From: Candidatus Multivoradales bacterium
Lineage (GTDB): Bacteria > Acidobacteriota > Thermoanaerobaculia > Multivoradales > Multivoraceae
DNA: 64,000 bases
Direction of reading: 5' to 3'
NCBI GenBank assembly: GCA_965223325.1
Contig: CBDCWI010000002.1
Coordinates: 2,752,001-2,816,000 of the forward strand
Shown here piece by piece: positions 1 through 64,000 of this stretch; position 1 is the first letter of the stretch; each line of letters begins with the position of its first letter. Below the pieces are notes generated by a model. That model had not been told where the DNA came from. It searched no databases and saw only the letters and a program-made list of their open reading frames with translations. The position numbers were made by a program, and so were the translations under genes.

Positions 1-309
1 GAGCCGGGCAAGCACCTGCCCGCGCTCGACGTGTTGACCGAGATCAACCGGCACGCTGACAATGGTGCCCATCCACCGTGTCCCCGGTGACGCCTTCTCT
101 ACAGCGGCCAATCGGCCGATGGCGGCCGTCTGGCGGCCGTCTGGTGCCCTAAAGGGCGGCTCGAAGTACAGCTCGTAGACCGGGCCTTCGTCGTGGGTGG
201 GAACCGGAACGATGCGCTCGTGCTCACCCTCGCCACAGCCGCCGAGAACTGTCATGGCAGCGAGAGCCAACCCGACAATCGCCCATTCGAAACGCAACTT
301 TTGAACCAT
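1..309 (-). CDS. RND efflux periplasmic adaptor (membrane fusion protein), N-terminal part; runs off window start
   Basis: Own translation from ATG at 309: MVQKLRFEWAIVGLALAAMTVLGGCGEG...GTIVSVPVDLGQHVERGQVLARL. Lipobox-like LGGC plus lipoyl-like MFP motif; TGATG overlap with the TolC stop codon. Confidence 0.8.
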   Translation of the reverse strand, partial: MVQKLRFEWAIVGLALAAMTVLGGCGEGEHERIVPVPTHDEGPVYELYFEPPFRAPDGRQTAAIGRLAAVEKASPGTRWMGTIVSVPVDLGQHVERGQVLARL

Positions 310-1694
310 CAGAGCTTTCCTGCCGCAAGCCGCAGAGCGGTGTCGGCCAAGTGGTGATCTCGAGCGGCAACGAGCCGACGTACCCGCGCGTCGTCGAGAA
401 CAGTGGCGGCTTGCAGCAGCTCGACGAGAGTCGCCAGGCCGTTCTGGTAGCGGTCTTCGACGATCTCGTGGCTGCGCGTCGCAACCTCGATGGCCTGCGT
501 CGCGGCGTCGAGACGGGCCCGGGCCGCCTCGCGGGCGAACCACGCTGATCGGGTCTCCAATTCGACGCGATCCATCGTCGATCGAAGAGCCGCCTTCGAT
601 GTCTCTGCTCGTGCCTGGGCCATGCGAACCCGAGCCCGGCGTTCGCCGCCGTCGAAGAGCGACAGCCGAAGACCGATGGCGACCAGATGGTTGGTCCCCG
701 ATGCGCCGAAGAAGTCCTGATCGTGCGCCTCGAGCGCGGCTTCGAACAGGACCTCGGGGCGAACGGCCGAGCGCGCCACCCGCACCCCGATCTCGGACGC
801 CAGGACGAGGTGGCGACCGGCAGCCAGGTCAGCCCGACTGTGCGAACCCGCGACCCAATCTTCGATGGTTCGTAAAGAGCCTTCAGCCGCAAGCGGCGGA
901 CCGTCGAGTCGAGAATCGTCGAGTTCGAGCCCGGCGGCGGGAGGTTGTCCGAGCAGCAGGTTGAGCCCGGTTTCAGCGACCGCGAGGTCGGCCTCGGCAG
1001 CCAGCGCCAACGCCACCAATTCCAGCACGCGAGCCTCGGCCTGAAGCGCCTCGGACTCCACCCGCAGGCCACCGTTGAACAGATCCCGCGCCCACCTGGC
1101 GTGCTCCTCGGCAGTCTCCACCGCTTCGAGGGAGACTGCATGCCGCTGCCGGGCGACGAGTACGCCGAGAAAGGAGTCCGTCACCCGATAGACCAGTTCC
1201 TGGCGCGCCGCCTCGTGCATCGCCTCCGAGCTCTCCTGCTGTGCACGGGCCGCCTCGACGCTCCGGGCCAGGGCGCCGCCAGCGTAGAGAGGCTGGCGGA
1301 CCGAGAGCCGCCCTGAGAAATCCTCGAGCGGCTCGGGCTGGTTGAGAGCATTCAGCGAGAAGTCGCCCTGGGTGAATTCCTCCTGCAGGAGTTTCTGACC
1401 GAAGACGAGCACTGGGTTGTCCGTACGGGCAACCCCGGCTTCGAATCCGATGCGCGGGCGACGTCGGCTGGTCGCCAGCGATAGCTCAGCGTGCGCCACC
1501 GCCATCGCAGCCTGCGCCTGGTGGAGTGTGGGATCGACGGCCATCGCATGGTCGATCGCGTCCTCCAGTGTCAGTTCAGTGCCCGTTTCAGAAGACAGGG
1601 ACTCAGAGCCATGAGAAGGCTCACTGACGATTGCCAGCACAAAGGCCACGCAAAAGCACGCGGCCGCGCGAGCGGCAGAGGACCCGAACCTCAT
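309..1694 (-). CDS. TolC family outer membrane efflux protein
   Basis: LTLEDAIDHAM N-terminal motif, QPLYAGG, LSLFDGG, RYQNGLATLVELLQA; likely start MRFGSS (ORF extends to 1838). Confidence 0.9.
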   Translation of the reverse strand: MRFGSSAARAAACFCVAFVLAIVSEPSHGSESLSSETGTELTLEDAIDHAMAVDPTLHQAQAAMAVAHAELSLATSRRRPRIGFEAGVARTDNPVLVFGQKLLQEEFTQGDFSLNALNQPEPLEDFSGRLSVRQPLYAGGALARSVEAARAQQESSEAMHEAARQELVYRVTDSFLGVLVARQRHAVSLEAVETAEEHARWARDLFNGGLRVESEALQAEARVLELVALALAAEADLAVAETGLNLLLGQPPAAGLELDDSRLDGPPLAAEGSLRTIEDWVAGSHSRADLAAGRHLVLASEIGVRVARSAVRPEVLFEAALEAHDQDFFGASGTNHLVAIGLRLSLFDGGERRARVRMAQARAETSKAALRSTMDRVELETRSAWFAREAARARLDAATQAIEVATRSHEIVEDRYQNGLATLVELLQAATVLDDARVRRLVAARDHHLADTALRLAAGKL

Positions 1695-2095
1695 CGAATC
1701 AGGTCGCCGGACTGCCGGCGTCGCAGGGATAGCCTCCAACGGAGGTAGGCACTGACAAACGCCGTGAACAGAAAGAAACCCCGAAACAGGCACAAGGTGC
1801 CCGCTAAAGGCACGGATCTGACTCTCGATCGTCATCACGACCTCGTCACAACCCGCTCCGTCTATCCGGGGGACAAATCAGCGCGCACCCAGGACCGAAC
1901 GCAGGGAGTCGTTGAACAATGGGTTAACCTTGGCAGAAACATACCAAGTGTCCATCTCGTAGAGGTACCGGATCTGGCTGCGGAACCTGCCTAGCGACTT
2001 CGTGGCGGCGCGCCACTAGCGTTCAGTCTCCCACCCGTCGCGGTACTTCGGACGACACCGGAAGAGACGTACCCGACGGCCAACTGGAGAGTTCG

Positions 2096-2623
2096 ATGGC
2101 GAAACGACCAGCGACTTTACGAATCCGGTGCCTTGGTGAAACAGACCTGGGAACCGTGCTCCGGCAAGCCCTGCTCCCGCAAGCCGTGCTTCTACAAGTC
2201 CTACTCCTTTCGGCCCTGGTCCTCGGAGCCTGCATCGGCCCAAAGTCGGCGAGCGGCTTTCGACTTCCCGATGGTGACCCGGCTAAGGGCCAGCAGGAGT
2301 TCGTCGAGCTCGGCTGCCACGTCTGCCATCTGATCGACGGGGTGGAATCCCCACAGATGGAAGTCGGGCCAGACGTTCAAGTGCGGCTTGGTGGCCAGGT
2401 GAGCCGCGTCAAGACCTATGGCGACCTCGTGACCTCGATCATCAATCCATCCCACCGGTTTGCTGCCGGCTACCCGCCGGAGCGCGTGCGAGTCGACGGG
2501 GAGTCCCGCATGACGGTCTACAACGACCACATGACGGTGCAACAGCTCGTCGACCTGGTGGCGTTCCTGAGCTCCAAATACGAGGTCAAGGCTCCGGATT
2601 ACGAGTACGTCCCCTTCGGCTGA
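2096..2623 (+). CDS. c-type cytochrome (monoheme, probable lipoprotein)
   Basis: LGAC lipobox-like motif, GDPAKG, CHVCH heme motif, SIINPSH, distal Met (SRM); true start may be downstream. Confidence 0.85.
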   Translation: MAKRPATLRIRCLGETDLGTVLRQALLPQAVLLQVLLLSALVLGACIGPKSASGFRLPDGDPAKGQQEFVELGCHVCHLIDGVESPQMEVGPDVQVRLGGQVSRVKTYGDLVTSIINPSHRFAAGYPPERVRVDGESRMTVYNDHMTVQQLVDLVAFLSSKYEVKAPDYEYVPFG

Positions 2624-2759
2624 ACCATCGAGGTGTCAGGCCCTCGACTTCGCTCATGCTGTTTTGCGACACGTGGGAAACTGCGCCTCGAGCCAACACA
2701 CGACATCGCGCTCGCACGAACGCCGACACCTGACACCTTGGCAGCGCGCAGGCAGGCAG

Positions 2760-3050
2760 CTCGAAGACCTGGTCGTGGTCTGCCGACAGGCCGCCAGCCT
2801 CTCGGAGCTTCGAAACACTGCTCAGCCTGGACTCTCCGATCTGATCGACCCCCACGGTAGGCTGGCTGCATCGGCGACGCCCGAGCACCGCAGTGGCGAT
2901 GGCCCGGGCGTGGCCGTGCGCGACGGCGAGCATGGGCTGTCTGCGGCCACAGCGGCTTTTTCGTGGGCGACAACTCAAAAGCGGCCTACCTCGACGGCTA
3001 CCTGGCGTTACAGATCAACTCCCACGACACCAGGGTCGGTGAGTCCGTGA
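2760..3050 (+). pseudogene. Degraded fragment resembling the C-terminus of a serine hydrolase/beta-lactamase-family protein
   Basis: GPGVAVRDGEHGLS in one frame, then after a frameshift CGHSGFFVGDNSKAAYLDGYLALQIN; resembles the YGLG...GHSG..PGY.S...Y......N pattern. Confidence 0.4.
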
Positions 3051-3115
3051 GTCGCCTGAGTCCATGTCGTCACTCGTGGCGTACCCCCTGTTCCGTGGAT
3101 CCAGAGAGGGACAAG

Positions 3116-4441
3116 ATGAGCCTCAACGCCTACCTTCGCGAAGACTCCCGCTCCAAAGACCTCTACGAGCGCGGCCTGCGCGTCATGCCGGGTGGTAACT
3201 CGCGCCACACCGTGGTGATGAATCCCTACCCGGTCTACGCGGCGACAGGCAACGGCTGCCGGGTCATCGATGTCGAGGGCGAGGAGCGCATCGACTTCGT
3301 GAACAACTACACGTCGCTCATCCTCGGTCATTCCGATCCGCAGGTGACTGAGGCGGTGACTACCGTGATCCGTCGCGGGACGGCGTTTTCTCTCCCCACC
3401 GAAACCGACATCCGACTCGCCGAGCTGCTCATCGAGCGCATTCCGGCGATCGAGCAGATCCGTTTCTGCAACTCGGGCTCCGAAGCCGTTCTCCTCGCCC
3501 TGCGCGCCGCCCGCGCTTTCACCGAACGCGGCAAGATCGCCAAGTTCGAAGGCTGTTACCACGGCATCTACGACTACGCCCAGGCCAGTGACTCGTCGCG
3601 ACCCCACAATTGGGGAGACCGAGAACACCCGGCGACGACCCTCGAGGTCAGCATGTCACCGAGCGTTGCCGAGGACGTCTTGACTCTGCCCTTCAACCGC
3701 CCCGAAATCTGCCGTGCGTTGATCGAGGAGAACGCAGCCGATCTCGCCGCTGTTCTGGTCGATCCGTTACCGGCGGCGCTCGCCCTCATGTCGCCGGCCG
3801 ACGGGTTTCTCGAGTTCCTGCGCGAGATCACCGAGCAGCACGGCATTCTGCTGGTCGCCGACGAAGTGTTGTCGTTTCGCGTCGACTTCCACGGCGCCTG
3901 CCATGCCCACGGAATCACCCCCGACCTGGTCGCACTCGGCAAGGTCATCGGCGGTGGTTTCCCGGTCGGAGCGGTGGGCGGTTCTTCCGAGGTGATGGCA
4001 GTTTTTGATCACCGCGACGGCGAGCGCGTGCACCACGGGGGCACCTACAACGCCAACCCGGTGACCATGGTCGCAGGGTACGAGACCATGAGCCAGATGA
4101 CCGAGGAGGCCTACGCACGACTCGCCGCGCTGGGTGACTATCTGCGCGCCGAGCTCGGAAAGATGCTCGATCGGCGTGGCATCACGCACCAGATCACCGG
4201 GCGCGGCTCGCTGTTCGCCATCCTCTTCAGCGACGCGCCGCTCAAAGACTTCCGCGACGTCGCCATGAGCCGCGCCAGCGGGCCTGAACTCTCGAGGCTC
4301 GTACACGAGATGCTCGGGCGCGGCATCCTGCTCGGCGCGCGAGGGCTCTTCGGAGCCCTGTCGACACCGATGACCGAAAAGGAAATCGACGCGTTCGTGC
4401 GCGCCCTCGATGAGTCTCTCGAGGCGCTAGGGGTAGCCTGA
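3116..4441 (+). CDS. Class III PLP aminotransferase, glutamate-1-semialdehyde 2,1-aminomutase-like
   Basis: MPGGNSR, FCNSGSEA, KFEGCYHG, DEV, LGKVIGGGFPVGA, HGGTYNANP; probably a paralog rather than true HemL. Confidence 0.88.
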   Translation: MSLNAYLREDSRSKDLYERGLRVMPGGNSRHTVVMNPYPVYAATGNGCRVIDVEGEERIDFVNNYTSLILGHSDPQVTEAVTTVIRRGTAFSLPTETDIRLAELLIERIPAIEQIRFCNSGSEAVLLALRAARAFTERGKIAKFEGCYHGIYDYAQASDSSRPHNWGDREHPATTLEVSMSPSVAEDVLTLPFNRPEICRALIEENAADLAAVLVDPLPAALALMSPADGFLEFLREITEQHGILLVADEVLSFRVDFHGACHAHGITPDLVALGKVIGGGFPVGAVGGSSEVMAVFDHRDGERVHHGGTYNANPVTMVAGYETMSQMTEEAYARLAALGDYLRAELGKMLDRRGITHQITGRGSLFAILFSDAPLKDFRDVAMSRASGPELSRLVHEMLGRGILLGARGLFGALSTPMTEKEIDAFVRALDESLEALGVA

Positions 4442-4462
4442 GTTAGGGCCGGGCCGAAGCGA

Positions 4463-4628
4463 CTAGTACCCCGTACCATTGAAACGGATAGTGGCTGAGC
4501 GGATGATCGTGCTCGAGATCAAGGCGTCACGACAGAGGTATATTGGTGATCTGTCGAGGAGTGACAACACAGAGATCGAGCGCGAGGACCGCGCAGACGC
4601 TGTGCGTTTCAATGGTACGGGGTACTAG
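4463..4628. mobile_element. MITE-like element with terminal inverted repeats and CTAG flanks
   Basis: Perfect 28-bp inverted repeat gcgactagtaccccgtaccattgaaacg (4459-4486) / (4605-4632); CTAG at 4463-4466 and 4625-4628. Confidence 0.7.
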
Positions 4629-5317
4629 TCGCGGACTCCTTTGCCGCCCTGGTAGGCACCGTGCCAGCCGTCGCTTGAGATCTCTTTGCCGACTTTCTTG
4701 ACCCACTTGAAGAACTTGCTGTCGGTCGTCGACCAGCTCGTGCCGCTGACCACCCGATGATGAAGCGCCGCGACGACCTCGCCGCTGGCTGCGTCGATGA
4801 ACTTCAGATCGATCGTGGTGTTGCCAGACCCGGCACCGAAGCCCACCAGCATCTTGGCGGCGGTGCTACCGGTGCTGCAGTCGACGATTCGACCGTCGAC
4901 ACGGATCTCTCCGGCGTCGTTGGACGACGGCAGCTGACTGGCGAAGTTGGAGTTCCAGACGTCAGCAAACGAGCGGTGCATATCGCTCGCCATTTCGCGC
5001 GCCAGGCGACGATCGTTCTCGTCACGGTCGGTCAACAGTTCGGGCTCTGGAAACTCGACGAAATGAAGCGTCTTGCCGGAAAAGTCGTAGCCCTCCTTGA
5101 CCCAGAAGTAGTCGACCTCATCGATCTCGGCCCAGGGGCGCTCGCCACCAAACCAATCCTGGACCAGGGTTCCCTTGTCGAGGTCCCCGGAGACGACCTG
5201 CTTGACCTTGCCCTTCCTTTTTCGTTTCTGGGCGGTGGCGGGGTCGGAGACCGCCACCAACATGACTGCGGCGGCAAGAGTGGACGCGAGCGTCATGGAG
5301 AGCTTGTTGACCAGCAT
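4625..5317 (-). CDS. Secreted DUF4410-like protein
   Basis: Signal peptide followed by GSTAAKMLVGFGAGSGNTTIDLKFIDAASGEVV, typical of DUF4410/DUF3313-like proteins. Confidence 0.65.
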   Translation of the reverse strand: MLVNKLSMTLASTLAAAVMLVAVSDPATAQKRKRKGKVKQVVSGDLDKGTLVQDWFGGERPWAEIDEVDYFWVKEGYDFSGKTLHFVEFPEPELLTDRDENDRRLAREMASDMHRSFADVWNSNFASQLPSSNDAGEIRVDGRIVDCSTGSTAAKMLVGFGAGSGNTTIDLKFIDAASGEVVAALHHRVVSGTSWSTTDSKFFKWVKKVGKEISSDGWHGAYQGGKGVRD

Positions 5318-5688
5318 TTTGATTCCTCGTTGGTTGAAAGGGCCTCGAATGGCTTGGGTTGGAACTCGCGATGCGAGCTCCCCTGAAAGACTAGTAACTC
5401 TATTGTTTCTTGAACAGCTTTCCCAGCCTGGAAAGGCCTTGCAAAGCCTGTAACTAGTGGAACGCCGAGGTGGCGGTAGAAGGCTCTCTTGCGCGCGACG
5501 ATCGCTGACGTCACCTCAGGGGACTCCAGAGCAACCCGTGTCGCGATCTTTCCTGTGGCGCGTGCCGGGGGCTCGCCTGGTTTTCCTCTCGATCGGACCG
5601 AAGGTGATTGGCGCGCTGCGCATCCAGTCCGGTGAAGCGCGAACCGGCGGTCGTCGGTTTCCCAGTAACCGGCGAGGACCTGGCGCCC

Positions 5689-7320
5689 ATGAAGAGACAG
5701 CACTGGACGGACCGTGCCCAAAGTTGGCGGGTGGCCCTGTTGATCTGGGCGTTGTTTGCGGCTGTTCTTTGTTTCGGCAATCTTGGCGGCTTCGGGATCA
5801 TTTCGATGGAGGGAATGGTCGCTGATGGCGGTCGGGCGATGCTCGAGACCGGCGAGTGGGCGGTACCGACGGTCTACGGTGAGATGTACACCTTCAAGCC
5901 CGCCCTGGCCTACTGGCTCTCGGCCTGGTCGCAGCACTTTGTCGGGACTTCCGAGTGGGCTCTACGGCTGCCCTTCGCCACCTGTGGGGCGGCGCTGGGA
6001 CTTCTCGTACTGATCGTCATCGGACGGCGGCTCGGTCCGCGCGTCGGCCTGTTCGCCGCCCTGGCGGCGATGGGGGGCGGCCTCTTTCTGGAGAAGGTGC
6101 GCCTCGCAGAGTTCGACACGCCGCTCGCCTTGGGTGTTGGAATCGCCGTGGCCGCCGCGGTGAGCAACCTGTCACGCCAGCGACCAAGCTTCCTACTCTG
6201 GCTGGCGGCCTACGCGGGTCTTACCGTGGGTTTTCTAGGCAAGGGGGTTCCGGCTCTGATGGCCTTTGCACCGGGGCTCTTGCTGGCCGCCGCATGGAAT
6301 CGTCGCCTGCCGAGCCTCTTCTCATGGCGACATCTCGCGCCGTTCCTCTTCTTTGTCGGATCGATCGCAGCCTATCTGTGGTGGGCGGTCGACGGTGCGG
6401 GCTGGCAAGTGTTCGACCAGCCACTGCGGGAGGCGAGATTCCGTGGCGCGACCTGGGACGCAGCGTCCCTCGCGCGAACCGTCACCAAGCCGCTTCTTAT
6501 CCTGGGTGCCTTCCTGCCGTGGAGTCTTCCGCTGGCGCTCACCGAAGCGAAGCCCTGGCGGCGTTGTGACCCGGTGGGCGCGGCCTGGCGTGCTGGTGCG
6601 GCCTTTCTGCTCGCTGGCACCGCGTTCTACGTCGCGGTACCGACGCATGAAATGCGCTACTACCTTCCACTCGCGACCGCCAACGCGATCGTCGCGGCCA
6701 TCTCGCTCGAACTGGCTCTCGCTCGACCGGTTTCGCGACGGTTCGTAGCGCTACTCCGTGGCCTGCTGGCCAGCGTTGCAGTCGTGGCCATAGGACTCAC
6801 CACCTGGGAGCGTCCCGATGGTGGTCTGGCCCTGGTTGTTGTGTTCGCGCTGCTCGGGTCGGCGGCCTTCGCTCGACGCACCGCCAGGGGCACCACAGTC
6901 GCGACGCTGGTCGTCGCCCTGTCGCTCCTGGTCGGAGTGGCAGAGGCCTGGGTCCTGATGCCGCGGCGGGCATCGACCCGCGATCAGTCGGTGAACGCCG
7001 CCGAACTCAAACGCTACCTCCCTGAGGGTGAGGTGGTCTGGACTCAGGGCCCGTCGGACGCCGCTGGAAAGCACTCGTCGCTCTACCACTACCTCGACCA
7101 CCCGATTCGGACATTCGACCACGAGCATCCACCGCCGCCCGGAGCGTTCGTGATCGCGCCCTCGCCCAGTCCGATCTCGCCGATCGACTGCGCGCCCTAC
7201 GAGGGCGCGGCGGTGATCGAGTTCAAAGAACCACGGCTCGCAATCGTCCAGCACCATGAGGGCGAGTTCTCGCTCTTGCGTCCCGGACTCGGAACGGGCG
7301 ATGTGAATATCGGGGGGTAG
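5689..7320 (+). CDS. ArnT/PMT-like (GT-C fold) membrane glycosyltransferase
   Basis: Many TM helices; MLETGEWAVPTVYGEMYTFKPALAYWL, SEWALRLP, GFLGKG, RYYLP. Confidence 0.85.
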   Translation: MKRQHWTDRAQSWRVALLIWALFAAVLCFGNLGGFGIISMEGMVADGGRAMLETGEWAVPTVYGEMYTFKPALAYWLSAWSQHFVGTSEWALRLPFATCGAALGLLVLIVIGRRLGPRVGLFAALAAMGGGLFLEKVRLAEFDTPLALGVGIAVAAAVSNLSRQRPSFLLWLAAYAGLTVGFLGKGVPALMAFAPGLLLAAAWNRRLPSLFSWRHLAPFLFFVGSIAAYLWWAVDGAGWQVFDQPLREARFRGATWDAASLARTVTKPLLILGAFLPWSLPLALTEAKPWRRCDPVGAAWRAGAAFLLAGTAFYVAVPTHEMRYYLPLATANAIVAAISLELALARPVSRRFVALLRGLLASVAVVAIGLTTWERPDGGLALVVVFALLGSAAFARRTARGTTVATLVVALSLLVGVAEAWVLMPRRASTRDQSVNAAELKRYLPEGEVVWTQGPSDAAGKHSSLYHYLDHPIRTFDHEHPPPPGAFVIAPSPSPISPIDCAPYEGAAVIEFKEPRLAIVQHHEGEFSLLRPGLGTGDVNIGG

Positions 7321-7366
7321 AAGGCCCGCACGATCGGTTTGCGACGCGAAGCGTGAGTCTTCGGAC

Positions 7367-8125
7367 TCAGAACAGAAACGGCACCAGCGCTCGACGACGC
7401 AACGGGTAGTCCTTGAACCGCTCGCGGTACCAGGCACGGTTCGAAAGCGCGCGGGGCCCCAGATTGGCCAGGGTGTATAGAGCGAAGGCCAGGCCCGGCA
7501 GCGACCACGTTGCGAGTGCAAAACCGAACCACTGGATAATCTCTCCCAGGTAGTTCGGACACGCAACGTATTCATACAACCAACCTCGGGGTACGCGGTA
7601 GCCAGAGTCTCCGGGCGCACGCAGTGTTCGAAGCATCTGGTCGGCCTTCAGGTGGATGGCAAAGCCCACGACGAAGAACGTCACTCCGACCACGAAGCGC
7701 GGATCGTGTAGCCAGTCGGCCGGGTAGGTTCCGAAGTGCGAAATGAAACGGGCGTTGACGTAGGCGTTCTGACAGTTGAAGAAGAAGCCCAGCAGGACGA
7801 TCACCAGTGGCATCGGCTTGCTCGATCCGCGGATCAGGAACGGAAAGATGAACGCTCGATAGACGTAGTGGCCCTGCCAGAGAACGAGAAAGACCAACGG
7901 CAAGAGCTGCCGGGCAGAATCTCCGCGCCAATACACGACCAGAAACACCACCACCGTGGGCAGCTCCATCACCAGCCAACCCAGCCGATTCGACAGCCCC
8001 GGACCCCAGCCGGAGCGATAGTGTCGTCCGTACGGCGCCGCGATCAAAAAGAGACAGACGAGCGTCACGGGTGCGAGCGCAATGATCGCCCAGGTCAGCG
8101 CGAAGTGAAGCTGTGCCTCGTTCAT
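7367..8125 (-). CDS. 3-oxo-5-alpha-steroid 4-dehydrogenase (steroid 5-alpha-reductase family)
   Basis: APYGRH, GWLVMELP, HYVYRAFIFP, GYRVPRGWLYEYVACPNYLGEIIQWFGFA, NLGPRA..WY..F.DYP..R.ALVPF. Confidence 0.92.
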   Translation of the reverse strand: MNEAQLHFALTWAIIALAPVTLVCLFLIAAPYGRHYRSGWGPGLSNRLGWLVMELPTVVVFLVVYWRGDSARQLLPLVFLVLWQGHYVYRAFIFPFLIRGSSKPMPLVIVLLGFFFNCQNAYVNARFISHFGTYPADWLHDPRFVVGVTFFVVGFAIHLKADQMLRTLRAPGDSGYRVPRGWLYEYVACPNYLGEIIQWFGFALATWSLPGLAFALYTLANLGPRALSNRAWYRERFKDYPLRRRALVPFLF

Positions 8126-9132
8126 GGGTTCCGGGCCTCGCCCTTTGGGGCCAGAAGACCCTGGCCGTCGAACCACGCATAGGCAGCACGCACGGTTTCG
8201 GTCAGCGGTCGGGGGCGCAGGCCGAGCTCCCGCTGGGCCTTCGAGTTGTCGAGGCGAGGGTTGGCACGGAGCGCCTCGAGCGACTCGCCGGTAAAGAGCG
8301 GTTCTCGGCCCACCAGACGTGACCAGTAGGTGGCCACTGGAGCCGCCAGACTTGCCAGGCCCATCGGCACAACCAGCCGCGGAGAAGCTACACCAGTGAC
8401 GCCGCTGGCGACCTTCGCCACCTCTGCGATCGAGTGATAGTGGCCGGAAACCAAGTAGCTCTCGTTCGTACGCCCAACAGCGGCTGCGGCATGAAGCGCC
8501 GCCGAGACGTCCCTGACATCGACCCAGTCGAACCCACCGTCAACCACCGCCGGCAGGCGCTGGTGGTACAAATCGAGTAGCACCTGGCCCATGCGCGAGG
8601 GGCCATAGTCATGGGGCCCCAGAACGCCGGTCGGGTGAACGATGACCGCATCGAGGCCCTCGGCAATCGTCGCGCGCACGGCTGCCTCGCCCAGCGCTTT
8701 CGAACGATCGTAGGCGTTGTGGCGCGCGCCGGTCTCCGTCACCCTCTGTGTGCCCTCGTTGACCTCCCGCCCGTCATCACGCAGGTCGAATGCATGCACG
8801 GACGAACAGTGCACCAGACGGCCTACTCCAGCCTCCAGGCAGGCTCGGGCTACATTCAGAGCGCCGTTGGCGTTGGTCTCGTGCACCAGCCCCTGCGGGT
8901 CGCCGACAATCGAGATCATTGCCGCCAGGTGGTAGACCACCGTTACTCCAGAACAGGCGCGAGCTAGCGTTTGTGGATCGCGCACGTCGCCACTGACGCG
9001 CTCGACCTCGAGCCCTTCGAGTGCCGACGAAACACGATGGACCAGAACCCGAACACGCTCCCCGCGAGCCAGCAGGTGGCGAACCAGGTTCGCACCCACG
9101 TGCCCGGAGGCGCCGGTCACGAGAGCAGTCAC
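8122..9132 (-). CDS. NAD-dependent epimerase/dehydratase (extended SDR; DFR/3beta-HSD/HpnA-like)
   Basis: LVTGASGHVG, HLAA, YDRSK catalytic motif, VDVRDV; ATGA overlap with the 5-alpha-reductase gene. Confidence 0.88.
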   Translation of the reverse strand: MTALVTGASGHVGANLVRHLLARGERVRVLVHRVSSALEGLEVERVSGDVRDPQTLARACSGVTVVYHLAAMISIVGDPQGLVHETNANGALNVARACLEAGVGRLVHCSSVHAFDLRDDGREVNEGTQRVTETGARHNAYDRSKALGEAAVRATIAEGLDAVIVHPTGVLGPHDYGPSRMGQVLLDLYHQRLPAVVDGGFDWVDVRDVSAALHAAAAVGRTNESYLVSGHYHSIAEVAKVASGVTGVASPRLVVPMGLASLAAPVATYWSRLVGREPLFTGESLEALRANPRLDNSKAQRELGLRPRPLTETVRAAYAWFDGQGLLAPKGEARNP

Positions 9133-9505
9133 CAGCCCCTCATGGGGCGGCGAAGGGTGGAATTGCGAATCGGGGGTTCCTCTCGAAGAGCGTTCGGGCC
9201 GTTGTCGGCAGAGCTTCGCACGGATCCGGCTGGGTTCTAGAGCATGCCTTTCTCGTTTCCCCCGCAAACGAGCCCATTCGCAGTTGGCAATGCCCGACTG
9301 CATTCCGGCCTGGACTCGCCGTCCCGGGAGTTCGCCGCCGCTCGCTTCACGGTAGATTCCATACACAAATCCTCTCACCCAGCAAACCGCTCCGAAACCG
9401 AGATGCCTTTAGGGGCTCTGACTCGCCGGTTCGAGATGCTGGGCCCCGGCAGGTTCGTGCCTATCTTGGTCAAGAAGCGCGCTACTGCGCCTCGGAAGGA
9501 AAGCC

Positions 9506-12500
9506 ATGCGTACTCTCACTCCCCTCTCTCTTGCCCTGCTCCTACTCACTGCAACGGGCACCTGGGCCGCCGAACCAGCCACCAAACTACTCCGCTTCCC
9601 GGACATTGCCGGAGATCAACTGGTGTTCTCGTATGCCGGCGACCTGTGGAAGGCCTCGACCGCGGGGGGAACCGCGGTGCGGCTCACGGCACATCCTGGA
9701 GTCGAGCTGTTTGCGAAGTTCTCTCCCGACGGCCAGTGGATTGCGTTCACCGGCCAGTACGACGGCGATGAACAGGTCTACGTCATTCCCGCCGCTGGAG
9801 GTGCCCCAGTGCAGCTCACCTTCTACCCGGCACGCGGGCCGCTACCTCCCCGTTGGGGCTACGACAACCAGGTCTATGGCTGGACTCCGGACGGTAAGAG
9901 CGTTCTCTTCCGCTCGCTTCGTGACGCCGACGGCATCCGCGCCAACTCCAACCTCTACACCGTTTCGGCTGAAGGCGGTCTGCCGGTCAGGCTGCCAATG
10001 CCCGACTCGGGCGCAGGCGCCTTTTCACCGGACGGCAAGAGCGTTGTGTACTCGCCGCTTTCGCGCGACTTTCGTACCTGGAAGCGCTATGAAGGCGGTT
10101 GGGCACAAGACCTCTACACGTTTGACCTCGACAGTTTCGAGATCACACCAATCGCCCATCATGTACGCACCGAGCGTGACCCGATGTGGGTAGGCAACGC
10201 CATCTACTTCGTTTCCGATCGCGACGACACCCTCAATCTGTACCGCTCGAGCGAGGACGGCGAAACGGTCGAGCAGCTGACGACCAACGACGAATGGGAC
10301 GTGCGGTGGGCAAGTGCTGATCCCGACGGCCAGATCGTCTACGAGCAGGGAGGCGAGCTGGCGATCTACGACACGCGCTCGGGCAAGATCACACAGCCGT
10401 CGATCTTCGTGCCCAATGACGGCCTCGCGGCGCGACCCAAGCGACAGTCGGCTGCCGAACAGCTCGAAGACTGGGAGCTTTCACCGGCAGGCGAACGGGC
10501 GCTCTTCGTCGCCCGCGGCGACATCTTCACCGCACCGATCGAAAGCGGGCCGACGCGCAATCTCACGCGCTCCTCTACGGCACATGACAAGCACGCGCGT
10601 TGGTCGCCCGACGGTCGCTGGATTGCCTTCGTTTCCGACATGCACGAAGAGGAGCAGCTCTACATCGTTCCTCAGGCCGGTGGTGTCGTCCAACGCCTGA
10701 CGGAGTTCACGCCCGAGACCGGCATGCTGTTCGCACCGCAGTGGTCACCCGACAGCAAGCACCTGGCAATCACCGACAAGAACGGCAAGCTCTACGTCGT
10801 GGCAGTCGACGGTAAGACTCAAATCGAAGTCGCCGACGAAGAGTACGGCCTGATCAACGACCAGAGCTGGTCACCGGATAGCAGGTGGCTGGCCTTTTCG
10901 CTCAACGAGCGTAACGGCAACAGCTCGCTCCACATCTGGAGTGCCAAAGAAGGAACAACGCGCCGCATCACCAGCGACCTCTGGAACGAATATGGCCCGG
11001 AGTGGGGCCCTCTAGGCAACTACCTCTTCTACATGTCCGAGCGCCAGTTCGCGCCGCAGATCTCGCAGGTCGAGTGGAACTTCGCCGGCAACCGCATGAC
11101 CGGCATCTTCGCGCTCGCCCTCACCAAAGACACCGAGCATCCGTTCCCTCCCAAGAGCGACGAAGTCGAGATCGCCGAGGAATCAGACGAGGGCGAGGGT
11201 CAAGAAGACGAGGGCGATGACGAGGGCGATGACGAGGAGTCAGGAGATGGCGACGGCACGTCCGGCGAAGCCGACGTCGACATCGACTTCGATGGCCTCG
11301 CCGAACGTGTTGCGCAGGTGCCGATTGCCGCCGACAACATCGCAACCTTCGTGCCGCTCGACGGAAAGCTGCTCTACATGTTGGTCGGCGAGCCCTACTA
11401 CGGGCGCTCGAGCACCTCACAACCGTCACTGCATCTCTTCGACTACGAAGAGCGCGAGAGCAGCGAGCTCGCCGGCGGTGTCAGCGGCTGGGCGCTCTCA
11501 CCGAACGGTTCGAAGGTTCTGGCGCGTCATGGCAGCTCGTTCAAGGTCTACGACACCAAACCGGGCGATAGCGGAAAGCCCGTATCGACGAGCGGTCTCG
11601 AGGTCGACATCGTGCCTGCCGACGAATGGGCCACCATCTTCGACGAGGTCTGGCGCCGCTTCCGCGACTTCTTCTACGTCGACAACATGCACGGCTACGA
11701 CTGGCAGGGAATCGGCGAGCGCTACCAGACGCTGCTCGCCCACGTCGGCCACCGCTCCGACCTCAACTACGTCATTGGCGAGATGATCGCCGAGCTGAAC
11801 GTCGGCCATGCCTACATCGCCGGCGGCGACTTCGACCTGCCCGAACGGCCAACCGTCGCCCTCCCGGGAGCGCGCTTTATCCTCGACGAGAAGAGCAACC
11901 GCTTCAAGATCGCCGAGATCATGACCGGGCACAACGCCGAGTCGAGGTATCGGGCGCCGCTCACCGAGGTCGGTGTCGACGCCCGTGTCGGTGACTATCT
12001 GCTGGCGATCGATGGCACCGAGCTTGACGGTTCTGACAACCCCTATCGACTCCTGCGCTACAAAACCGATCCCGTCACTCTCACCCTCGCAGCGGCGTCT
12101 GACGCCCCAAGAGACGACCGGAGAGAGGTCACCTTCCAGCCGGTAACGAGCGAAGCGAGCCTCCTCTACCTCAGTCAGGTCGAAGCCAACCGCCGTTGGG
12201 TCGACAAGGAGAGCGGTGGCCGGGTGGGGTACCTCCACATCCCCGACATGGGAGCGAGCGGCGCCTACGAGTTCGTCAAGTGGTACTACCCTCAGATCCG
12301 CAAGGAAGGGCTCGTCGTCGACGTGCGATCGAACGGCGGCGGCAACATCTCGCAGTGGCTCATCGAGCGGCTCGATTCGAAGCTCCTCGGAACCCGCTTC
12401 AGCTTCTCGAACGACACCGCGTCGACCTACCCCAACACCGTCTTTCACGGCCACATGGTGTGCCTGATCAACGAAACCTCGGCCTCAGACGGTGACATCT

Positions 12501-12832
12501 TCCCGTCGCGCTTCCGCGAGGCCGGCCTTGGGCCGCTGATCGGAAAACGCAGCTGGGGCGGTGTCGTTGGGATCTCGAGCTTCGGCCCGCTGCTCGACGG
12601 TGGTTCGGTCTTCGTTCCGCTGGCCTCGACCAACGACACCGAAGGCAACTACATCATCGAGGGCTACGGCGTCGATCCCGACATCGAAGTCTGGAACGAC
12701 CCTGCCTCGGTCATCGCCGGCCGCGACCCGCAACTGGAACGCGGTCTCTCCGAAGTCATGACGGCGATGGAACGCGAACCAAAGAAGTTGCCCGAGCGCC
12801 CAGCCGACCCCGTCAAGACCAAAACGCCCTGA
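9506..12832 (+). CDS. Tricorn-like protease (S41B family)
   Basis: LRFPDI, beta-propeller SPDG repeats, PDZ region, GYLHIPDM, DVRSNGGG, SASDGD, GKRSWGGVVG, GVDPDIEV. Confidence 0.95.
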   Translation: MRTLTPLSLALLLLTATGTWAAEPATKLLRFPDIAGDQLVFSYAGDLWKASTAGGTAVRLTAHPGVELFAKFSPDGQWIAFTGQYDGDEQVYVIPAAGGAPVQLTFYPARGPLPPRWGYDNQVYGWTPDGKSVLFRSLRDADGIRANSNLYTVSAEGGLPVRLPMPDSGAGAFSPDGKSVVYSPLSRDFRTWKRYEGGWAQDLYTFDLDSFEITPIAHHVRTERDPMWVGNAIYFVSDRDDTLNLYRSSEDGETVEQLTTNDEWDVRWASADPDGQIVYEQGGELAIYDTRSGKITQPSIFVPNDGLAARPKRQSAAEQLEDWELSPAGERALFVARGDIFTAPIESGPTRNLTRSSTAHDKHARWSPDGRWIAFVSDMHEEEQLYIVPQAGGVVQRLTEFTPETGMLFAPQWSPDSKHLAITDKNGKLYVVAVDGKTQIEVADEEYGLINDQSWSPDSRWLAFSLNERNGNSSLHIWSAKEGTTRRITSDLWNEYGPEWGPLGNYLFYMSERQFAPQISQVEWNFAGNRMTGIFALALTKDTEHPFPPKSDEVEIAEESDEGEGQEDEGDDEGDDEESGDGDGTSGEADVDIDFDGLAERVAQVPIAADNIATFVPLDGKLLYMLVGEPYYGRSSTSQPSLHLFDYEERESSELAGGVSGWALSPNGSKVLARHGSSFKVYDTKPGDSGKPVSTSGLEVDIVPADEWATIFDEVWRRFRDFFYVDNMHGYDWQGIGERYQTLLAHVGHRSDLNYVIGEMIAELNVGHAYIAGGDFDLPERPTVALPGARFILDEKSNRFKIAEIMTGHNAESRYRAPLTEVGVDARVGDYLLAIDGTELDGSDNPYRLLRYKTDPVTLTLAAASDAPRDDRREVTFQPVTSEASLLYLSQVEANRRWVDKESGGRVGYLHIPDMGASGAYEFVKWYYPQIRKEGLVVDVRSNGGGNISQWLIERLDSKLLGTRFSFSNDTASTYPNTVFHGHMVCLINETSASDGDIFPSRFREAGLGPLIGKRSWGGVVGISSFGPLLDGGSVFVPLASTNDTEGNYIIEGYGVDPDIEVWNDPASVIAGRDPQLERGLSEVMTAMEREPKKLPERPADPVKTKTP

Positions 12833-12871
12833 GCCCCGACGGGCTCGGGCCGTGCCGAGGAATCTCGAGAG

Positions 12872-13558
12872 ATGCTGAACCAACTCGCCAAGAACATCTG
12901 GGAGTGTCCACAGGCCCTCCGGTTCGTAGGAGCCGAGATTGGCTGCCGCATGACCTGCGTTCGCCTGCAGTCTGGTGATGTCGTGGTGCACTCCCCCATC
13001 CGGGGAAGCGAACCCCTCTACGCCGAGGTCGAGAAACTAGGCAGGGTTCGGTGGCTCGTCGCGCCCAACGCCTTCCACCACCTCTTCGTCAAGGCGTGGT
13101 GGGAGCGCTTTCCTGAAGCCACCGCGCTCGTCGCACCCAAGCTGCACAAGAAGCGCCCGGACCTCGCCAACGCACCGACCCTGGCAGACATCCCATCGAC
13201 ATGGGGAGACGAACTCCAAGCGATCGCGATCGCGGGCCTACCGACCATCGACGAGCACGTCTTCTTTCACCGCCCCTCCGCCACCCTGATCCTCACAGAT
13301 CTCGCTTTCCACTTCGGCCGTGACAGCCCGTTCCTGACCCGCTGGATGATTCGACTAACCGGAAGGCTCGGCAAGCTCGCTCCAACACTGCTCGAACGAC
13401 TGCTGGTAAGAAACCGCAAGCAGTTCAAGGCGTCTCTAGAGCAAGTCCTCGAGTGGCCATTCGAGAGGGTCGTGGTTTCTCACGGCGAGATTCTCGAGAG
13501 CAAAACGGCCCGCGATGCCCTGGCCGAAGGCTACGACTGGCTGGGAGTTGCAACCTGA
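12872..13558 (+). CDS. DUF4336-like MBL-fold protein
   Basis: RMTCVRL, HSPI, VAPNAFHHLF, FFHRPSATLILTD, WPFERVVVSHG. Confidence 0.8.
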   Translation: MLNQLAKNIWECPQALRFVGAEIGCRMTCVRLQSGDVVVHSPIRGSEPLYAEVEKLGRVRWLVAPNAFHHLFVKAWWERFPEATALVAPKLHKKRPDLANAPTLADIPSTWGDELQAIAIAGLPTIDEHVFFHRPSATLILTDLAFHFGRDSPFLTRWMIRLTGRLGKLAPTLLERLLVRNRKQFKASLEQVLEWPFERVVVSHGEILESKTARDALAEGYDWLGVAT

Positions 13559-13694
13559 CTGACTTCGGCGCGCACCGAAACGAGGTTGCAAGCTGGCGAA
13601 GCTCTCGGAGACCAACCCCCGGAGAGAGGAAGGGGACCGGAGAATCGAATAGACGAGGACCCGCAACCGCCAGAGCGCCTGCACAAACCAGACA

Positions 13695-14078
13695 ACGGTG
13701 CCACGCACTCGCACCTCCGGCGCGAGCCCGCGCCACCTCACGAGTCCGCAAGCCCGCGAGTCTCCCGAAGGCCCGAGCCATCGAAGACGCAAACGACCCG
13801 CAGGGCAAGGCAAAGGGATTCGTTGCCGAGACTGCACGCCGAAGGCGTAAAGTCGAATCAGCCGTAGATTCCACCGCCGCCTGCCGCAGCGGTTTCAAAC
13901 GACGGTGGCACGCACTCGCACCTACGGCGCGAGCCCGCACCACCTCACCATCCGCGAGTCCGCAAGCCCGCGAGTCTCCCGAAGGCCCGAGCCATCGAAG
14001 ACGCAAACGACCCGCAGGGCAAGGCAAAGGGATTCGTTGCCGAGACTACACGCCGAAGGCGTGAAGTCGAGTCAGCCG
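13695..14078. repeat. Two-copy ~170-177 bp direct repeat
   Basis: 13695-13864 and 13902-14078 are nearly identical (few substitutions, one ~7-nt indel). Confidence 0.9.
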
Positions 14079-14266
14079 GAGAATCCCATTGGGGATTCAT
14101 CGGGCGGAGCCCAAGCCGAGAGTCCGCTACGGCAACAACAACGTAGGCGCCGAAGAGGACTACGTCTCGAACCCGTACAGCCGGGATTCGTTGCCGAGAC
14201 TACACGCCGAAGGCGTGAAGTCGAGTCAGCCGGAGAATCCCATTGGGGATTCATCGGGCGGAGCCC
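13815..14266. repeat. tRNA-Glu-linked palindromic repeat: two identical 84-bp copies plus one diverged partial copy
   Basis: 14029-14112 identical to 14183-14266; diverged copy 13815-13872; each folds into a GGGATTC/GAATCCC-closed hairpin with a C(TTCG)G loop on the minus strand. Confidence 0.9.
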
Positions 14267-14268
14267 GA

Positions 14269-14346
14269 TGGTATCCCCAACGGGATTCGAACCCGTGTCG
14301 CCAGCTTGAAAGGCTGGTGTCCTAGACCTGGCTAGACGATGGGGAC
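14269..14346 (-). tRNA. tRNA-Glu (TTC)
   Basis: GTCCCCATCGTCTAGCCAGGTCTAGGACACCAGCCTTTCAAGCTGGCGACACGGGTTCGAATCCCGTTGGGGATACCA; cloverleaf with encoded CCA. Confidence 0.96.
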
Positions 14347-14414
14347 ATTGGTATCGGACAAACGGCCGCCACTCTTCCTAGAAAGAAAGACTACCGGTAG
14401 AGGTAGGCGGCTCG

Positions 14415-14487
14415 TGGGCCGTGAGGGGATCGAACCCCCGACCCGCGGATTAAAAGTCCGCCGCTCTACCAACTGAGCTAACGGCCC
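14415..14487 (-). tRNA. tRNA-Lys (TTT)
   Basis: GGGCCGTTAGCTCAGTTGGTAGAGCGGCGGACTTTTAATCCGCGGGTCGGGGGTTCGATCCCCTCACGGCCCA; CCA not encoded. Confidence 0.96.
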
Positions 14488-14500
14488 GGCGGGCATTATA
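14488..14500 (-). promoter_or_regulatory. sigma70 -10 box (TATAAT) and GC-rich discriminator of the tRNA-Lys/Glu operon
   Basis: Perfect TATAAT at 14500-14495, then GCCCGCC directly before tRNA-Lys position 1. Confidence 0.65.
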
Positions 14501-14581
14501 GCGATTCGATCGCTCGCCGGAAGGCCCTTCCAACACGGAGAAGAACGAAGAGAATTCCGCTCCATGACGTAAGGTCCCTCC

Positions 14582-15472
14582 ATGGCACTCCGCAGGATCC
14601 TGCGCAAGACTCCGGCGCATGTGACCACGGCCCACATCTACGAGATCCCAGCGCATCTCCTAGGTCAACCGCTGGCTTCGGTGTGGCGCCGCAGCGTCGC
14701 CATCGCCGTCGACTTCGTCTCAGCGGTCGTCATCGCCACACCGATCCTGTTGTTGCTCGCGCTTCTAGCAATTCGCATTCAAGCACCCGCCGCAGCCGAA
14801 GCACTGCGCGCGGCGTTCTCGTTCACCACCAGCGACGACAATACGTCGACCCCAGAAGAAGGCACCGCGCAGAACGAGCAGCTGGCCAGCGACTGGGAGA
14901 TCGAGCTCCTCCAGCTGGTCGCTAAGCGACGGCCCGACCTGCTCTCTGAAGACATCACGCTCGCCCTGGCCTCCAACGACCGGGCGGCCTTCGCCCGCGC
15001 CACCGAGGGTCTGAGCTTGCAGTTCGACCTCGGAGCGGAGCCCGACTCACGCTTCGACGCATCCAGCAACACCCTCAACCTGCGGCGCGACGTTCTCTAC
15101 GGACCGTTCGCCTCGACCTTCAGCTACTTCGTTCTGGTGCTCGCCTACTTCACCCTCCTGACCCGAATCGGCCGGGGGTGGACGCTGGGAAAGTGGCTGG
15201 CTGGCATTCGCGTCGTTCGGCTCGACGGCAAGGCTTGGACGTTGTGGTCTTCGTTCGGGCGTGCGGGTGGCTATGGTGCCAGCCTCTCGACCTTTGGCCT
15301 CGGGTTCCTCCAGGCCTTGTGGAACCGCAACCGCCAGGCGCTTCACGATCGCATCGCCGAAACCGTCGTCGTCCGAGCGCAGCGCCTGGGTAGACACAGA
15401 AGGCGGACGGCACCAGAGAACGAAACCGCGAAGCGAAAAGAAAGCGATACCGAAGTTCCCGAAGGCGCCTGA
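14582..15472 (+). CDS. RDD family membrane protein
   Basis: LASVWRRSVAIAVD, TLGKWLAGIRVV, RQALHDRIAETVVV. Confidence 0.88.
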   Translation: MALRRILRKTPAHVTTAHIYEIPAHLLGQPLASVWRRSVAIAVDFVSAVVIATPILLLLALLAIRIQAPAAAEALRAAFSFTTSDDNTSTPEEGTAQNEQLASDWEIELLQLVAKRRPDLLSEDITLALASNDRAAFARATEGLSLQFDLGAEPDSRFDASSNTLNLRRDVLYGPFASTFSYFVLVLAYFTLLTRIGRGWTLGKWLAGIRVVRLDGKAWTLWSSFGRAGGYGASLSTFGLGFLQALWNRNRQALHDRIAETVVVRAQRLGRHRRRTAPENETAKRKESDTEVPEGA

Positions 15473-15515
15473 CGCGCTAGGGTGGTCGTTCCCGTAGACC
15501 TCAGGAAACGACTCG

Positions 15516-18500
15516 GTGACCAACGACGAGAAGGAAAGAGCGGCCTCAACGGGTTATCGCGACCCGCGCGCCCGCGAGGGTGGCCTAGCCCTGGCGGGCC
15601 TCTTGGGGCTTTCTGTCTTGCAGCCACTGTTCGGGTTGCTGGCGAAGAACCCGGGGTTCTTGACAGCGCACCAACTTCTCGAAGGGCGGCTGATTGGCTT
15701 CGCTCTGTTCATTGGTCTGGGGGTACCGGCCCTTCTTGGCGCGGCCTATCTGACCCTTCGCCGGCTTCCGCCGCGCCTTCTCCTCGCCCACGGCGTCGCA
15801 GCAGTGCTCTTTGGCGTCATGGGCGCCGCGTTCGCCCTTCAGATCATCAAGCGCACGAGCCTCGACCCCAGCCTCACGGTCGGACTTGCCATGCTGCTCG
15901 GTCTCGCTGCGGCGGTTGGTTTCTGGCGCATCGCCGAACTGCGCCAGTTCGCCGGCCTGCTGGCGCTCGGGCTTCTGGTCTACCCACTGGTCTTCCTGCT
16001 CAACAAAGACATCAAGCCGCTCCTTAGAGCAGCACCCGCCCAGGATGCCGATCTCGAGGACACCCTCTCGCCCGAGGTTCCGAAGGTGCCGATTGTGCTC
16101 GTGGTCCTGGACGAGCTACCCGTCAACACCTTGATGACGGTTGACGAAGAGATCGACACCAAGCGCTTCCCCGGCTTCGCCAGACTCGCTCGTTCCTCGA
16201 CGTGGTATCGCAGAGCCACGGCAGCCGCAGAGTCGACCGCCAAGGCGATACCTGGAATCGTGACCGGAAATCTGCCCAGGCTCGACAGTGAGCCGGTCCT
16301 CGCTGAGTATCCGGACAATCTCTTCCGTTGGCTGGGCGCGAATGGCTACGAACTCGTCGTGACGCAGAATCACACGCTGCTCTGCCCGCGGCGTATGTGC
16401 GAAAAGAACCGAACCTCCGCTCCAGCTCCAGCCGGGTCACTGTTCTCCGACCTGGCGGTGCTCTACGGCTACGTGCTGGCGCCGGCGGCGTGGGTCGATC
16501 GCCTGCCAGCTGTCGATCAAACGTGGAGCGGGTTTCGAAGTGCCCGCACTCGAGCGGCAAGTGACACCGGCCCTCCGGCCCACTCCGTACCGAAGACCTT
16601 CGAGCGCTTTCTGGCGCAGATTTCCACCGAGACTCGGCAAAGTCTCTACTACCTGCATCTTGGTGTGCCTCATGTTCCGTGGAAGTACCTGCCATCGGGC
16701 CGCGAGTACGGGCCACTCGGCAAACCCGTCACGCCGCTCGGCTTTTCTCCGCCTCGCTGGGGAAGCGACGAATGGGTCACTACCGTCGCCTGGCAGCGTC
16801 ACGTTCTTCAAACCCAGTACACCGACCGTCTGCTCTCGCGGCTGCTCGACGATCTGGAGGCAAGGGGTCTGTGGTCAGAGGCGCTTCTGATCGTCACCGC
16901 CGATCACGGCACCAGCTTCCGGCCCAACCTTGGTCGCCGGGTCATCGAGCAACCGCCGGGTGCTGGCAAGCCGAAGAATCCGCGACACATCGTCTACGAA
17001 AATCTCGAGGACATTCTCGAGGTTCCGCTGTTTATCAAGCGGCCGGGGCAGGACGCGGGGGCGGTCTCTGACTATCCGAGCTCGACTCTCGACATCGTGG
17101 CCACGGTCGCCGATGTCCTCGGCGTCGAGGTGCCCTGGCCAACCGGCGGCACTGCGTTGTCTGCTGAACAACCTTGGGGTGAACGAACGCGCTACTACCA
17201 CACCGGAACTGGCGGTCTCGGAACGCTCGAGATCACGACCGACAACGAACGCCGACGCGCAGCCCTCGAACGCAAAGAGCGACTGCTGGGCTCCGGAGAT
17301 GACTCGTTGTTCGAGATCTCGCCGCACAAGAACCTGCTTGGTGCACCCGTTGCGCCGCTCGTTCAGGGCGAGGCCATACCGGGGCTCGGCTACGAGCTCG
17401 CCGACGCGTGGCTCTACGACAACATCGATCTCGACGCACACTTTCTACCGGCCCACGTCTTCGCCACACTCACCGGGCCAGAAGACACTCTCCTCGAGGT
17501 ACAGGACCAGTGGTTCGCCGTCGCGCTAGGAGGAGTGGTAAGGGCTGTGACCCGACCCATCTTGAGTGCGCGCGCGCTTCGACTGTCGGCGCTACTTCCT
17601 GAAGCGGTCTGGAAAGCGGGCTCTAACGAAGTCTCGATCTATCAGCTCGTGGGAGGCAACGCCCTCCGGCCCCTCTCTTCCGAGGGCCCGCAGCAGCCGG
17701 TTCAGCTCGTGGTTCTCGGTGACACCGTGCAGGCCCTCGAAGTCGCGCCTGGAAACCGTGTGCCGGTCGACCGTAACTCGGTCACCGGCTTGATTCGACT
17801 GCTCGACGATCGCATCGACGGTTCCGCTACCCGGCCCACCGACGGCCGTGCCTACGACGAGCTCTTCCTCTTTCGCGGCCCGGAGCTCCTCTATCGCGGA
17901 GTCGCCCATCGTCAGCAAGGCCCGGACGGCGACCAGGTCGGCAACTTCCGCCTCGAGATGTCGACCGAGCTGCTGGCCGAGAGAAGCAACCTGCGAGTGT
18001 TCGCTCGCGTCGGAGACGTTGCCAGCGAACTCCGGCGGTTCGGCGAAGGCCCGGCGAAGTTCTCCCTTCTGCCAGCTCGAGCAGGCAGGAACGACCGCGA
18101 CCGGGTCCAGCTCGAGTTGCCCGACCACACGATCATTCCCACCGCGCCTCGCAGGATCGTCGGCAACGTCGATCGCATCGCGGTCGAGGAGGAGGTTCTG
18201 GTCTTCGAGGGTTGGGCGCTCTATCGCACCGGCGACGAACCACCCCGGGAGTTCCGGCCCAGTGGCCTGGCGCTCCTCGTCAACGAGGTCGGGTACACCG
18301 GCGACTACCAGTCGCGTTCCTCTCCTACCGCCGAACGCGCGGAAGCCTTCCGAATCGAGCTGCCGCTCGACCGACTCGACCGGGAAGGCTTCTGGATCCG
18401 GCTCTTTGCGGTCACCCATGACGGCCAGGCAGGAGAACTCAAGCATCACGGCCGCCGCCTCACTCTGGTCGCGCGCGAGGCGGTGGGCTGGGGAGAGCCG

Positions 18501-18518
18501 GAGGCAGCCGCAGACTAG
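15516..18518 (+). CDS. Membrane-anchored sulfatase/alkaline-phosphatase superfamily protein (LTA synthase-like)
   Basis: Five N-terminal TM helices, IVLVVLDE, Thr nucleophile region (ESTAKAIP), HLGVPHVPW, IVTADHG, VPLFIK, STLDIVATV. Confidence 0.8.
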   Translation: MTNDEKERAASTGYRDPRAREGGLALAGLLGLSVLQPLFGLLAKNPGFLTAHQLLEGRLIGFALFIGLGVPALLGAAYLTLRRLPPRLLLAHGVAAVLFGVMGAAFALQIIKRTSLDPSLTVGLAMLLGLAAAVGFWRIAELRQFAGLLALGLLVYPLVFLLNKDIKPLLRAAPAQDADLEDTLSPEVPKVPIVLVVLDELPVNTLMTVDEEIDTKRFPGFARLARSSTWYRRATAAAESTAKAIPGIVTGNLPRLDSEPVLAEYPDNLFRWLGANGYELVVTQNHTLLCPRRMCEKNRTSAPAPAGSLFSDLAVLYGYVLAPAAWVDRLPAVDQTWSGFRSARTRAASDTGPPAHSVPKTFERFLAQISTETRQSLYYLHLGVPHVPWKYLPSGREYGPLGKPVTPLGFSPPRWGSDEWVTTVAWQRHVLQTQYTDRLLSRLLDDLEARGLWSEALLIVTADHGTSFRPNLGRRVIEQPPGAGKPKNPRHIVYENLEDILEVPLFIKRPGQDAGAVSDYPSSTLDIVATVADVLGVEVPWPTGGTALSAEQPWGERTRYYHTGTGGLGTLEITTDNERRRAALERKERLLGSGDDSLFEISPHKNLLGAPVAPLVQGEAIPGLGYELADAWLYDNIDLDAHFLPAHVFATLTGPEDTLLEVQDQWFAVALGGVVRAVTRPILSARALRLSALLPEAVWKAGSNEVSIYQLVGGNALRPLSSEGPQQPVQLVVLGDTVQALEVAPGNRVPVDRNSVTGLIRLLDDRIDGSATRPTDGRAYDELFLFRGPELLYRGVAHRQQGPDGDQVGNFRLEMSTELLAERSNLRVFARVGDVASELRRFGEGPAKFSLLPARAGRNDRDRVQLELPDHTIIPTAPRRIVGNVDRIAVEEEVLVFEGWALYRTGDEPPREFRPSGLALLVNEVGYTGDYQSRSSPTAERAEAFRIELPLDRLDREGFWIRLFAVTHDGQAGELKHHGRRLTLVAREAVGWGEPEAAAD

Positions 18519-18532
18519 CGACCGTGAAGCAG

Positions 18533-20233
18533 CTAGGAAGCGTAGGGAAAGAAGTCGATGATCTCGCCGCGCCGGTTGCGGTCCTGAATGTCGTTCCACA
18601 TCTCAGAGGTCAACAAGTCGGCGTGGTGTTCCAGAAAGGCTTCGCGCAATGGGTCGTCAAGCCCCAGGAAGCGCTCGAACTCCTCCGGAAAAACGTCACC
18701 GGGCCTGACGCTGAACCATGGTTGGTCATCGAGCTCCTGATCGACGTGCTCTGCCTCGGGGATCTTGCGGAACTTGCACTCGGCCAGCGAGCGCACCTCG
18801 TCATAGTCGTAGAAGACCACCCGGCCATGGCGGGTGACCCCGAAGTTCTTGAGCAGCATGTCGCCGGGGAATAGATCCGCCGCTGCAAGCTCCTTGATGG
18901 CGTGACCCCAGTCGACCACTGCCTCACGTTGAAGCTCCGGTGACTTCTGACGCAGGTAGAGATCGAGGGGAGTCACTCGTCGACCCACGAAGAGGTGGCG
19001 TATGAGTACATCGTCACCGCGCAACTCGGCGCTCTCCCCGCACTCTTCGAGCAGCTCGGTGAGCACTTGATCCGAGAAGCGCGCCCGTGGGAACTCGAGG
19101 TACTCGAACTCCTGAAAGTCCACCAACCTGCCAACGCGGTCGTGCAGCAGCACCTGACGGTAGCGATCCAGAACCTCGCGACGCGTCACACTCTTGGTAC
19201 TCGGGAACCGGTCACGAATCACTTTGAAGACGAACTCGAACGACGGCAGAGTAAAGACGGCCATCACCAGGCCGCGTTGTCCAGGAGCAGAAACGAACTG
19301 CTCGACACTGCCCGAAATGCGCTGCACGAGATCACCGTAGAACTCGCTCTTGCCGTGCTTGTTGTACCCCAGCGAAATGTAGAGCTCAGCGATGCGCTTG
19401 CGCGGCATGAGCGAATGCAGGAAACCGATCACGTGGCGCGGACTATCGGTGACCGCATGGAAGTACCAGCTCGCAAAGCTGAAGAGAATGCTCGTCTGGT
19501 TCGTGTCGGTGACGGTGGCGTCGAGCTCGAGGCCCTCGGTCGTGTGCAAGAGAGCCAGCACCACGGGGAAGACCGTCTCGCCGTTCTTGCGAACCCGGCC
19601 AATGATGTAGGCCGCCTTGTTGCGAATGAATACCGGTTCGAGAAAGTCGAGAGCATCGAAGCCCGCCATCTCGCGGCGCGAGAGCGCCTCTTCGACGGCC
19701 CGGGCGGCCCTGCCGGCCGCTCCATCGAGATCGCGGAACCGGGCGCGCAGGCCTGCGTCGAGAAGAACCCGGCGAAAGACGGCGGCTGACGGTCGGTGCA
19801 CCGCGTACATGCGGCCATTCGACATTTCCCAGCCTTTGAAAGGAAGCGGAAAGTCGCGCGACAGGTAGTCGATGCCGGGGTCGATGCCGGCGTGGGCGAA
19901 CACACGCCTGGTGAGCGAATTGTGGAAGGTCTGGGCCAACTCGAAATCGTCCCGACCGAGAACCGCCAGCGAGTAGGCCTCCTTTAGTCCAACCCAGACT
20001 TCTCGATCGTCGATCCCATCACCGATCTCATCGCGCAGCTCGCCCAGGGTCTCGCCCACCGAGCGACGGTGCAGCGTCAGGCGCCTGACGGTGTCGCGGC
20101 GGATGCCCTCCCAATCTCTCTCTTCGAAACGCTCGACGACACGCCGCGTGATGGAGCGATAGGTGTCGTGAAACTCCTCGAAACCGCGCAGGACGATGTC
20201 TGCACCGCGCTCCGCCTCAGTGCGCACCGGCAC
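18533..20233 (-). CDS. aceK: Isocitrate dehydrogenase kinase/phosphatase
   Basis: RNKAAYIIGR, GYNKHGK, APGQRGLVMAVF, HDRVGRLVD, FPGDMLLKNFGVTRHGRVVFYDYDE. Confidence 0.96.
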   Translation of the reverse strand: MPVRTEAERGADIVLRGFEEFHDTYRSITRRVVERFEERDWEGIRRDTVRRLTLHRRSVGETLGELRDEIGDGIDDREVWVGLKEAYSLAVLGRDDFELAQTFHNSLTRRVFAHAGIDPGIDYLSRDFPLPFKGWEMSNGRMYAVHRPSAAVFRRVLLDAGLRARFRDLDGAAGRAARAVEEALSRREMAGFDALDFLEPVFIRNKAAYIIGRVRKNGETVFPVVLALLHTTEGLELDATVTDTNQTSILFSFASWYFHAVTDSPRHVIGFLHSLMPRKRIAELYISLGYNKHGKSEFYGDLVQRISGSVEQFVSAPGQRGLVMAVFTLPSFEFVFKVIRDRFPSTKSVTRREVLDRYRQVLLHDRVGRLVDFQEFEYLEFPRARFSDQVLTELLEECGESAELRGDDVLIRHLFVGRRVTPLDLYLRQKSPELQREAVVDWGHAIKELAAADLFPGDMLLKNFGVTRHGRVVFYDYDEVRSLAECKFRKIPEAEHVDQELDDQPWFSVRPGDVFPEEFERFLGLDDPLREAFLEHHADLLTSEMWNDIQDRNRRGEIIDFFPYAS

Positions 20234-21578
20234 GCAACTGCGTCAGAACGTCTGGAAGGGCGCTTCCCAGCCAGTCTCGCAAAGGTGTCCGCTCGGTCAT
20301 CAGCGTCTCCTCGCGCTTGGGGCCGGTTGACAGCAAACCGACTTCGGCACCGACCTGCTGTTCGAGGAAATCGATATAGCCTCGCGCCGCAGTCGGTAGG
20401 TCCTTTTCGTCGACGGTGCCGGTCGTGTCTTGTTTCCAGCCCGAGAGGGTCTGGGTCACTGGCGTCACCGCCTCGAGGAGTCGGGTGTCAGCCGGCATCT
20501 CGCTGACAATCTCGCCGTCGATCATGTAGTCGGTGCACACTTCGATTTCGTCGAGCTCATCGAGCACATCGAGTTTGGTGAGCGCGATCGAGCTGACGCC
20601 TGACACCCGGCGGGCGTAGCGCGCGACCACCAGATCGAGCCAACCGCAACGCCTTGGCCGGCCGGTCGTCGTGCCGAACTCGTGGCCGCGCGCGCGCAAG
20701 TGGTCACCCACGCCGTCGTGCAGTTCGGTCGGCATCGGGCCTTCACCGACGCGAGTCGTGTAGGCCTTGAGAATGCCGATCACGCCATCGATTGCAGTTG
20801 GCGGCACGCCGGTCCCGATCGTCGCGCCTCCCGACGTCGAGTTCGAGCTGGTGACGTACGGGAAGGTACCGTGGTCGACGTCGAGCAACGTCCCCTGCGC
20901 CCCTTCGAAGAGAATGCTCTTACCGGCCGAGCGAGCCCGATCGAGCTCGAGCGAAACGTCACACAGGTAGGGCGTCAAGCGCTCGCGGTACTCCTCGCAA
21001 CGTTTGAGTGTCTCGCCGAGCAGGCCGTCGGCAGTCACCCCCATGCCGCGCAGCTCTGATTCGATCTTGCCGATCTGCGCGGTGAGGCGGCGCTCGAGGT
21101 CGGGAGCACCGAGATCGCACATGCGTAGGCCGAACCGAGAGGCCTTGTTCTCGTAGGCCGGGCCGATCCCACGCGAGGTGGTTCCGATCTTGTCGTCGCC
21201 GGCGGACTCTTCGCGGGCGTGATCGAGCACCGTATGGGCGTGAATGAGAACGTGCGCGCGATCGCTGATGAACAGTCGCCCGGTCAACTCGACGCCTGCT
21301 TCCTCGAGCTGGCCGACCTCTTTGAGAAACGCCTCAGGCGAGATGACCATGCCGTTGCCGAGGTAGGCGACCGTCTCCTCGTGCAACACGCCGGAGGGCA
21401 CGAGGTGGAGGGCGAAGTGCTGATCGACGGAGTTCTTGTCGCGAAACTTGACGGTGTGCCCAGCGTTGTGGCCACCTTGGAACCTGGCGACGACGGGAAA
21501 CGCGGGACTCAGCAGGTCGACGATCTTGCCCTTTCCCTCATCGCCCCACTGCATGCCGATGATGATGACGTTGGACAC
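20217..21578 (-). CDS. purA: Adenylosuccinate synthetase
   Basis: QWGDEGKGK, RFQGGHNAGH, GTTSRGIGPAY, EGAQG, GTTTGRPRRCGWLD, TKLDVL; likely GTG start at VSNVIIIG. Confidence 0.97.
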   Translation of the reverse strand: MSNVIIIGMQWGDEGKGKIVDLLSPAFPVVARFQGGHNAGHTVKFRDKNSVDQHFALHLVPSGVLHEETVAYLGNGMVISPEAFLKEVGQLEEAGVELTGRLFISDRAHVLIHAHTVLDHAREESAGDDKIGTTSRGIGPAYENKASRFGLRMCDLGAPDLERRLTAQIGKIESELRGMGVTADGLLGETLKRCEEYRERLTPYLCDVSLELDRARSAGKSILFEGAQGTLLDVDHGTFPYVTSSNSTSGGATIGTGVPPTAIDGVIGILKAYTTRVGEGPMPTELHDGVGDHLRARGHEFGTTTGRPRRCGWLDLVVARYARRVSGVSSIALTKLDVLDELDEIEVCTDYMIDGEIVSEMPADTRLLEAVTPVTQTLSGWKQDTTGTVDEKDLPTAARGYIDFLEQQVGAEVGLLSTGPKREETLMTERTPLRDWLGSALPDVLTQLRAGAH

Positions 21579-21726
21579 TAGCGAGTCCCCCGGGGTGCGC
21601 GACAGAAGTGCCGTTCTAACGTGATGCAAACCTGGCTCATGGAATGACTTTCGGGAATCAATACCGGATGTGGCTCGAGGGCCAACGGCGATGGTACCGG
21701 TTCTGGCAGCCTTTGAGCGTCAACCG

Positions 21727-23352
21727 TCAGAGCGCTCGCACGCGCTCGCGCAGGACGAACTTGCGGACCTTGCCAGTCGAGGTCTTGGGGAGCTCACCAA
21801 AGACCACGTAGCGCGGGCACTTGAAGCCAGCCATGCGCTCGCGGCAGAAGCCGATGATCTCCTCTTCGCTGGCGGTCTCTCCGGCCTGGAGCTCGACGAA
21901 GGCACAGGGCGTCTCGCCCCATTTCTCGTCCGGGCGCGCCACCACCGCCGCCGCCGCGATCGCCGGGTGCGCGTACAGGGTGTCTTCGACCTCGATCGAG
22001 GAGATGTTCTCGCCCCCCGAGATGATGATGTCTTTGGAGCGATCACGGAGCTGGATGTAGTTGTCTTCGTGCCAGACGCCGAGATCGCCCGAGTGAAACC
22101 AGCCGCCCGCGAAGGCTTCCGCGGTCGCGGTGTCGTTCTTGAGATACCCCTTCATGACGATGTTGCCACGGAACATGACCTCGCCCATCGCTTGGCCGTT
22201 TCTCTCGACGGCGTCGAGAGAGTCGGCGTCGGCCACCATCAGTCCGTCGAGCGGCACGTAGGGGACGCCCTGGCGGGCTTTCAGTGCCGCCTGTTCGTCG
22301 GTGCTCTTGTCGCTCCATTCGTCTTTCCAGGCGCAGACAACCGCTGGACCGTAGGTCTCGGTAAGGCCGTAGACGTGAGTCACTTCGAAGCCTGCCCGTG
22401 CCATCGCCGCGAGCACCGGCGCCGGTGGCGGCGCAGCAGCCGTCATCATGCGAACCTGATGGGAGATCTCGCGCCGCTCGTCCTCCGCCGCGCCTAGAAG
22501 CAGTTGCATGATGATCGGTGCCCCGCACAGATGGGTGACCCGGTGATCGGCCAGAGCAGCCCAGATCGGGCCTGCCTCGACCCGACGCAGGCAAACGTTG
22601 GTGCCAGCGACCGCGGCCATGGTCCAGGGGAAGCACCAGCCGTTGCAATGGAACATCGGCAACGTCCAGAGATAGGTCGGGTGACGCGGCATTTCCCAGG
22701 TCAGGACATTGCCCATGGCGTTCAAGTAGGCGCCGCGGTGGTGATAGACCACTCCCTTGGGGTTACCGGTTGTTCCCGAGGTGTAGTTGAGCGCGATCGC
22801 TCGCCACTCGTCGTCGGGCAACGACCATTCGAACTCTGGGTCACCGCCTGCAATCCACTCTTCGTATTCGAGCTCTGACAGGCGCTCTCCGCGACGCTCT
22901 CCAGCCTCCGGGTCGTCGTAGTCGACGACAAGGATCTCCTGTTCGATGCCGTCCAGGGCCTCCTTGATCACCTCACTGAACTCGGTGTCGGTAACCAAGA
23001 CCTTGGCCTCGCCGTGCTCGAGAATGAAGCGTAGTGCCGCAGCGTCGAGGCGGTAGTTGAGTGCGTTGAGAACGGCGCCAGTCATCGGCACGCCGAAGTG
23101 CGCATCGACCATCGGTGGCACATTGGGCAGCATCACCGCCACCGTGTCGGAGGTACCCACCCCGGCGCGCGCTAGAACACTCGCCAGACGGCGGGCTCGA
23201 GAATGGGTCTCGGCCCAGGTATGGCGGTTCGGGCCATGAATGACCGCGGTCTGCTCCGGATGCACCATCGCCGCGCGCCGCACGAAGGAAAGCGGCGAGA
23301 GAGCGGTGTGGTTGGCGGGACAGCGCGGCAGTTCTTCGTAGGCAGTCGGCAC
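21727..23352 (-). CDS. Acyl-CoA synthetase (AMP-binding; ttLC_FACS/DmdB-like subgroup)
   Basis: YTSGTTGNPKG, LPMFHCNGW, YGLTE, GWFHSGD, KDIIISGGENISS, PKTSTGK. Confidence 0.92.
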   Translation of the reverse strand: MPTAYEELPRCPANHTALSPLSFVRRAAMVHPEQTAVIHGPNRHTWAETHSRARRLASVLARAGVGTSDTVAVMLPNVPPMVDAHFGVPMTGAVLNALNYRLDAAALRFILEHGEAKVLVTDTEFSEVIKEALDGIEQEILVVDYDDPEAGERRGERLSELEYEEWIAGGDPEFEWSLPDDEWRAIALNYTSGTTGNPKGVVYHHRGAYLNAMGNVLTWEMPRHPTYLWTLPMFHCNGWCFPWTMAAVAGTNVCLRRVEAGPIWAALADHRVTHLCGAPIIMQLLLGAAEDERREISHQVRMMTAAAPPPAPVLAAMARAGFEVTHVYGLTETYGPAVVCAWKDEWSDKSTDEQAALKARQGVPYVPLDGLMVADADSLDAVERNGQAMGEVMFRGNIVMKGYLKNDTATAEAFAGGWFHSGDLGVWHEDNYIQLRDRSKDIIISGGENISSIEVEDTLYAHPAIAAAAVVARPDEKWGETPCAFVELQAGETASEEEIIGFCRERMAGFKCPRYVVFGELPKTSTGKVRKFVLRERVRAL

Positions 23353-23395
23353 GTCGAGTCTCCAGATCAATGGCTGAGGAGACACCAGCGTACCG

Positions 23396-23860
23396 TTAGC
23401 TCGCCGACCCCGAAACCAGGTTCTTGCGAACCTCTAGAAGAGCCTTCTCGAGCGTGCTCGCCGCCCGTCTCACCTGCTTTCGCTCACGCTCATCCAATGC
23501 TTCGACGACCGCCGCCAGGTTCTCGATACGAGCACGGCGCGCCGCCTCGAGTAGCCGACGGCCGCGCGCGGTCGCTTGAACTCGACGAACCCGCCGGTCT
23601 TCCCTGGCGATCTCGACCTTGACCAGGCCGTCGCGTTCCATCGCCTGCACCATGCGGGTCATGGTGGGTGGCTTGACCTGCTCCAGCTCCGCCAGGGTCC
23701 CTAGGCGCTCGGGGCCACCGAACACCAAAACTGAAAGGACAGACAGACGCGCCGCGCTGAGCCCAAACGAACGGTCTTCTCGGCGCGCCAGCCGCAAGAG
23801 ATGGATCGCAACGGAGTGGAGCGCGGAAGCTGTCTCATCTCGTCCTCTACCTTCTGGCAT
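23396..23860 (-). CDS. MarR family transcriptional regulator
   Basis: GLSAARLSVLSVL, LAELEQVKPPTMTRMVQAMERDGLV, EDRRVRRVQATARG. Confidence 0.92.
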   Translation of the reverse strand: MPEGRGRDETASALHSVAIHLLRLARREDRSFGLSAARLSVLSVLVFGGPERLGTLAELEQVKPPTMTRMVQAMERDGLVKVEIAREDRRVRRVQATARGRRLLEAARRARIENLAAVVEALDERERKQVRRAASTLEKALLEVRKNLVSGSAS

Positions 23861-23873
23861 GCGATGAATATAC

Positions 23874-23886
23874 TTAGCTTTGCTAA
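23874..23886. promoter_or_regulatory. Candidate MarR operator (TTAGC-N3-GCTAA)
   Basis: Palindrome in the AT-rich 60-bp gap between divergent marR and ankyrin genes. Confidence 0.55.
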
Positions 23887-23921
23887 CTACTTCCAGTGAC
23901 CACCGAAGTGAGAAACGAACG

Positions 23922-24575
23922 ATGACTACGAACGACCTTCAGGCAGCGATCGAGACCGGTGACCAGGCGGCGGTTGTCGAATTGCTCACCGCCGACGCCA
24001 GCATCGCCCACCAGAAGACCGAAACCGGAATCTCCTGGGTCCTCCAGGCGATGTACTACCGGCAGCCGGCGATCGCGAAACAGATCGCAGCCGCGAAAGG
24101 GCAGCTCGACATTCACGAGGCAGCGGCCACCGGCGATGTCAAGCGCTCACAGAACCTACTCGACGAACACAACGATGCCCTCGAGGCCATCGCGCCCGAC
24201 GGTTTTCGCCCACTTCATCTTGCGGCCTTCTTTGCGCACGAGAACGTGGTCGCTCTTCTCATCGAGCGTGGCGCCGAAGTGGCGACCGCGGCCAGCAACC
24301 CCACGAGTGTCCACCCTCTGCACTCCGCCGCTGCGGCCCACTCCGTTCCGATCTGTGAGCGACTCCTAAGAGCCGGTGCGCAGGTTGACGCCCGCCAGCA
24401 GGCGGGCTACACCGCTCTCATGGCAGCAGCGATGGGCGGTAACCAGGAGCTGGTCGATCTGCTGCTCGCTCACGGTGCGGACCCAAGTCTCGAATCAGAG
24501 GCAGGGCAATCCGCCGCCGATCTGGCTCGCGAACAGGACCACAAGGTCCTCGCTCAGCAACTCGAGACGCGCTAG
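23922..24575 (+). CDS. Ankyrin repeat protein
   Basis: GFRPLHLAAFF, HPLHSAAA, GYTALMAAAMGGNQELVDLLLAHGADP. Confidence 0.92.
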   Translation: MTTNDLQAAIETGDQAAVVELLTADASIAHQKTETGISWVLQAMYYRQPAIAKQIAAAKGQLDIHEAAATGDVKRSQNLLDEHNDALEAIAPDGFRPLHLAAFFAHENVVALLIERGAEVATAASNPTSVHPLHSAAAAHSVPICERLLRAGAQVDARQQAGYTALMAAAMGGNQELVDLLLAHGADPSLESEAGQSAADLAREQDHKVLAQQLETR

Positions 24576-24646
24576 GCGCTAGACCCAGAGGGGCTCCAGG
24601 CTCCGCAGCGGGCAGCTAGACTCGGCCTTCTTGCCGCCATCGAGGG

Positions 24647-26230
24647 GTGGCTGTTCTGACGGAATCACCCGAAGGGTCGTGTTGGCGAATGAGAGTCGAG
24701 CTTCCAGTGTCTTGCCCGGAGGGCGGGCGAACTCGAGGTCCGGGAAGTCCCGCTGAACTGCGGGTGACGCCCGTACTCCTCCCCGGCTTGCTGCTGCTCA
24801 TTCTTCCAGCTCTCCTCGGAGCCCAGGCTCTCCTCGCTGGAGAGAACAGTCCATCAGCCGGCAACGCACAGCTGCAACGTATGCAGTCTGCGGCCAGAGA
24901 GCACCTGAGCGAGTACCTGCGGCTCGACACCACCAACCCACCGGGCAACGAGGTGTTGGCGACCGCCTTCTTCGGCGCCATCTTCGACCACCACGGCATC
25001 GACTACCAGGTCTTCGAGCCTGAACCTGGACGCGCTTCGATTGTGGCGCGCATCGACGGCGGAGGCGAGCCTGGCCTGCTCCTCCTCCATCACACCGACG
25101 TGGTGCCGGCCGACGCGAACTACTGGCAGGTAGCACCTTTCTCGGGCACCACCCAGGACGGCTACATCTGGGGCCGCGGAGCTCTCGACACTAAGGGCCT
25201 CGGCATTCTGCAGCTCGAGGTCTTTCTGGAGCTCTATGAGAAGGCCAAGGCTGATCCAGGTGCTCTCAACCGCGACGTCGTGTGGATGGCGACTGCCGAC
25301 GAAGAAGCGGGGGGGCAGCTCGGTGTCGGCTGGCTGGTCGAGCACCAGCCGGAGGTCTTCGACGGGCTCGGACTGGTCCTCAACGAAGGCGGCGGCGGAA
25401 TGTTGATTGGCGATCGCCCGGTCTTCTCGATCGAGGTGACGCAGAAGGTCCCGCTGTGGCTTCGCTTGACCGCCCGCGGATCGCCTGGACACGGTTCGTC
25501 GCCGCGCTCAGACAGTGCACCGCGCCGTCTGGTGCGCGCCCTCGCGCGACTCGAGCGTCATTCATTCGAAGCCCGGGTGGTGCCGGAGGTGGCGCGCTAC
25601 TTCAACGGACTCGCGGCGATCGAGGATCAACACGAGGCAGCGTTTTTTGACCTCGAGAACGCTGTCCGCGACCGAGCCTTCCTCCGTCGCCTGCAGGCCG
25701 ACAACCCGCAGCTGCACGCTCTGCTCCAGAACACCTGCGCTCTGACCTCACTCGAGGGGTCTCCCAAGATCAACGTCGTACCCACCGAGGCGATCGCCGA
25801 GCTCGACTGCCGTTTGCTACCTGACGAGAACCCAGCGCTCTTCGTCCGCGAGCTTCGCCGTGTCCTGGGTGAGCCGGCGATCGAGGTCGAGGTGCTGATG
25901 AGCTTCTCACCCACCGTTTCAACGACAGACAGCGAATTGTTTCGAGTCATCGAGCACGAGGCGCGGAAGCGTTTCCCTGATGCCCTGGTCCTGCCCTCGG
26001 TGGTCGCGGGGTTTACCGATTCCCACTTCCTGCGCGATCTCGGGATGGTTGCCTACGGCTTCAGGCCCTCACTACTGCCCGTCTCCGAGGCCTCCAGTGT
26101 GCACGGAAACGACGAGCGGATCGCGCTTTCCGACCTCGATATGGGAGTTGAGATGCTGTGGTCCATCGTGACCCGCCTGGCCGTTACGCCCCCACGCGGC
26201 GGGCTCTCGACCGGCCAGGGCCTCCCTTAG
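24647..26230 (+). CDS. M20/M25/M40 family metallopeptidase (secreted)
   Basis: DTTNPPGNE, HTDVVP, WGRGALDTKG, ADEEAGG, GHGS, KINVVP, FTDSHF, HGNDER; start uncertain. Confidence 0.92.
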   Translation: MAVLTESPEGSCWRMRVELPVSCPEGGRTRGPGSPAELRVTPVLLPGLLLLILPALLGAQALLAGENSPSAGNAQLQRMQSAAREHLSEYLRLDTTNPPGNEVLATAFFGAIFDHHGIDYQVFEPEPGRASIVARIDGGGEPGLLLLHHTDVVPADANYWQVAPFSGTTQDGYIWGRGALDTKGLGILQLEVFLELYEKAKADPGALNRDVVWMATADEEAGGQLGVGWLVEHQPEVFDGLGLVLNEGGGGMLIGDRPVFSIEVTQKVPLWLRLTARGSPGHGSSPRSDSAPRRLVRALARLERHSFEARVVPEVARYFNGLAAIEDQHEAAFFDLENAVRDRAFLRRLQADNPQLHALLQNTCALTSLEGSPKINVVPTEAIAELDCRLLPDENPALFVRELRRVLGEPAIEVEVLMSFSPTVSTTDSELFRVIEHEARKRFPDALVLPSVVAGFTDSHFLRDLGMVAYGFRPSLLPVSEASSVHGNDERIALSDLDMGVEMLWSIVTRLAVTPPRGGLSTGQGLP

Positions 26231-26363
26231 CAGCCCCGGGTTCCGCCCTTCTGACCGTCCCCGAGGCCCTCGCCACTGTAACGCCGCGGAACCTTCGAGG
26301 TCTCTTTGACGTAGTTCAGGAAATAGACCCGCATCGTGTGTGAAACCAGGAAGGAACCCCCGT

Positions 26364-28001
26364 ATGACAACGTCGCGCCGACCCCACACCCGCCTTCGCC
26401 GCGTCCGCCTCGCGGCTCCACTCTTCATGCTCGTCGCGCTCGTCGCTGGCTCTCTTCTCCAGGCCGAGTCCACCGGCGGTCCCGAGCCCAACGCCAACAA
26501 GAACATGGACCGGCCGACCTTCGTCCATGACGTCGCCCCGGTTCTGCATGAGAACTGTGCCCACTGTCATCAGCCCGGCGAGATCGCCCCGATGGCCCTG
26601 CGCTCCTACGACGAGGTCAGGCCATGGGCGAAGTCCATCGCCAAAGCGGTCAAGAACCGCGACATGCCTCCCTGGGACGCCGATCCCGGCTACGGCCCCT
26701 GGGCCAACGACATCAGCTTGTCCGATGAAGAGGTCGACATGATCGTGCGCTGGGTGGATCAGGGCGCGCCACGTGGCGAGGGCGCCGAACCTACGCCGGT
26801 AGTCGCCAGGCGAGAGAACGGCTGGCAACTCGGTGAACCAGACTGGGTGTTCGAGTTCGATCCGATGGAGATTCCCGCCGACGGTCCCGATCAGTTCAAG
26901 ATCGTGCCCATGGACACCGGCTGGAAGGAAGACAAGTGGATCTCGGGCGTCGAGGTGCTGGCCGGTGACCCTGAGGTCGTGCACCACTTCATTCTGTGGC
27001 GGGCCAACGAAGACAACAGCAACCAGGATGCCTGGCTCGCCGGCTGGGCAGCAGGCGCTGGGCCAACTCAAACACCAACCGGCACCGCTCGCCTTCTCCC
27101 CGCGGGCCGCAACCTGCTGGGTGACTTTCACTACCACCCGAAGGGTGAAGCGACCGTCGACAAGACCAGGATCGGCATTCACTTCGCCGATGCCAACGAG
27201 ATCAAGAAGGAGTTCACGAACCTCTGGGTGCTCAACGCCAACTTCAAGATCCCGGCCGGCGATCCCAACTATGAGGCGCGCGCCTCCTACGTCTTTCCGC
27301 AAGACGTCGAGCTGATGAGCCTGACGCCGCACATGCACTATCGCGGCAAGGACATGCGCTACATCGCGCACTTTCCCGATGGCACGAAGAAGGACCTCCT
27401 GTCAGTCAGTCAGTACGACTTCAACTGGCAAACCAACTACGACTTCGTCGACCCGATCAAAGCGCCCGCGGGGACCGAAATCGAGGTCATCGCCCACTGG
27501 GACAACTCAGCCGAGAACGCCGCCAACCCCGACCCCACCAAGGACATTGGTTGGGGTACCGAGTCGACCGACGAGATGCTCATCGGCTTCGTCGACTACG
27601 TCGTCAAGGACGGTGTTTCAGCAAAACCCATCAGCCTGGTGCTTGGCAAGCTGGCGGAACTCTCGAGGGCGTATCCCGGCCAGGTCTGGCGCATCGACCT
27701 GGACCGTGGCAACGGCGAAGAGCCCACCGCCGTCCACCTACCCAAGGACGGTAGCCAGGGCGGCTGGTACGTGCAGATGGGCAGCCTGGTTCTACCCGCC
27801 CCGATCAAGGATGTCGTCTGGGACGGGAACTCGATCACTGCGACCGCCCACATTCCCGGTCAGGAACCGACCCCAGTCTCAGCCACCGTTGATCCCGAGA
27901 GCGGCGAAATCGACCTCGAGATGATGGGCGGCACGATGAGAGGAGCACCGGCCGAGGCGGAAGCTGAGCGCACAGTCCAGGCGCAGCCAGTCGGCGACTG
28001 A
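26364..28001 (+). CDS. Secreted cytochrome c / copper type II ascorbate-dependent monooxygenase-like fusion
   Basis: Signal peptide, CAHCH heme motif, MPPW, VVHH, HYH, PHMHYRG, YDFNWQ, DEM (PHM/DBH-like Cu ligands). Confidence 0.82.
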   Translation: MTTSRRPHTRLRRVRLAAPLFMLVALVAGSLLQAESTGGPEPNANKNMDRPTFVHDVAPVLHENCAHCHQPGEIAPMALRSYDEVRPWAKSIAKAVKNRDMPPWDADPGYGPWANDISLSDEEVDMIVRWVDQGAPRGEGAEPTPVVARRENGWQLGEPDWVFEFDPMEIPADGPDQFKIVPMDTGWKEDKWISGVEVLAGDPEVVHHFILWRANEDNSNQDAWLAGWAAGAGPTQTPTGTARLLPAGRNLLGDFHYHPKGEATVDKTRIGIHFADANEIKKEFTNLWVLNANFKIPAGDPNYEARASYVFPQDVELMSLTPHMHYRGKDMRYIAHFPDGTKKDLLSVSQYDFNWQTNYDFVDPIKAPAGTEIEVIAHWDNSAENAANPDPTKDIGWGTESTDEMLIGFVDYVVKDGVSAKPISLVLGKLAELSRAYPGQVWRIDLDRGNGEEPTAVHLPKDGSQGGWYVQMGSLVLPAPIKDVVWDGNSITATAHIPGQEPTPVSATVDPESGEIDLEMMGGTMRGAPAEAEAERTVQAQPVGD

Positions 28002-28130
28002 GCGGCCCGAAAGACGAAACCAGGCAGCTCGCTCAAAGTGCGGCCGGAGCCCGAAGGGGTTCCGGCCCCACCACCGAGCGAGTTTGCTCGCCTGATGGGC
28101 CGTATGCCCGAGTAAGATTCTGCCCACGTT

Positions 28131-29108
28131 ATGGCTGAGCTCGTCCTTCCATCGCTCTACCGCATCGTGGTGCCGCTGCCTGGCAACCCGCTGCGCGAGA
28201 TCAATTCATACGTCATCAAGACGCGCCACCGCAACCTCGTGATCGATACAGGCATGAATCGACCCGAGTGTCGCGAGGCGTTGCTGGGCGGCCTCGAGGA
28301 GATCGGGATCGATCTCGCAAAGACCGACTTCGTCGCGACTCACCTACACGCCGACCACCACGGCTTGATCCCCGAACTCTTGGAGGACGGCTGCGGGGCC
28401 TACATGGGGCGGATCGACGCGGAAGCGATGAAGAAGCCGTTCAGTTGGGAACGTGAAAGCCCGATGGGGCAGTACCTTGGCCGAAGTGGGTTTCCGGCGC
28501 AAGAACTCGAGGCGTCATTCAAGAACCACCCGGCTTTCAAGTTTCGCTCGCAGCGACAGGTGACGTATCTGCCGCTCGACGAAGGAGACACGGTTGAGAT
28601 CGGGGACTTCTGTTTCGAGACAATCGATACGCCAGGCCACACCTTCGGGCACATCTCGCTCTACGATCGGCGCAAGAAGATCTTCTTGGCTGGCGACCAT
28701 GTGCTGGGTGACATCACGCCCAACATTCAGGCATGGTCGGATGACCACGATCCGCTGGGCCTCTTCCTGGATAGCTTGGCGAAGGTCGAAGACCTCGAAG
28801 TCGACATCTGTCTGCCGGGTCACCGCAGCCTGATTCACGACTTCCGCGCTCGAGTAGAGGAGCTCCGTGACCACCATCACGAGAGGGCGAGTGAGGCGGT
28901 CCAGGTGCTGGCGGACGGTCCGTTCAACGCCTACCAGACGGCTGCACGGATGTCCTGGTCCATCCGTGCCAAGTCTTGGGACGAATTCCCGCTGATGCAA
29001 CGCTGGTTTGCGACTGGCGAGACTATTGCGCACTTGCGCTTCCTAGAGGAGCAAGGTCAGGTCGCCCGCCAGGACAACGCGGGAGAGATTCTCTACGCCG
29101 CAGGATGA
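28131..29108 (+). CDS. MBL-fold metallo-hydrolase
   Basis: IDTG, THLHADHHG, TPGHT, GDHVL, LPGH. Confidence 0.9.
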   Translation: MAELVLPSLYRIVVPLPGNPLREINSYVIKTRHRNLVIDTGMNRPECREALLGGLEEIGIDLAKTDFVATHLHADHHGLIPELLEDGCGAYMGRIDAEAMKKPFSWERESPMGQYLGRSGFPAQELEASFKNHPAFKFRSQRQVTYLPLDEGDTVEIGDFCFETIDTPGHTFGHISLYDRRKKIFLAGDHVLGDITPNIQAWSDDHDPLGLFLDSLAKVEDLEVDICLPGHRSLIHDFRARVEELRDHHHERASEAVQVLADGPFNAYQTAARMSWSIRAKSWDEFPLMQRWFATGETIAHLRFLEEQGQVARQDNAGEILYAAG

Positions 29109-29197
29109 GCGGGGCAGTCGGCCACCTGGGTAACCGACCGAACGCTCCCGCTACACTCGTTCGATTCCTTCTCTGGTGAAACGAAAGGAGAGCTGCG

Positions 29198-30205
29198 ATG
29201 AGAGCGAGTCCGAGTGAGCCTGGCCAGGGGCGTTCCGCCCTCCTCTTGACAGCGATCGCCGCGACGTTCTTTGCAACGGCCGCGAGCTCCCAGTCAGCGG
29301 CTCCGGTGAGTAGAACGGAGTTCGACCGCTGGATGACCGAGATCTCGAACTGGGAACGCTGGGGCAAAGACGACGAACTAGGCACGCTGAACTTGATCAC
29401 GCCCGAGGAGCGCAAAGCAGCGGCTGCGTTGGTGCGCGAAGGCGTTTCGATCTCGATGGCGCTGGACCTGAACACCACCCGCGATGCCTTGAACACCAAC
29501 CCTTTCGAGCACACGCTGAGCGAAATGCAGTTTGGCGGTCATGAGGGGGCTGGCGATCGCTACAGTGTCCAATACCACGGCTTCGCGCACTCCCATATCG
29601 ACGGTTTGCCGCATTTCATTCACAAGGGCAAGATGTACAACGGCGTCGGCAGGGACGTCCTCAAACCGAGCGGTGCAGAAAAGCTCGGGATCCACAACGC
29701 CCACGCGGGAATCTTCACTCGCGGCGTACTGGTCGACATGCCCTGGTTCAAGGGAGTGGACTATCTCGAGCCGGGTACCGCGATCACGGCCGCGGATCTC
29801 GAGGCCTGGGAGAAGAAGACGGGAATCCGAGTCGGGCGCGGCGATGTGCTGCTCATTCGTACTGGGCGCTGGGAGTTGGTGCGCCATAAGGGGCAGTGGA
29901 ACTTCCTCGAAAAGGCCGCGGGCTTGCACGCTTCGGTCGCCAAATGGCTCAAGGAGCGTGACGTTGCGATCATCGGCTGTGACGGCGTGAGCGATGTGAT
30001 GCCCTCTGGCGTCGAGGGGTTGGCAAACCCGCTGCACGAGCTCGTTCTCGTCGGGCTCGGCATGCGCATTCTGGACAATCTAGATCTCGATGCCGTCGCC
30101 CGCGAGGCGCAAGCGCGCAGTCGCTGGGAGTTCCTCTTTGTCGGAGCACCATTGCGAGTCGTAGGCGGCACCGGCTCGCCGCTCAATCCGCTGGCGATTT
30201 TCTAG
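29198..30205 (+). CDS. Cyclase (kynurenine formamidase-like) family protein, secreted
   Basis: SNWERWGKDDELGTLN, HSHIDG, RGVLVD, GDVLLIRTG, LDNLDL, GGTGSPLNP. Confidence 0.88.
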   Translation: MRASPSEPGQGRSALLLTAIAATFFATAASSQSAAPVSRTEFDRWMTEISNWERWGKDDELGTLNLITPEERKAAAALVREGVSISMALDLNTTRDALNTNPFEHTLSEMQFGGHEGAGDRYSVQYHGFAHSHIDGLPHFIHKGKMYNGVGRDVLKPSGAEKLGIHNAHAGIFTRGVLVDMPWFKGVDYLEPGTAITAADLEAWEKKTGIRVGRGDVLLIRTGRWELVRHKGQWNFLEKAAGLHASVAKWLKERDVAIIGCDGVSDVMPSGVEGLANPLHELVLVGLGMRILDNLDLDAVAREAQARSRWEFLFVGAPLRVVGGTGSPLNPLAIF

Positions 30206-30272
30206 CCATCAAGACATGGCAAGCCGGTGGGTGAGGTTCCGGCCGTGTTCTCCTGGCACTGTGTGCCTAGCG

Positions 30273-30887
30273 CTACTTTTCCGGCGGACCGACCCACGGA
30301 CAAGGAGCGCGGTGCGCGTCGAGCCGGGTGACCTCCTGCCAGGTCTTGCCGCCGTCCTGGGAGTTCTCTTCGACCCGATACCAGAAGTCGTCGGACTCGA
30401 CGACGAAGGTCATGCGGCGTTTGTCCGAGGTATCGGGGTGGCTTGCCCACATATGCATCAAGCCGTCTTCGCGCACCTCTGAAGTCAGCGTGCGCACCTC
30501 GGGAACCATGGTGTGCTGCCACATGTTGAGCCACTGCCCTTCTTGTGGGTGGTACATGCGGAGATTCACGCCTCCGCTCTGAGCGGCCGCACCATCGGTT
30601 GGCGGCCGGTCGTACCAGTAGTCCGCAATCGCGTAGCCCCCGAGCGCCCAGCGACCCTCCCAGTACGCCGGCTGGAACCGCTTGCTCCAGGTTCCGTCGG
30701 CGAGTTTTCGCCGTGCCTTGATGTCCCAGTTGCCTACCATGAAGGCGAACTGCTCGAGCTCGGAGTGGGCTTCTGGATGTCTCGACCCCATCTCGCAAGG
30801 CTGGAGAGCGACGGGTTCTGAGATCGCTGGATTCTGGGGAACGAGTGCGACGAGAAGAACGAGGGGTGCGATGCGAATGGCAAGCAT
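30273..30887 (-). CDS. Secreted hypothetical protein (DUF1579-like beta-barrel)
   Basis: Signal peptide, QFAFMVGNW, SQDGGKTW; AGGAG RBS. Confidence 0.65.
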   Translation of the reverse strand: MLAIRIAPLVLLVALVPQNPAISEPVALQPCEMGSRHPEAHSELEQFAFMVGNWDIKARRKLADGTWSKRFQPAYWEGRWALGGYAIADYWYDRPPTDGAAAQSGGVNLRMYHPQEGQWLNMWQHTMVPEVRTLTSEVREDGLMHMWASHPDTSDKRRMTFVVESDDFWYRVEENSQDGGKTWQEVTRLDAHRAPCPWVGPPEK

Positions 30888-30964
30888 TGCCGATCTCCTG
30901 ACTTTCTAGCCGTAAGAGTCGAGCGGCTGGACGGCCACCCGTACCCGCCGCGAAGCGAAAACGA

Positions 30965-31000
30965 TTCCCTCACGGCTGCCGGTCGGCAGCCGGGAGGGAA
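30965..31000 (-). terminator. GC-rich hairpin, possible intrinsic terminator
   Basis: ttccctc-a-cggctgccg / cggcagccg-ggagggaa stem followed on the minus strand by TCGTTTT. Confidence 0.5.
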
Positions 31001-31240
31001 CTGCTTGTGGGACCTCTGGTATCGAACGACCAGAGAAGACAGGAGTTCCGCGCTTCGACCACCCTGCCTCGAACTGAAGCGGCCTGCCAAGCTTCAGAAG
31101 CATTGGCATGGCGGCAGGTCCCCCGAGTTGGCACTCTAGTGGCCCTGCCGCTCCTCCTCGTCGTGGGGTTGGCGGCAGTCGAGGAGACCTACCTCTGCCT
31201 GTTGTTCCCCCCGGCCGGCGCCCAACGCTCCACGGAACTG

Positions 31241-32053
31241 TTAGCGGTTTCGGACTCGCACGCCGCCGTTAGTGGTCTCGAGGCGAATCGGCGCCCCGCC
31301 CGACCCGAGGGTGGCGCGGATGTGCTTGTTGATCTTTCCCGAAACCTCGACCGGAAAGGCGATTTCGATCGGGCCATTGGTGGTCTCGGTGTCGAGCTCC
31401 GCCGAGTAGCCTTCGGGAACGAGGAGGTCGATGCCACCGTTCGTGGTCTCGAGCTCGAGCCCCTCGCCGCGCCATGAGTGGCCGTCGAGCTTGACGCTCA
31501 GACCGCCGTTTAGCGTCTCGCCGATGACATCACCACCGACATCGCGGAGCGCGATGCCTCCGTTCTTGGTGGCCAGCCGAAGCCGCCCCTCGACCCCGGC
31601 CACTTCGATACCGCCGTTGAACGCCTCGAGGTTCAGGTCATAACCGCTCGGTACCTGGGCTTCGAAACCCACCGCCCAGTTTTTCCCCGGGCCCGTCGCG
31701 GTGACGGAACCGTTTTGAACCCGGATCTCGATGTCCGCTGGATCGGTGCCCTTCCAGGCCGAGACCTTGGCCACCAGCTCGACGTCTGCCCGCGAAGAAC
31801 CGACGACTTTCAGACCGCCGTTGCGGTTGCCGTCGATCTCGAGCTCGCCAACCGCCGGCAGGGTCACCCAGCGCTTCTGACAGGCCTTGCCGCGCTCGCT
31901 GCCTCCGCGACAACGCACATCCTCACTCTGCCAATCCTGCGCGACCGTAGGCGCAGCGGCGAGGCCGGCGGCCAAGAGGGTAAGGGTTGCCGTGCAGAAA
32001 CCGGACCTTCGGCTTGTCTTTCTGGCCGGATCGCAAGGGGTTCGAAACAGCAT
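31241..32053 (-). CDS. DUF4097-like beta-strand repeat protein
   Basis: Repeated xTxNGGI motifs (AFNGGI, TKNGGI, TLNGGL, TTNGGI, TTNGPI, TTNGGV) after a signal peptide; start taken at MLFRTP. Confidence 0.85.
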   Translation of the reverse strand: MLFRTPCDPARKTSRRSGFCTATLTLLAAGLAAAPTVAQDWQSEDVRCRGGSERGKACQKRWVTLPAVGELEIDGNRNGGLKVVGSSRADVELVAKVSAWKGTDPADIEIRVQNGSVTATGPGKNWAVGFEAQVPSGYDLNLEAFNGGIEVAGVEGRLRLATKNGGIALRDVGGDVIGETLNGGLSVKLDGHSWRGEGLELETTNGGIDLLVPEGYSAELDTETTNGPIEIAFPVEVSGKINKHIRATLGSGGAPIRLETTNGGVRVRNR

Positions 32054-32227
32054 CGCTGGATTCTCCTCGGTAGTTTCGAGAGTAGACACCCTCTCGCTGC
32101 AGCCGTTACGCCATTCCCCTCCGGTGGGTGGACGGAGTATTGAGCGGAAGGCTCTAGAATCCGAAAAGATCGCTATGCTGCACGGCCCGTGGCTCGAACG
32201 CGGACCGGAAGTCCAAGGAGAACGCTC

Positions 32228-32878
32228 ATGCCCCTGTTCAGAACACCCAGCATGCCGACCCCCGAACAGGCTCTTCCTGGCCGGTCGGAGATGATGCCGG
32301 TGCCGGAGAAGCACTTCGTGCTCGGCAGGCCGCTCGTCGGCCCGTATCCAGACGACACCGAGGTCATTCAGCTCGGCATGGGCTGCTTCTGGGGCGCCGA
32401 ACGCCTGTTCTGGACCCAGCCGGGTGTCTTTACCACCGCCGTCGGCTACGCCGGTGGGCACACCCCCAACCCCACCTACAAGGAGGTCTGCAGCGGCGGC
32501 ACCGGTCATACCGAAGTCGTGCTGGTGGTCTGGAAGCCGCGGGAGATCTCGCTGGCGCAGATCCTGGCGGGGTTCTGGGAAGGTCACGACCCAACCCAGG
32601 GGATGCGACAAGGAAACGACCGTGGCACGCAGTACCGCTCAGCGATCTACACCTCGAGCGCTGCCCAGCTCGAGCTCGCCCACACCACCCGCGACAGTTA
32701 TCAGGAGAAGCTCAGAGAGTCCGGCTACGGCGAAATCACCACCGAGATTCGCGCCGCCCCAGACTTCTACTTCGCCGAGGAGTACCACCAGCAGTATCTC
32801 GCCAAGAACCCCAACGGCTACTGCGGTATCGGCGGTACCGGAGTGTCCTGCCCCATCTCCCTGGGCGTGCCCGGGTAG
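32228..32878 (+). CDS. msrA: Peptide methionine sulfoxide reductase A
   Basis: [40 protein letters not shown]; AGGAG RBS. Confidence 0.97.
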
Positions 32879-32888
32879 GCTAGAGGGT

Positions 32889-33878
32889 TCACGGCGAAAA
32901 CAGGGCGCGCTGGCGGCGGGCCAGCTCGCGGTCACCGCGGGCGTCGATCGCATCGCCTACCCGCGCGCACAGGTCTTCGTTGTGGCGATGAATCGCCAGC
33001 GCTTCGAGTGCCAGCGAAGCCCGGCGTGAACTACCGCTCTCGATCTGGCCGAGAAGAAACGCCAACGCCTCTTCCCTCCGCATCGCCGAGAGTCCCGCGA
33101 GCACCGGTGCCTCGAGCTCGGAGCGCTCCTCGAGCGCCTGGGTCAGCACATCGAACGCCGCCTCAAGGCGCGACGCGCCCAGTGCATGCGCAACCTGGCC
33201 GGCGACCTCCGCGTCGCCCGATGCCACCAGCTCTTCGGCGATCGCCAGGCCACGGTCCGGCGCAATCTGTAGGAGGCCCGCAGCCGTCTGGTAGATGACC
33301 TCACTCTCGTCGTCGCCACACAGGGTCTTGTGCACCAACAGCGCCTCGGCACCGTAGGCTCCACTGGCAGCAATTGCTCTCGCCGCTTGAACGCGCGCAC
33401 CGGGTTCGGGGTCTGCCAGGAGGCGGGCAAGCTCGAACAAGATTCCTCCGTAGCCAATCGCCACCAGGCCATTGGCACAGGCCGCGCGCAGCTCGATCGC
33501 GGTATCGACCTTGCCACCGAAGACCGGCTCCATCTGCACGTGGCGGATACCCGTCAAGAGAACGTCCTGGTCGGCCGGCGTGCCGGCTTCGTCGAGCGCC
33601 ATCATCGCCTCGATGATCGCCAGTTTGGTGACGCAATTCGGGTCGCGCTTGAGAGGCTCTTCGAGTCTCCTCGTGAACTCTTCGGCCAGGCGCGGGGCAA
33701 GCTCGGCCAGACCGGCCTCGGCAATGGCCACCGCCGCCCGCGACCCTACGTAGCCACTCCGCGAGCCAAGTAGTTTGTCGAGTTCGGCAATCGCGCCGCT
33801 GCGATCGTCTGCATCTGCAGCGAGAAGCGCGCGCAACTCTTTGACCCGCTCGAGCTGGCGCTCGGTGACTTTCGACAT
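32889..33878 (-). CDS. HEAT/PBS-repeat protein
   Basis: All-helical repeats (LLADPEPGARVQAARAI, VAHALGASRLEAAFDVL); DTAIELRAACA motif. Confidence 0.7.
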   Translation of the reverse strand: MSKVTERQLERVKELRALLAADADDRSGAIAELDKLLGSRSGYVGSRAAVAIAEAGLAELAPRLAEEFTRRLEEPLKRDPNCVTKLAIIEAMMALDEAGTPADQDVLLTGIRHVQMEPVFGGKVDTAIELRAACANGLVAIGYGGILFELARLLADPEPGARVQAARAIAASGAYGAEALLVHKTLCGDDESEVIYQTAAGLLQIAPDRGLAIAEELVASGDAEVAGQVAHALGASRLEAAFDVLTQALEERSELEAPVLAGLSAMRREEALAFLLGQIESGSSRRASLALEALAIHRHNEDLCARVGDAIDARGDRELARRQRALFSP

Positions 33879-33946
33879 GACCGCCCGAGCGTACCGCTTG
33901 CAGCCCAAGGGCCCCACGCCCTTCGCTCTCGGGTTATCGTCTTCGG

Positions 33947-34912
33947 GTGCCGCTCTCAGTCCCCAAACAGCAGCCCCTGGTCGTGCGTCTGCCGAACGCT
34001 GTCGGCGACGTCGTGATGACCGAACCAACCCTCGACTGGCTCACGCAACAGGGTTTCGAAGTCCATGCAATCGGCCCGGGTTGGGCACCACAACTGCTCT
34101 CCCATCTAGACGCCAGGCTCTACCCACTTCCCTCGAGTAGCCAGGAGTGGGCCGACCTCCGCGAGGGCACCGCCGCTTCAGATGCCCTGCTCTTTCGCTC
34201 TTCGTTCCGAAGCTCACAAGAGCTCCGCAGTGCAGGGTTCCGCTGCATTGGTTTCCGGACCGACATGCGCTCGCTCTTGCTCTGGAAGTCGATGCGCCGG
34301 CCCCGCGGTCGCCACAAGATCGAGGAGTACCACGCCCTTGCCACCTACGCCGAAGCCGCCATTCGGGGAAGCGCGCGCAAACAGGACCGCGTCCGCCCGC
34401 CCGTCATTCCAGTTTCGGCAGCCGCCCACCAGAGAGCGCGGGAAAAGACAAACGCTCGTAACCTCGAACCGAACGAGCCCTACGTGGTCTGCTGCCCAAC
34501 CGTCTCAGGCCGCCATCCCGCCGGCTTCAAACTATGGCCGCACTTTCCTACCTTCTACCAACTCCTCGAGAACGAAAACATCACCGCCGTCACCTGCCCC
34601 GGCCCCGAGGAAGAAGAACGACTCGCCGCCTGCCAACCGCGCGGACACGTCGTCCCTGGAGCGACGCTCGACGAACTGGCCGCAATCCTCCAGGGCGCCC
34701 GGGCCGTGGTCTCCAATGACACCGGAACCATGCACCTGGCCACTGCCACCGGCACGCCGACTCTGGGACTGTTCGGCGACACCTCCCCGCAGCGCTACTA
34801 CCCCTATGGCGAGAACGGTCACGTCCTGGGAGAGAAAGGCGCCTGGCCAGAAGTGGAAGAGGTGTTGGGATGGGTGAGAGCGAAGCTCGAAGCGAATAGA
34901 ATGAGGCGGTGA
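33947..34912 (+). CDS. Glycosyltransferase family 9 (heptosyltransferase-like)
   Basis: VVRLPNAVGDVVM, KLWP, LDELAAIL, VSNDTGTMHLATATGTPTLGLFG. Confidence 0.9.
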   Translation: MPLSVPKQQPLVVRLPNAVGDVVMTEPTLDWLTQQGFEVHAIGPGWAPQLLSHLDARLYPLPSSSQEWADLREGTAASDALLFRSSFRSSQELRSAGFRCIGFRTDMRSLLLWKSMRRPRGRHKIEEYHALATYAEAAIRGSARKQDRVRPPVIPVSAAAHQRAREKTNARNLEPNEPYVVCCPTVSGRHPAGFKLWPHFPTFYQLLENENITAVTCPGPEEEERLAACQPRGHVVPGATLDELAAILQGARAVVSNDTGTMHLATATGTPTLGLFGDTSPQRYYPYGENGHVLGEKGAWPEVEEVLGWVRAKLEANRMRR

Positions 34913-35175
34913 ATGCCGAAGAGAAGGCCTCGTCAAACGACACGAGTGAGGCCCGCGAACAGCGACGACGAGCACGTCATGAGTGGCCAATCCGCAGATT
35001 CCGCCTCGGCGACGAGCCGTCAGAGGACCTGAGGAGCAGCACGACGCCGAGCGAACGCCTTGCAATGGTCTGGGAGCTCAGCGTTCGCGCATGGCGTCTG
35101 GCCGGCAGAGAGATTCCCGACTACGAGCGCCACAACATGCCCGGCAGGCTCGTGAGATCGAGTGACCCGCGTTGA
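34909..35175 (+). CDS. Small hypothetical protein, partner of the downstream nucleotidyltransferase
   Basis: 88 aa with TPSERLAMVWEL; 4-bp overlaps with both neighbours. Confidence 0.65.
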   Translation: MNAEEKASSNDTSEAREQRRRARHEWPIRRFRLGDEPSEDLRSSTTPSERLAMVWELSVRAWRLAGREIPDYERHNMPGRLVRSSDPR

Positions 35176-35636
35176 ACGTACCGATACTCCACGAGGATTC
35201 TCGCGATCTTCTGAGTTGCCTGCTCGACTTCGGCGTCCGCTTTCTGATCGTCGGTGCGCACGCGATGGCCGTGCACGGGGTTCCAAGGGCGACCGGTGAT
35301 CTCGACATTCTGGTGGCTCCCGAATCGGCAAACGCCGCCCGCCTGGTCAGAGCTCTGCAACACTTCGGAGCTCCGCTCGACGCTCATGCGATCACGCAGA
35401 GTGACTTCGAAGTGCCGGGCGCCGTCTACCAGATGGGCCTTCCGCCGCGGCGCATCGACGTCATGACGTCGATCGACGGCGTCGATTTCGACGAAGCAGA
35501 ACAAACTGCGATCCGGGCCGAAATCGACGGGCTCGTCCTTCCAGTTCTGGGGCGGGCGCAGCTACTCGCCAACAAGCTCGCGGCTGGTCGCCCCAAAGAC
35601 CTCGTCGACGCCAGGCTGCTCGAAAACGGCGACTAA
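35172..35636 (+). CDS. Minimal nucleotidyltransferase-fold protein
   Basis: VGAHAMAVHGVPRATGDLD, RIDV, NKLAAGRPKDLVD. Confidence 0.82.
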   Translation: MNVPILHEDSRDLLSCLLDFGVRFLIVGAHAMAVHGVPRATGDLDILVAPESANAARLVRALQHFGAPLDAHAITQSDFEVPGAVYQMGLPPRRIDVMTSIDGVDFDEAEQTAIRAEIDGLVLPVLGRAQLLANKLAAGRPKDLVDARLLENGD

Positions 35637-36234
35637 CCGACCTGGTCCCCCGCGCCGGCGGGACAAGCCTCGAGATACCGGCCTGAGGATGTACCGATGC
35701 GTAAAAGGCGCTGCGAACTCCCGCATCCGTGGTGGGGTACATCCTCCGGCCGGTAACCCGCTACAGTTCAAGGTCGGTGCCAGCCATCCCGAAGCGCCGC
35801 CGCAGGAACCGTGAGACCTCGAAAAGCCCCGCAGCACAAGGGCTCTACGCCGTCGTTCGCGCCCCGGCCTTGGACGCGGAGGGCGAAGAACGAACGGTTT
35901 TCTGAATTCCATCGCCGCCGACAAAGGGCAGCTCGAACCTCCTTGCAGTTCGTCCCTCGTCCCCAGCGAACCGTCCCATCCAATCCCTTTCAAATCCCCG
36001 GGAACGTCGATTCCGCGATTCGGAGATTTGAACCAGAGAACCGTTTCGAGATCTGGGTCACGTCTGCCTGAGCCCCATAAAACCTACCTCCTGTGGGGAT
36101 CAGGACGTCGCGGCTCGGTCTGCGGCATCCAACGGAATGAACTCCATGGGACGGGCGCCGCGGTACGCTCCGGGCAACGTCTTCGCGTCTCGATCCGCGC
36201 TCAGTTGACCGAATCTCCCATCGAAGGAGTTGCC

Positions 36235-37575
36235 ATGGGTCTCACACGCCGTCGCTTTCTCGAAACCACCGGTCACGCACTGGCCGCCAGCGCACTGGCG
36301 CCGGGAGCGCTGGCGGCTCAGGCACCGAAACAGCGTGTCGCTGTCGTGGGCACGGGGGTGCGCGGGGTCGGGCTCTGGGGCCGGGAGCTGCTGGCCGAAC
36401 AGTCCGATGTCGTCGACCTCGTCGGCTTGGCGGACATCAACCCTGGCCGGCTGGCCACCGCGCACCGTTGGCTGGCCGTCCCCGACCTGCCGACCTTCAC
36501 CGACCTCGGCACCATGATCGAAGACACCAGGCCCGACCGACTGATCGTCACCACCCGTGACGACACCCATCACGAGCAGATCATCCAGGCGATGGAGAGC
36601 GGCGTCGACGTGATCACCGAGAAGCCGCTGACGACCGACCCGAGCCGCCTGAGGAGAATCGTCGAAGCGCAACAGCGCACCGGCCGCGACATCGTGGTCA
36701 CCCACAACTACCGCTACTCCCCGCATCGCCAGCAGATGAAAGAGATCTTGCAGTCTGGAGAGATCGGCCAGCTGACCTCGGTCGACTTTCACTGGTACCT
36801 CGACATCTACCACGGCGCCGCCTACTTTCGTCGCTGGCATGGCAAGGAGCGATTCTCTGGGTCGCTCTGGGTCCACAAGGCCTGCCACCACTTCGATCTG
36901 CTCAACTGGTGGATCGAATCAGACCCCGAGCTCGTGTTCGCGTTCCACAATCGTGAGTTCTACGGCAGCAACGGCCCCTACCGGAGCGACAAGTGTCGCG
37001 GTTGCCCACACGCTTCCGAGTGCGACTTCTTCTGGGACATCACAAAGAGCGAACGCCTCACCGAGCTCTACACGAAGAACGAGCACCACGACGGCTACAT
37101 TCGCGACGGCTGCGTCTTCGCCGACGACATCGACATCCCCGACAAGATGGCGGGCACGATTCGCTACGCCAACGGAGTCCAGGTCTCCTACTCGCTGACC
37201 ACCTACTCCCCCTACGAGGGCTACCGGATTGCGTTCAACGGCACCAAAGGACGGCTCGAGGCCTGGATCAAGGAGCGCCAACCCTGGGAAGAGCCCGAGA
37301 AGGACACCCTGCGCGTCACCACCAACTTCGGAGAAACGCGCACTATCGACATTCCGCACTCGAGTGGCGGCCACGGCGGTGGTGATACCCGCATGCAGAA
37401 CCGCATCTTTCGCCAGCGCAACGAGCCAGACCCTCTGCGCCAGGCCGCGGGACTGAGAGATGGCGCCATGGCGGTCTTGATTGGTTTCGCTGCACGCAAG
37501 AGCGGCAAGACCAACCAGCCGGTGCGCATCGCAGACATTGGGCCCTACACACCGCACCCGACCCGCGGGTTCTGA
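36235..37575 (+). CDS. Gfo/Idh/MocA oxidoreductase with Tat signal
   Basis: TRRRFL Tat motif, VGTGVRG, EKP, HNYRY, YFRRWH, HKACHHFD, GHGGGD. Confidence 0.92.
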   Translation: MGLTRRRFLETTGHALAASALAPGALAAQAPKQRVAVVGTGVRGVGLWGRELLAEQSDVVDLVGLADINPGRLATAHRWLAVPDLPTFTDLGTMIEDTRPDRLIVTTRDDTHHEQIIQAMESGVDVITEKPLTTDPSRLRRIVEAQQRTGRDIVVTHNYRYSPHRQQMKEILQSGEIGQLTSVDFHWYLDIYHGAAYFRRWHGKERFSGSLWVHKACHHFDLLNWWIESDPELVFAFHNREFYGSNGPYRSDKCRGCPHASECDFFWDITKSERLTELYTKNEHHDGYIRDGCVFADDIDIPDKMAGTIRYANGVQVSYSLTTYSPYEGYRIAFNGTKGRLEAWIKERQPWEEPEKDTLRVTTNFGETRTIDIPHSSGGHGGGDTRMQNRIFRQRNEPDPLRQAAGLRDGAMAVLIGFAARKSGKTNQPVRIADIGPYTPHPTRGF

Positions 37576-37582
37576 GTTGCAG

Positions 37583-38593
37583 GTGCAGCTTCCACACCGA
37601 CCGGTTCGCGCGCTTGTATCCGTCGCGACAGCGGTCCTCGCGATCCTCTTGTTCGGCTGCAACCAAACGCGGGTGGTCACTACCCTTCGGCTCGGTCACG
37701 GTCTCGACACGAGCCATCCCGTGCACCAGGCGATGGAGCACATGGCGGACCGCCTGAGCGAACTGTCGCAGGGGGAGATGGCACTCGAGATCTATCCCAG
37801 CGAGCAACTCGGCAGCGAGCGCGAGTGCCTCGAGCTCCTGCAGATCGGCAGCCTCGATCTGACCAAGGTCTCGGCCGCCGTCCTGGAAGGCTTCGCACCC
37901 GACTACGCGGTGCTGGGCCTGCCTTACCTCTTTGACGACGCGGCGCACGCGGCTCGGGTATTCAATAGTGACGTTGGGCGAGAGCTGCTTGCTTCGACCG
38001 AAAAGGCGCGCCTGCGCGGTCTCGTGTTCTACGACGCCGGCAGCCGCAGCTTCTACAGCCGCGAGCAGCCGCTCGAGTCACCCGCCGATCTCGCCGGGCT
38101 CAAGATCAGGGTGCAGGAATCGGCCACCGCCATTCGCATGGTGGAGTCGCTGGGTGGCTCGGCCACGCCGATCTCCTGGGGCGAGCTCTATTCGGCGTTG
38201 CAGCAGGGGGTCGTTGACGGGGCGGAGAACAATCCACCGTCGTTTCACCTCTCGGGCCACTACCAGGTGTGTCGCCACTACACCCTCGACGAGCACACCT
38301 TCGTGCCCGACGTGCTCGTCATGGCGACCGAAACCTGGCAGCGCCTGTCTCCCGAGCAGAAGGGCTACGTCGAGCAGGCTGCCCGCGAGTCAGCCGAAGT
38401 GCAACGTGAGCTCTGGCAGCAAGCCACCGAAGAAGCCCTGACAGCCGTCGCCGAGGCCGGCGTCGAGATCATTCGCCCCGACAAGGAGCTCTGGCGAGTC
38501 GAAGTCGGAGCGCTCTACGACGAGACCAAGGTCGGACCGCTCGGCCCCTGGGTCGCCCGCATTCGCGCCGAGGGCACGGCGGCATCCCCATGA
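37583..38593 (+). CDS. dctP: TRAP transporter solute-binding protein
   Basis: LRLGH...HPVH, QLGSE, GLKIRVQ, ELYSALQQGVVDGAENN. Confidence 0.93.
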   Translation: MQLPHRPVRALVSVATAVLAILLFGCNQTRVVTTLRLGHGLDTSHPVHQAMEHMADRLSELSQGEMALEIYPSEQLGSERECLELLQIGSLDLTKVSAAVLEGFAPDYAVLGLPYLFDDAAHAARVFNSDVGRELLASTEKARLRGLVFYDAGSRSFYSREQPLESPADLAGLKIRVQESATAIRMVESLGGSATPISWGELYSALQQGVVDGAENNPPSFHLSGHYQVCRHYTLDEHTFVPDVLVMATETWQRLSPEQKGYVEQAARESAEVQRELWQQATEEALTAVAEAGVEIIRPDKELWRVEVGALYDETKVGPLGPWVARIRAEGTAASP

Positions 38594-39051
38594 AGCGCCT
38601 CTCAGCCCAGCGCGACCGACTGCTCGAGGCAGTGGTGGTGGTTCTGATGGCGGTCATGGTGACCGACGTCGTGTGGCAGGTCGCAACGCGCTTCCTGTTC
38701 GGCAAGCCGTCCTCGTTCACGGAAGAATTGGCGCGATTCCTATTGATCTGGATCGGGCTGCTCGGCGCCTGTATCGCCGCCCGGCGCAACCTCCACACCG
38801 GAATCGACCTGTTGGCAGGGCGACTCAGCCCCAAAGCAGCGCGGGGGGTGCGCACCGTCGCCGCTCTCGCGGTTGCCATCTTCGGTTTGTTCGTTCTGGG
38901 GCTGGGCGGCCTGCGCCTGGTCGAACTCTCGGCTCGTCTGGGACAGACCTCTGCGGCGCTTGGCATTCCCCTCGCCTGGGTGTACGCCGTCGTGCCGACC
39001 TCGGGTCTCCTCGTCGCCTGGATCGCTATCGACAACTGGCTGGAAGGCTGA
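38590..39051 (+). CDS. dctQ: TRAP transporter small permease
   Basis: QVATRF, TEELARFLLIW.GLLGA, SAALGIP. Confidence 0.92.
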   Translation: MKRLSAQRDRLLEAVVVVLMAVMVTDVVWQVATRFLFGKPSSFTEELARFLLIWIGLLGACIAARRNLHTGIDLLAGRLSPKAARGVRTVAALAVAIFGLFVLGLGGLRLVELSARLGQTSAALGIPLAWVYAVVPTSGLLVAWIAIDNWLEG

Positions 39052-39052
39052 C

Positions 39053-40360
39053 GTGGATCCGCTGGTCGTAGGCACACTCCTGGTGGTGTTCGCCGCTCTG
39101 GCAGCGGTGGGTGTTCCCATCGCCTTCGCGCTCGGCATGTCGGCAACCGCGGCACTCTTGTTTGCCGTTGCTCCGGTGCCAGCGGTGACCACCGTCGCCC
39201 AGCGCATCGCCACCGGCATCGACTCGTTCACCCTCCTGGCGATTCCGCTGTTCATTCTCTCGGGCCAGATCATGAACCGCGGTGGCTCGGCGACCCGACT
39301 GGTCGACCTTGGGCGCGCCCTTGTCGGTCGTCTTCCGGGCGGGCTGATGTGGGTCAACGTGGTCGCCTGCCTTCTGTTCGGCGCCATTTCGGGCTCAGCG
39401 GTCGCGGCCGCGGCAGCGATCGGTGGCTTCATGATTCCTGCCCTCGAGCGCGAAGGCTGGGGTCGCGATCGTGCCGCGGCAGTCAACCTGACCTCGGCAA
39501 CCACCGGCCTCTTGATTCCACCGAGCAACATCCTGATCGTCTACTCGCTGGCGTCAGGCGGCGTGTCGATTGCGGCGCTCTTTGTTGCCGGCTACGTCCC
39601 GGGCCTCCTCGTTGGCCTGGCGATCGGGGCGGTCGCCGCCTGGGGCGCCTTCAGGGAACGGCGAAAGGAGGCTCCCGCGCAGCGAACCCGTTCTGATGTC
39701 CGCCTCAGAACGGCCTTCGTGCGTGCCATCCCTAGCCTGCTCCTCATCGTCATCATCATGGGCGGCATCGTCGGCGGCGTCTTCACCGCCACCGAGGCTG
39801 CTGCGATTGCGGTGGTCTATGCCCTGGTTCTGGCTCTCGCTATCCATCGCGAGATCGGCGCCCGCGACCTCTACCAGATCACCCTCGATGCGGCCGCGAC
39901 CACCGGCGTCGTCATGCTGTTGGTGGGCGCTTCGATGGCACTCTCCTGGGTGCTTGCCTGGGAGCGCGTTCCGCAGGCGATCTCCAGCGCCCTGCTCGAC
40001 TCGGTCGACTCACCGCTCGCCATTCTGCTGGTGATGAACGTCGTGCTACTGGCGGTGGGCACGTTCATGGACATCACGCCGGCAGTTCTGGTGTTCACAC
40101 CGATCTTCCTGCCGGTGGCCACCGGGATCGGCCTCGACCCGGTGCACTTCGGCATCATCATGGTGCTCAATCTGTGCATCGGGCTGTGCACACCGCCGGT
40201 GGGTACCGTTCTCTTCGTTGGCCTGGGTGTGGGCGAAACCACGATCGAACGCATCCTCCCGAAGCTCGTTCCGCTGTGGCTGGCAATGATCGTCGCGTTA
40301 GTCTTGATCACCGCGTTCCCTGAATTGACCCTCTGGCTGCCGCGACTCTTGAACCTGTAG
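39053..40360 (+). CDS. dctM: TRAP transporter large permease
   Basis: DSFTLLAIPLF, FGAISGSAVA, LIPPS, FTATEAA, DPVHFG, TPPVG. Confidence 0.93.
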   Translation: MDPLVVGTLLVVFAALAAVGVPIAFALGMSATAALLFAVAPVPAVTTVAQRIATGIDSFTLLAIPLFILSGQIMNRGGSATRLVDLGRALVGRLPGGLMWVNVVACLLFGAISGSAVAAAAAIGGFMIPALEREGWGRDRAAAVNLTSATTGLLIPPSNILIVYSLASGGVSIAALFVAGYVPGLLVGLAIGAVAAWGAFRERRKEAPAQRTRSDVRLRTAFVRAIPSLLLIVIIMGGIVGGVFTATEAAAIAVVYALVLALAIHREIGARDLYQITLDAAATTGVVMLLVGASMALSWVLAWERVPQAISSALLDSVDSPLAILLVMNVVLLAVGTFMDITPAVLVFTPIFLPVATGIGLDPVHFGIIMVLNLCIGLCTPPVGTVLFVGLGVGETTIERILPKLVPLWLAMIVALVLITAFPELTLWLPRLLNL

Positions 40361-40445
40361 TACGGCTCTGGGTCGGCCTTGGACAACGCACCAACGAGAA
40401 ACGTCTCACAATGAGCTGCCCACGCGGGTCGCTTGGAGAACCGAC

Positions 40446-41948
40446 ATGATGAACTGGTTTCGCTTTAGTTTCCTGACGACTCTGGTACCCCTCGCGGCTC
40501 TTGCCGTGGCAGGATGCAAGAACACGGCGACTGCCACGGACAACCCGGCGTCCGCCAAAGACACGCCAATCGCGATCACCGACATCGTCACAACCGCGGT
40601 GGGCGAGGTACGTGGCACGGCCTCCGAGACCGATGGCATGGTTGTGCGGTTGTGGAAGGGGATTCCGTACGCAGCACCGCCGGTCGCGGACCTGCGCTTC
40701 AGAGCACCGCAGCCCGCGGTCGCCTGGTCGGGCGTGCGCGACGCAACCCGGTGGTCGAGCCGTTGCCCCCAGGGCCCGAGCAGCCTGGGCACCGGTGAGA
40801 TCAGCGAGGACTGCTTGACTCTCAACGTGAGTTCACCGGCTACCTCAACCTCGGACAGGTTGCCGGTGATGGTGTTCTTCCACGGTGGCGGCCTGACGAT
40901 CGGAACCGCAAACTCGGATACGTACAACAACGATGGCCTACCCCGGACCGGTGTCGTCCTCGTCAGTGTCAACAGTCGCCTGGGCCCGATTGGCTACATG
41001 GCGCACCCAGCACTGACAGCGGAGTCGGAGCACGGTGCGTCAGGCAACTACGGAACGCTCGATCTGCTGGCCTCATTGCGCTGGGTACAGGCGAATATCG
41101 AAGCCTTCGGGGGTGACCCGAACAATGTCCTCATCTTCGGTGAATCCGGAGGCGGCACCAAGACCCTCTCGGTCATGTCGTCGCCGCTTTCCCAGGGCCT
41201 CTTCCACAAAGCGATCATCCAGAGTGGCTCGGCTCTGGTTTCCCCCGAGCGGACCACGACGCTTCAGGTGGCCGAGGAAAGAGGCGAGAAGATCGCTGCC
41301 TGGCTTGGAATCGACGAAACAGAGGATGTCCTGGCGGCGTTGCGCGCCGCACCATGGGAGGACATCGTGGCGGCTGCTTCGGATCGAGACGTCGGCTATC
41401 GGTCGAATCTCACGGTCGACGGCTGGGTGCTTCCAGTATCCGTGAACGCCACCTTCACCGAGGGGAGGCAGCATGACGTTCCCTTGATCGTCGGTGCAAA
41501 CGCTGGCGAACGGTCGCTTCAGACCGACGTTCCAATGCTCGCCGAGCTACACAGCCAAACGGTCTCCTCGAACGCCTTTGTCTACAGCTTTTCGCACGTA
41601 CCGACGGGTTGGAAGAAGGATCGCTGCGTAGCCTTTCACGGAGTCGAGATTCCTTACGTCTTCGGAGCCATACCTGATGGACTGACTTCGCCGACCATCC
41701 TTCTCCTGGCAGAGCGCAGCGGCTGCGCCTCGGATGATCCCGGGATCGACGACCTCGATGCCGAGGTTGCCGAGAAGACGATGCGGATGTGGTCACAGTT
41801 CGCCCGCACTGGCGACCCGAGCGTCGAGGGACTTGTCGATTGGCCACCCTACAGCGAAGCGGACGCACGCTACCTCGATATCGGCGTCGATCTCGAGGTC
41901 AAGACCGGGGTCGAGAATGCCTACGTCGATCCGCCGGCCGGCGGTTGA
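40446..41948 (+). CDS. Type B carboxylesterase (lipoprotein)
   Basis: VAGC lipobox, GIPYAAPP, SEDCL, HGGG, GNYG, FGESGG, FHGVE. Confidence 0.92.
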   Translation: MMNWFRFSFLTTLVPLAALAVAGCKNTATATDNPASAKDTPIAITDIVTTAVGEVRGTASETDGMVVRLWKGIPYAAPPVADLRFRAPQPAVAWSGVRDATRWSSRCPQGPSSLGTGEISEDCLTLNVSSPATSTSDRLPVMVFFHGGGLTIGTANSDTYNNDGLPRTGVVLVSVNSRLGPIGYMAHPALTAESEHGASGNYGTLDLLASLRWVQANIEAFGGDPNNVLIFGESGGGTKTLSVMSSPLSQGLFHKAIIQSGSALVSPERTTTLQVAEERGEKIAAWLGIDETEDVLAALRAAPWEDIVAAASDRDVGYRSNLTVDGWVLPVSVNATFTEGRQHDVPLIVGANAGERSLQTDVPMLAELHSQTVSSNAFVYSFSHVPTGWKKDRCVAFHGVEIPYVFGAIPDGLTSPTILLLAERSGCASDDPGIDDLDAEVAEKTMRMWSQFARTGDPSVEGLVDWPPYSEADARYLDIGVDLEVKTGVENAYVDPPAGG

Positions 41949-42007
41949 GGGCAAGAAGGCCTGGATGCAGACGGCACCGGTTTCGAGAACGGTGCCCCAA
42001 CTGCGGA

Positions 42008-42676
42008 TCAGCATGGCTGGCGATCGCTCGAGCGCGGGCGATCGACGGCCGCCTCACGCACACGCTCGATCTCGCCCGCCGTGGCCATGGTGACTCCGAG
42101 GTCGCGCAACCGACCGTCGGCAAGCTGGTAGATCCAGCCGTGAAGGGTCAGTGACTGACCGCGCGCCCAGGCATCTTTAACGACGGCGGTGTGCGCGGTG
42201 TTCGTGACCTGCTCGATGACGTTGAGCTCACACAGGCGACTCATCTTTCGATCACCTTCGAGCGACTCGAGCAGCGTCGCGTTCCTTCTCTGCACTTCGA
42301 GGAGGTGCTGCAGCCAGTTGCCAATGGCGCCAGCCGGTAGCTCGCCGAGTGAGGTCTGGACACCGCCGCAGCCATAGTGGCCGCAAACGATCACGTGCGG
42401 CACCCGGAGCACATCGACGGCGTACTGCAGGACTGACATGCCGTTTGGGTCCTCTGGAGCAACGACGTTGGCGACGTTGCGGTGAACAAAAAGCTCACCT
42501 GGCGGCAGGTCGACGATTCCACTCGCCGGCACGCGACTGTCGGAACAACCGATCCATAAGAACCTCGGCGACTGTCCCGTGGCAAGCTTGTCGAGGAGAC
42601 CAGGGTGCGACAATTCGATCTGCTTGGCCCACGCTCGGTTGCGCTCGAGCAGAGCTTCTGGGGTGGTGGACTTCAT
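42008..42676 (-). CDS. can: Beta-class carbonic anhydrase
   Basis: GQSP, IGCSDSR, HRNVAN, CGHYGCGG; ATGA overlap with the MFS gene. Confidence 0.93.
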   Translation of the reverse strand: MKSTTPEALLERNRAWAKQIELSHPGLLDKLATGQSPRFLWIGCSDSRVPASGIVDLPPGELFVHRNVANVVAPEDPNGMSVLQYAVDVLRVPHVIVCGHYGCGGVQTSLGELPAGAIGNWLQHLLEVQRRNATLLESLEGDRKMSRLCELNVIEQVTNTAHTAVVKDAWARGQSLTLHGWIYQLADGRLRDLGVTMATAGEIERVREAAVDRPRSSDRQPC

Positions 42677-44034
42677 GATGACGCCCTCCGGCCCGCATCC
42701 CAGGCGAGCAGAGCCTGGCGGTCGCTTTCGTAGCGGCGCCCCGCAAGGTAGAAGAACGGAATTGCCAGCAGGCTGAGAATAGTGAAAGCGACCAGGGTCT
42801 TGGTGTAGGGGTCGGCGATGCCACGATCGCGCAGCGCGTCGACCAGAATGCCGCCCAGGGTGATGCCAACGCCGAGCCCGATGAGGTTGAGCGTCAACAT
42901 ATAGAACGCCACGACCGTGGCGCGAACGCGCGCCGGCACGAGCTCCTGCACGGTGGCGAAAGTCGGGCCATAGAAGGTCCCGAGCTGAAAGTAGCCGAGG
43001 AAGATGCCGATCCAGATGAATACGCTGTCGCCGGGGACCAGCCGGTAGGCGAGCCCAAAGGGCGCCATGGCAAGGCCTAGCCAGACCAGAAACATCGGCC
43101 GACCCTGGCCGGTCCGTTTGAGCCACCAGTCACCGGCGACTCCACCGACGAGGTTGCCAATCACGCCGCCGACCATGCCGACGATGCCGCTCCAGAGGGC
43201 GATGTGGGCGCGCTCGAAACCCCGCTCCTGCACCAGCCACAGCTGGTCGAAGGCGGCTGCACCGAGGATGAAGTGGTACGCGACGCCCCCGGCGATGGTG
43301 AATGAGAGGGCCGGGCAGCGGGTCAGCGCTCCCCAGATGGTCGATAGCAGGTCTCCCAGGCCTTCGCTCTCATGTTCGGCACGCGGACGGTTCGGTTCAG
43401 CCGCCCGCGCCTCGCGCCAACCTTTCGGAAAGCGCGGGTCGGGCACGAACGCCATGAAGACGGCGAAGACGATTCCGATCGCCCCGAGCAGATAGAAGCA
43501 GTTCCGCCAGCCGATCGCTGGCCCCAGCGCACCGGCAACGATCAAACTCGCGCCAACTCCGATTGGCACACCCATGTAGTAGACGCCACTGGCGAAACCG
43601 CGGCGCTCGGCCGGGAAGCGATCCGAGAGCAGCGAGAGTGCTGTCGGGGTGAGGGCCGACTCGCCGATGCCAATGAAGGCACGCGGAATGGCCAGCGTGA
43701 TGAACCCGGTCGCCGCCCCCGACAGGGCGGTCAGGCCACTCCACAGGGAAAGACCACCCGCAATCAGCCGTGGGCGATGCACCATGTCGGCGAGCGCGCC
43801 CATGAACAAGCCCATGACAGCGTAGAAGAGGATGAAGGCAAAGCCGGTCAGCAGTCCGTATTGCGTGTCGGTCAACCCGAGGTCCGGAACGATGAAGTTC
43901 GCAAAGCTCGCCAGCAGCTGGCGATCGACGAAGTTGAGGACATTGAGGATCGTCAGAAAGGCCAGCAAACGATAAGCCGCACCACTCGGGCGGTCGACAT
44001 CTTGCAAACTCAGCTCCTTCGGAAGTTGAGGCAC
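42673..44034 (-). CDS. MFS transporter (spinster-like)
   Basis: NFVDRQ, LGLTDTQYGLL, RAFIGIGE, GWRNCF; 12-TM pattern. Confidence 0.9.
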   Translation of the reverse strand: MPQLPKELSLQDVDRPSGAAYRLLAFLTILNVLNFVDRQLLASFANFIVPDLGLTDTQYGLLTGFAFILFYAVMGLFMGALADMVHRPRLIAGGLSLWSGLTALSGAATGFITLAIPRAFIGIGESALTPTALSLLSDRFPAERRGFASGVYYMGVPIGVGASLIVAGALGPAIGWRNCFYLLGAIGIVFAVFMAFVPDPRFPKGWREARAAEPNRPRAEHESEGLGDLLSTIWGALTRCPALSFTIAGGVAYHFILGAAAFDQLWLVQERGFERAHIALWSGIVGMVGGVIGNLVGGVAGDWWLKRTGQGRPMFLVWLGLAMAPFGLAYRLVPGDSVFIWIGIFLGYFQLGTFYGPTFATVQELVPARVRATVVAFYMLTLNLIGLGVGITLGGILVDALRDRGIADPYTKTLVAFTILSLLAIPFFYLAGRRYESDRQALLAWDAGRRASS

Positions 44035-44070
44035 AACCTACCCCACATCCCCCACCATCGAACGCCGGTG

Positions 44071-44988
44071 TTAGCGGTTGGCGGCGTAGAGCTCGTCGCG
44101 GGTCCCCGACGACAGCATCTTGCTGGGGAGCGGCCGCTCGAGAAAGTCCTCTAGGCGACGCGCCACCGCGCGCACCTTCTCGGTCGAGACGCCGGTCTCG
44201 AAGCCCATCTCGAGGCACATGTTGTTGAAGTCCTCGGTGGCGATGTTGCCGGAGGCTCCCCGCATAATAGGGCACCCGCCGAGTCCGCCGACCGAGGTGT
44301 CGAAAACCTCGACCCCTTCAGACAACGCCGCGTAGGCGTTCGCCAGACCGAGACCCCGGGTGTCGTGCAGGTGCATGCGAAGCGTCACCGAGGGTGTGGC
44401 CTCCTGAACTCGCCCGACCAGGCGGGCAATGAGGGGCGGGTGCCCGAGGCCGGCCGAGTCGGCGAGGCCGAGCTGCTCGATCCCGCAGTCGGCGAGTCGC
44501 CGCGCCAGCTCGACGATCACCTCGTCTTCGACCTGGCCTTCGAAGGGGCAGCCGAAAGTCGCCGCCAAGGTTGCAGCCACAGCGACCGGTGTCGAACTCT
44601 CCTGGGCCAAGGCTACGACTTCGGCCAGCTGCGCAACCGATTCGTCGACTGAGAGACCGACGTTCTTCTGGTTGTAGGTCTCCGTGCAGCAGATCACCTG
44701 ATGGATCCCCGAGACCTCGGCGGCCATCGCCCGCCGCGCTCCCTCGAGGTTCGGCACCAGGGCCCAGTAGGACACCGCGCGATCGCGCGAAAGCTTCTCC
44801 ATGACCGTGGCGGCATCGCGCATCTGCGGAATGACCCTGGGATGAACGAAGGAAACAGCTTCGATCTCTCGCAGCCCCGCTTCGGCCAGGGCTTCGATCA
44901 CCGACACCTTGAGCTCGGTGGGAATGAATCGTTCCTCCATCTGGAAGCCGTCGCGCGGACCGACGTCGATGAGCCGTACGGACTTCAT
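44071..44988 (-). CDS. HMG-CoA lyase family enzyme
   Basis: VGPRDGFQ, SFVHPRVIPQM, FGCPFEG, HLHDTRG, GLGGCP, GNIATED. Confidence 0.9.
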   Translation of the reverse strand: MKSVRLIDVGPRDGFQMEERFIPTELKVSVIEALAEAGLREIEAVSFVHPRVIPQMRDAATVMEKLSRDRAVSYWALVPNLEGARRAMAAEVSGIHQVICCTETYNQKNVGLSVDESVAQLAEVVALAQESSTPVAVAATLAATFGCPFEGQVEDEVIVELARRLADCGIEQLGLADSAGLGHPPLIARLVGRVQEATPSVTLRMHLHDTRGLGLANAYAALSEGVEVFDTSVGGLGGCPIMRGASGNIATEDFNNMCLEMGFETGVSTEKVRAVARRLEDFLERPLPSKMLSSGTRDELYAANR

Positions 44989-45016
44989 GGAAGCGGTGCC
45001 TTCACGGGAGAATCAC

Positions 45017-46213
45017 TCAAATGACGCCCTCGTCAGCAAGCGCACGGATCTCTTCGTCGCTCAGACCGAGGCTCGCGAACACCTCCTGGTTATGTGTCGC
45101 CACCGGCTGGCCCGGCCACTCGGTGCGCCCCGGAGTGCGCCCCAGTTTCGGCAGAATGGCGGGAATCTTGAGCGACTCGCCGTCTCGTATCTCGACTTCC
45201 TCGAACAACCCGCGCGCCTGGTACTGCGGGTCGACCATCATCTCGCGCACGCTGTAGATCGGACCCGACGGCACCTGGGCCTCGCGCAACACCTCCAGGA
45301 CTTCGTCCATGGTGAGCGTCGCGGTCCAGGCGGCAAGCGCATCGTCGATCTCTTGCTCATGCACCACCCGGTTCTCGTTGCCCTGGAACTTCGGATCCTC
45401 GGCCATCTCGGGGCGACCGGCGGCGCGCATCAGGCGCTGATAGATCGACTCACCGTTGCCCCCGATGATCACGTACTTGCCATCGCTGCAGCGGTAGGTG
45501 TTGGTGGGCACGATGCCGGTGATCGTCGACCCCGAAGGCTCGCGCACAACTCCGGCCCCGTCGTACTCCGGAACCACCGCTTCCATCATGTTGTAAACCG
45601 ATTCGAACAGCGCCGTGTCGATGTCCTGGCCGCGGCCGCTCTTCTGGCGCTCGAGGAGGGCAAGCAGGATTCCGAACGCCGCGTGCAGGCCGCTCAGCGA
45701 GTCGCCGAGGCTGAGGTTGGGGCGCATCGGGCGCTCGCCCGGCAGTCCATTGACGTAACGCAGGCCGCCAAAGCCCTCGCAAACCGAGGCATAGCCCGGC
45801 CGCGAGGCATAGGGGCCCGTCTGGCCATAGCCCGAGATGCGCGAGACGATCAGACCAGGGTTGTCCTCTCGCAACGAATCGGGAGAGAGCCCCCACTTTT
45901 CGAGAGTGCCGGGGCGAAAGTTCTCGAGCAGCACGTCGGCCGTGCCGATCAGCTTGCGCACCAGTTCGCGGCCGCGCTCTTCCTTGAGGTTGGCGGTCAC
46001 ACACTTCTTGTTTCGACCCAGGCTGTACCACCAGAAGGAAACGCCATCGCGGGTTTCTCGCCAGGTGCGGATGGGGTCGCCGTTCTTGGCTTCGACTTTG
46101 ATGACCTCGGCACCGAAGTACGCCAGGAGCGTGCCGGAGAAAGGCCCAGCCAACAGCTGGCCCATCTCGATGACCCGAGTGCCATCGAGCGGCCTGGTGT
46201 CCTCTACCCTCAT
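45017..46213 (-). CDS. Family III CoA-transferase (CaiB/BaiF)
   Basis: AGPF, GAEVIKVE, GDPIR, RNKK, ENFRPG, ISGYGQTGPY, catalytic Asp region SLGDS. Confidence 0.93.
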   Translation of the reverse strand: MRVEDTRPLDGTRVIEMGQLLAGPFSGTLLAYFGAEVIKVEAKNGDPIRTWRETRDGVSFWWYSLGRNKKCVTANLKEERGRELVRKLIGTADVLLENFRPGTLEKWGLSPDSLREDNPGLIVSRISGYGQTGPYASRPGYASVCEGFGGLRYVNGLPGERPMRPNLSLGDSLSGLHAAFGILLALLERQKSGRGQDIDTALFESVYNMMEAVVPEYDGAGVVREPSGSTITGIVPTNTYRCSDGKYVIIGGNGESIYQRLMRAAGRPEMAEDPKFQGNENRVVHEQEIDDALAAWTATLTMDEVLEVLREAQVPSGPIYSVREMMVDPQYQARGLFEEVEIRDGESLKIPAILPKLGRTPGRTEWPGQPVATHNQEVFASLGLSDEEIRALADEGVI

Positions 46214-46313
46214 TGCTGAAACCCCTTCCTTCCGCCAGGCGTTGGCCCCATTGCGGCAATCGCATGTTACGGGATGGAAGAAGACCGACGAGGACCGGAG
46301 CCCCGCCGCTCAA

Positions 46314-47519
46314 TCAGTCGAAGCAGCTTCCTTCTTCGGCGTAGAGCGGACCGTCATAGTGACCACGCGGTCGCATCAAGCGGCCTCGCTCGAGCTGCTC
46401 GATGGCGTGCGCAGTCCAGCCGGCTGAACGAGCGATGGCGAAGGTGGCGGTGAAGAGCTCCTTGGGCAGGCCAATCGCGTGCAGAAGAACGGCGGTTCCG
46501 AACTCGACGTTGGCGGCCAGGCGGAGGTGCGGCTTGCGCTCCCGAAGGATCCGCACCGCACACTCCTCGACCGAACGCGCCGTTTGCACGACTCGGGCCG
46601 CATGACTGGCGCCGTCGGACTGCGACATGAGGAGCGCCGTAGCCGCCGCCAGCACCTCGGCGCGCGGGTCGCGTACCCGGTAGACCCGATGACCGAACCC
46701 CATCAGGCGCTCGCCGGCGTCGAGGCGATGTTCAATCCAGGTTTGTGGGTCGCCGCTGTCTGCGATCTCCCGAATCATGTCGAGAACCGGGCCCGGTGCA
46801 CCACCATGCAGCGGTCCCTTGAGCGCACCGATCGCGCCGACCAGCGCCGACACCAGATCCGAATGGGTCGAAATCACCACGCGCGCGGCGAAAGTCGATG
46901 CATTCATGCCGTGGTCGACGACCGTGTTCAGGTAGGTCTCGAGTGCCCGCACTCGTTCGGAGGCCGGCTCCTCGCCGGTCAACATGTAGAGGTAGTTCGC
47001 CGCGTGTCCGAGGTCGGAACGCGGTGCGACGATCTCCTCGCCACGGGCGGCGCGCCCGCCAGCTGCGACGAGGGTTGGGAAGACAGCCAGGAGCGGCAGG
47101 GCGGCAGCGCGCGCCACCTCTGCCGGTGACGCACCTTCTTGTTCCTGGCTCAGGCCGAGATCTCGGGACACGCTCAGGCTGGCGACACCCATTCGCAAGA
47201 GCTCCATCGTTCCAACACCGCGGGCCGCCGCGCTCTCGATCAACGCCAGGGTGGGGGCAGGCACCGCGCGCCAGCTGGCCATCGTCCGGGTCCAGGCAGC
47301 GAGTTCGGCATCGGTCGCGTGTCGACCTTCGAGAAACAGAAAGACCACCTGTTCGAAGGAGTACTCCGGGGCCAGGGTGCCGACCGGGTAGCCGGCGAGA
47401 ATCAGTTCACCGAGCTCGCCGTTGACGCGGCTCAAGCGGGTTTCAGCTGCCACCACCCCTTCGAGACCAGGTTTGTAGTCGGAACCGGGGGTGGCTGCAT
47501 CTGCGGTGGTCGGCGGCAT
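46314..47519 (-). CDS. Citrate synthase / methylcitrate synthase family enzyme
   Basis: GLEGVVAAET, DHGMNASTF, GPLHGGA, GFGHRVY...DPRA, NVEF (Glu at the usual catalytic Asp). Confidence 0.9.
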   Translation of the reverse strand: MPPTTADAATPGSDYKPGLEGVVAAETRLSRVNGELGELILAGYPVGTLAPEYSFEQVVFLFLEGRHATDAELAAWTRTMASWRAVPAPTLALIESAAARGVGTMELLRMGVASLSVSRDLGLSQEQEGASPAEVARAAALPLLAVFPTLVAAGGRAARGEEIVAPRSDLGHAANYLYMLTGEEPASERVRALETYLNTVVDHGMNASTFAARVVISTHSDLVSALVGAIGALKGPLHGGAPGPVLDMIREIADSGDPQTWIEHRLDAGERLMGFGHRVYRVRDPRAEVLAAATALLMSQSDGASHAARVVQTARSVEECAVRILRERKPHLRLAANVEFGTAVLLHAIGLPKELFTATFAIARSAGWTAHAIEQLERGRLMRPRGHYDGPLYAEEGSCFD

Positions 47520-47577
47520 GGTGGGCTCCTCTTGGTTCTCGATTGCTCTCACTATTGTCGGGAGCCAGAAGGCCGAA

Positions 47578-47601
47578 ATCAATCTTGATCAATCAATCAA
47601 T
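47578..47601. promoter_or_regulatory. Candidate operator with ATCAA/TTGAT repeats
   Basis: atcaatcttgatcaatcaatcaat in the gap between the divergent citrate-synthase-family genes. Confidence 0.6.
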
Positions 47602-47644
47602 GTATCCTTGGAGTCGCGTCGATCGCCCGAAGAGAGGAGCGACC

Positions 47645-49027
47645 ATGGCTACCCGAAAGACTCCCAGCAAAAGCAACACACCGGACGCTGCCCGGGGAAG
47701 TGCTCGCGCAAATGCCCATGGAGCCACGCGAAGGTCGTCGTCCTCGCGGCTCCTGACCTCCCGCGAGGCCGCCAGCCGGCTGGGGATTCAGCCCGCCACC
47801 CTCTACGCCTACGTCAGCCGTGGTCTCCTGCGCTCGCGACCTGGCGACTCACCCCGCAGCAGGCTCTATGCGCGCGAAGACATCGAAGCGCTCGAGCGTC
47901 AGCGCTCGATGTCACGCACGCCGGCCGAGGCGGCACAGGCAGCACTCGACTGGGGGGCACCGGTCCTCGACTCATCGATCGCCCTGATCGATGACGGCAA
48001 GCTCTACTACCGCGGCGAACCTGTCGAACGCCTGGCGGTAGAGCGCAACTTCGAGGAGGTCACCGCCCTGCTCTGGGGGTTGCCGTTCGACGCCGCTGCC
48101 AGTCTCTTCCCGAGGCGGGTTCCCGCGCTCGCACCCGCGATGCGAAAGGTCCTCGCGCCGCTTGCCGCGGGTCATCCCAGCGACGCCATGTGCGTGCTCC
48201 TGCGCCACCTCCTGCACGAAGACATTGGCGCAGCCAGCCGCTCCGCCGATGCCAACCGTCGCAGCGCCGCGTTCTTGATCGTACGGCTGATCAGTCACGC
48301 GGCAGGCCTCGAGAAGTCGAGCGACGGGGGCCTGGCTGGAGCGCTTGCACGAGGCTGGGGAAACGTTGAACCAAGAGCGCATCGCCGGACGGCCGGCGCA
48401 ACCGACGACCAGCACCAGGCTCTCACGGAGCTTCTCAATTCGATTCTGATCGTGTGCGCCGATCATGAGTTCAACGTTTCGACCTTCACCGCACGCTGCG
48501 TCGCCTCAGCCGGCGCCACGCCCTACGACATCGTCAACGCCGGCCTGTGCGCCTTGCGCGGTCGCCGCCACGGCGGACACGCCGATCGCGTCGAGGCCAT
48601 GCTCTCCGAGGTCGGCATCGGAAGCGCAGAACAGCCCGTCGATCGCGATCGACTCGAACGCCTGTTGACCGCTCGACTGCAACGGGGCGAACGCCTTCCC
48701 GGCTTTGCACACCCGCTCTATCCTCAAGGAGACCCGCGCTTCTCGCTGGTGATGGACCGTCTAGCGCGGGCACGTCCCAACGCTCCGGGCGTCGAGGCAC
48801 TCTTTCATCTCGCCGAGCTGGCCGAAGACCTGGTGGGCGAAAAACCAACCGTCGACCTCGGCCTGGCCGCCGTGTCGACGACGATAGGGCGCGCCCCCGG
48901 AGGGGCATTCACCCTGTTTGCCCTCGGTCGAATCGCCGGCTGGATCGCGCACGCCCTCGAAGAAGCCGAGCGTGGCCGCTTGATCAGGCCCCGCGCTCGC
49001 TACATCGGCAAGCTGCCCACCGGTTGA
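47645..49027 (+). CDS. HTH (excisionase/MerR-like) - citrate synthase fusion protein
   Basis: LTSREAASRLGIQPATLYAYVSRGLL, then ADHEFNVSTF, HGG, GFAHPLYPQGDPR, TVDLGL, LIRPRARY. Confidence 0.88.
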   Translation: MATRKTPSKSNTPDAARGSARANAHGATRRSSSSRLLTSREAASRLGIQPATLYAYVSRGLLRSRPGDSPRSRLYAREDIEALERQRSMSRTPAEAAQAALDWGAPVLDSSIALIDDGKLYYRGEPVERLAVERNFEEVTALLWGLPFDAAASLFPRRVPALAPAMRKVLAPLAAGHPSDAMCVLLRHLLHEDIGAASRSADANRRSAAFLIVRLISHAAGLEKSSDGGLAGALARGWGNVEPRAHRRTAGATDDQHQALTELLNSILIVCADHEFNVSTFTARCVASAGATPYDIVNAGLCALRGRRHGGHADRVEAMLSEVGIGSAEQPVDRDRLERLLTARLQRGERLPGFAHPLYPQGDPRFSLVMDRLARARPNAPGVEALFHLAELAEDLVGEKPTVDLGLAAVSTTIGRAPGGAFTLFALGRIAGWIAHALEEAERGRLIRPRARYIGKLPTG

Positions 49028-49057
49028 CCCGAAGAACCCGCAGGCCCGCGGCCGCTG

Positions 49058-50152
49058 TCAACTGGCGTTGCGCCGACGCTTGCGCCTTCCTGAACCCTCG
49101 ACGCCGCGCAGGAACTCGAGCAGGCAACGGTCGAGCCACTCGATCTCCATCAGAAAGGCATCGTGCCCATGCGGCGCCTCGATGATCTCGAACTGCACCT
49201 GCGGCAGCGCCTCGGCCAGTTCCTCCTGATCGCCGAGGACGTAGAGCTGGTCGGAGCGCACTCCGACGACGAGAGCCGGGCTGTCGAGCTCGGCGGCGAC
49301 TTCTTGCCACGGTCGATCGCGACCGCGGCCGAGGTCGTGACTGTCCATCGCTTCGGTGAGGCGAATGTAGGTATTGGCATCAAAGCGCTGAACCAGCTTG
49401 CTGCCCTGGTAGCGCAGGTAGTTCTCGACTTCGAAGGCGGTCTCTAGAGCTTCGGTGGTGCGCACTTGTCGAGCAAACCTCTCGGTGAAGCTCTCCTGGC
49501 TGCGGTAGCTGATCAGTGCCATGGCCCGCGCCGCCGCCAGACCGTGGCGCGGCCCCGAACCGAGGCGGTAGAAGCCGCCACTCCAGTTGCGATCCGCCCG
49601 AATGGCCTGGCGCTGCGCCTCGCTTATACCGATGCACCAGGCCGAGTGAGCCCCCGAAGTGCAAACCGGCGCGATCGCCTGCACCCGCTCAGGAAACATT
49701 GCCGCCCACTCGAGCACCTGCATGCCTCCCATCGACCCACCGACTATCAGGCGCAAGCGCTCGACGCCGAGCGCCTCGAGCAGGCGCGCCTGGACGGTGA
49801 CCATGTCGCGAATCGTGACCTGCGGGAAGTCGGCGCCCCAGTGAACGCCGCTCCCCGGCCGCAGCGTGGTGGGACCCGTAGTGCCGTAGCAACCCGCAAG
49901 CACATTGCTCGCAATGACGTAGTTGTCGGCCGGGTCACACACCCCTCCGGGCCGGAAGAGCGTCTCCCACCAGTCGTCGGCATCGGCTGATCCGGTGAGC
50001 GCATGGCAGACAAGAATGGCTTCGCTCTCTGGAGTACCCCAGGTGCGATAGGCGACATCGATGCCGCGCAGCACTTCTCCACTCTCGAGACGAATTGGCG
50101 CCTCGAGCGTCTGGATCTGGGTCTCCGGGGAGACCAGGGAGCGATAGATCAT
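49058..50152 (-). CDS. metX: Homoserine O-acetyl/succinyltransferase (MetX family)
   Basis: CHALTG, TIRDMV, GGSMGG nucleophile, RFDAN, HGHDAFL. Confidence 0.94.
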   Translation of the reverse strand: MIYRSLVSPETQIQTLEAPIRLESGEVLRGIDVAYRTWGTPESEAILVCHALTGSADADDWWETLFRPGGVCDPADNYVIASNVLAGCYGTTGPTTLRPGSGVHWGADFPQVTIRDMVTVQARLLEALGVERLRLIVGGSMGGMQVLEWAAMFPERVQAIAPVCTSGAHSAWCIGISEAQRQAIRADRNWSGGFYRLGSGPRHGLAAARAMALISYRSQESFTERFARQVRTTEALETAFEVENYLRYQGSKLVQRFDANTYIRLTEAMDSHDLGRGRDRPWQEVAAELDSPALVVGVRSDQLYVLGDQEELAEALPQVQFEIIEAPHGHDAFLMEIEWLDRCLLEFLRGVEGSGRRKRRRNAS

Positions 50153-50178
50153 CTGACCGGGGTTCTCGGCATCTGAGT

Positions 50179-51528
<1,350 letters not shown>

Positions 51529-51571
51529 TTACCTCTGCAACTTCGTCTCGAGTCTTCAAACGCGCAATACG

Positions 51572-51608
51572 CAACAAACCCGCCACGACGAAGTCGCCGA
51601 GGCGGGTT
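51572..51608 (-). terminator. Attenuator-type terminator hairpin upstream of metY
   Basis: Minus strand AACCCGCC-TCGGCGACTTCGTCGT-GGCGGGTT then TGTTG; internal CGAC(TTC)GTCG hairpin; weak U-tract. Confidence 0.65.
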
Positions 51609-51641
51609 AGGTTCAATCGTTTCCTGGACTCTTCGAAAACG

Positions 51642-51782
51642 TCAGGGAAGCTTTCGCCTCCACCCCGCCTGGCTCATCGACGCGCAACACATGCAGCTGA
51701 CGGCGACCGGCATGCACCGGTGACGCTCGTCCCAGGAGGCCACAGGTGCCTTGGCGATGGAAGTTGAGTTTGTGCGGATCAT
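51642..51782 (-). CDS. Putative Cys/Met-rich leader peptide of the metY-metX operon (46 aa)
   Basis: Own translation: MIRTNSTSIAKAPVASWDERHRCMPVAVSCMCCASMSQAGWRRKLP*; 4 Cys + 3 Met within codons 23-36. Confidence 0.7.
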   Translation of the reverse strand: MIRTNSTSIAKAPVASWDERHRCMPVAVSCMCCASMSQAGWRRKLP

Positions 51783-51796
51783 GATGCGGGCTCAGG

Positions 51797-51805
51797 AGCC
51801 TAGCA
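51797..51805 (-). promoter_or_regulatory. Candidate extended -10 promoter (TGcTAGGCT) for leader-metY-metX
   Basis: TG-n-TAGGCT, 14 nt upstream of the leader ATG. Confidence 0.4.
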
Positions 51806-51950
51806 GAATCTTGCCTGTGGGGTGCGACAAGCGCTCGAATCTCGTGATTGCCAGAGATCGAGCCCTCATCGGAACCATGGCCGTCCCTATGCGTACAGCG
51901 GGTTTAGAATCCGGGCAACAAGCTGACTGAACATCTCCCAGGAGTTCCCA

Positions 51951-54719
51951 ATGAACGCCACCTTCTCGCGCACGGCTACCGCTCTGGCGACCAACCTGCT
52001 TCTCTCTGTTTTCCTCGTCTCGAGCCTCGGCACCACGCCCGCACTGGCCGCAGATAGCGCACTCGAGATCCCGTTCGAGAAGTTCGTTCTCGACAACGGC
52101 CTCACCCTCATCGTCCATGAAGACAAAAAGGCTCCGATCGTTGCCGTCAACGTCTGGTACCACGTGGGCTCGAAGGACGAAAAGCCTGGCAAGACCGGTT
52201 TTGCGCATCTGTTCGAGCATCTGATGTTCAACGGCAGCGAGAACTTCGACGACGACTACTTCAAGGCGATCGAGAAGGTCGGCGCTACCGATCTCAACGG
52301 CACCACCAACGCCGATCGCACCAACTACTTCCAGAACGTCCCCAAGACCGCTCTCGACACGGCACTGTGGCTCGAGTCCGACCGCATGGGGCACCTGAAA
52401 GGCGCCATCACCCAGGAGCGGCTCGATGAGCAGCGCGGCGTCGTCCAGAACGAGAAGCGGCAGGGAGAGAACCAGCCCTACGGCAAGGTGTTCACGGCGC
52501 TCGGTGAGAACTCCTACCCCGAGGGCCACCCCTACTCGTGGCCGACGATCGGCTCCATGGAAGACCTCAATGCCGCCAGCCTCGAGGACGTTCACGACTG
52601 GTTCGACAGCAAGTACGGCGCCGCCAATGCGGTCCTGGTAATTGCCGGTGACGTAGACGCGCAGGCGGTCAAGGCAATGGTCGAGCGCTACTTCGGTGAC
52701 ATTGATTCCGGCCCACCGCTACCGAAGAAGAAGGCATGGATTGCCAAGCGTTCGGGCGAGAAACGCGTCGTCATGCAGGATCGGGTTCCGCAGGCCCGGG
52801 TGTACCAGGTGTGGAACATTCCCGGCTGGGGTACCGAGGCCCTCGACACCCTCGACATCGCCTCGACGATTCTCTCCAACGGCAAGACCGCTCGGCTCTA
52901 CCGTCGGCTGGTCTACGAAGACCAGATCGCCACCGACGCCGGTGCCTTCGTTCTGCCGCGTGAACTCGGCGGCCTGTTCATCGTCCAGGCCAGCGTAGTG
53001 CCCGGTGGCAACGTCGCCGCGGTCGAGAAGGCACTCTCCGAAGAGCTGCAGAACTTTCTCGAAGAAGGACCCAACCCCGACGAGCTCGAAAGCGCCCTGA
53101 CCGTGACCCGCGCTGGCTTCATTCGCGGTGCGGAACGGATTGGCGGCTTCGGCGGCAAGTCCGACATCCTGGCAGCGAGCGAAGTCTACGGCGGTTCACC
53201 CGACGCCTACCTCGAGACCATGGCCTGGCAGGACCAGCTCGATGCCACGACCATTCGCGAGACCATGCGCGAGTGGCTCTCGGACGGCAAGCTGACGCTC
53301 GAGGTGCTGCCGTTCCCGGAATACAACACCAAGACGACCGATGTCGATCGCAGCACCCTCCCGGTGCCCGACACCTTCCCGGTCGGTGACTTCCCCAATG
53401 CCGAGCGCACCAGGCTCTCCAACGGTCTCGAGGTGGTGTTCGTCGAACGCCGCGCTGTGCCGGTCGTCAACATGCGGCTGTTGGTCGACGCAGGCTACGT
53501 TGCCGATCACAACGGCAAGTCGGGCGTTGCCAGCCTCGCCATGGACATGCTCGATGAGGGCACCACCACCCGCACCGCGCTCGAGATCTCCGAGGAAATC
53601 TCGAAACTCGGCGCGCGCCTCGGTGCCGGCTCGAACCTCGACACCAGCACCGTCACCCTTTCGACGCTCGCCGAGAACCTCGACGCATCGCTCGAGATCT
53701 TCGCCGACGTCATCCTCAACCCGAGTTTCGATGACGGGGAGCTCGAGCGGCGCCGGGCCCAACGGCTCGCCGGAATCCAACGCGAGAAGGCGCAACCCAC
53801 GCAGATGGCCCTGCGCGTGCTGCCAAAGCTGCTCTACGGCGGGGACCACCCCTATGGCATGCCGTTCACTGGAACCGGCACCGAGGGTGACGTGCAGAGC
53901 ATCGAGCGGTCCGACCTGGCTGGCTTTCACCAGACCTGGTTCCGGCCCAACAACGCACGCCTCCTCGTCGTCGGAGCAACCAGCCTCGATGAAATCACCA
54001 CGAAACTCGAAGCAGCCTTCCGGAGTTGGAAACCAGGCGACGTGCCAACAAAGAGGATTCCGGAAGTCGAACTCGCCAAGGGCCAGAAGATCTACCTCAT
54101 CGACAAGCCCGGCGCTGAACAGTCGATCATCTTCGCTGCCCACGTCATGCCGCCCAAGGCCAACGACGACGAGACCGCGCTGCAAGCAATGAACGACGTT
54201 CTTGGTGGCAGTTTCACCGCGCGCATCAACATGAACCTGCGCGAAGACAAGCACTGGTCGTACGGAGCGCGTTCGATGGTCATCGATGCCCGTGCCCAGC
54301 GCCCCTTCTTCGTGATGGCACCAGTCCAGACAGACAAGACCAAAGAGTCGCTCGAAGAAGTGATCTCGGAAGTCACCGGACTGGTGGGAGAGAATCCGGC
54401 AACCGAAGACGAGCTGGCGCGGGTCAAGGACCAGAACACCCTGACTCTCCCCGGTCGCTGGGAGACCTCCAACGCCATCCTCGGTGACCTCGCTGAGATC
54501 GAGACCTTCGACCTGCCGGAAGACTGGTGGTCGACCTACGGCGACCGCGTCAAAGGACTCGACCTCGATCAGGTCCGAGGCGCGGCAGAAAAGTACCTCC
54601 ATCCCGACAACATCGTCTGGGTGGTCGTCGGCGACCGGAGCGTTGTCGAGGAAGGCCTACGCGATCTGGGAGTCGGCGACATCGTGGCACTCGACCCCGA
54701 CGGCAACCTGGTTGAGTAG
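51951..54719 (+). CDS. M16B zinc metallopeptidase (pitrilysin family), secreted
   Basis: Signal peptide, LDNGL, GFAHLFEHLMF (HXXEH), NGTTN.DRTNY, NLREDKHWSYG. Confidence 0.95.
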   Translation: MNATFSRTATALATNLLLSVFLVSSLGTTPALAADSALEIPFEKFVLDNGLTLIVHEDKKAPIVAVNVWYHVGSKDEKPGKTGFAHLFEHLMFNGSENFDDDYFKAIEKVGATDLNGTTNADRTNYFQNVPKTALDTALWLESDRMGHLKGAITQERLDEQRGVVQNEKRQGENQPYGKVFTALGENSYPEGHPYSWPTIGSMEDLNAASLEDVHDWFDSKYGAANAVLVIAGDVDAQAVKAMVERYFGDIDSGPPLPKKKAWIAKRSGEKRVVMQDRVPQARVYQVWNIPGWGTEALDTLDIASTILSNGKTARLYRRLVYEDQIATDAGAFVLPRELGGLFIVQASVVPGGNVAAVEKALSEELQNFLEEGPNPDELESALTVTRAGFIRGAERIGGFGGKSDILAASEVYGGSPDAYLETMAWQDQLDATTIRETMREWLSDGKLTLEVLPFPEYNTKTTDVDRSTLPVPDTFPVGDFPNAERTRLSNGLEVVFVERRAVPVVNMRLLVDAGYVADHNGKSGVASLAMDMLDEGTTTRTALEISEEISKLGARLGAGSNLDTSTVTLSTLAENLDASLEIFADVILNPSFDDGELERRRAQRLAGIQREKAQPTQMALRVLPKLLYGGDHPYGMPFTGTGTEGDVQSIERSDLAGFHQTWFRPNNARLLVVGATSLDEITTKLEAAFRSWKPGDVPTKRIPEVELAKGQKIYLIDKPGAEQSIIFAAHVMPPKANDDETALQAMNDVLGGSFTARINMNLREDKHWSYGARSMVIDARAQRPFFVMAPVQTDKTKESLEEVISEVTGLVGENPATEDELARVKDQNTLTLPGRWETSNAILGDLAEIETFDLPEDWWSTYGDRVKGLDLDQVRGAAEKYLHPDNIVWVVVGDRSVVEEGLRDLGVGDIVALDPDGNLVE

Positions 54720-54729
54720 ATCGGCAGCG

Positions 54730-57700
54730 TTAGCCTTCCACACCGGTCGTCAGTCGACGGAGGGAGGCCAGCATCAGACCGAGGACCAGGAGAATCATTC
54801 CCCAGCCGCCGAGAGTCGGAACGGTGTAGACGCTTGCGATGACCACGACGGCAACGTCGTGGTCGTCTTCGTCGCCACCGGCACCGTTGATCTCGTTATC
54901 GACCAATACGTCGCCGCCGCCGTTGCCCTGATCGTCTTCGACGGTCGAATCGTCGTCGTCGCCGTCATCGGCGGCGATCTCGGCAAAGTTCTGAAGCGCT
55001 CCAATAGCGTCAGCGCGCACGGCCAGGTTCACCGGCAGCGTCATCGAGGCGCCAGCCGGCAGAACGCCGACGATGGCGGCGCGACCGTCGCTGCCGACGG
55101 CTACCCAGGAGTAGGGCAAGGTGGCACCACCGGCAGTCGTGCCGGGAGGATTGTCGACGAGGTTGAAGGGCTCGAAGTCAGCAAGATCGACGTAGTCGTT
55201 GATCTCGATGCCGGACGCATCGACCGTACCCTGGTTGAAGATCGTGATCGTAAACGGCACCAGATCACCCGGTTCGACTGTCGTCGCCCCGGCTGGAACC
55301 TTGCGCAACGCGAGGTCGTAGCGGGCTGGCGCACGGGTGAATCCGAAGTCGGTCTGATGGTCGTTCTCGCCGGGTGCACCGGCGACCACAACCGCCACCA
55401 TGTGTCCGTCGTAGGGCTGGCCGGGGGCTGCCAAGGTGCTGCCATCGGAGTCACGTTGGTCTTCGCTATCGCCGTTGGCATTCGCAGTCGTTGGTGAGGT
55501 CCCCGCCGGCCAATCCGCTGGGGCGATCGTGACTCGGTAGGTTTCGCCCGGCACCAGGCGATTGGCTCCCAACATGCCAGAGCCGAGTGGTCCTCCGAAA
55601 ACATAGTGACCTCCAACCGTCGTGGTCTGGCCGACCAGGGTGTTGGTGCTGTCGTAGAGGTTGACCGTCGTGCCATCGGGAACCGTCGATTCGGACGGAT
55701 CCTGAATGCCGGCGTTGGGACCGTCGTCGATCCAGACGCGGTTTCCAATCTGTACCGGAGACGAGGTGCACAGGAGCTCCACATCACCAAGTCCGGCACC
55801 CTTGCCGAAGTTGCGGAGCACCGTTCCGTCGTAGATCTCGTGGGCGCCGGTCTCGTCACCCGTCGCGTTGGTCAAGTAGCGGATTCCGCCACTGGAGAAG
55901 TCGTGGGGGTTCATCACCGTATTGACGACCTCGGTGAACCGCGGTGCGAGGGCCAGACCTCCGAGCGAGGTTTCGTGATGAGAAAGGTCACCACCGCCGC
56001 GCCCTTGATCGTCGCGGTAATACCACTCGCTGGTGCCCATCGCACTTGGCGGAGGGTGTTCACCCGGGCTGCGACGGGACGCAAAGGCACAGCCACCGGT
56101 GCCCTCCCATGCCCAAGCGCCAGCCACCCCGTCGAGAACCTGGCCACCGAGAGGATCAGATGTCCAACAGACGCGGTTGATGTCGCCTTGAGTGTTGTTC
56201 TCCCAGAATGGATCGCCGTCCATCAGGTCACCCGGCGCAGCCTCGACGCATGGCCCGCCACTGCAGGATCCGTCGGCAGGATCGGCAAAGTCGCCGTTGC
56301 CACCGAGACCGGGGTTGAAGGCCTGCTGCCCGATCTGGTCTGAGGAACGATCACGGAACCCGAGAATCATCGAACCGTCGGAATCGAACTCGATGTCGGT
56401 GAGCATCGGCTGCGGGTAGTGCGCGCTGTAGCGGAAGGTGTTGGCCTGCATATAGAGATAGCCCTTGTCGAAGGTCCCCACCCAGGCATGCCAGCGCCCG
56501 GTCGCATCGTTGAGATACGGCGTTTGGACCCCGGCACCATCCGGGTCACCCTCCTCGGTCGCGAACAGGCCAGCGCCGCCTCGGTTGAACGACATGTCGG
56601 TCAGCGAGAAGACGGACTCGGTGGTGAGCGCGCCGCCGGTGAGTGGGCTGGTGACCCGAAAGACGTGCGCCTGCACCTGGCCGATGTTGTCGACGCCACC
56701 GTTGTCGTTGACGCGGAAGTCGTCGGTGAGGTCACCCACGGTGCCGTTGTCGTCGGTGGCAAAGCGGATCGGGCTGGCGTTGTTGGTTTCGCCGCTGCAA
56801 ACCCCACCGATGTAGAGCTCGCCATGGTGCATTGCAAGCGCGAAGGGTCGCCAGTCGCCACCCACCGCGCCACCGGTATCGCCACCGGGGCAACCAGGGC
56901 CGGGAATCGCGCCGAGACTTGCGACCGTCGCCGCACCGACACCACCTGAAAGATCGACGCGATAGAGGTTGCGATCGAAGAGGTTGACCACGAACAACGC
57001 ATCGTCGCCCAGCTCGATGTCACCGAGTCCTTCCTTACCCGGTCGACCGAAGAACGCCGAGTCCCATTCCATGTCGAGATCGATTTCCGGGGCTCCAGCG
57101 CCCGCACCGTCCGGATCGCGCCCCTGGTCACGAGGGGTGGGTACCGCTGCGGCTGCGTTGGGAATCACGATCGTAGCCAGCGGCATCGGCGAGCTCCGGT
57201 CGAGGACATAGACCGTGCCGGCACGCTCCTGTGCCGTGGCGCCAACCGGTCCGGGACCCCAACCCGAATGGCGCTTGCCGTAGGAAGCGGCAAAGATGAG
57301 CGCGTCGTCGGTCGTCGGATCCTGATCGGGGTCACCGTCGACCGCCACTCCCCAGACCGCACCGGTGAGGTCATGGGTCGAAAGCGCCGTTTCGCCCGTC
57401 CCGTTGACCGTTGGGGCGTGCGGAACGCTCACCACCGAAGCGACGGTGTCCGCCCCGGCCAGTGTGATCGGGCCACCCGCAAAACAAGTCGTCACCACGT
57501 CCGGGGAGGAGTTGCACCAGTCAGCCGGCGCATGCATCGCGAAGTCGACCCCGGCGTCGTTGCCGAGAGCGAATACGACCGACGTGTCATCGGTCGCTGC
57601 CAAGGCCGCTGAGGGTGCCAGGAACGAGAGGGCTGTGGGAATCTCCGCTTCGACTCGATAGGTCGTCGCGCCGCCAAGACCGCTCAGGGTGTAGGCACCG

Positions 57701-57909
57701 GTGGCCGAGGAGGTCGCCGTATCGATGATGGTGTTGTTGTCGTCCCAAGCGCGAACCACGACTCCCCCAATGCCGGGCTCGCCTGGGTCTTGAATCGCAT
57801 TCTGGTTGGCGTCGTTGTAGACGACACCAGTGATGTCAGCCGCAGCTGGGAGGGTGATCAACATGCCGAGCGAGATGAGAAGCAGCGAAAAGAGGGGCTG
57901 GGGTCGCAT
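54730..57909 (-). CDS. Large surface protein: SdrD-B-like domains, DUF11-like domain, IPTL-CTERM tail
   Basis: ITGVVYNDANQNAIQDPGEPGIGGV, IGNRVWIDD...GIQDPSE, DLALRK...PGDLVPFTITIFNQG, C-terminal VPTLGGWGMILLVLGLMLASLRRL. Confidence 0.85.
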   Translation of the reverse strand: MRPQPLFSLLLISLGMLITLPAAADITGVVYNDANQNAIQDPGEPGIGGVVVRAWDDNNTIIDTATSSATGAYTLSGLGGATTYRVEAEIPTALSFLAPSAALAATDDTSVVFALGNDAGVDFAMHAPADWCNSSPDVVTTCFAGGPITLAGADTVASVVSVPHAPTVNGTGETALSTHDLTGAVWGVAVDGDPDQDPTTDDALIFAASYGKRHSGWGPGPVGATAQERAGTVYVLDRSSPMPLATIVIPNAAAAVPTPRDQGRDPDGAGAGAPEIDLDMEWDSAFFGRPGKEGLGDIELGDDALFVVNLFDRNLYRVDLSGGVGAATVASLGAIPGPGCPGGDTGGAVGGDWRPFALAMHHGELYIGGVCSGETNNASPIRFATDDNGTVGDLTDDFRVNDNGGVDNIGQVQAHVFRVTSPLTGGALTTESVFSLTDMSFNRGGAGLFATEEGDPDGAGVQTPYLNDATGRWHAWVGTFDKGYLYMQANTFRYSAHYPQPMLTDIEFDSDGSMILGFRDRSSDQIGQQAFNPGLGGNGDFADPADGSCSGGPCVEAAPGDLMDGDPFWENNTQGDINRVCWTSDPLGGQVLDGVAGAWAWEGTGGCAFASRRSPGEHPPPSAMGTSEWYYRDDQGRGGGDLSHHETSLGGLALAPRFTEVVNTVMNPHDFSSGGIRYLTNATGDETGAHEIYDGTVLRNFGKGAGLGDVELLCTSSPVQIGNRVWIDDGPNAGIQDPSESTVPDGTTVNLYDSTNTLVGQTTTVGGHYVFGGPLGSGMLGANRLVPGETYRVTIAPADWPAGTSPTTANANGDSEDQRDSDGSTLAAPGQPYDGHMVAVVVAGAPGENDHQTDFGFTRAPARYDLALRKVPAGATTVEPGDLVPFTITIFNQGTVDASGIEINDYVDLADFEPFNLVDNPPGTTAGGATLPYSWVAVGSDGRAAIVGVLPAGASMTLPVNLAVRADAIGALQNFAEIAADDGDDDDSTVEDDQGNGGGDVLVDNEINGAGGDEDDHDVAVVVIASVYTVPTLGGWGMILLVLGLMLASLRRLTTGVEG

Positions 57910-58097
57910 GGTGGGGGATCTCCGGAGGAACCGGGCTTCGGATCGCTGGGAGGCGATTCGGGAAGGCCCGGGAGAGGCGGCCCTCACGCTCGAGGGCTAG
58001 ACCACCTCAGAAGCAAGAGGGTCGGGAGAGAGGGGAAAGCGGGCGGAGGGCCGAAGAAACGGTCCTCGAGCGGCGGGAGCCGCGGGAAGGGGAATGC

Positions 58098-58135
58098 GCA
58101 GCCAGGCAGCCAGGCAACCAGGCAACCAGGCAGCC
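58098..58135. repeat. 8-bp tandem repeat (GCARCCAG) x ~4.75
   Basis: gcagccag gcagccag gcaaccag gcaaccag gcagcc. Confidence 0.85.
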
Positions 58136-58218
58136 CGGGAACCCTAACGAACTTCGCCTATGAATTCCATGAAAAGCGTTATTTCACCAAACGGGCGGGA
58201 CCCACGCCCAGGGCCCCT

Positions 58219-59946
58219 TCAGGAGACTGCCGCAACCGTCGCTTCCTCGAGGAAACGTTCGATGTCTTCCCAGGGGCGGTCGGCGAGCAGCGGGTTCCTC
58301 CGACTGGCGCGCACCACGTCGATCGCGCTACCGCTCTTGCCGTCGCGAATCGTGAAGTCAGCGCCGGCAACATAGAGCAACTCGAGAACATCGAGGTGAC
58401 CGGCTCGGCAGGCCAGCATGACCGGGCAGGATCCGCCCGAACGCGCACCACGGTCGGGATCGGCGCCGGCCGCGAGCAGACACTCGACCAGGGCGCCATC
58501 GCCGCGGATACTGGCGATCATCAGCGCCGTCCAGTCCAGGCGATAGTCGACGTAGACGCCACCCGCGAGCAACTGCAGGAGGGCGTCGAGGTCGCCACGA
58601 TCGGTCGCTTCGAGCATCGCCACTTCCGCCAGACCGTCATCTTGCGCACCGTATTCACGCAGCAAGGCTGCAGCGCGCGTGTGCCCCTTTTGCACCGCGT
58701 AGGCGAGTGCCGTACTGCCATCGTCGTCGCGCGGGCAGGGATCCGCTCCGAGTTCGAGCAGACAGCTGAGTGAATCGAAGTAGGCGACCCCGGTGGCGAG
58801 GCACAGAATCAGCGCCGTGCGCTGGCGCGCGTCGCGCGCATTCACGTCGGCGCCGGCGGCATGCAAACGACGCAGGGTCTCGGGGCGACGATGGCCGAAC
58901 CACGAGTAGGCGGCGAGCATGAGTGCTGTCTGGCCCTCCTCGCCGGGCGCCCGTGAGGTCAGGTTGGGATCGGCGTCTGACACCAGCAGGAGATCGAGAA
59001 TCGCAGGTGGCGCTGCAATCGATGCTTCCATGAGCGGGGTCCGGCCCTCACCGTCGTAGACATCGACCGAGGCACCCTCGGCCAACGCCCGACTGGCGTC
59101 TGCCACCCGGCCGATGGCAACCGCACGCAGCAGCTGCGACTCGGGTGACGTGGGATCGGCCCGCGACAGGTTGCGGCGACGCTCGAACGCCTCCTCCTGC
59201 GCCAATTGGCAGGTACGGTGATCGGCCAGCAAGGAGTAGACCTCGGAGTTGCCGCTGCTCTCGGCGGCAACCAGAACGCGAGCGCCTACCCGCGCGCCCT
59301 CAGCAATCAGGCGCTCGACAATCTCGAGATGGCCGCGCGCCGCCGCTTCAATGAGCGGCGGCCACCGGTCGTCGCGAGGCGATGTCAGCCCTGCCGCCAG
59401 GACTCGTTCGACGGCATCGAGGCGACCCATTTCGCAGGCCAGGCTGAGGGGGCGAACGTCGCGACCATCGCGGCGGCCGTCCGCGACTCTCGCCAGCAGC
59501 ATTTCGAGCAAATCGAGGCGATCGTAGACCACTGCGGTTTCAACGGCCGACGCCGGTGCATAGCGCGCCTCGAGGGCACGATCGCGGTGGGTGTCTTCGA
59601 GCACGATCACACTGCGCATGACGGGCTGGGCAGCGACATCCTCGAGCAACTCGCTGACCACCTCGTCGACGCTCGCAACCGGCCGCGGCTGCCACTGCCC
59701 TCCGGTCATCGGCCGCCGGTGTTCGAGAGGATCTTCGTCGGCCGCAAGCAGCGCGGCGATGACCTCAGGCCATCCACCCCGAACAGCGACCATCAGAGGG
59801 GTCGACCCGTACTGGTCACACACACCGACGAGGCCGGCCTCGATTCCACGGCGCACGACATCGATCTGGCCCGAGGCCACAGCCTCTAGCCAGCGCGCCG
59901 GTGGGTGGACTTCTTCTTTCGCGGTCTGTTGTCGGGACAGGGGCAT
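58219..59946 (-). CDS. Ankyrin repeat protein
   Basis: Many GxTPLMxA / GxTALxxA ankyrin repeats. Confidence 0.9.
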   Translation of the reverse strand: MPLSRQQTAKEEVHPPARWLEAVASGQIDVVRRGIEAGLVGVCDQYGSTPLMVAVRGGWPEVIAALLAADEDPLEHRRPMTGGQWQPRPVASVDEVVSELLEDVAAQPVMRSVIVLEDTHRDRALEARYAPASAVETAVVYDRLDLLEMLLARVADGRRDGRDVRPLSLACEMGRLDAVERVLAAGLTSPRDDRWPPLIEAAARGHLEIVERLIAEGARVGARVLVAAESSGNSEVYSLLADHRTCQLAQEEAFERRRNLSRADPTSPESQLLRAVAIGRVADASRALAEGASVDVYDGEGRTPLMEASIAAPPAILDLLLVSDADPNLTSRAPGEEGQTALMLAAYSWFGHRRPETLRRLHAAGADVNARDARQRTALILCLATGVAYFDSLSCLLELGADPCPRDDDGSTALAYAVQKGHTRAAALLREYGAQDDGLAEVAMLEATDRGDLDALLQLLAGGVYVDYRLDWTALMIASIRGDGALVECLLAAGADPDRGARSGGSCPVMLACRAGHLDVLELLYVAGADFTIRDGKSGSAIDVVRASRRNPLLADRPWEDIERFLEEATVAAVS

Positions 59947-60121
59947 CTGAGGGGCTACCAGAGGGGAATCGAGTTGAGGTCGGCAGCTAGATGCGCAGCC
60001 TCAATATGAATCCTCGAATTGTATCGAAGCGTCTCATTCACCTCAAATAACTCTTTTTTCTATTAAAATTGCACCCTCTGGCTCTGCTGCGAACCCCGAG
60101 CTCACTGAGGACCCCTGCGCG

Positions 60122-60886
60122 ATGATGCAATTCCTTCCGGATCCAGGCCTCTGGCACCTGCTGCTGTCTCTCCCCGCCGCTCTCTACCTGCTGGGCCCGA
60201 TTCTGGTGCACAGCAGCGTCCAGGCGAAAGCGACTCCACGTCCGAGGAAGACCACCCGGGAGCAGATGCCAAACGACCTCCTGCCGCTCGCCGACATCGC
60301 GGTCGTCCAGCTGCAGTACTGCGGTTTCGAGAACCCGAACTTCATTGCCATCGAAGAACCATCGCCAAACCAGTCGGTGACTGGTGTGGTGACTTTTCAT
60401 CCCGAAGGCTCCACCGGTTGCCGCTGGGGCTTCTATCAGGGAGGTATCCAGAAGACGACCTATCTCGAGTTCGTTTCGATGCTCGACGACGGTCACTGGG
60501 TGATCACCAACAACAACAAGGTCGAGCGTGCCTTCGCTCCCTCTCAGATCTCATCGCAGGCCAACTTCCCCGAGCGTCAGACCGTCGAAGAGCTGTGGAA
60601 GGCTCACCGAGCCCACCTGCGGCTGGTCTCCCGGGGGCGCACGGTTCAGGTGCGCACCGAGAAGTCGATCGAGGAAGACATGGCCCTCGCCATGCGCCAG
60701 AGCTACGAAGAACAGGTCCGCCTGGGCATGTTCCACCATCAAACCAGCGACGACACCTTTCGCCCAACCTGGCGCGGCGCTTTCCTGATGACCTGGCGCC
60801 TGCTTTTCCCCTGGAAAACGCTCACTCGGCGACTCGAGAGCAAGCGTGCCGCCGAGATCGGCCGCGTCGCCAACCAACTGGCCTGA
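60122..60886 (+). CDS. Hypothetical membrane-anchored protein
   Basis: N-terminal TM helix, coding-like composition, C-terminal RPTWRGAFLMTWRLLFPWK. Confidence 0.65.
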   Translation: MMQFLPDPGLWHLLLSLPAALYLLGPILVHSSVQAKATPRPRKTTREQMPNDLLPLADIAVVQLQYCGFENPNFIAIEEPSPNQSVTGVVTFHPEGSTGCRWGFYQGGIQKTTYLEFVSMLDDGHWVITNNNKVERAFAPSQISSQANFPERQTVEELWKAHRAHLRLVSRGRTVQVRTEKSIEEDMALAMRQSYEEQVRLGMFHHQTSDDTFRPTWRGAFLMTWRLLFPWKTLTRRLESKRAAEIGRVANQLA

Positions 60887-60921
60887 GGCAAGAGCGCCAA
60901 GCTCCTGCTAGCGTCGGTGGC

Positions 60922-61566
60922 ATGACCCGAGACCTACGCCACATACGCCGTGACTACGAGACTGGCGGCCTCGACCCCGCGACACTGCCCGATCAACCAC
61001 TGGAACTGCTCGAAACGTGGGTCGACGAGGCAATCGCCGGTGGTGAAGCCGAACCCAATGCGATGGCGCTGGCGACCGTCGACGAAGACGGCACCCCATC
61101 GGTGCGCATCGTTCTCCTGCGCGGTCTCGACGAGCGCGGCCTTCACTTCTTCACCAACTACGAAAGCCGCAAGGCCGAACAGATCGCCCAGAATCCCCGT
61201 GCGGCAGCGACCTTCTTCTGGACCGGCCTTCATCGTCAGGTGCGGGTCGAAGGCAAGATCCGCCGGCAGCCAGCAGACGAATCCGACGACTACTTCGCCA
61301 GTCGGCCGCGCGGCAGCCAGATCGGCGCCTGGGCCTCGCCTCAAAGCAGGGTGCTCGAGAGCCGGAACGAGTTGGAAGAGCGCATCCAGGAAGTCGAAGC
61401 GCGTTTCGCGGGCAGCACACCTCCCAGACCGGCGTTCTGGGGTGGCTACGTCCTCGAGGTAGAACGGTGGGAGTTCTGGCTCGGCCGCCAGAGTCGGCTT
61501 CACGACCGCGTTTTGTACCTGCCGACCGAGGGCGGCGCCTTCACGAAACAACGCCTGGCACCGTAG
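60922..61566 (+). CDS. pdxH: Pyridoxine/pyridoxamine 5'-phosphate oxidase
   Basis: RRDY, EPNAMALATV, FFTNYESRK, RQVRVEG, SRPRGSQIGAWASPQS, EFWLGRQSRLHDR. Confidence 0.96.
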   Translation: MTRDLRHIRRDYETGGLDPATLPDQPLELLETWVDEAIAGGEAEPNAMALATVDEDGTPSVRIVLLRGLDERGLHFFTNYESRKAEQIAQNPRAAATFFWTGLHRQVRVEGKIRRQPADESDDYFASRPRGSQIGAWASPQSRVLESRNELEERIQEVEARFAGSTPPRPAFWGGYVLEVERWEFWLGRQSRLHDRVLYLPTEGGAFTKQRLAP

Positions 61567-61594
61567 ACCGGGAACCCCCTGGAAGCCCAGGGCC

Positions 61595-63991
61595 TCAGGG
61601 GACCGTCCGGCTCCAGCCCGTGGTCACGCCGCCTTCGAAGCCATCGCCGAAGATCTCATTCGAGGTGTCTTCGAACACCGCGGTGCGCATCAGGTTCTGA
61701 TTGGCAACCACCGTGTGACTCCGATTGCCACCGTCCGACCAGCTGCTCCAGGTCCACGCTCGCTGCCCGAGCGTTTGTGGCGAGGGTGCCGCCAAAGCGA
61801 CACTGGAGCCGCGCACCACCGTTGCCACCAGCGGTGCAGCGACACTGCCACTGAGGCTCGCGTCACCCGAGACCTCGAGAACGCGGCCCGGTGGCACACT
61901 CACCAGGGTGACGGTCACCGTTTCGGGCACCAGGAAGACGCTGGTCTGATCGACCTTCGACGAGCTGTCGCGAGCTAGAAGCACCAGCTCGAGGTAACCG
62001 GGGAGTTCGAGATCTGGACCCACGAACGAAGCGTTCAGCCCGGTGCGGTTGCTCCAGACTTCAGACACCGCGCAGGAGCCCCCAGGAGGGCAATGATGGG
62101 CGCGGAGGGTCCAGAACAGTCGGTTGCCCGCCAACGAGCCGTCTTGTGGATCAAGCGCCGAGCCCGAATAGGAGATCGATTGCCCGACCCTCCAGGTCGC
62201 TCCACTTCCAGGTGTGTTGATGCTGGCCGTCGGCGCATTGGCGTCAGCGGTGATCTGGATCGAGGCGGTGTCGCTGGCTCCCTGTGGATCCGTGACGCGC
62301 AAGCGCACGGTCGTCGTTCCGGCACTGGCGAACGAAGCCACGGGGTCTGGCAGCGAGGAGTCGTCGTACTGACCATCGCCGTCGAGATCCCAAGCGAACC
62401 CCAGAGCGCCTCCGTCGGGGTCAAAGGAGCCCGAGCCGCGAAACGACACCGAGCGGCCCGTTGGTCCGCCGGCCTGGGTGCCCTCGGCCAGCTCGATCGC
62501 CGCGTTCGGCGAGCGGTTGCTCCCGTAGCGCAGTCGCTCGACGCGGCCCCCTTGAATGTCGACCCAGAAGATGTCCCCTTGCGGGCCAAGCGTCAGGTCG
62601 ACCTGAGCGGCGGTGAAGGGCTCGGAAAGAACGTCGCGCAGCGTCTCGGGGGTGCCGTCGCCGTTCTCGTCACGAATTGCCCAGACGCAGCCGCGGATGA
62701 AGTCGGTAAAGAAGACCGCACCGTCGTACGCCGCGGGATAGGGCCCGCCTCCGTAGACCGCCACGCCGGAAGGCGAGGCGTCACCACTGGCAGAACAGCC
62801 GCCCAGGGTCTGGTTCTGTCTGATCAGCAGATGAGGCGCCCGGTAGGGGGCGACGGGGCTCGCCGGCAAGGTGTGCGACTGACCGTGCATGCGACGACAG
62901 ACCTGACTCGAGTCGAACCCGGTTCGCCGAACGTCACCCTCGAAGCAAGGCCAACCAAAGTTCGACGGGGTCGAAACCGGCAGCGGCAATCGGTCGATCT
63001 CTTCGACTTCGTTCCAACCCACGTCGGCGATCCAGACGTCTCCTCCAGCACCATCAATCGCAAAACGGAACGGGTTGCGAAGCCCCCAGGCCATCAGACG
63101 CTGGGCGTTGGCATCGTTCCATGCAGAGAGCGGGTTGCCGGGAGCCGCCAATCCACTACCAGGGTCGATGCGCACAAGGGCACCGGAAAGCCCTACCGCG
63201 TCGCCAGGAGTCTCAATGTCCTGGGAACGGAGCGCGCCGCCCTCGCCAACCGGATCGTCTGGGAACTGATCGGAGGGCCAGGGTGCTGGCGGATCGCTGC
63301 CCGCTTGCCCGAGATCGGGAAAGTGAAACGACGCACCCTCGCCGCCACTTGCCCACAGCCAACCGTCGGCGTCGAACTCGAGATCGCCGACCGAGTGGCT
63401 CGGGTACTGCTGAAACCAGTCTTGCAGCAAGACCACCTCGGGCCCCACCGCCTGGTTCCCCTGCGCCTGCAAACGCGACAACCGGCCAGAGATCACGCAC
63501 CCTCCCGGATTGCCGTTGGCACCTGGTGGGTCGGGGCAGGTGTCGGCGTCGGTCGGCGGCACCGAACCCCACTTCGGGGGCCAACCCCGGCCAGCGTTGC
63601 GTGCCGGGTCGACGTCCGCGTCGGCACTGTAGAGGACATAGACCCAGGGGGAATCCGGAAAGTCAGGATCGAGGGCGAGGCCGACCAGGCCGCGGTCGAT
63701 GTGGTTCATCACCTGCTTGCGAAGATCGGCGAAAACATCGGGTGACGGGTCCGAGAGGCTGTCGTAGACCTTGACGATCCCTCTCTTCTCGGCCACGAAA
63801 ACCCGCCCGTCGCTGGCGAACACAACCGCCGTCGGCTCGGACAGGCCGTCAAAGACCACGAAGCGCTCGAACCCGGGCGCCAGGCCGTTGCCACCCGCAA
63901 GCACCGGAGACGAGAGCAGCGAGCTGGCTAAAGCGAGCATGAGGAGCGCAGCACGAGGGCCGCCGCAGCAGGTGGCCAGGGCTTGTCGCAC
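61595..63991 (-). CDS. PQQ-dependent glucose/sorbosone dehydrogenase-family beta-propeller with PKD domain
   Basis: DRGLVGLALDPDF, HSVGDLEF, GLRNPFRF, DVGWNEVEE, NFGWPCFEG, PKD (WDLDGDG...VRLRVTD); start uncertain. Confidence 0.88.
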   Translation of the reverse strand: MRQALATCCGGPRAALLMLALASSLLSSPVLAGGNGLAPGFERFVVFDGLSEPTAVVFASDGRVFVAEKRGIVKVYDSLSDPSPDVFADLRKQVMNHIDRGLVGLALDPDFPDSPWVYVLYSADADVDPARNAGRGWPPKWGSVPPTDADTCPDPPGANGNPGGCVISGRLSRLQAQGNQAVGPEVVLLQDWFQQYPSHSVGDLEFDADGWLWASGGEGASFHFPDLGQAGSDPPAPWPSDQFPDDPVGEGGALRSQDIETPGDAVGLSGALVRIDPGSGLAAPGNPLSAWNDANAQRLMAWGLRNPFRFAIDGAGGDVWIADVGWNEVEEIDRLPLPVSTPSNFGWPCFEGDVRRTGFDSSQVCRRMHGQSHTLPASPVAPYRAPHLLIRQNQTLGGCSASGDASPSGVAVYGGGPYPAAYDGAVFFTDFIRGCVWAIRDENGDGTPETLRDVLSEPFTAAQVDLTLGPQGDIFWVDIQGGRVERLRYGSNRSPNAAIELAEGTQAGGPTGRSVSFRGSGSFDPDGGALGFAWDLDGDGQYDDSSLPDPVASFASAGTTTVRLRVTDPQGASDTASIQITADANAPTASINTPGSGATWRVGQSISYSGSALDPQDGSLAGNRLFWTLRAHHCPPGGSCAVSEVWSNRTGLNASFVGPDLELPGYLELVLLARDSSSKVDQTSVFLVPETVTVTLVSVPPGRVLEVSGDASLSGSVAAPLVATVVRGSSVALAAPSPQTLGQRAWTWSSWSDGGNRSHTVVANQNLMRTAVFEDTSNEIFGDGFEGGVTTGWSRTVP

Positions 63992-64000
63992 GGAAAGAGG

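Follow-up and report, generated by a model that had tools for sequence, protein, structure and literature searches.

The metY and metX genes lie on the minus strand of the window, the whole 64-kb stretch of DNA that was analyzed. They are preceded by a leader region that contains a short open reading frame (sORF) and several predicted RNA structures. The features, in ascending coordinates, are as follows.

49058..50152, minus strand: metX, encoding homoserine O-acetyltransferase, the second operon gene (NF001209 hit of 378 bits, above the cut-off of 331)
50179..51495, minus strand: metY, O-acetylhomoserine sulfhydrylase, first gene under the proposed regulation (TIGR01326 hit of 692 bits, above the cut-off of 495; E = 2e-208)
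51496..51572, minus strand: spacer from the terminator to metY, in which GGAG precedes the metY ATG
51573..51608, minus strand: predicted intrinsic terminator, with AACCCGCC and an inner stem in the 5′ arm, GGCGGGUU as the 3′ arm and the U tract UUUGUU
51618..51641, minus strand: inner hairpin 2 of a predicted three-way junction (CGUUUUC...GGAAACG), observed in minimum-free-energy folds
51642..51782, minus strand: leader sORF of 46 codons with an ATG start, encoding MIRTNSTSIAKAPVASWDERHRCMPVAVSCMCCASMSQAGWRRKLP, and a TGA stop
51646..51661, minus strand: inner hairpin 1 of the junction (GGAGGC-GAAA-GCUUCC), over the last sORF codons and two bases before the TGA stop
51663..51680, minus strand: predicted 5′ strand of the antiterminator (segment 2), UCGAUGAGCCAGGCGGGG, which contains GGCGGGGT (51669-51662) and pairs with 51606-51586 in the nascent-RNA fold
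51675..51716, minus strand: putative regulatory codon cluster CMPVAVSCMCCASM, sORF codons 23-36, with four Cys and three Met

The window has a G+C content of 64% and carries an outer-membrane efflux gene. In a comparative set of 80 related metY loci, metX follows metY in 56, and metX is the only gene that the neighborhood of the window shares with these loci. The closest metY exhibits 78% identity. The set includes loci from species of Niabella, Terrimonas, Pontibacter, Thermonema and Parapedobacter.

The leader sORF begins at the first available start codon, an ATG that lies four codons past an in-frame TGA, and it ends in a TGA stop codon at 51644-51642. The encoded peptide contains five Cys residues in total. 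The CMPVAVSCMCCASM cluster uses both Cys codons, TGC and TGT, and is the sole segment with seven Cys/Met codons among the 101,089 stop-free 14-codon windows in the six frames of the 64 kb. Six Cys/Met codons are found in eight such windows, four of which overlap the CMPVAVSCMCCASM cluster. Another Cys/Met-rich window, at 30505 on the plus strand, lies antisense within a gene of 204 amino acids and was taken as a chance occurrence. Neither a sigma-70-like promoter nor a Shine-Dalgarno sequence was seen for the sORF of the window by consensus scan and in the upstream sequence.

The terminator hairpin is generated by pairing of AACCCGCC (51608-51601) with GGCGGGTT (51584-51577), and its tail, TGTT, ends at 51573, 78 nt ahead of the metY ATG (51495). 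The hairpin folds with -23.6 kcal/mol (z -4.73), a value reached by none of 200 shuffles. It sits between divergent genes, and there is thus no same-strand upstream gene for it to terminate. A consensus terminator scan did not call the window hairpin, whose stem contains a 1x1 internal loop and whose U tract is imperfect (UUUGUUG). The folding of the whole 351-nt leader is not unusual compared with shuffles (z -0.45). The original prediction had named a 46-codon sORF at 51782-51642, a CMPVAVSCMCCASM cluster of four Cys and three Met in 14 codons, a hairpin approximately 80 nt before metY and a GGAGGC-GAAA-GCTTCC hairpin just before the stop codon. All four are present, the cluster at codons 23-36, the upstream hairpin with a GC-rich stem and a U tract, and the last hairpin at 51661-51646, where it also forms an inner arm of the three-way junction.

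Segment 2 is predicted to compete with the 3′ arm of the terminator for the terminator 5′ arm. The duplex of segment 2 with 51606-51586 has an energy of -26.3 kcal/mol, which 19 of 500 shuffles matched, and a separate per-locus duplex test gave p = 0.02; by itself, the duplex is only modestly significant. The competing GGCGGGGT segment of the original prediction was recovered at 51669-51662, but the antiterminator 5′ strand spans ∼16-18 nt (51680-51663) rather than the 8 nt proposed. The complete three-way-junction antiterminator (51680-51586) folds with -39.2 kcal/mol (z -3.09), which none of 200 shuffles matched, and its inner hairpin 1 with the GAAA loop has an energy of -9.3 kcal/mol, matched by 2 of 200. 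When the RNA was folded without the terminator 3′ arm, segment 2 paired with 10 of the 19 bases of the 5′ arm, and this pairing persisted with a ribosome footprint at 51704-51674 kept unpaired. The complete leader RNA folded into the terminator.

The leader also contains a candidate 1:2 anti-antiterminator hairpin (51716-51664), which is at chance level (-16.7 kcal/mol, z +1.6, 193 of 200 shuffles as good). Without a significant 1:2 hairpin, a leader that is not translated would therefore default to read-through. The 1:2 hairpin is a feature of the trp paradigm and is not needed in every attenuator. With the footprint size that we assume, a ribosome positioned on the stop codon would reach ∼51660 and would thus stand beside segment 2 rather than over it. 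In a purely thermodynamic fold with this stop-codon footprint, the antiterminator still forms, and termination in the replete state accordingly rests on steric and kinetic arguments.

The original prediction had asked for a SAM riboswitch to be excluded. No Rfam match at the gathering score was found in the 64 kb for SAM riboswitches (SAM-I, II, III, IV, V, VI and SAM/SAH) or the T-box, and the leader region (51400-52050) contains no SAM riboswitch, T-box, known leader or other relevant Rfam family even at E<=10.

The 80 metY loci were searched for closed sORFs within 500 nt upstream of metY, and Cys/Met codons were counted per 14 codons. Thresholds of 5, 6 and 7 Cys/Met codons in 14 were reached by a closed sORF at 37, 27 and 21 of the 80 loci, respectively. 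The corresponding numbers are 1, 0 and 0 on the reverse strand and, on average, 1.05, 0.15 and 0 in twenty rounds of dinucleotide shuffling; the best of the other codon sets tested reached 12, 4 and 1 loci, far under Cys/Met. The sORFs that the original prediction expected upstream of metY elsewhere thus exist (37 of 80 against approximately one expected), as analogous leaders in distant lineages rather than orthologous ones. TGC and TGT are both used in 31 of the 37 clusters, and Met is present in 34. In windows picked on Cys codons alone (49 of 81 leaders), Met is the commonest non-Cys residue. Met accounts for 12.7% of residues beside Cys runs in these windows compared with 3.0% otherwise (4.3-fold, Fisher p = 3e-11), although p values of this kind overstate independence since the 80 loci are related. 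One of the 37 sORFs, that of locus L025, is probably a false positive: 373 nt separate it from metY, and it lies 5′ of the riboswitch.

These counts bear on the origin of the window sORF. Short ORFs are abundant in DNA of 64% G+C, and the leader as a whole folds no better than its shuffles (z -0.45), as would be expected if a chance ORF and cluster stood beside a hairpin with no regulatory role. This reading is already very unlikely, given that the cluster is one in 101,089 windows and immediately precedes a sulfur amino-acid gene, that similar sORFs precede metY at 37 of 80 loci and that the terminator and the antiterminator were each matched by 0 of 200 shuffles. Small Cys-rich peptides exist, and the five Cys residues of the leader peptide could be those of a metal- or redox-active peptide, or of a modified-peptide precursor, that is merely co-transcribed with metY. 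It is very unlikely that the sORF encodes such a functional peptide: a search of 5.8 billion protein clusters, among proteins of 25-81 amino acids, yielded no homologue of the 46-residue peptide, no peptide-modifying enzymes are located near the sORF, and the loci have in common only a Cys/Met cluster and where it stands with respect to the RNA hairpins, not the peptide sequence.

The codon-level signal at the 80 loci (frame, strand, both Cys codons and Met co-enrichment) is also unexplained by an element that acts only as RNA. Such an element would be an undescribed metabolite-binding RNA, or the site of an RNA-binding protein, on the three-way junction, with the sORF incidental. The junction is well formed with a GNRA-type loop, and no start signals are seen for the sORF, both consistent with non-translational control. 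Nonetheless, this control is very unlikely. The junction includes the terminator 5′ arm, and a ligand stabilizing it would turn the operon on, the opposite of what an end product should do; moreover, no Rfam family matches the leader.

A class of ten leaders with a terminator after the sORF in each was defined, comprising the window, L002, L004, L027, L008, L005, L051, L036, L042 and L073. The order of cluster, antiterminator and terminator is common to nine loci and is clearest in L002, L004, L027 and L051, with arm sequences that are specific to each locus. In the ten leaders, the region after the cluster prefers the terminator arm of its own leader over those of the others (0.60 of the energy of a perfect duplex, versus 0.44; p = 5e-5 by permutation). 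Owing to the similar arms of L004 and L027, the window takes only third place among the 10 in the own-arm ranking. A copy of the terminator 3′ arm is located 0-15 nt past the cluster in the window, L002, L004, L027, L008 and L051, and the pairing in L005, L042 and L073 is no better than in shuffles (p = 0.32-0.61). The L027 and L051 terminators were called completely by the consensus scan and that of L004 in part (inner stem and U tract), and the main L002 terminator was missed. Inner hairpin 1 was not seen in the L002, L004 and L027 leaders, and its role is therefore uncertain. In L002 and L004, the consensus scan identified sigma-70 promoters with an 11-of-12 match that end 7 nt before the sORF ATG. 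The position of the -10 element suggests that the L002 and L004 sORFs are leaderless.

The leaders resemble one another in architecture rather than in DNA sequence. A blastn comparison of the 455-nt window leader with the 80 loci (word size 7) gave a best E value of 2.0, with no DNA similarity, and nhmmer searches that used the leaders of L002, L004 and L027, either one at a time or combined into a profile, gave no hit there; a shared architecture can thus be claimed for these leaders, but not homology. A MAFFT alignment of seven leaders exhibited a mean column identity of 51% with misaligned arms, too poor for column-wise covariation, and the pairing was accordingly evaluated by per-locus duplex tests.

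The usual RNA regulator of metY at the related loci is the SAM-I riboswitch (RF00162), which precedes metY in 50 of the 80. SAM-I and a Cys/Met sORF occur together in 26 loci, and the sORF does not replace the riboswitch there. In many Bacteroidota, the sORF start codon lies 1-14 nt past the SAM-I aptamer with no terminator in between, an arrangement by which SAM-I may control whether the leader peptide is translated. In 16 Bacteroidota SAM-I leaders, the Cys run was evaluated for pairing with three regions, and it beat shuffles (<=10 of 200 as good) with the upstream sORF in one locus, with the downstream spacer in two and with the metY start region in none.

The window leader contains a same-strand sORF near the operon, codons for the amino acids of the pathway, a predicted terminator and, just past the codons, a predicted antiterminator that shares the terminator 5′ arm; a significant 1:2 anti-antiterminator hairpin over the regulatory codons was not found. 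The element is probably a ribosome-mediated, leader-peptide transcription attenuator of metY-metX that uses mixed Cys and Met regulatory codons and senses the charging of Cys- and Met-tRNA. The original prediction that ribosome stalling at these codons reads the sulfur-amino-acid supply gains support from the lack of a riboswitch match, the excess of sORFs before metY and the Met enrichment beside Cys.

In the proposed mechanism, transcription would start upstream of 51782 and the 46-codon leader would then be translated. With Cys-tRNA and elongator Met-tRNA charged, the ribosome would clear codons 23-36 and reach the stop codon at 51644-51642. It would then occupy or adjoin segment 2 and cover inner hairpin 1 while the polymerase synthesizes 51608-51573, and the three-way-junction antiterminator would be blocked. 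The terminator (51608-51577 and the U tract) would form, and transcription would stop 78 nt before metY. With Cys or Met scarce, the ribosome would stall in the cluster, most usefully at Cys30-Cys33, and leave segment 2 (51680-51663), which lies just 3′, free. Segment 2 would capture the 5′ arm (51606-51586) ahead of 3′ arm synthesis, and the polymerase would read through into metY-metX. The same predicted logic is found, with different sequences, before metY in distant lineages.

The Cys/Met sORF could act as the sensor with an output other than the intrinsic terminator, either Rho-dependent termination in the untranslated 147 nt past the stop codon or initiation of metY translation. The imperfect U tract and the failure of the consensus scan to call the hairpin fit such an output. 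Of the 37 metY loci that carry Cys/Met sORFs, 17 also showed no terminator-like hairpin by the criteria of this analysis. Published examples include Cys leaders of Actinobacteria that have no terminator (PMC1262725) and mycobacterial polycysteine sORFs, for which the mechanism reported is translational (10.1101/834739). A non-terminator output is nevertheless unlikely in the window, where a strong GC hairpin is followed by UUUGUU (0 of 200 shuffles as good) and a competing antiterminator is located at the expected place. A translational output is further disfavored by the duplex between the cluster and the metY ribosome-binding region (51520-51486), which is at chance level (-19.4 kcal/mol, where shuffles average -19.0 and 219 of 500 are as good). 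Moreover, the hairpin ends at least 70 nt from the metY GGAG and so cannot sequester it directly.

Transcription attenuation by the intrinsic terminator, the preferred reading, has its closest model in the classical leader-peptide attenuators of enterobacteria (trpL, hisL, thrL, leuL, ilvL and pheL). Like trpL-type attenuators, the window leader has a short ORF rich in product codons, a terminator before the first gene and an antiterminator strand that lies 3′ of the codons and competes for the terminator 5′ arm. It differs from them in its mix of codons for two amino acids, Cys and Met, in its target, the direct-sulfhydrylation Met pathway (metY-metX), in having neither a significant 1:2 pause/anti-antiterminator hairpin nor a match to an Rfam leader family, and in its stop codon, which lies ∼19 nt past segment 2 and not within reach. 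The mechanism of the classical amino-acid operon attenuators is summarized in 10.1101/834739, which describes mycobacterial polycysteine leaderless sORFs that sense Cys-tRNA charging and control sulfur-metabolism genes. The window shares with these an upstream Cys-codon sORF, and L002 and L004 share the leaderless appearance. As described there, the mycobacterial system acts on translation through pairing of the Cys tract with the Shine-Dalgarno region of the next gene, whereas the window exhibits chance-level pairing and a predicted intrinsic terminator. The mycobacterial sORFs contain consecutive Cys codons only, whereas Cys is interleaved with Met in the window, and the phylum and the target genes also differ (10.1101/834739).

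Candidate Cys leader peptides have been reported before cys operons in Mycobacterium and Propionibacterium and before cbs in Bifidobacterium (PMC1262725). Like the window element, they are short ORFs that precede sulfur amino-acid genes and carry runs of Cys codons close to the stop codon; unlike it, they are presented, in the parts of that article covered here, without terminators or mention of Met codons. The same parts state that, for the methionine operons of Actinobacteria, a conserved upstream RNA regulatory structure was not found (PMC1262725). The uORFC-8-2 motif precedes cysS in Rhodobacterales and resembles the window in its Cys-codon uORF, two stems, U-run terminator and proposed ribosome-mediated attenuation (PMC8632094). 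As described, it differs in having two tandem Cys codons only, a tRNA synthetase gene as the target and a range of one alphaproteobacterial order (PMC8632094). SAM-I (RF00162), like the proposed attenuator, controls metY via premature termination, but it senses SAM directly rather than tRNA charging and has no match in the window. The literature searched yielded no leader peptide with Cys/Met or Met codons for metY, and the original prediction knew of no characterized dual Cys/Met-codon sensor; such a motif could be listed in supplementary motif tables, for example those of PMC8632094 and 10.1101/834739.

Met biosynthesis is, in textbook accounts, controlled by SAM riboswitches, T-boxes, MetJ and MetR, and methionine is, to our knowledge, not among the classical examples of attenuation. 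Tentatively, the window element could well belong to a widespread, undescribed class of mixed Cys/Met leader peptides that spans at least five phylum-level groups and combines Met attenuation with SAM-I coupling. This joint reading would take in groups labeled Gammaproteobacteria, Gemmatimonadetes, Acidimicrobiia, Calditrichota, Bacteroidota and Balneolaceae. If it is true, methionine would be subject to attenuation even though the leader peptide itself needs Met for initiation, and SAM-I with an sORF may form a two-input device that responds to SAM as well as to tRNA charging. Leader-peptide attenuation would then constitute a fourth RNA-level strategy and account for metY-metX control in lineages that have no SAM riboswitch before metY. 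The mixed Cys/Met codons suggest that a single leader integrates the charging of two tRNAs, both of which report sulfur supply. Pairs of a riboswitch and a leader peptide would, if the reading is true, be natural two-input devices for study or reuse. The occurrence of Cys/Met sORFs at 37 of 80 loci, often beside a SAM-I aptamer, suggests that Bacteroidota and other phyla harbor many regulatory uORFs that are not annotated, and such sORFs should not be annotated as ordinary protein genes.

The metY leader of the window occupies a 455-nt intergenic region (51496-51950), which is divergent because the upstream M16-type peptidase gene reads away on the plus strand. The original prediction had placed in this region a short open reading frame (sORF) with a cluster of Cys and Met codons, a GGCGGGGT segment, a GAAA hairpin and a terminator hairpin, and all of these parts were confirmed.

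Features of the metY-metX locus and its leader
51951 (start), plus: M16-type peptidase gene, divergent upstream neighbor of metY
51782-51642, minus: leader sORF, ATG start, 46 codons, TGA stop
51716-51675, minus: Cys/Met cluster CMPVAVSCMCCASM, sORF codons 23-36
51669-51662, minus: competing segment GGCGGGGT
51661-51646, minus: GGAGGC-GAAA-GCTTCC hairpin
51608-51601 and 51584-51577, minus: terminator hairpin, arms AACCCGCC and GGCGGGTT
50179-51495, minus: metY (TIGR01326, 692 bits vs. a cut-off of 495)
49058-50152, minus: metX, after metY (NF001209, 378 bits vs. a cut-off of 331)

The T-rich tail of the terminator hairpin ends at 51573, 78 nt short of the metY ATG. A SAM riboswitch over the leader, the explanation that the original prediction wished to see excluded, was not matched even at E ≤ 10. 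The permissive Rfam scan of 51400-52050 likewise contained no T-box or leader family and returned only two weak and irrelevant matches, mir-49 (E = 1.1) and TLS-PK6 (E = 5.3). At gathering thresholds, Rfam matched only two tRNAs in the whole window, identified by ARAGORN as tRNA-Glu and tRNA-Lys.

Among all stop-free 14-codon windows in the six frames of the 64 kb (n = 101,089), the leader cluster is the only one with seven Cys/Met codons, and four of the eight windows with six are its shifted copies. The next-richest window, TMVCCHMLSHCPSC (6/14) at 30505-30546 on the plus strand, lies antisense within an ORF of 204 aa whose N terminus resembles a signal peptide, and was taken as a chance occurrence.

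The terminator hairpin (-23.6 kcal/mol, z -4.73) was equaled by none of 200 dinucleotide shuffles. The RNA preceding the terminator 3' arm (51680-51586) folds into a three-way junction (-39.2 kcal/mol, z -3.09) that none of 200 shuffles matched and in which 51679-51664 is paired with 51606-51586. Two hairpins serve as its inner arms: the GAAA hairpin (-9.3 kcal/mol; equaled or bettered by 2 of 200 shuffles) and another at 51641-51618. Taken alone, the duplex of the antiterminator strand (segment 2, 51680-51663) with the terminator 5' arm (segment 3) has an energy of -26.3 kcal/mol, which 19 of 500 shuffles equaled or bettered. Folding of the whole 351-nt leader is not unusual (z -0.45), and a simple consensus scan of this leader called neither a promoter nor the terminator hairpin described above. 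A candidate 1:2 hairpin spanning the regulatory codons (51716-51664) is at chance level, with 193 of 200 shuffles as good. The terminator inner stem and loop GGCGACUUCGUC (51597-51586, minus) is also complementary to GACGAAGUUGC (~51548-51538) in the spacer before metY, a pairing that came to light via the spurious mir-49 match. It could form solely in read-through transcripts, and the minimum-free-energy fold retains the terminator over it.

The comparison across metY loci described below supports the interpretation of the window leader as a leader-peptide attenuator, a reading that we consider probable and in which the element would work like the classical systems. In replete cells, charged Cys-tRNA and elongator Met-tRNA would allow the ribosome to reach the stop codon (51644-51642), where it would sit on the first inner hairpin and abut segment 2 as the polymerase transcribes segments 3 and 4 (the terminator arms). 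Junction assembly would be blocked, the local terminator would form and transcription would end at ~51573. Under scarcity of Cys or Met, the ribosome would stall within codons 23-36, and its leading edge would lie at ~51672 when Cys32 or Cys33 occupies the A site, given the footprint size that we assume. GCCAGGCGGG would then be left free to capture the terminator 5' arm, and the polymerase would read into metY-metX. The antiterminator is still obtained when 51704-51674 is kept unpaired in the fold. A ribosome at the stop codon would not physically cover segment 2, and the thermodynamic fold with its footprint still prefers the antiterminator; replete-state termination would therefore depend on sterics and timing. 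Because the 1:2 hairpin is unsupported, read-through would be the default of a leader that is not translated. Translational control of the mycobacterial type is unsupported here, since pairing between the cluster and the metY ribosome-binding region is at chance level.

To compare leaders, the MetY protein was searched against species-representative genomes, which gave 596 matched stretches, 564 of them encoding relatives. The best 80 of these 564 (64-78% identity; L numbers below) were analyzed; none of them comes from a close relative of the organism in the window, and their leaders have no detectable DNA similarity to the window leader. In 56 of the 80, metY is followed by metX. The 500 nt upstream of metY were scanned for closed sORFs 8-91 codons long, which were scored by their best 14-codon window for Cys plus Met codons, with the start codon excluded.

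Loci, among the best 80 of 564, with at least 5, 6 and 7 Cys/Met codons
Forward strand: 37, 27 and 21
Reverse complement: 1, 0 and 0
Dinucleotide shuffles, mean of 20 rounds: 1.05, 0.15 and 0
Shuffle maximum: 3, 1 and 0
Best of eight other three-codon sets: 12, 4 and 1

Cys/Met sORFs thus recur upstream of related metY genes, as the original prediction anticipated, in 37 of 80 loci vs. ~1 by shuffles or on the reverse strand, although L025 is probably a false positive among the 37. The 37 clusters contain 187 Cys codons (70 TGC and 117 TGT) and 72 Met codons; TGC and TGT occur together in 31 of them, and an internal Met occurs at least once in 34. When windows were selected by Cys only (at least 3 in 12; 49 of 81 leaders, the window included), Met was the commonest non-Cys residue, at 12.7% vs. 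3.0% in the remainder of those sORFs (a 4.3-fold ratio; Fisher p = 3e-11, a p value that overstates independence because the loci are phylogenetically related). Record titles assign the carriers to, among others, Gammaproteobacteria MAGs (L002 and L004), Acidimicrobiia (L005 and L008), a Gemmatimonadetes MAG (L027), a Calditrichota MAG (L051), Balneolaceae (L036) and many Bacteroidota. Neither a SAM-I match nor an sORF with at least 5 Cys/Met codons was present in 19 of the best 80 loci (e.g. L001, L003, L006, L007, L019 and L034). Shorter CC(C)M(P) clusters occur in several below-threshold loci, including L001. In L001, whose metY is among the closest (77% identical), a small ACICMP sORF precedes a strong hairpin with TTTGCGTT, and the five-codon threshold therefore undercounts.

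Nine loci (L002, L004, L027, L008, L005, L051, L036, L042 and L073) have their parts in the same order as the window: a Cys/Met cluster, a stretch resembling the terminator 3' arm inside the sORF, the stop codon, a spacer, and a GC hairpin with a U run. Arms vary in sequence by lineage, the 5' arm containing ACCCGCA in L002 and L004, CCCCCGCGCCGG in L027, GCCCTTCCGG in L051 and AACCCGCC in the window. Across the ten leaders, pairing of the post-cluster region with a terminator arm yielded 0.60 of the perfect-duplex energy when the arm came from the same leader and 0.44 when it came from another locus (p = 5e-5, 20,000 permutations); the window ranks only third of ten for its own arm because the L004 and L027 arms are similar. 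Single-leader shuffles gave p = 0.005-0.05 for the window, L002, L004, L027 and L051 and p = 0.10 for L008, and pairing was no better than shuffles in L005, L042 and L073 (p = 0.32-0.61). The minimum-free-energy fold is the antiterminator for the nascent RNA of the window, L002, L004 and L027, and the terminator for the complete RNA of nine of the ten leaders (exception, L005); these predicted folds behave as the attenuator model would expect. The consensus scan called full terminators for L027 and L051, matched the L004 terminator partially (inner stem and U tract) and did not call the main L002 terminator. A second terminator-like hairpin in L002 lies at 2445-2467, CCGGTATGACCGG followed by TTTTTT, between the first terminator and metY. 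The scan also called sigma-70-like promoters (TTGACA-17-GATAAT or CATAAT, 11/12 matches) in L002 (2195-2231) and L004 (2175-2211). Since the -10 element ends 7 nt short of the sORF ATG, both leader peptides are probably translated from leaderless mRNA, like the mycobacterial polycysteine sORFs.

Those leaderless sORFs act on translation (10.1101/834739). Candidate Cys leaders lacking terminators precede actinobacterial cys and cbs operons, and that study states that it found nothing upstream of methionine operons (PMC1262725). The uORFC-8-2 motif of Rhodobacterales combines two Cys codons with a terminator upstream of cysS (PMC8632094). Among the literature covered, these three are the closest published sulfur examples. 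In the passages covered, PMC2965389 contains nothing on metY, and a full-text search of mostly open-access papers returned no leader peptide of the Cys/Met or Met type upstream of this gene. The mechanism is of an already known kind; new are the Cys-plus-Met codon set, the metY-metX target and the breadth of distribution.

SAM-I riboswitches and sORFs are combined in different arrangements. In 16 Bacteroidota loci (L017, L035, L040, L043, L048, L049, L056, L057, L058, L060, L066, L067, L068, L069, L075 and L076), the sORF ATG lies 1-14 nt past the 3' end of the SAM-I aptamer with no intervening terminator, and the Cys run is at the extreme end of the sORF, e.g. ACCCCMCCCCMCC then stop. The riboswitch may gate leader-peptide translation in these loci; a related combination of riboswitch and uORF is reported for M. 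tuberculosis metE and its B12 element (PMC11260477). The Cys run did not pair significantly with the region upstream, the region downstream or the metY start (1, 2 and 0 of the 16 loci). Chitinophagaceae-type loci (L018, L023 and L024; also L030, L046, L062 and L078) contain a SAM-I riboswitch with its own terminator and then a separate Cys sORF ending in ...CCMP, after which no clear terminator was found. RNA structure seems to dictate the 'CMP' ending, since the last ATG-CCN codons lie in a small hairpin that they form (ATGCC-loop-GGCAT). The order is reversed in L036 (1634-1990, a Balneolaceae MAG), where a Cys/Met sORF (MKKSDRHIFTVSCCMMCICCLT) with its own terminator precedes a SAM-I aptamer (1797-1923) and a second terminator, both upstream of metY; these are two attenuators in series.

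Elsewhere in the window, two divergent citrate-synthase-family ORFs, at 46314-47582 (minus) and 47543-49027 (plus), overlap by 40 nt at their predicted 5' ends. The 494-aa protein matches weakly (E = 4e-41, far under cut-offs) and over its C-terminal 350 residues only, and the 422-aa protein passes a single NCBIfam cut-off (NF009005, 335.7 bits vs. 332).
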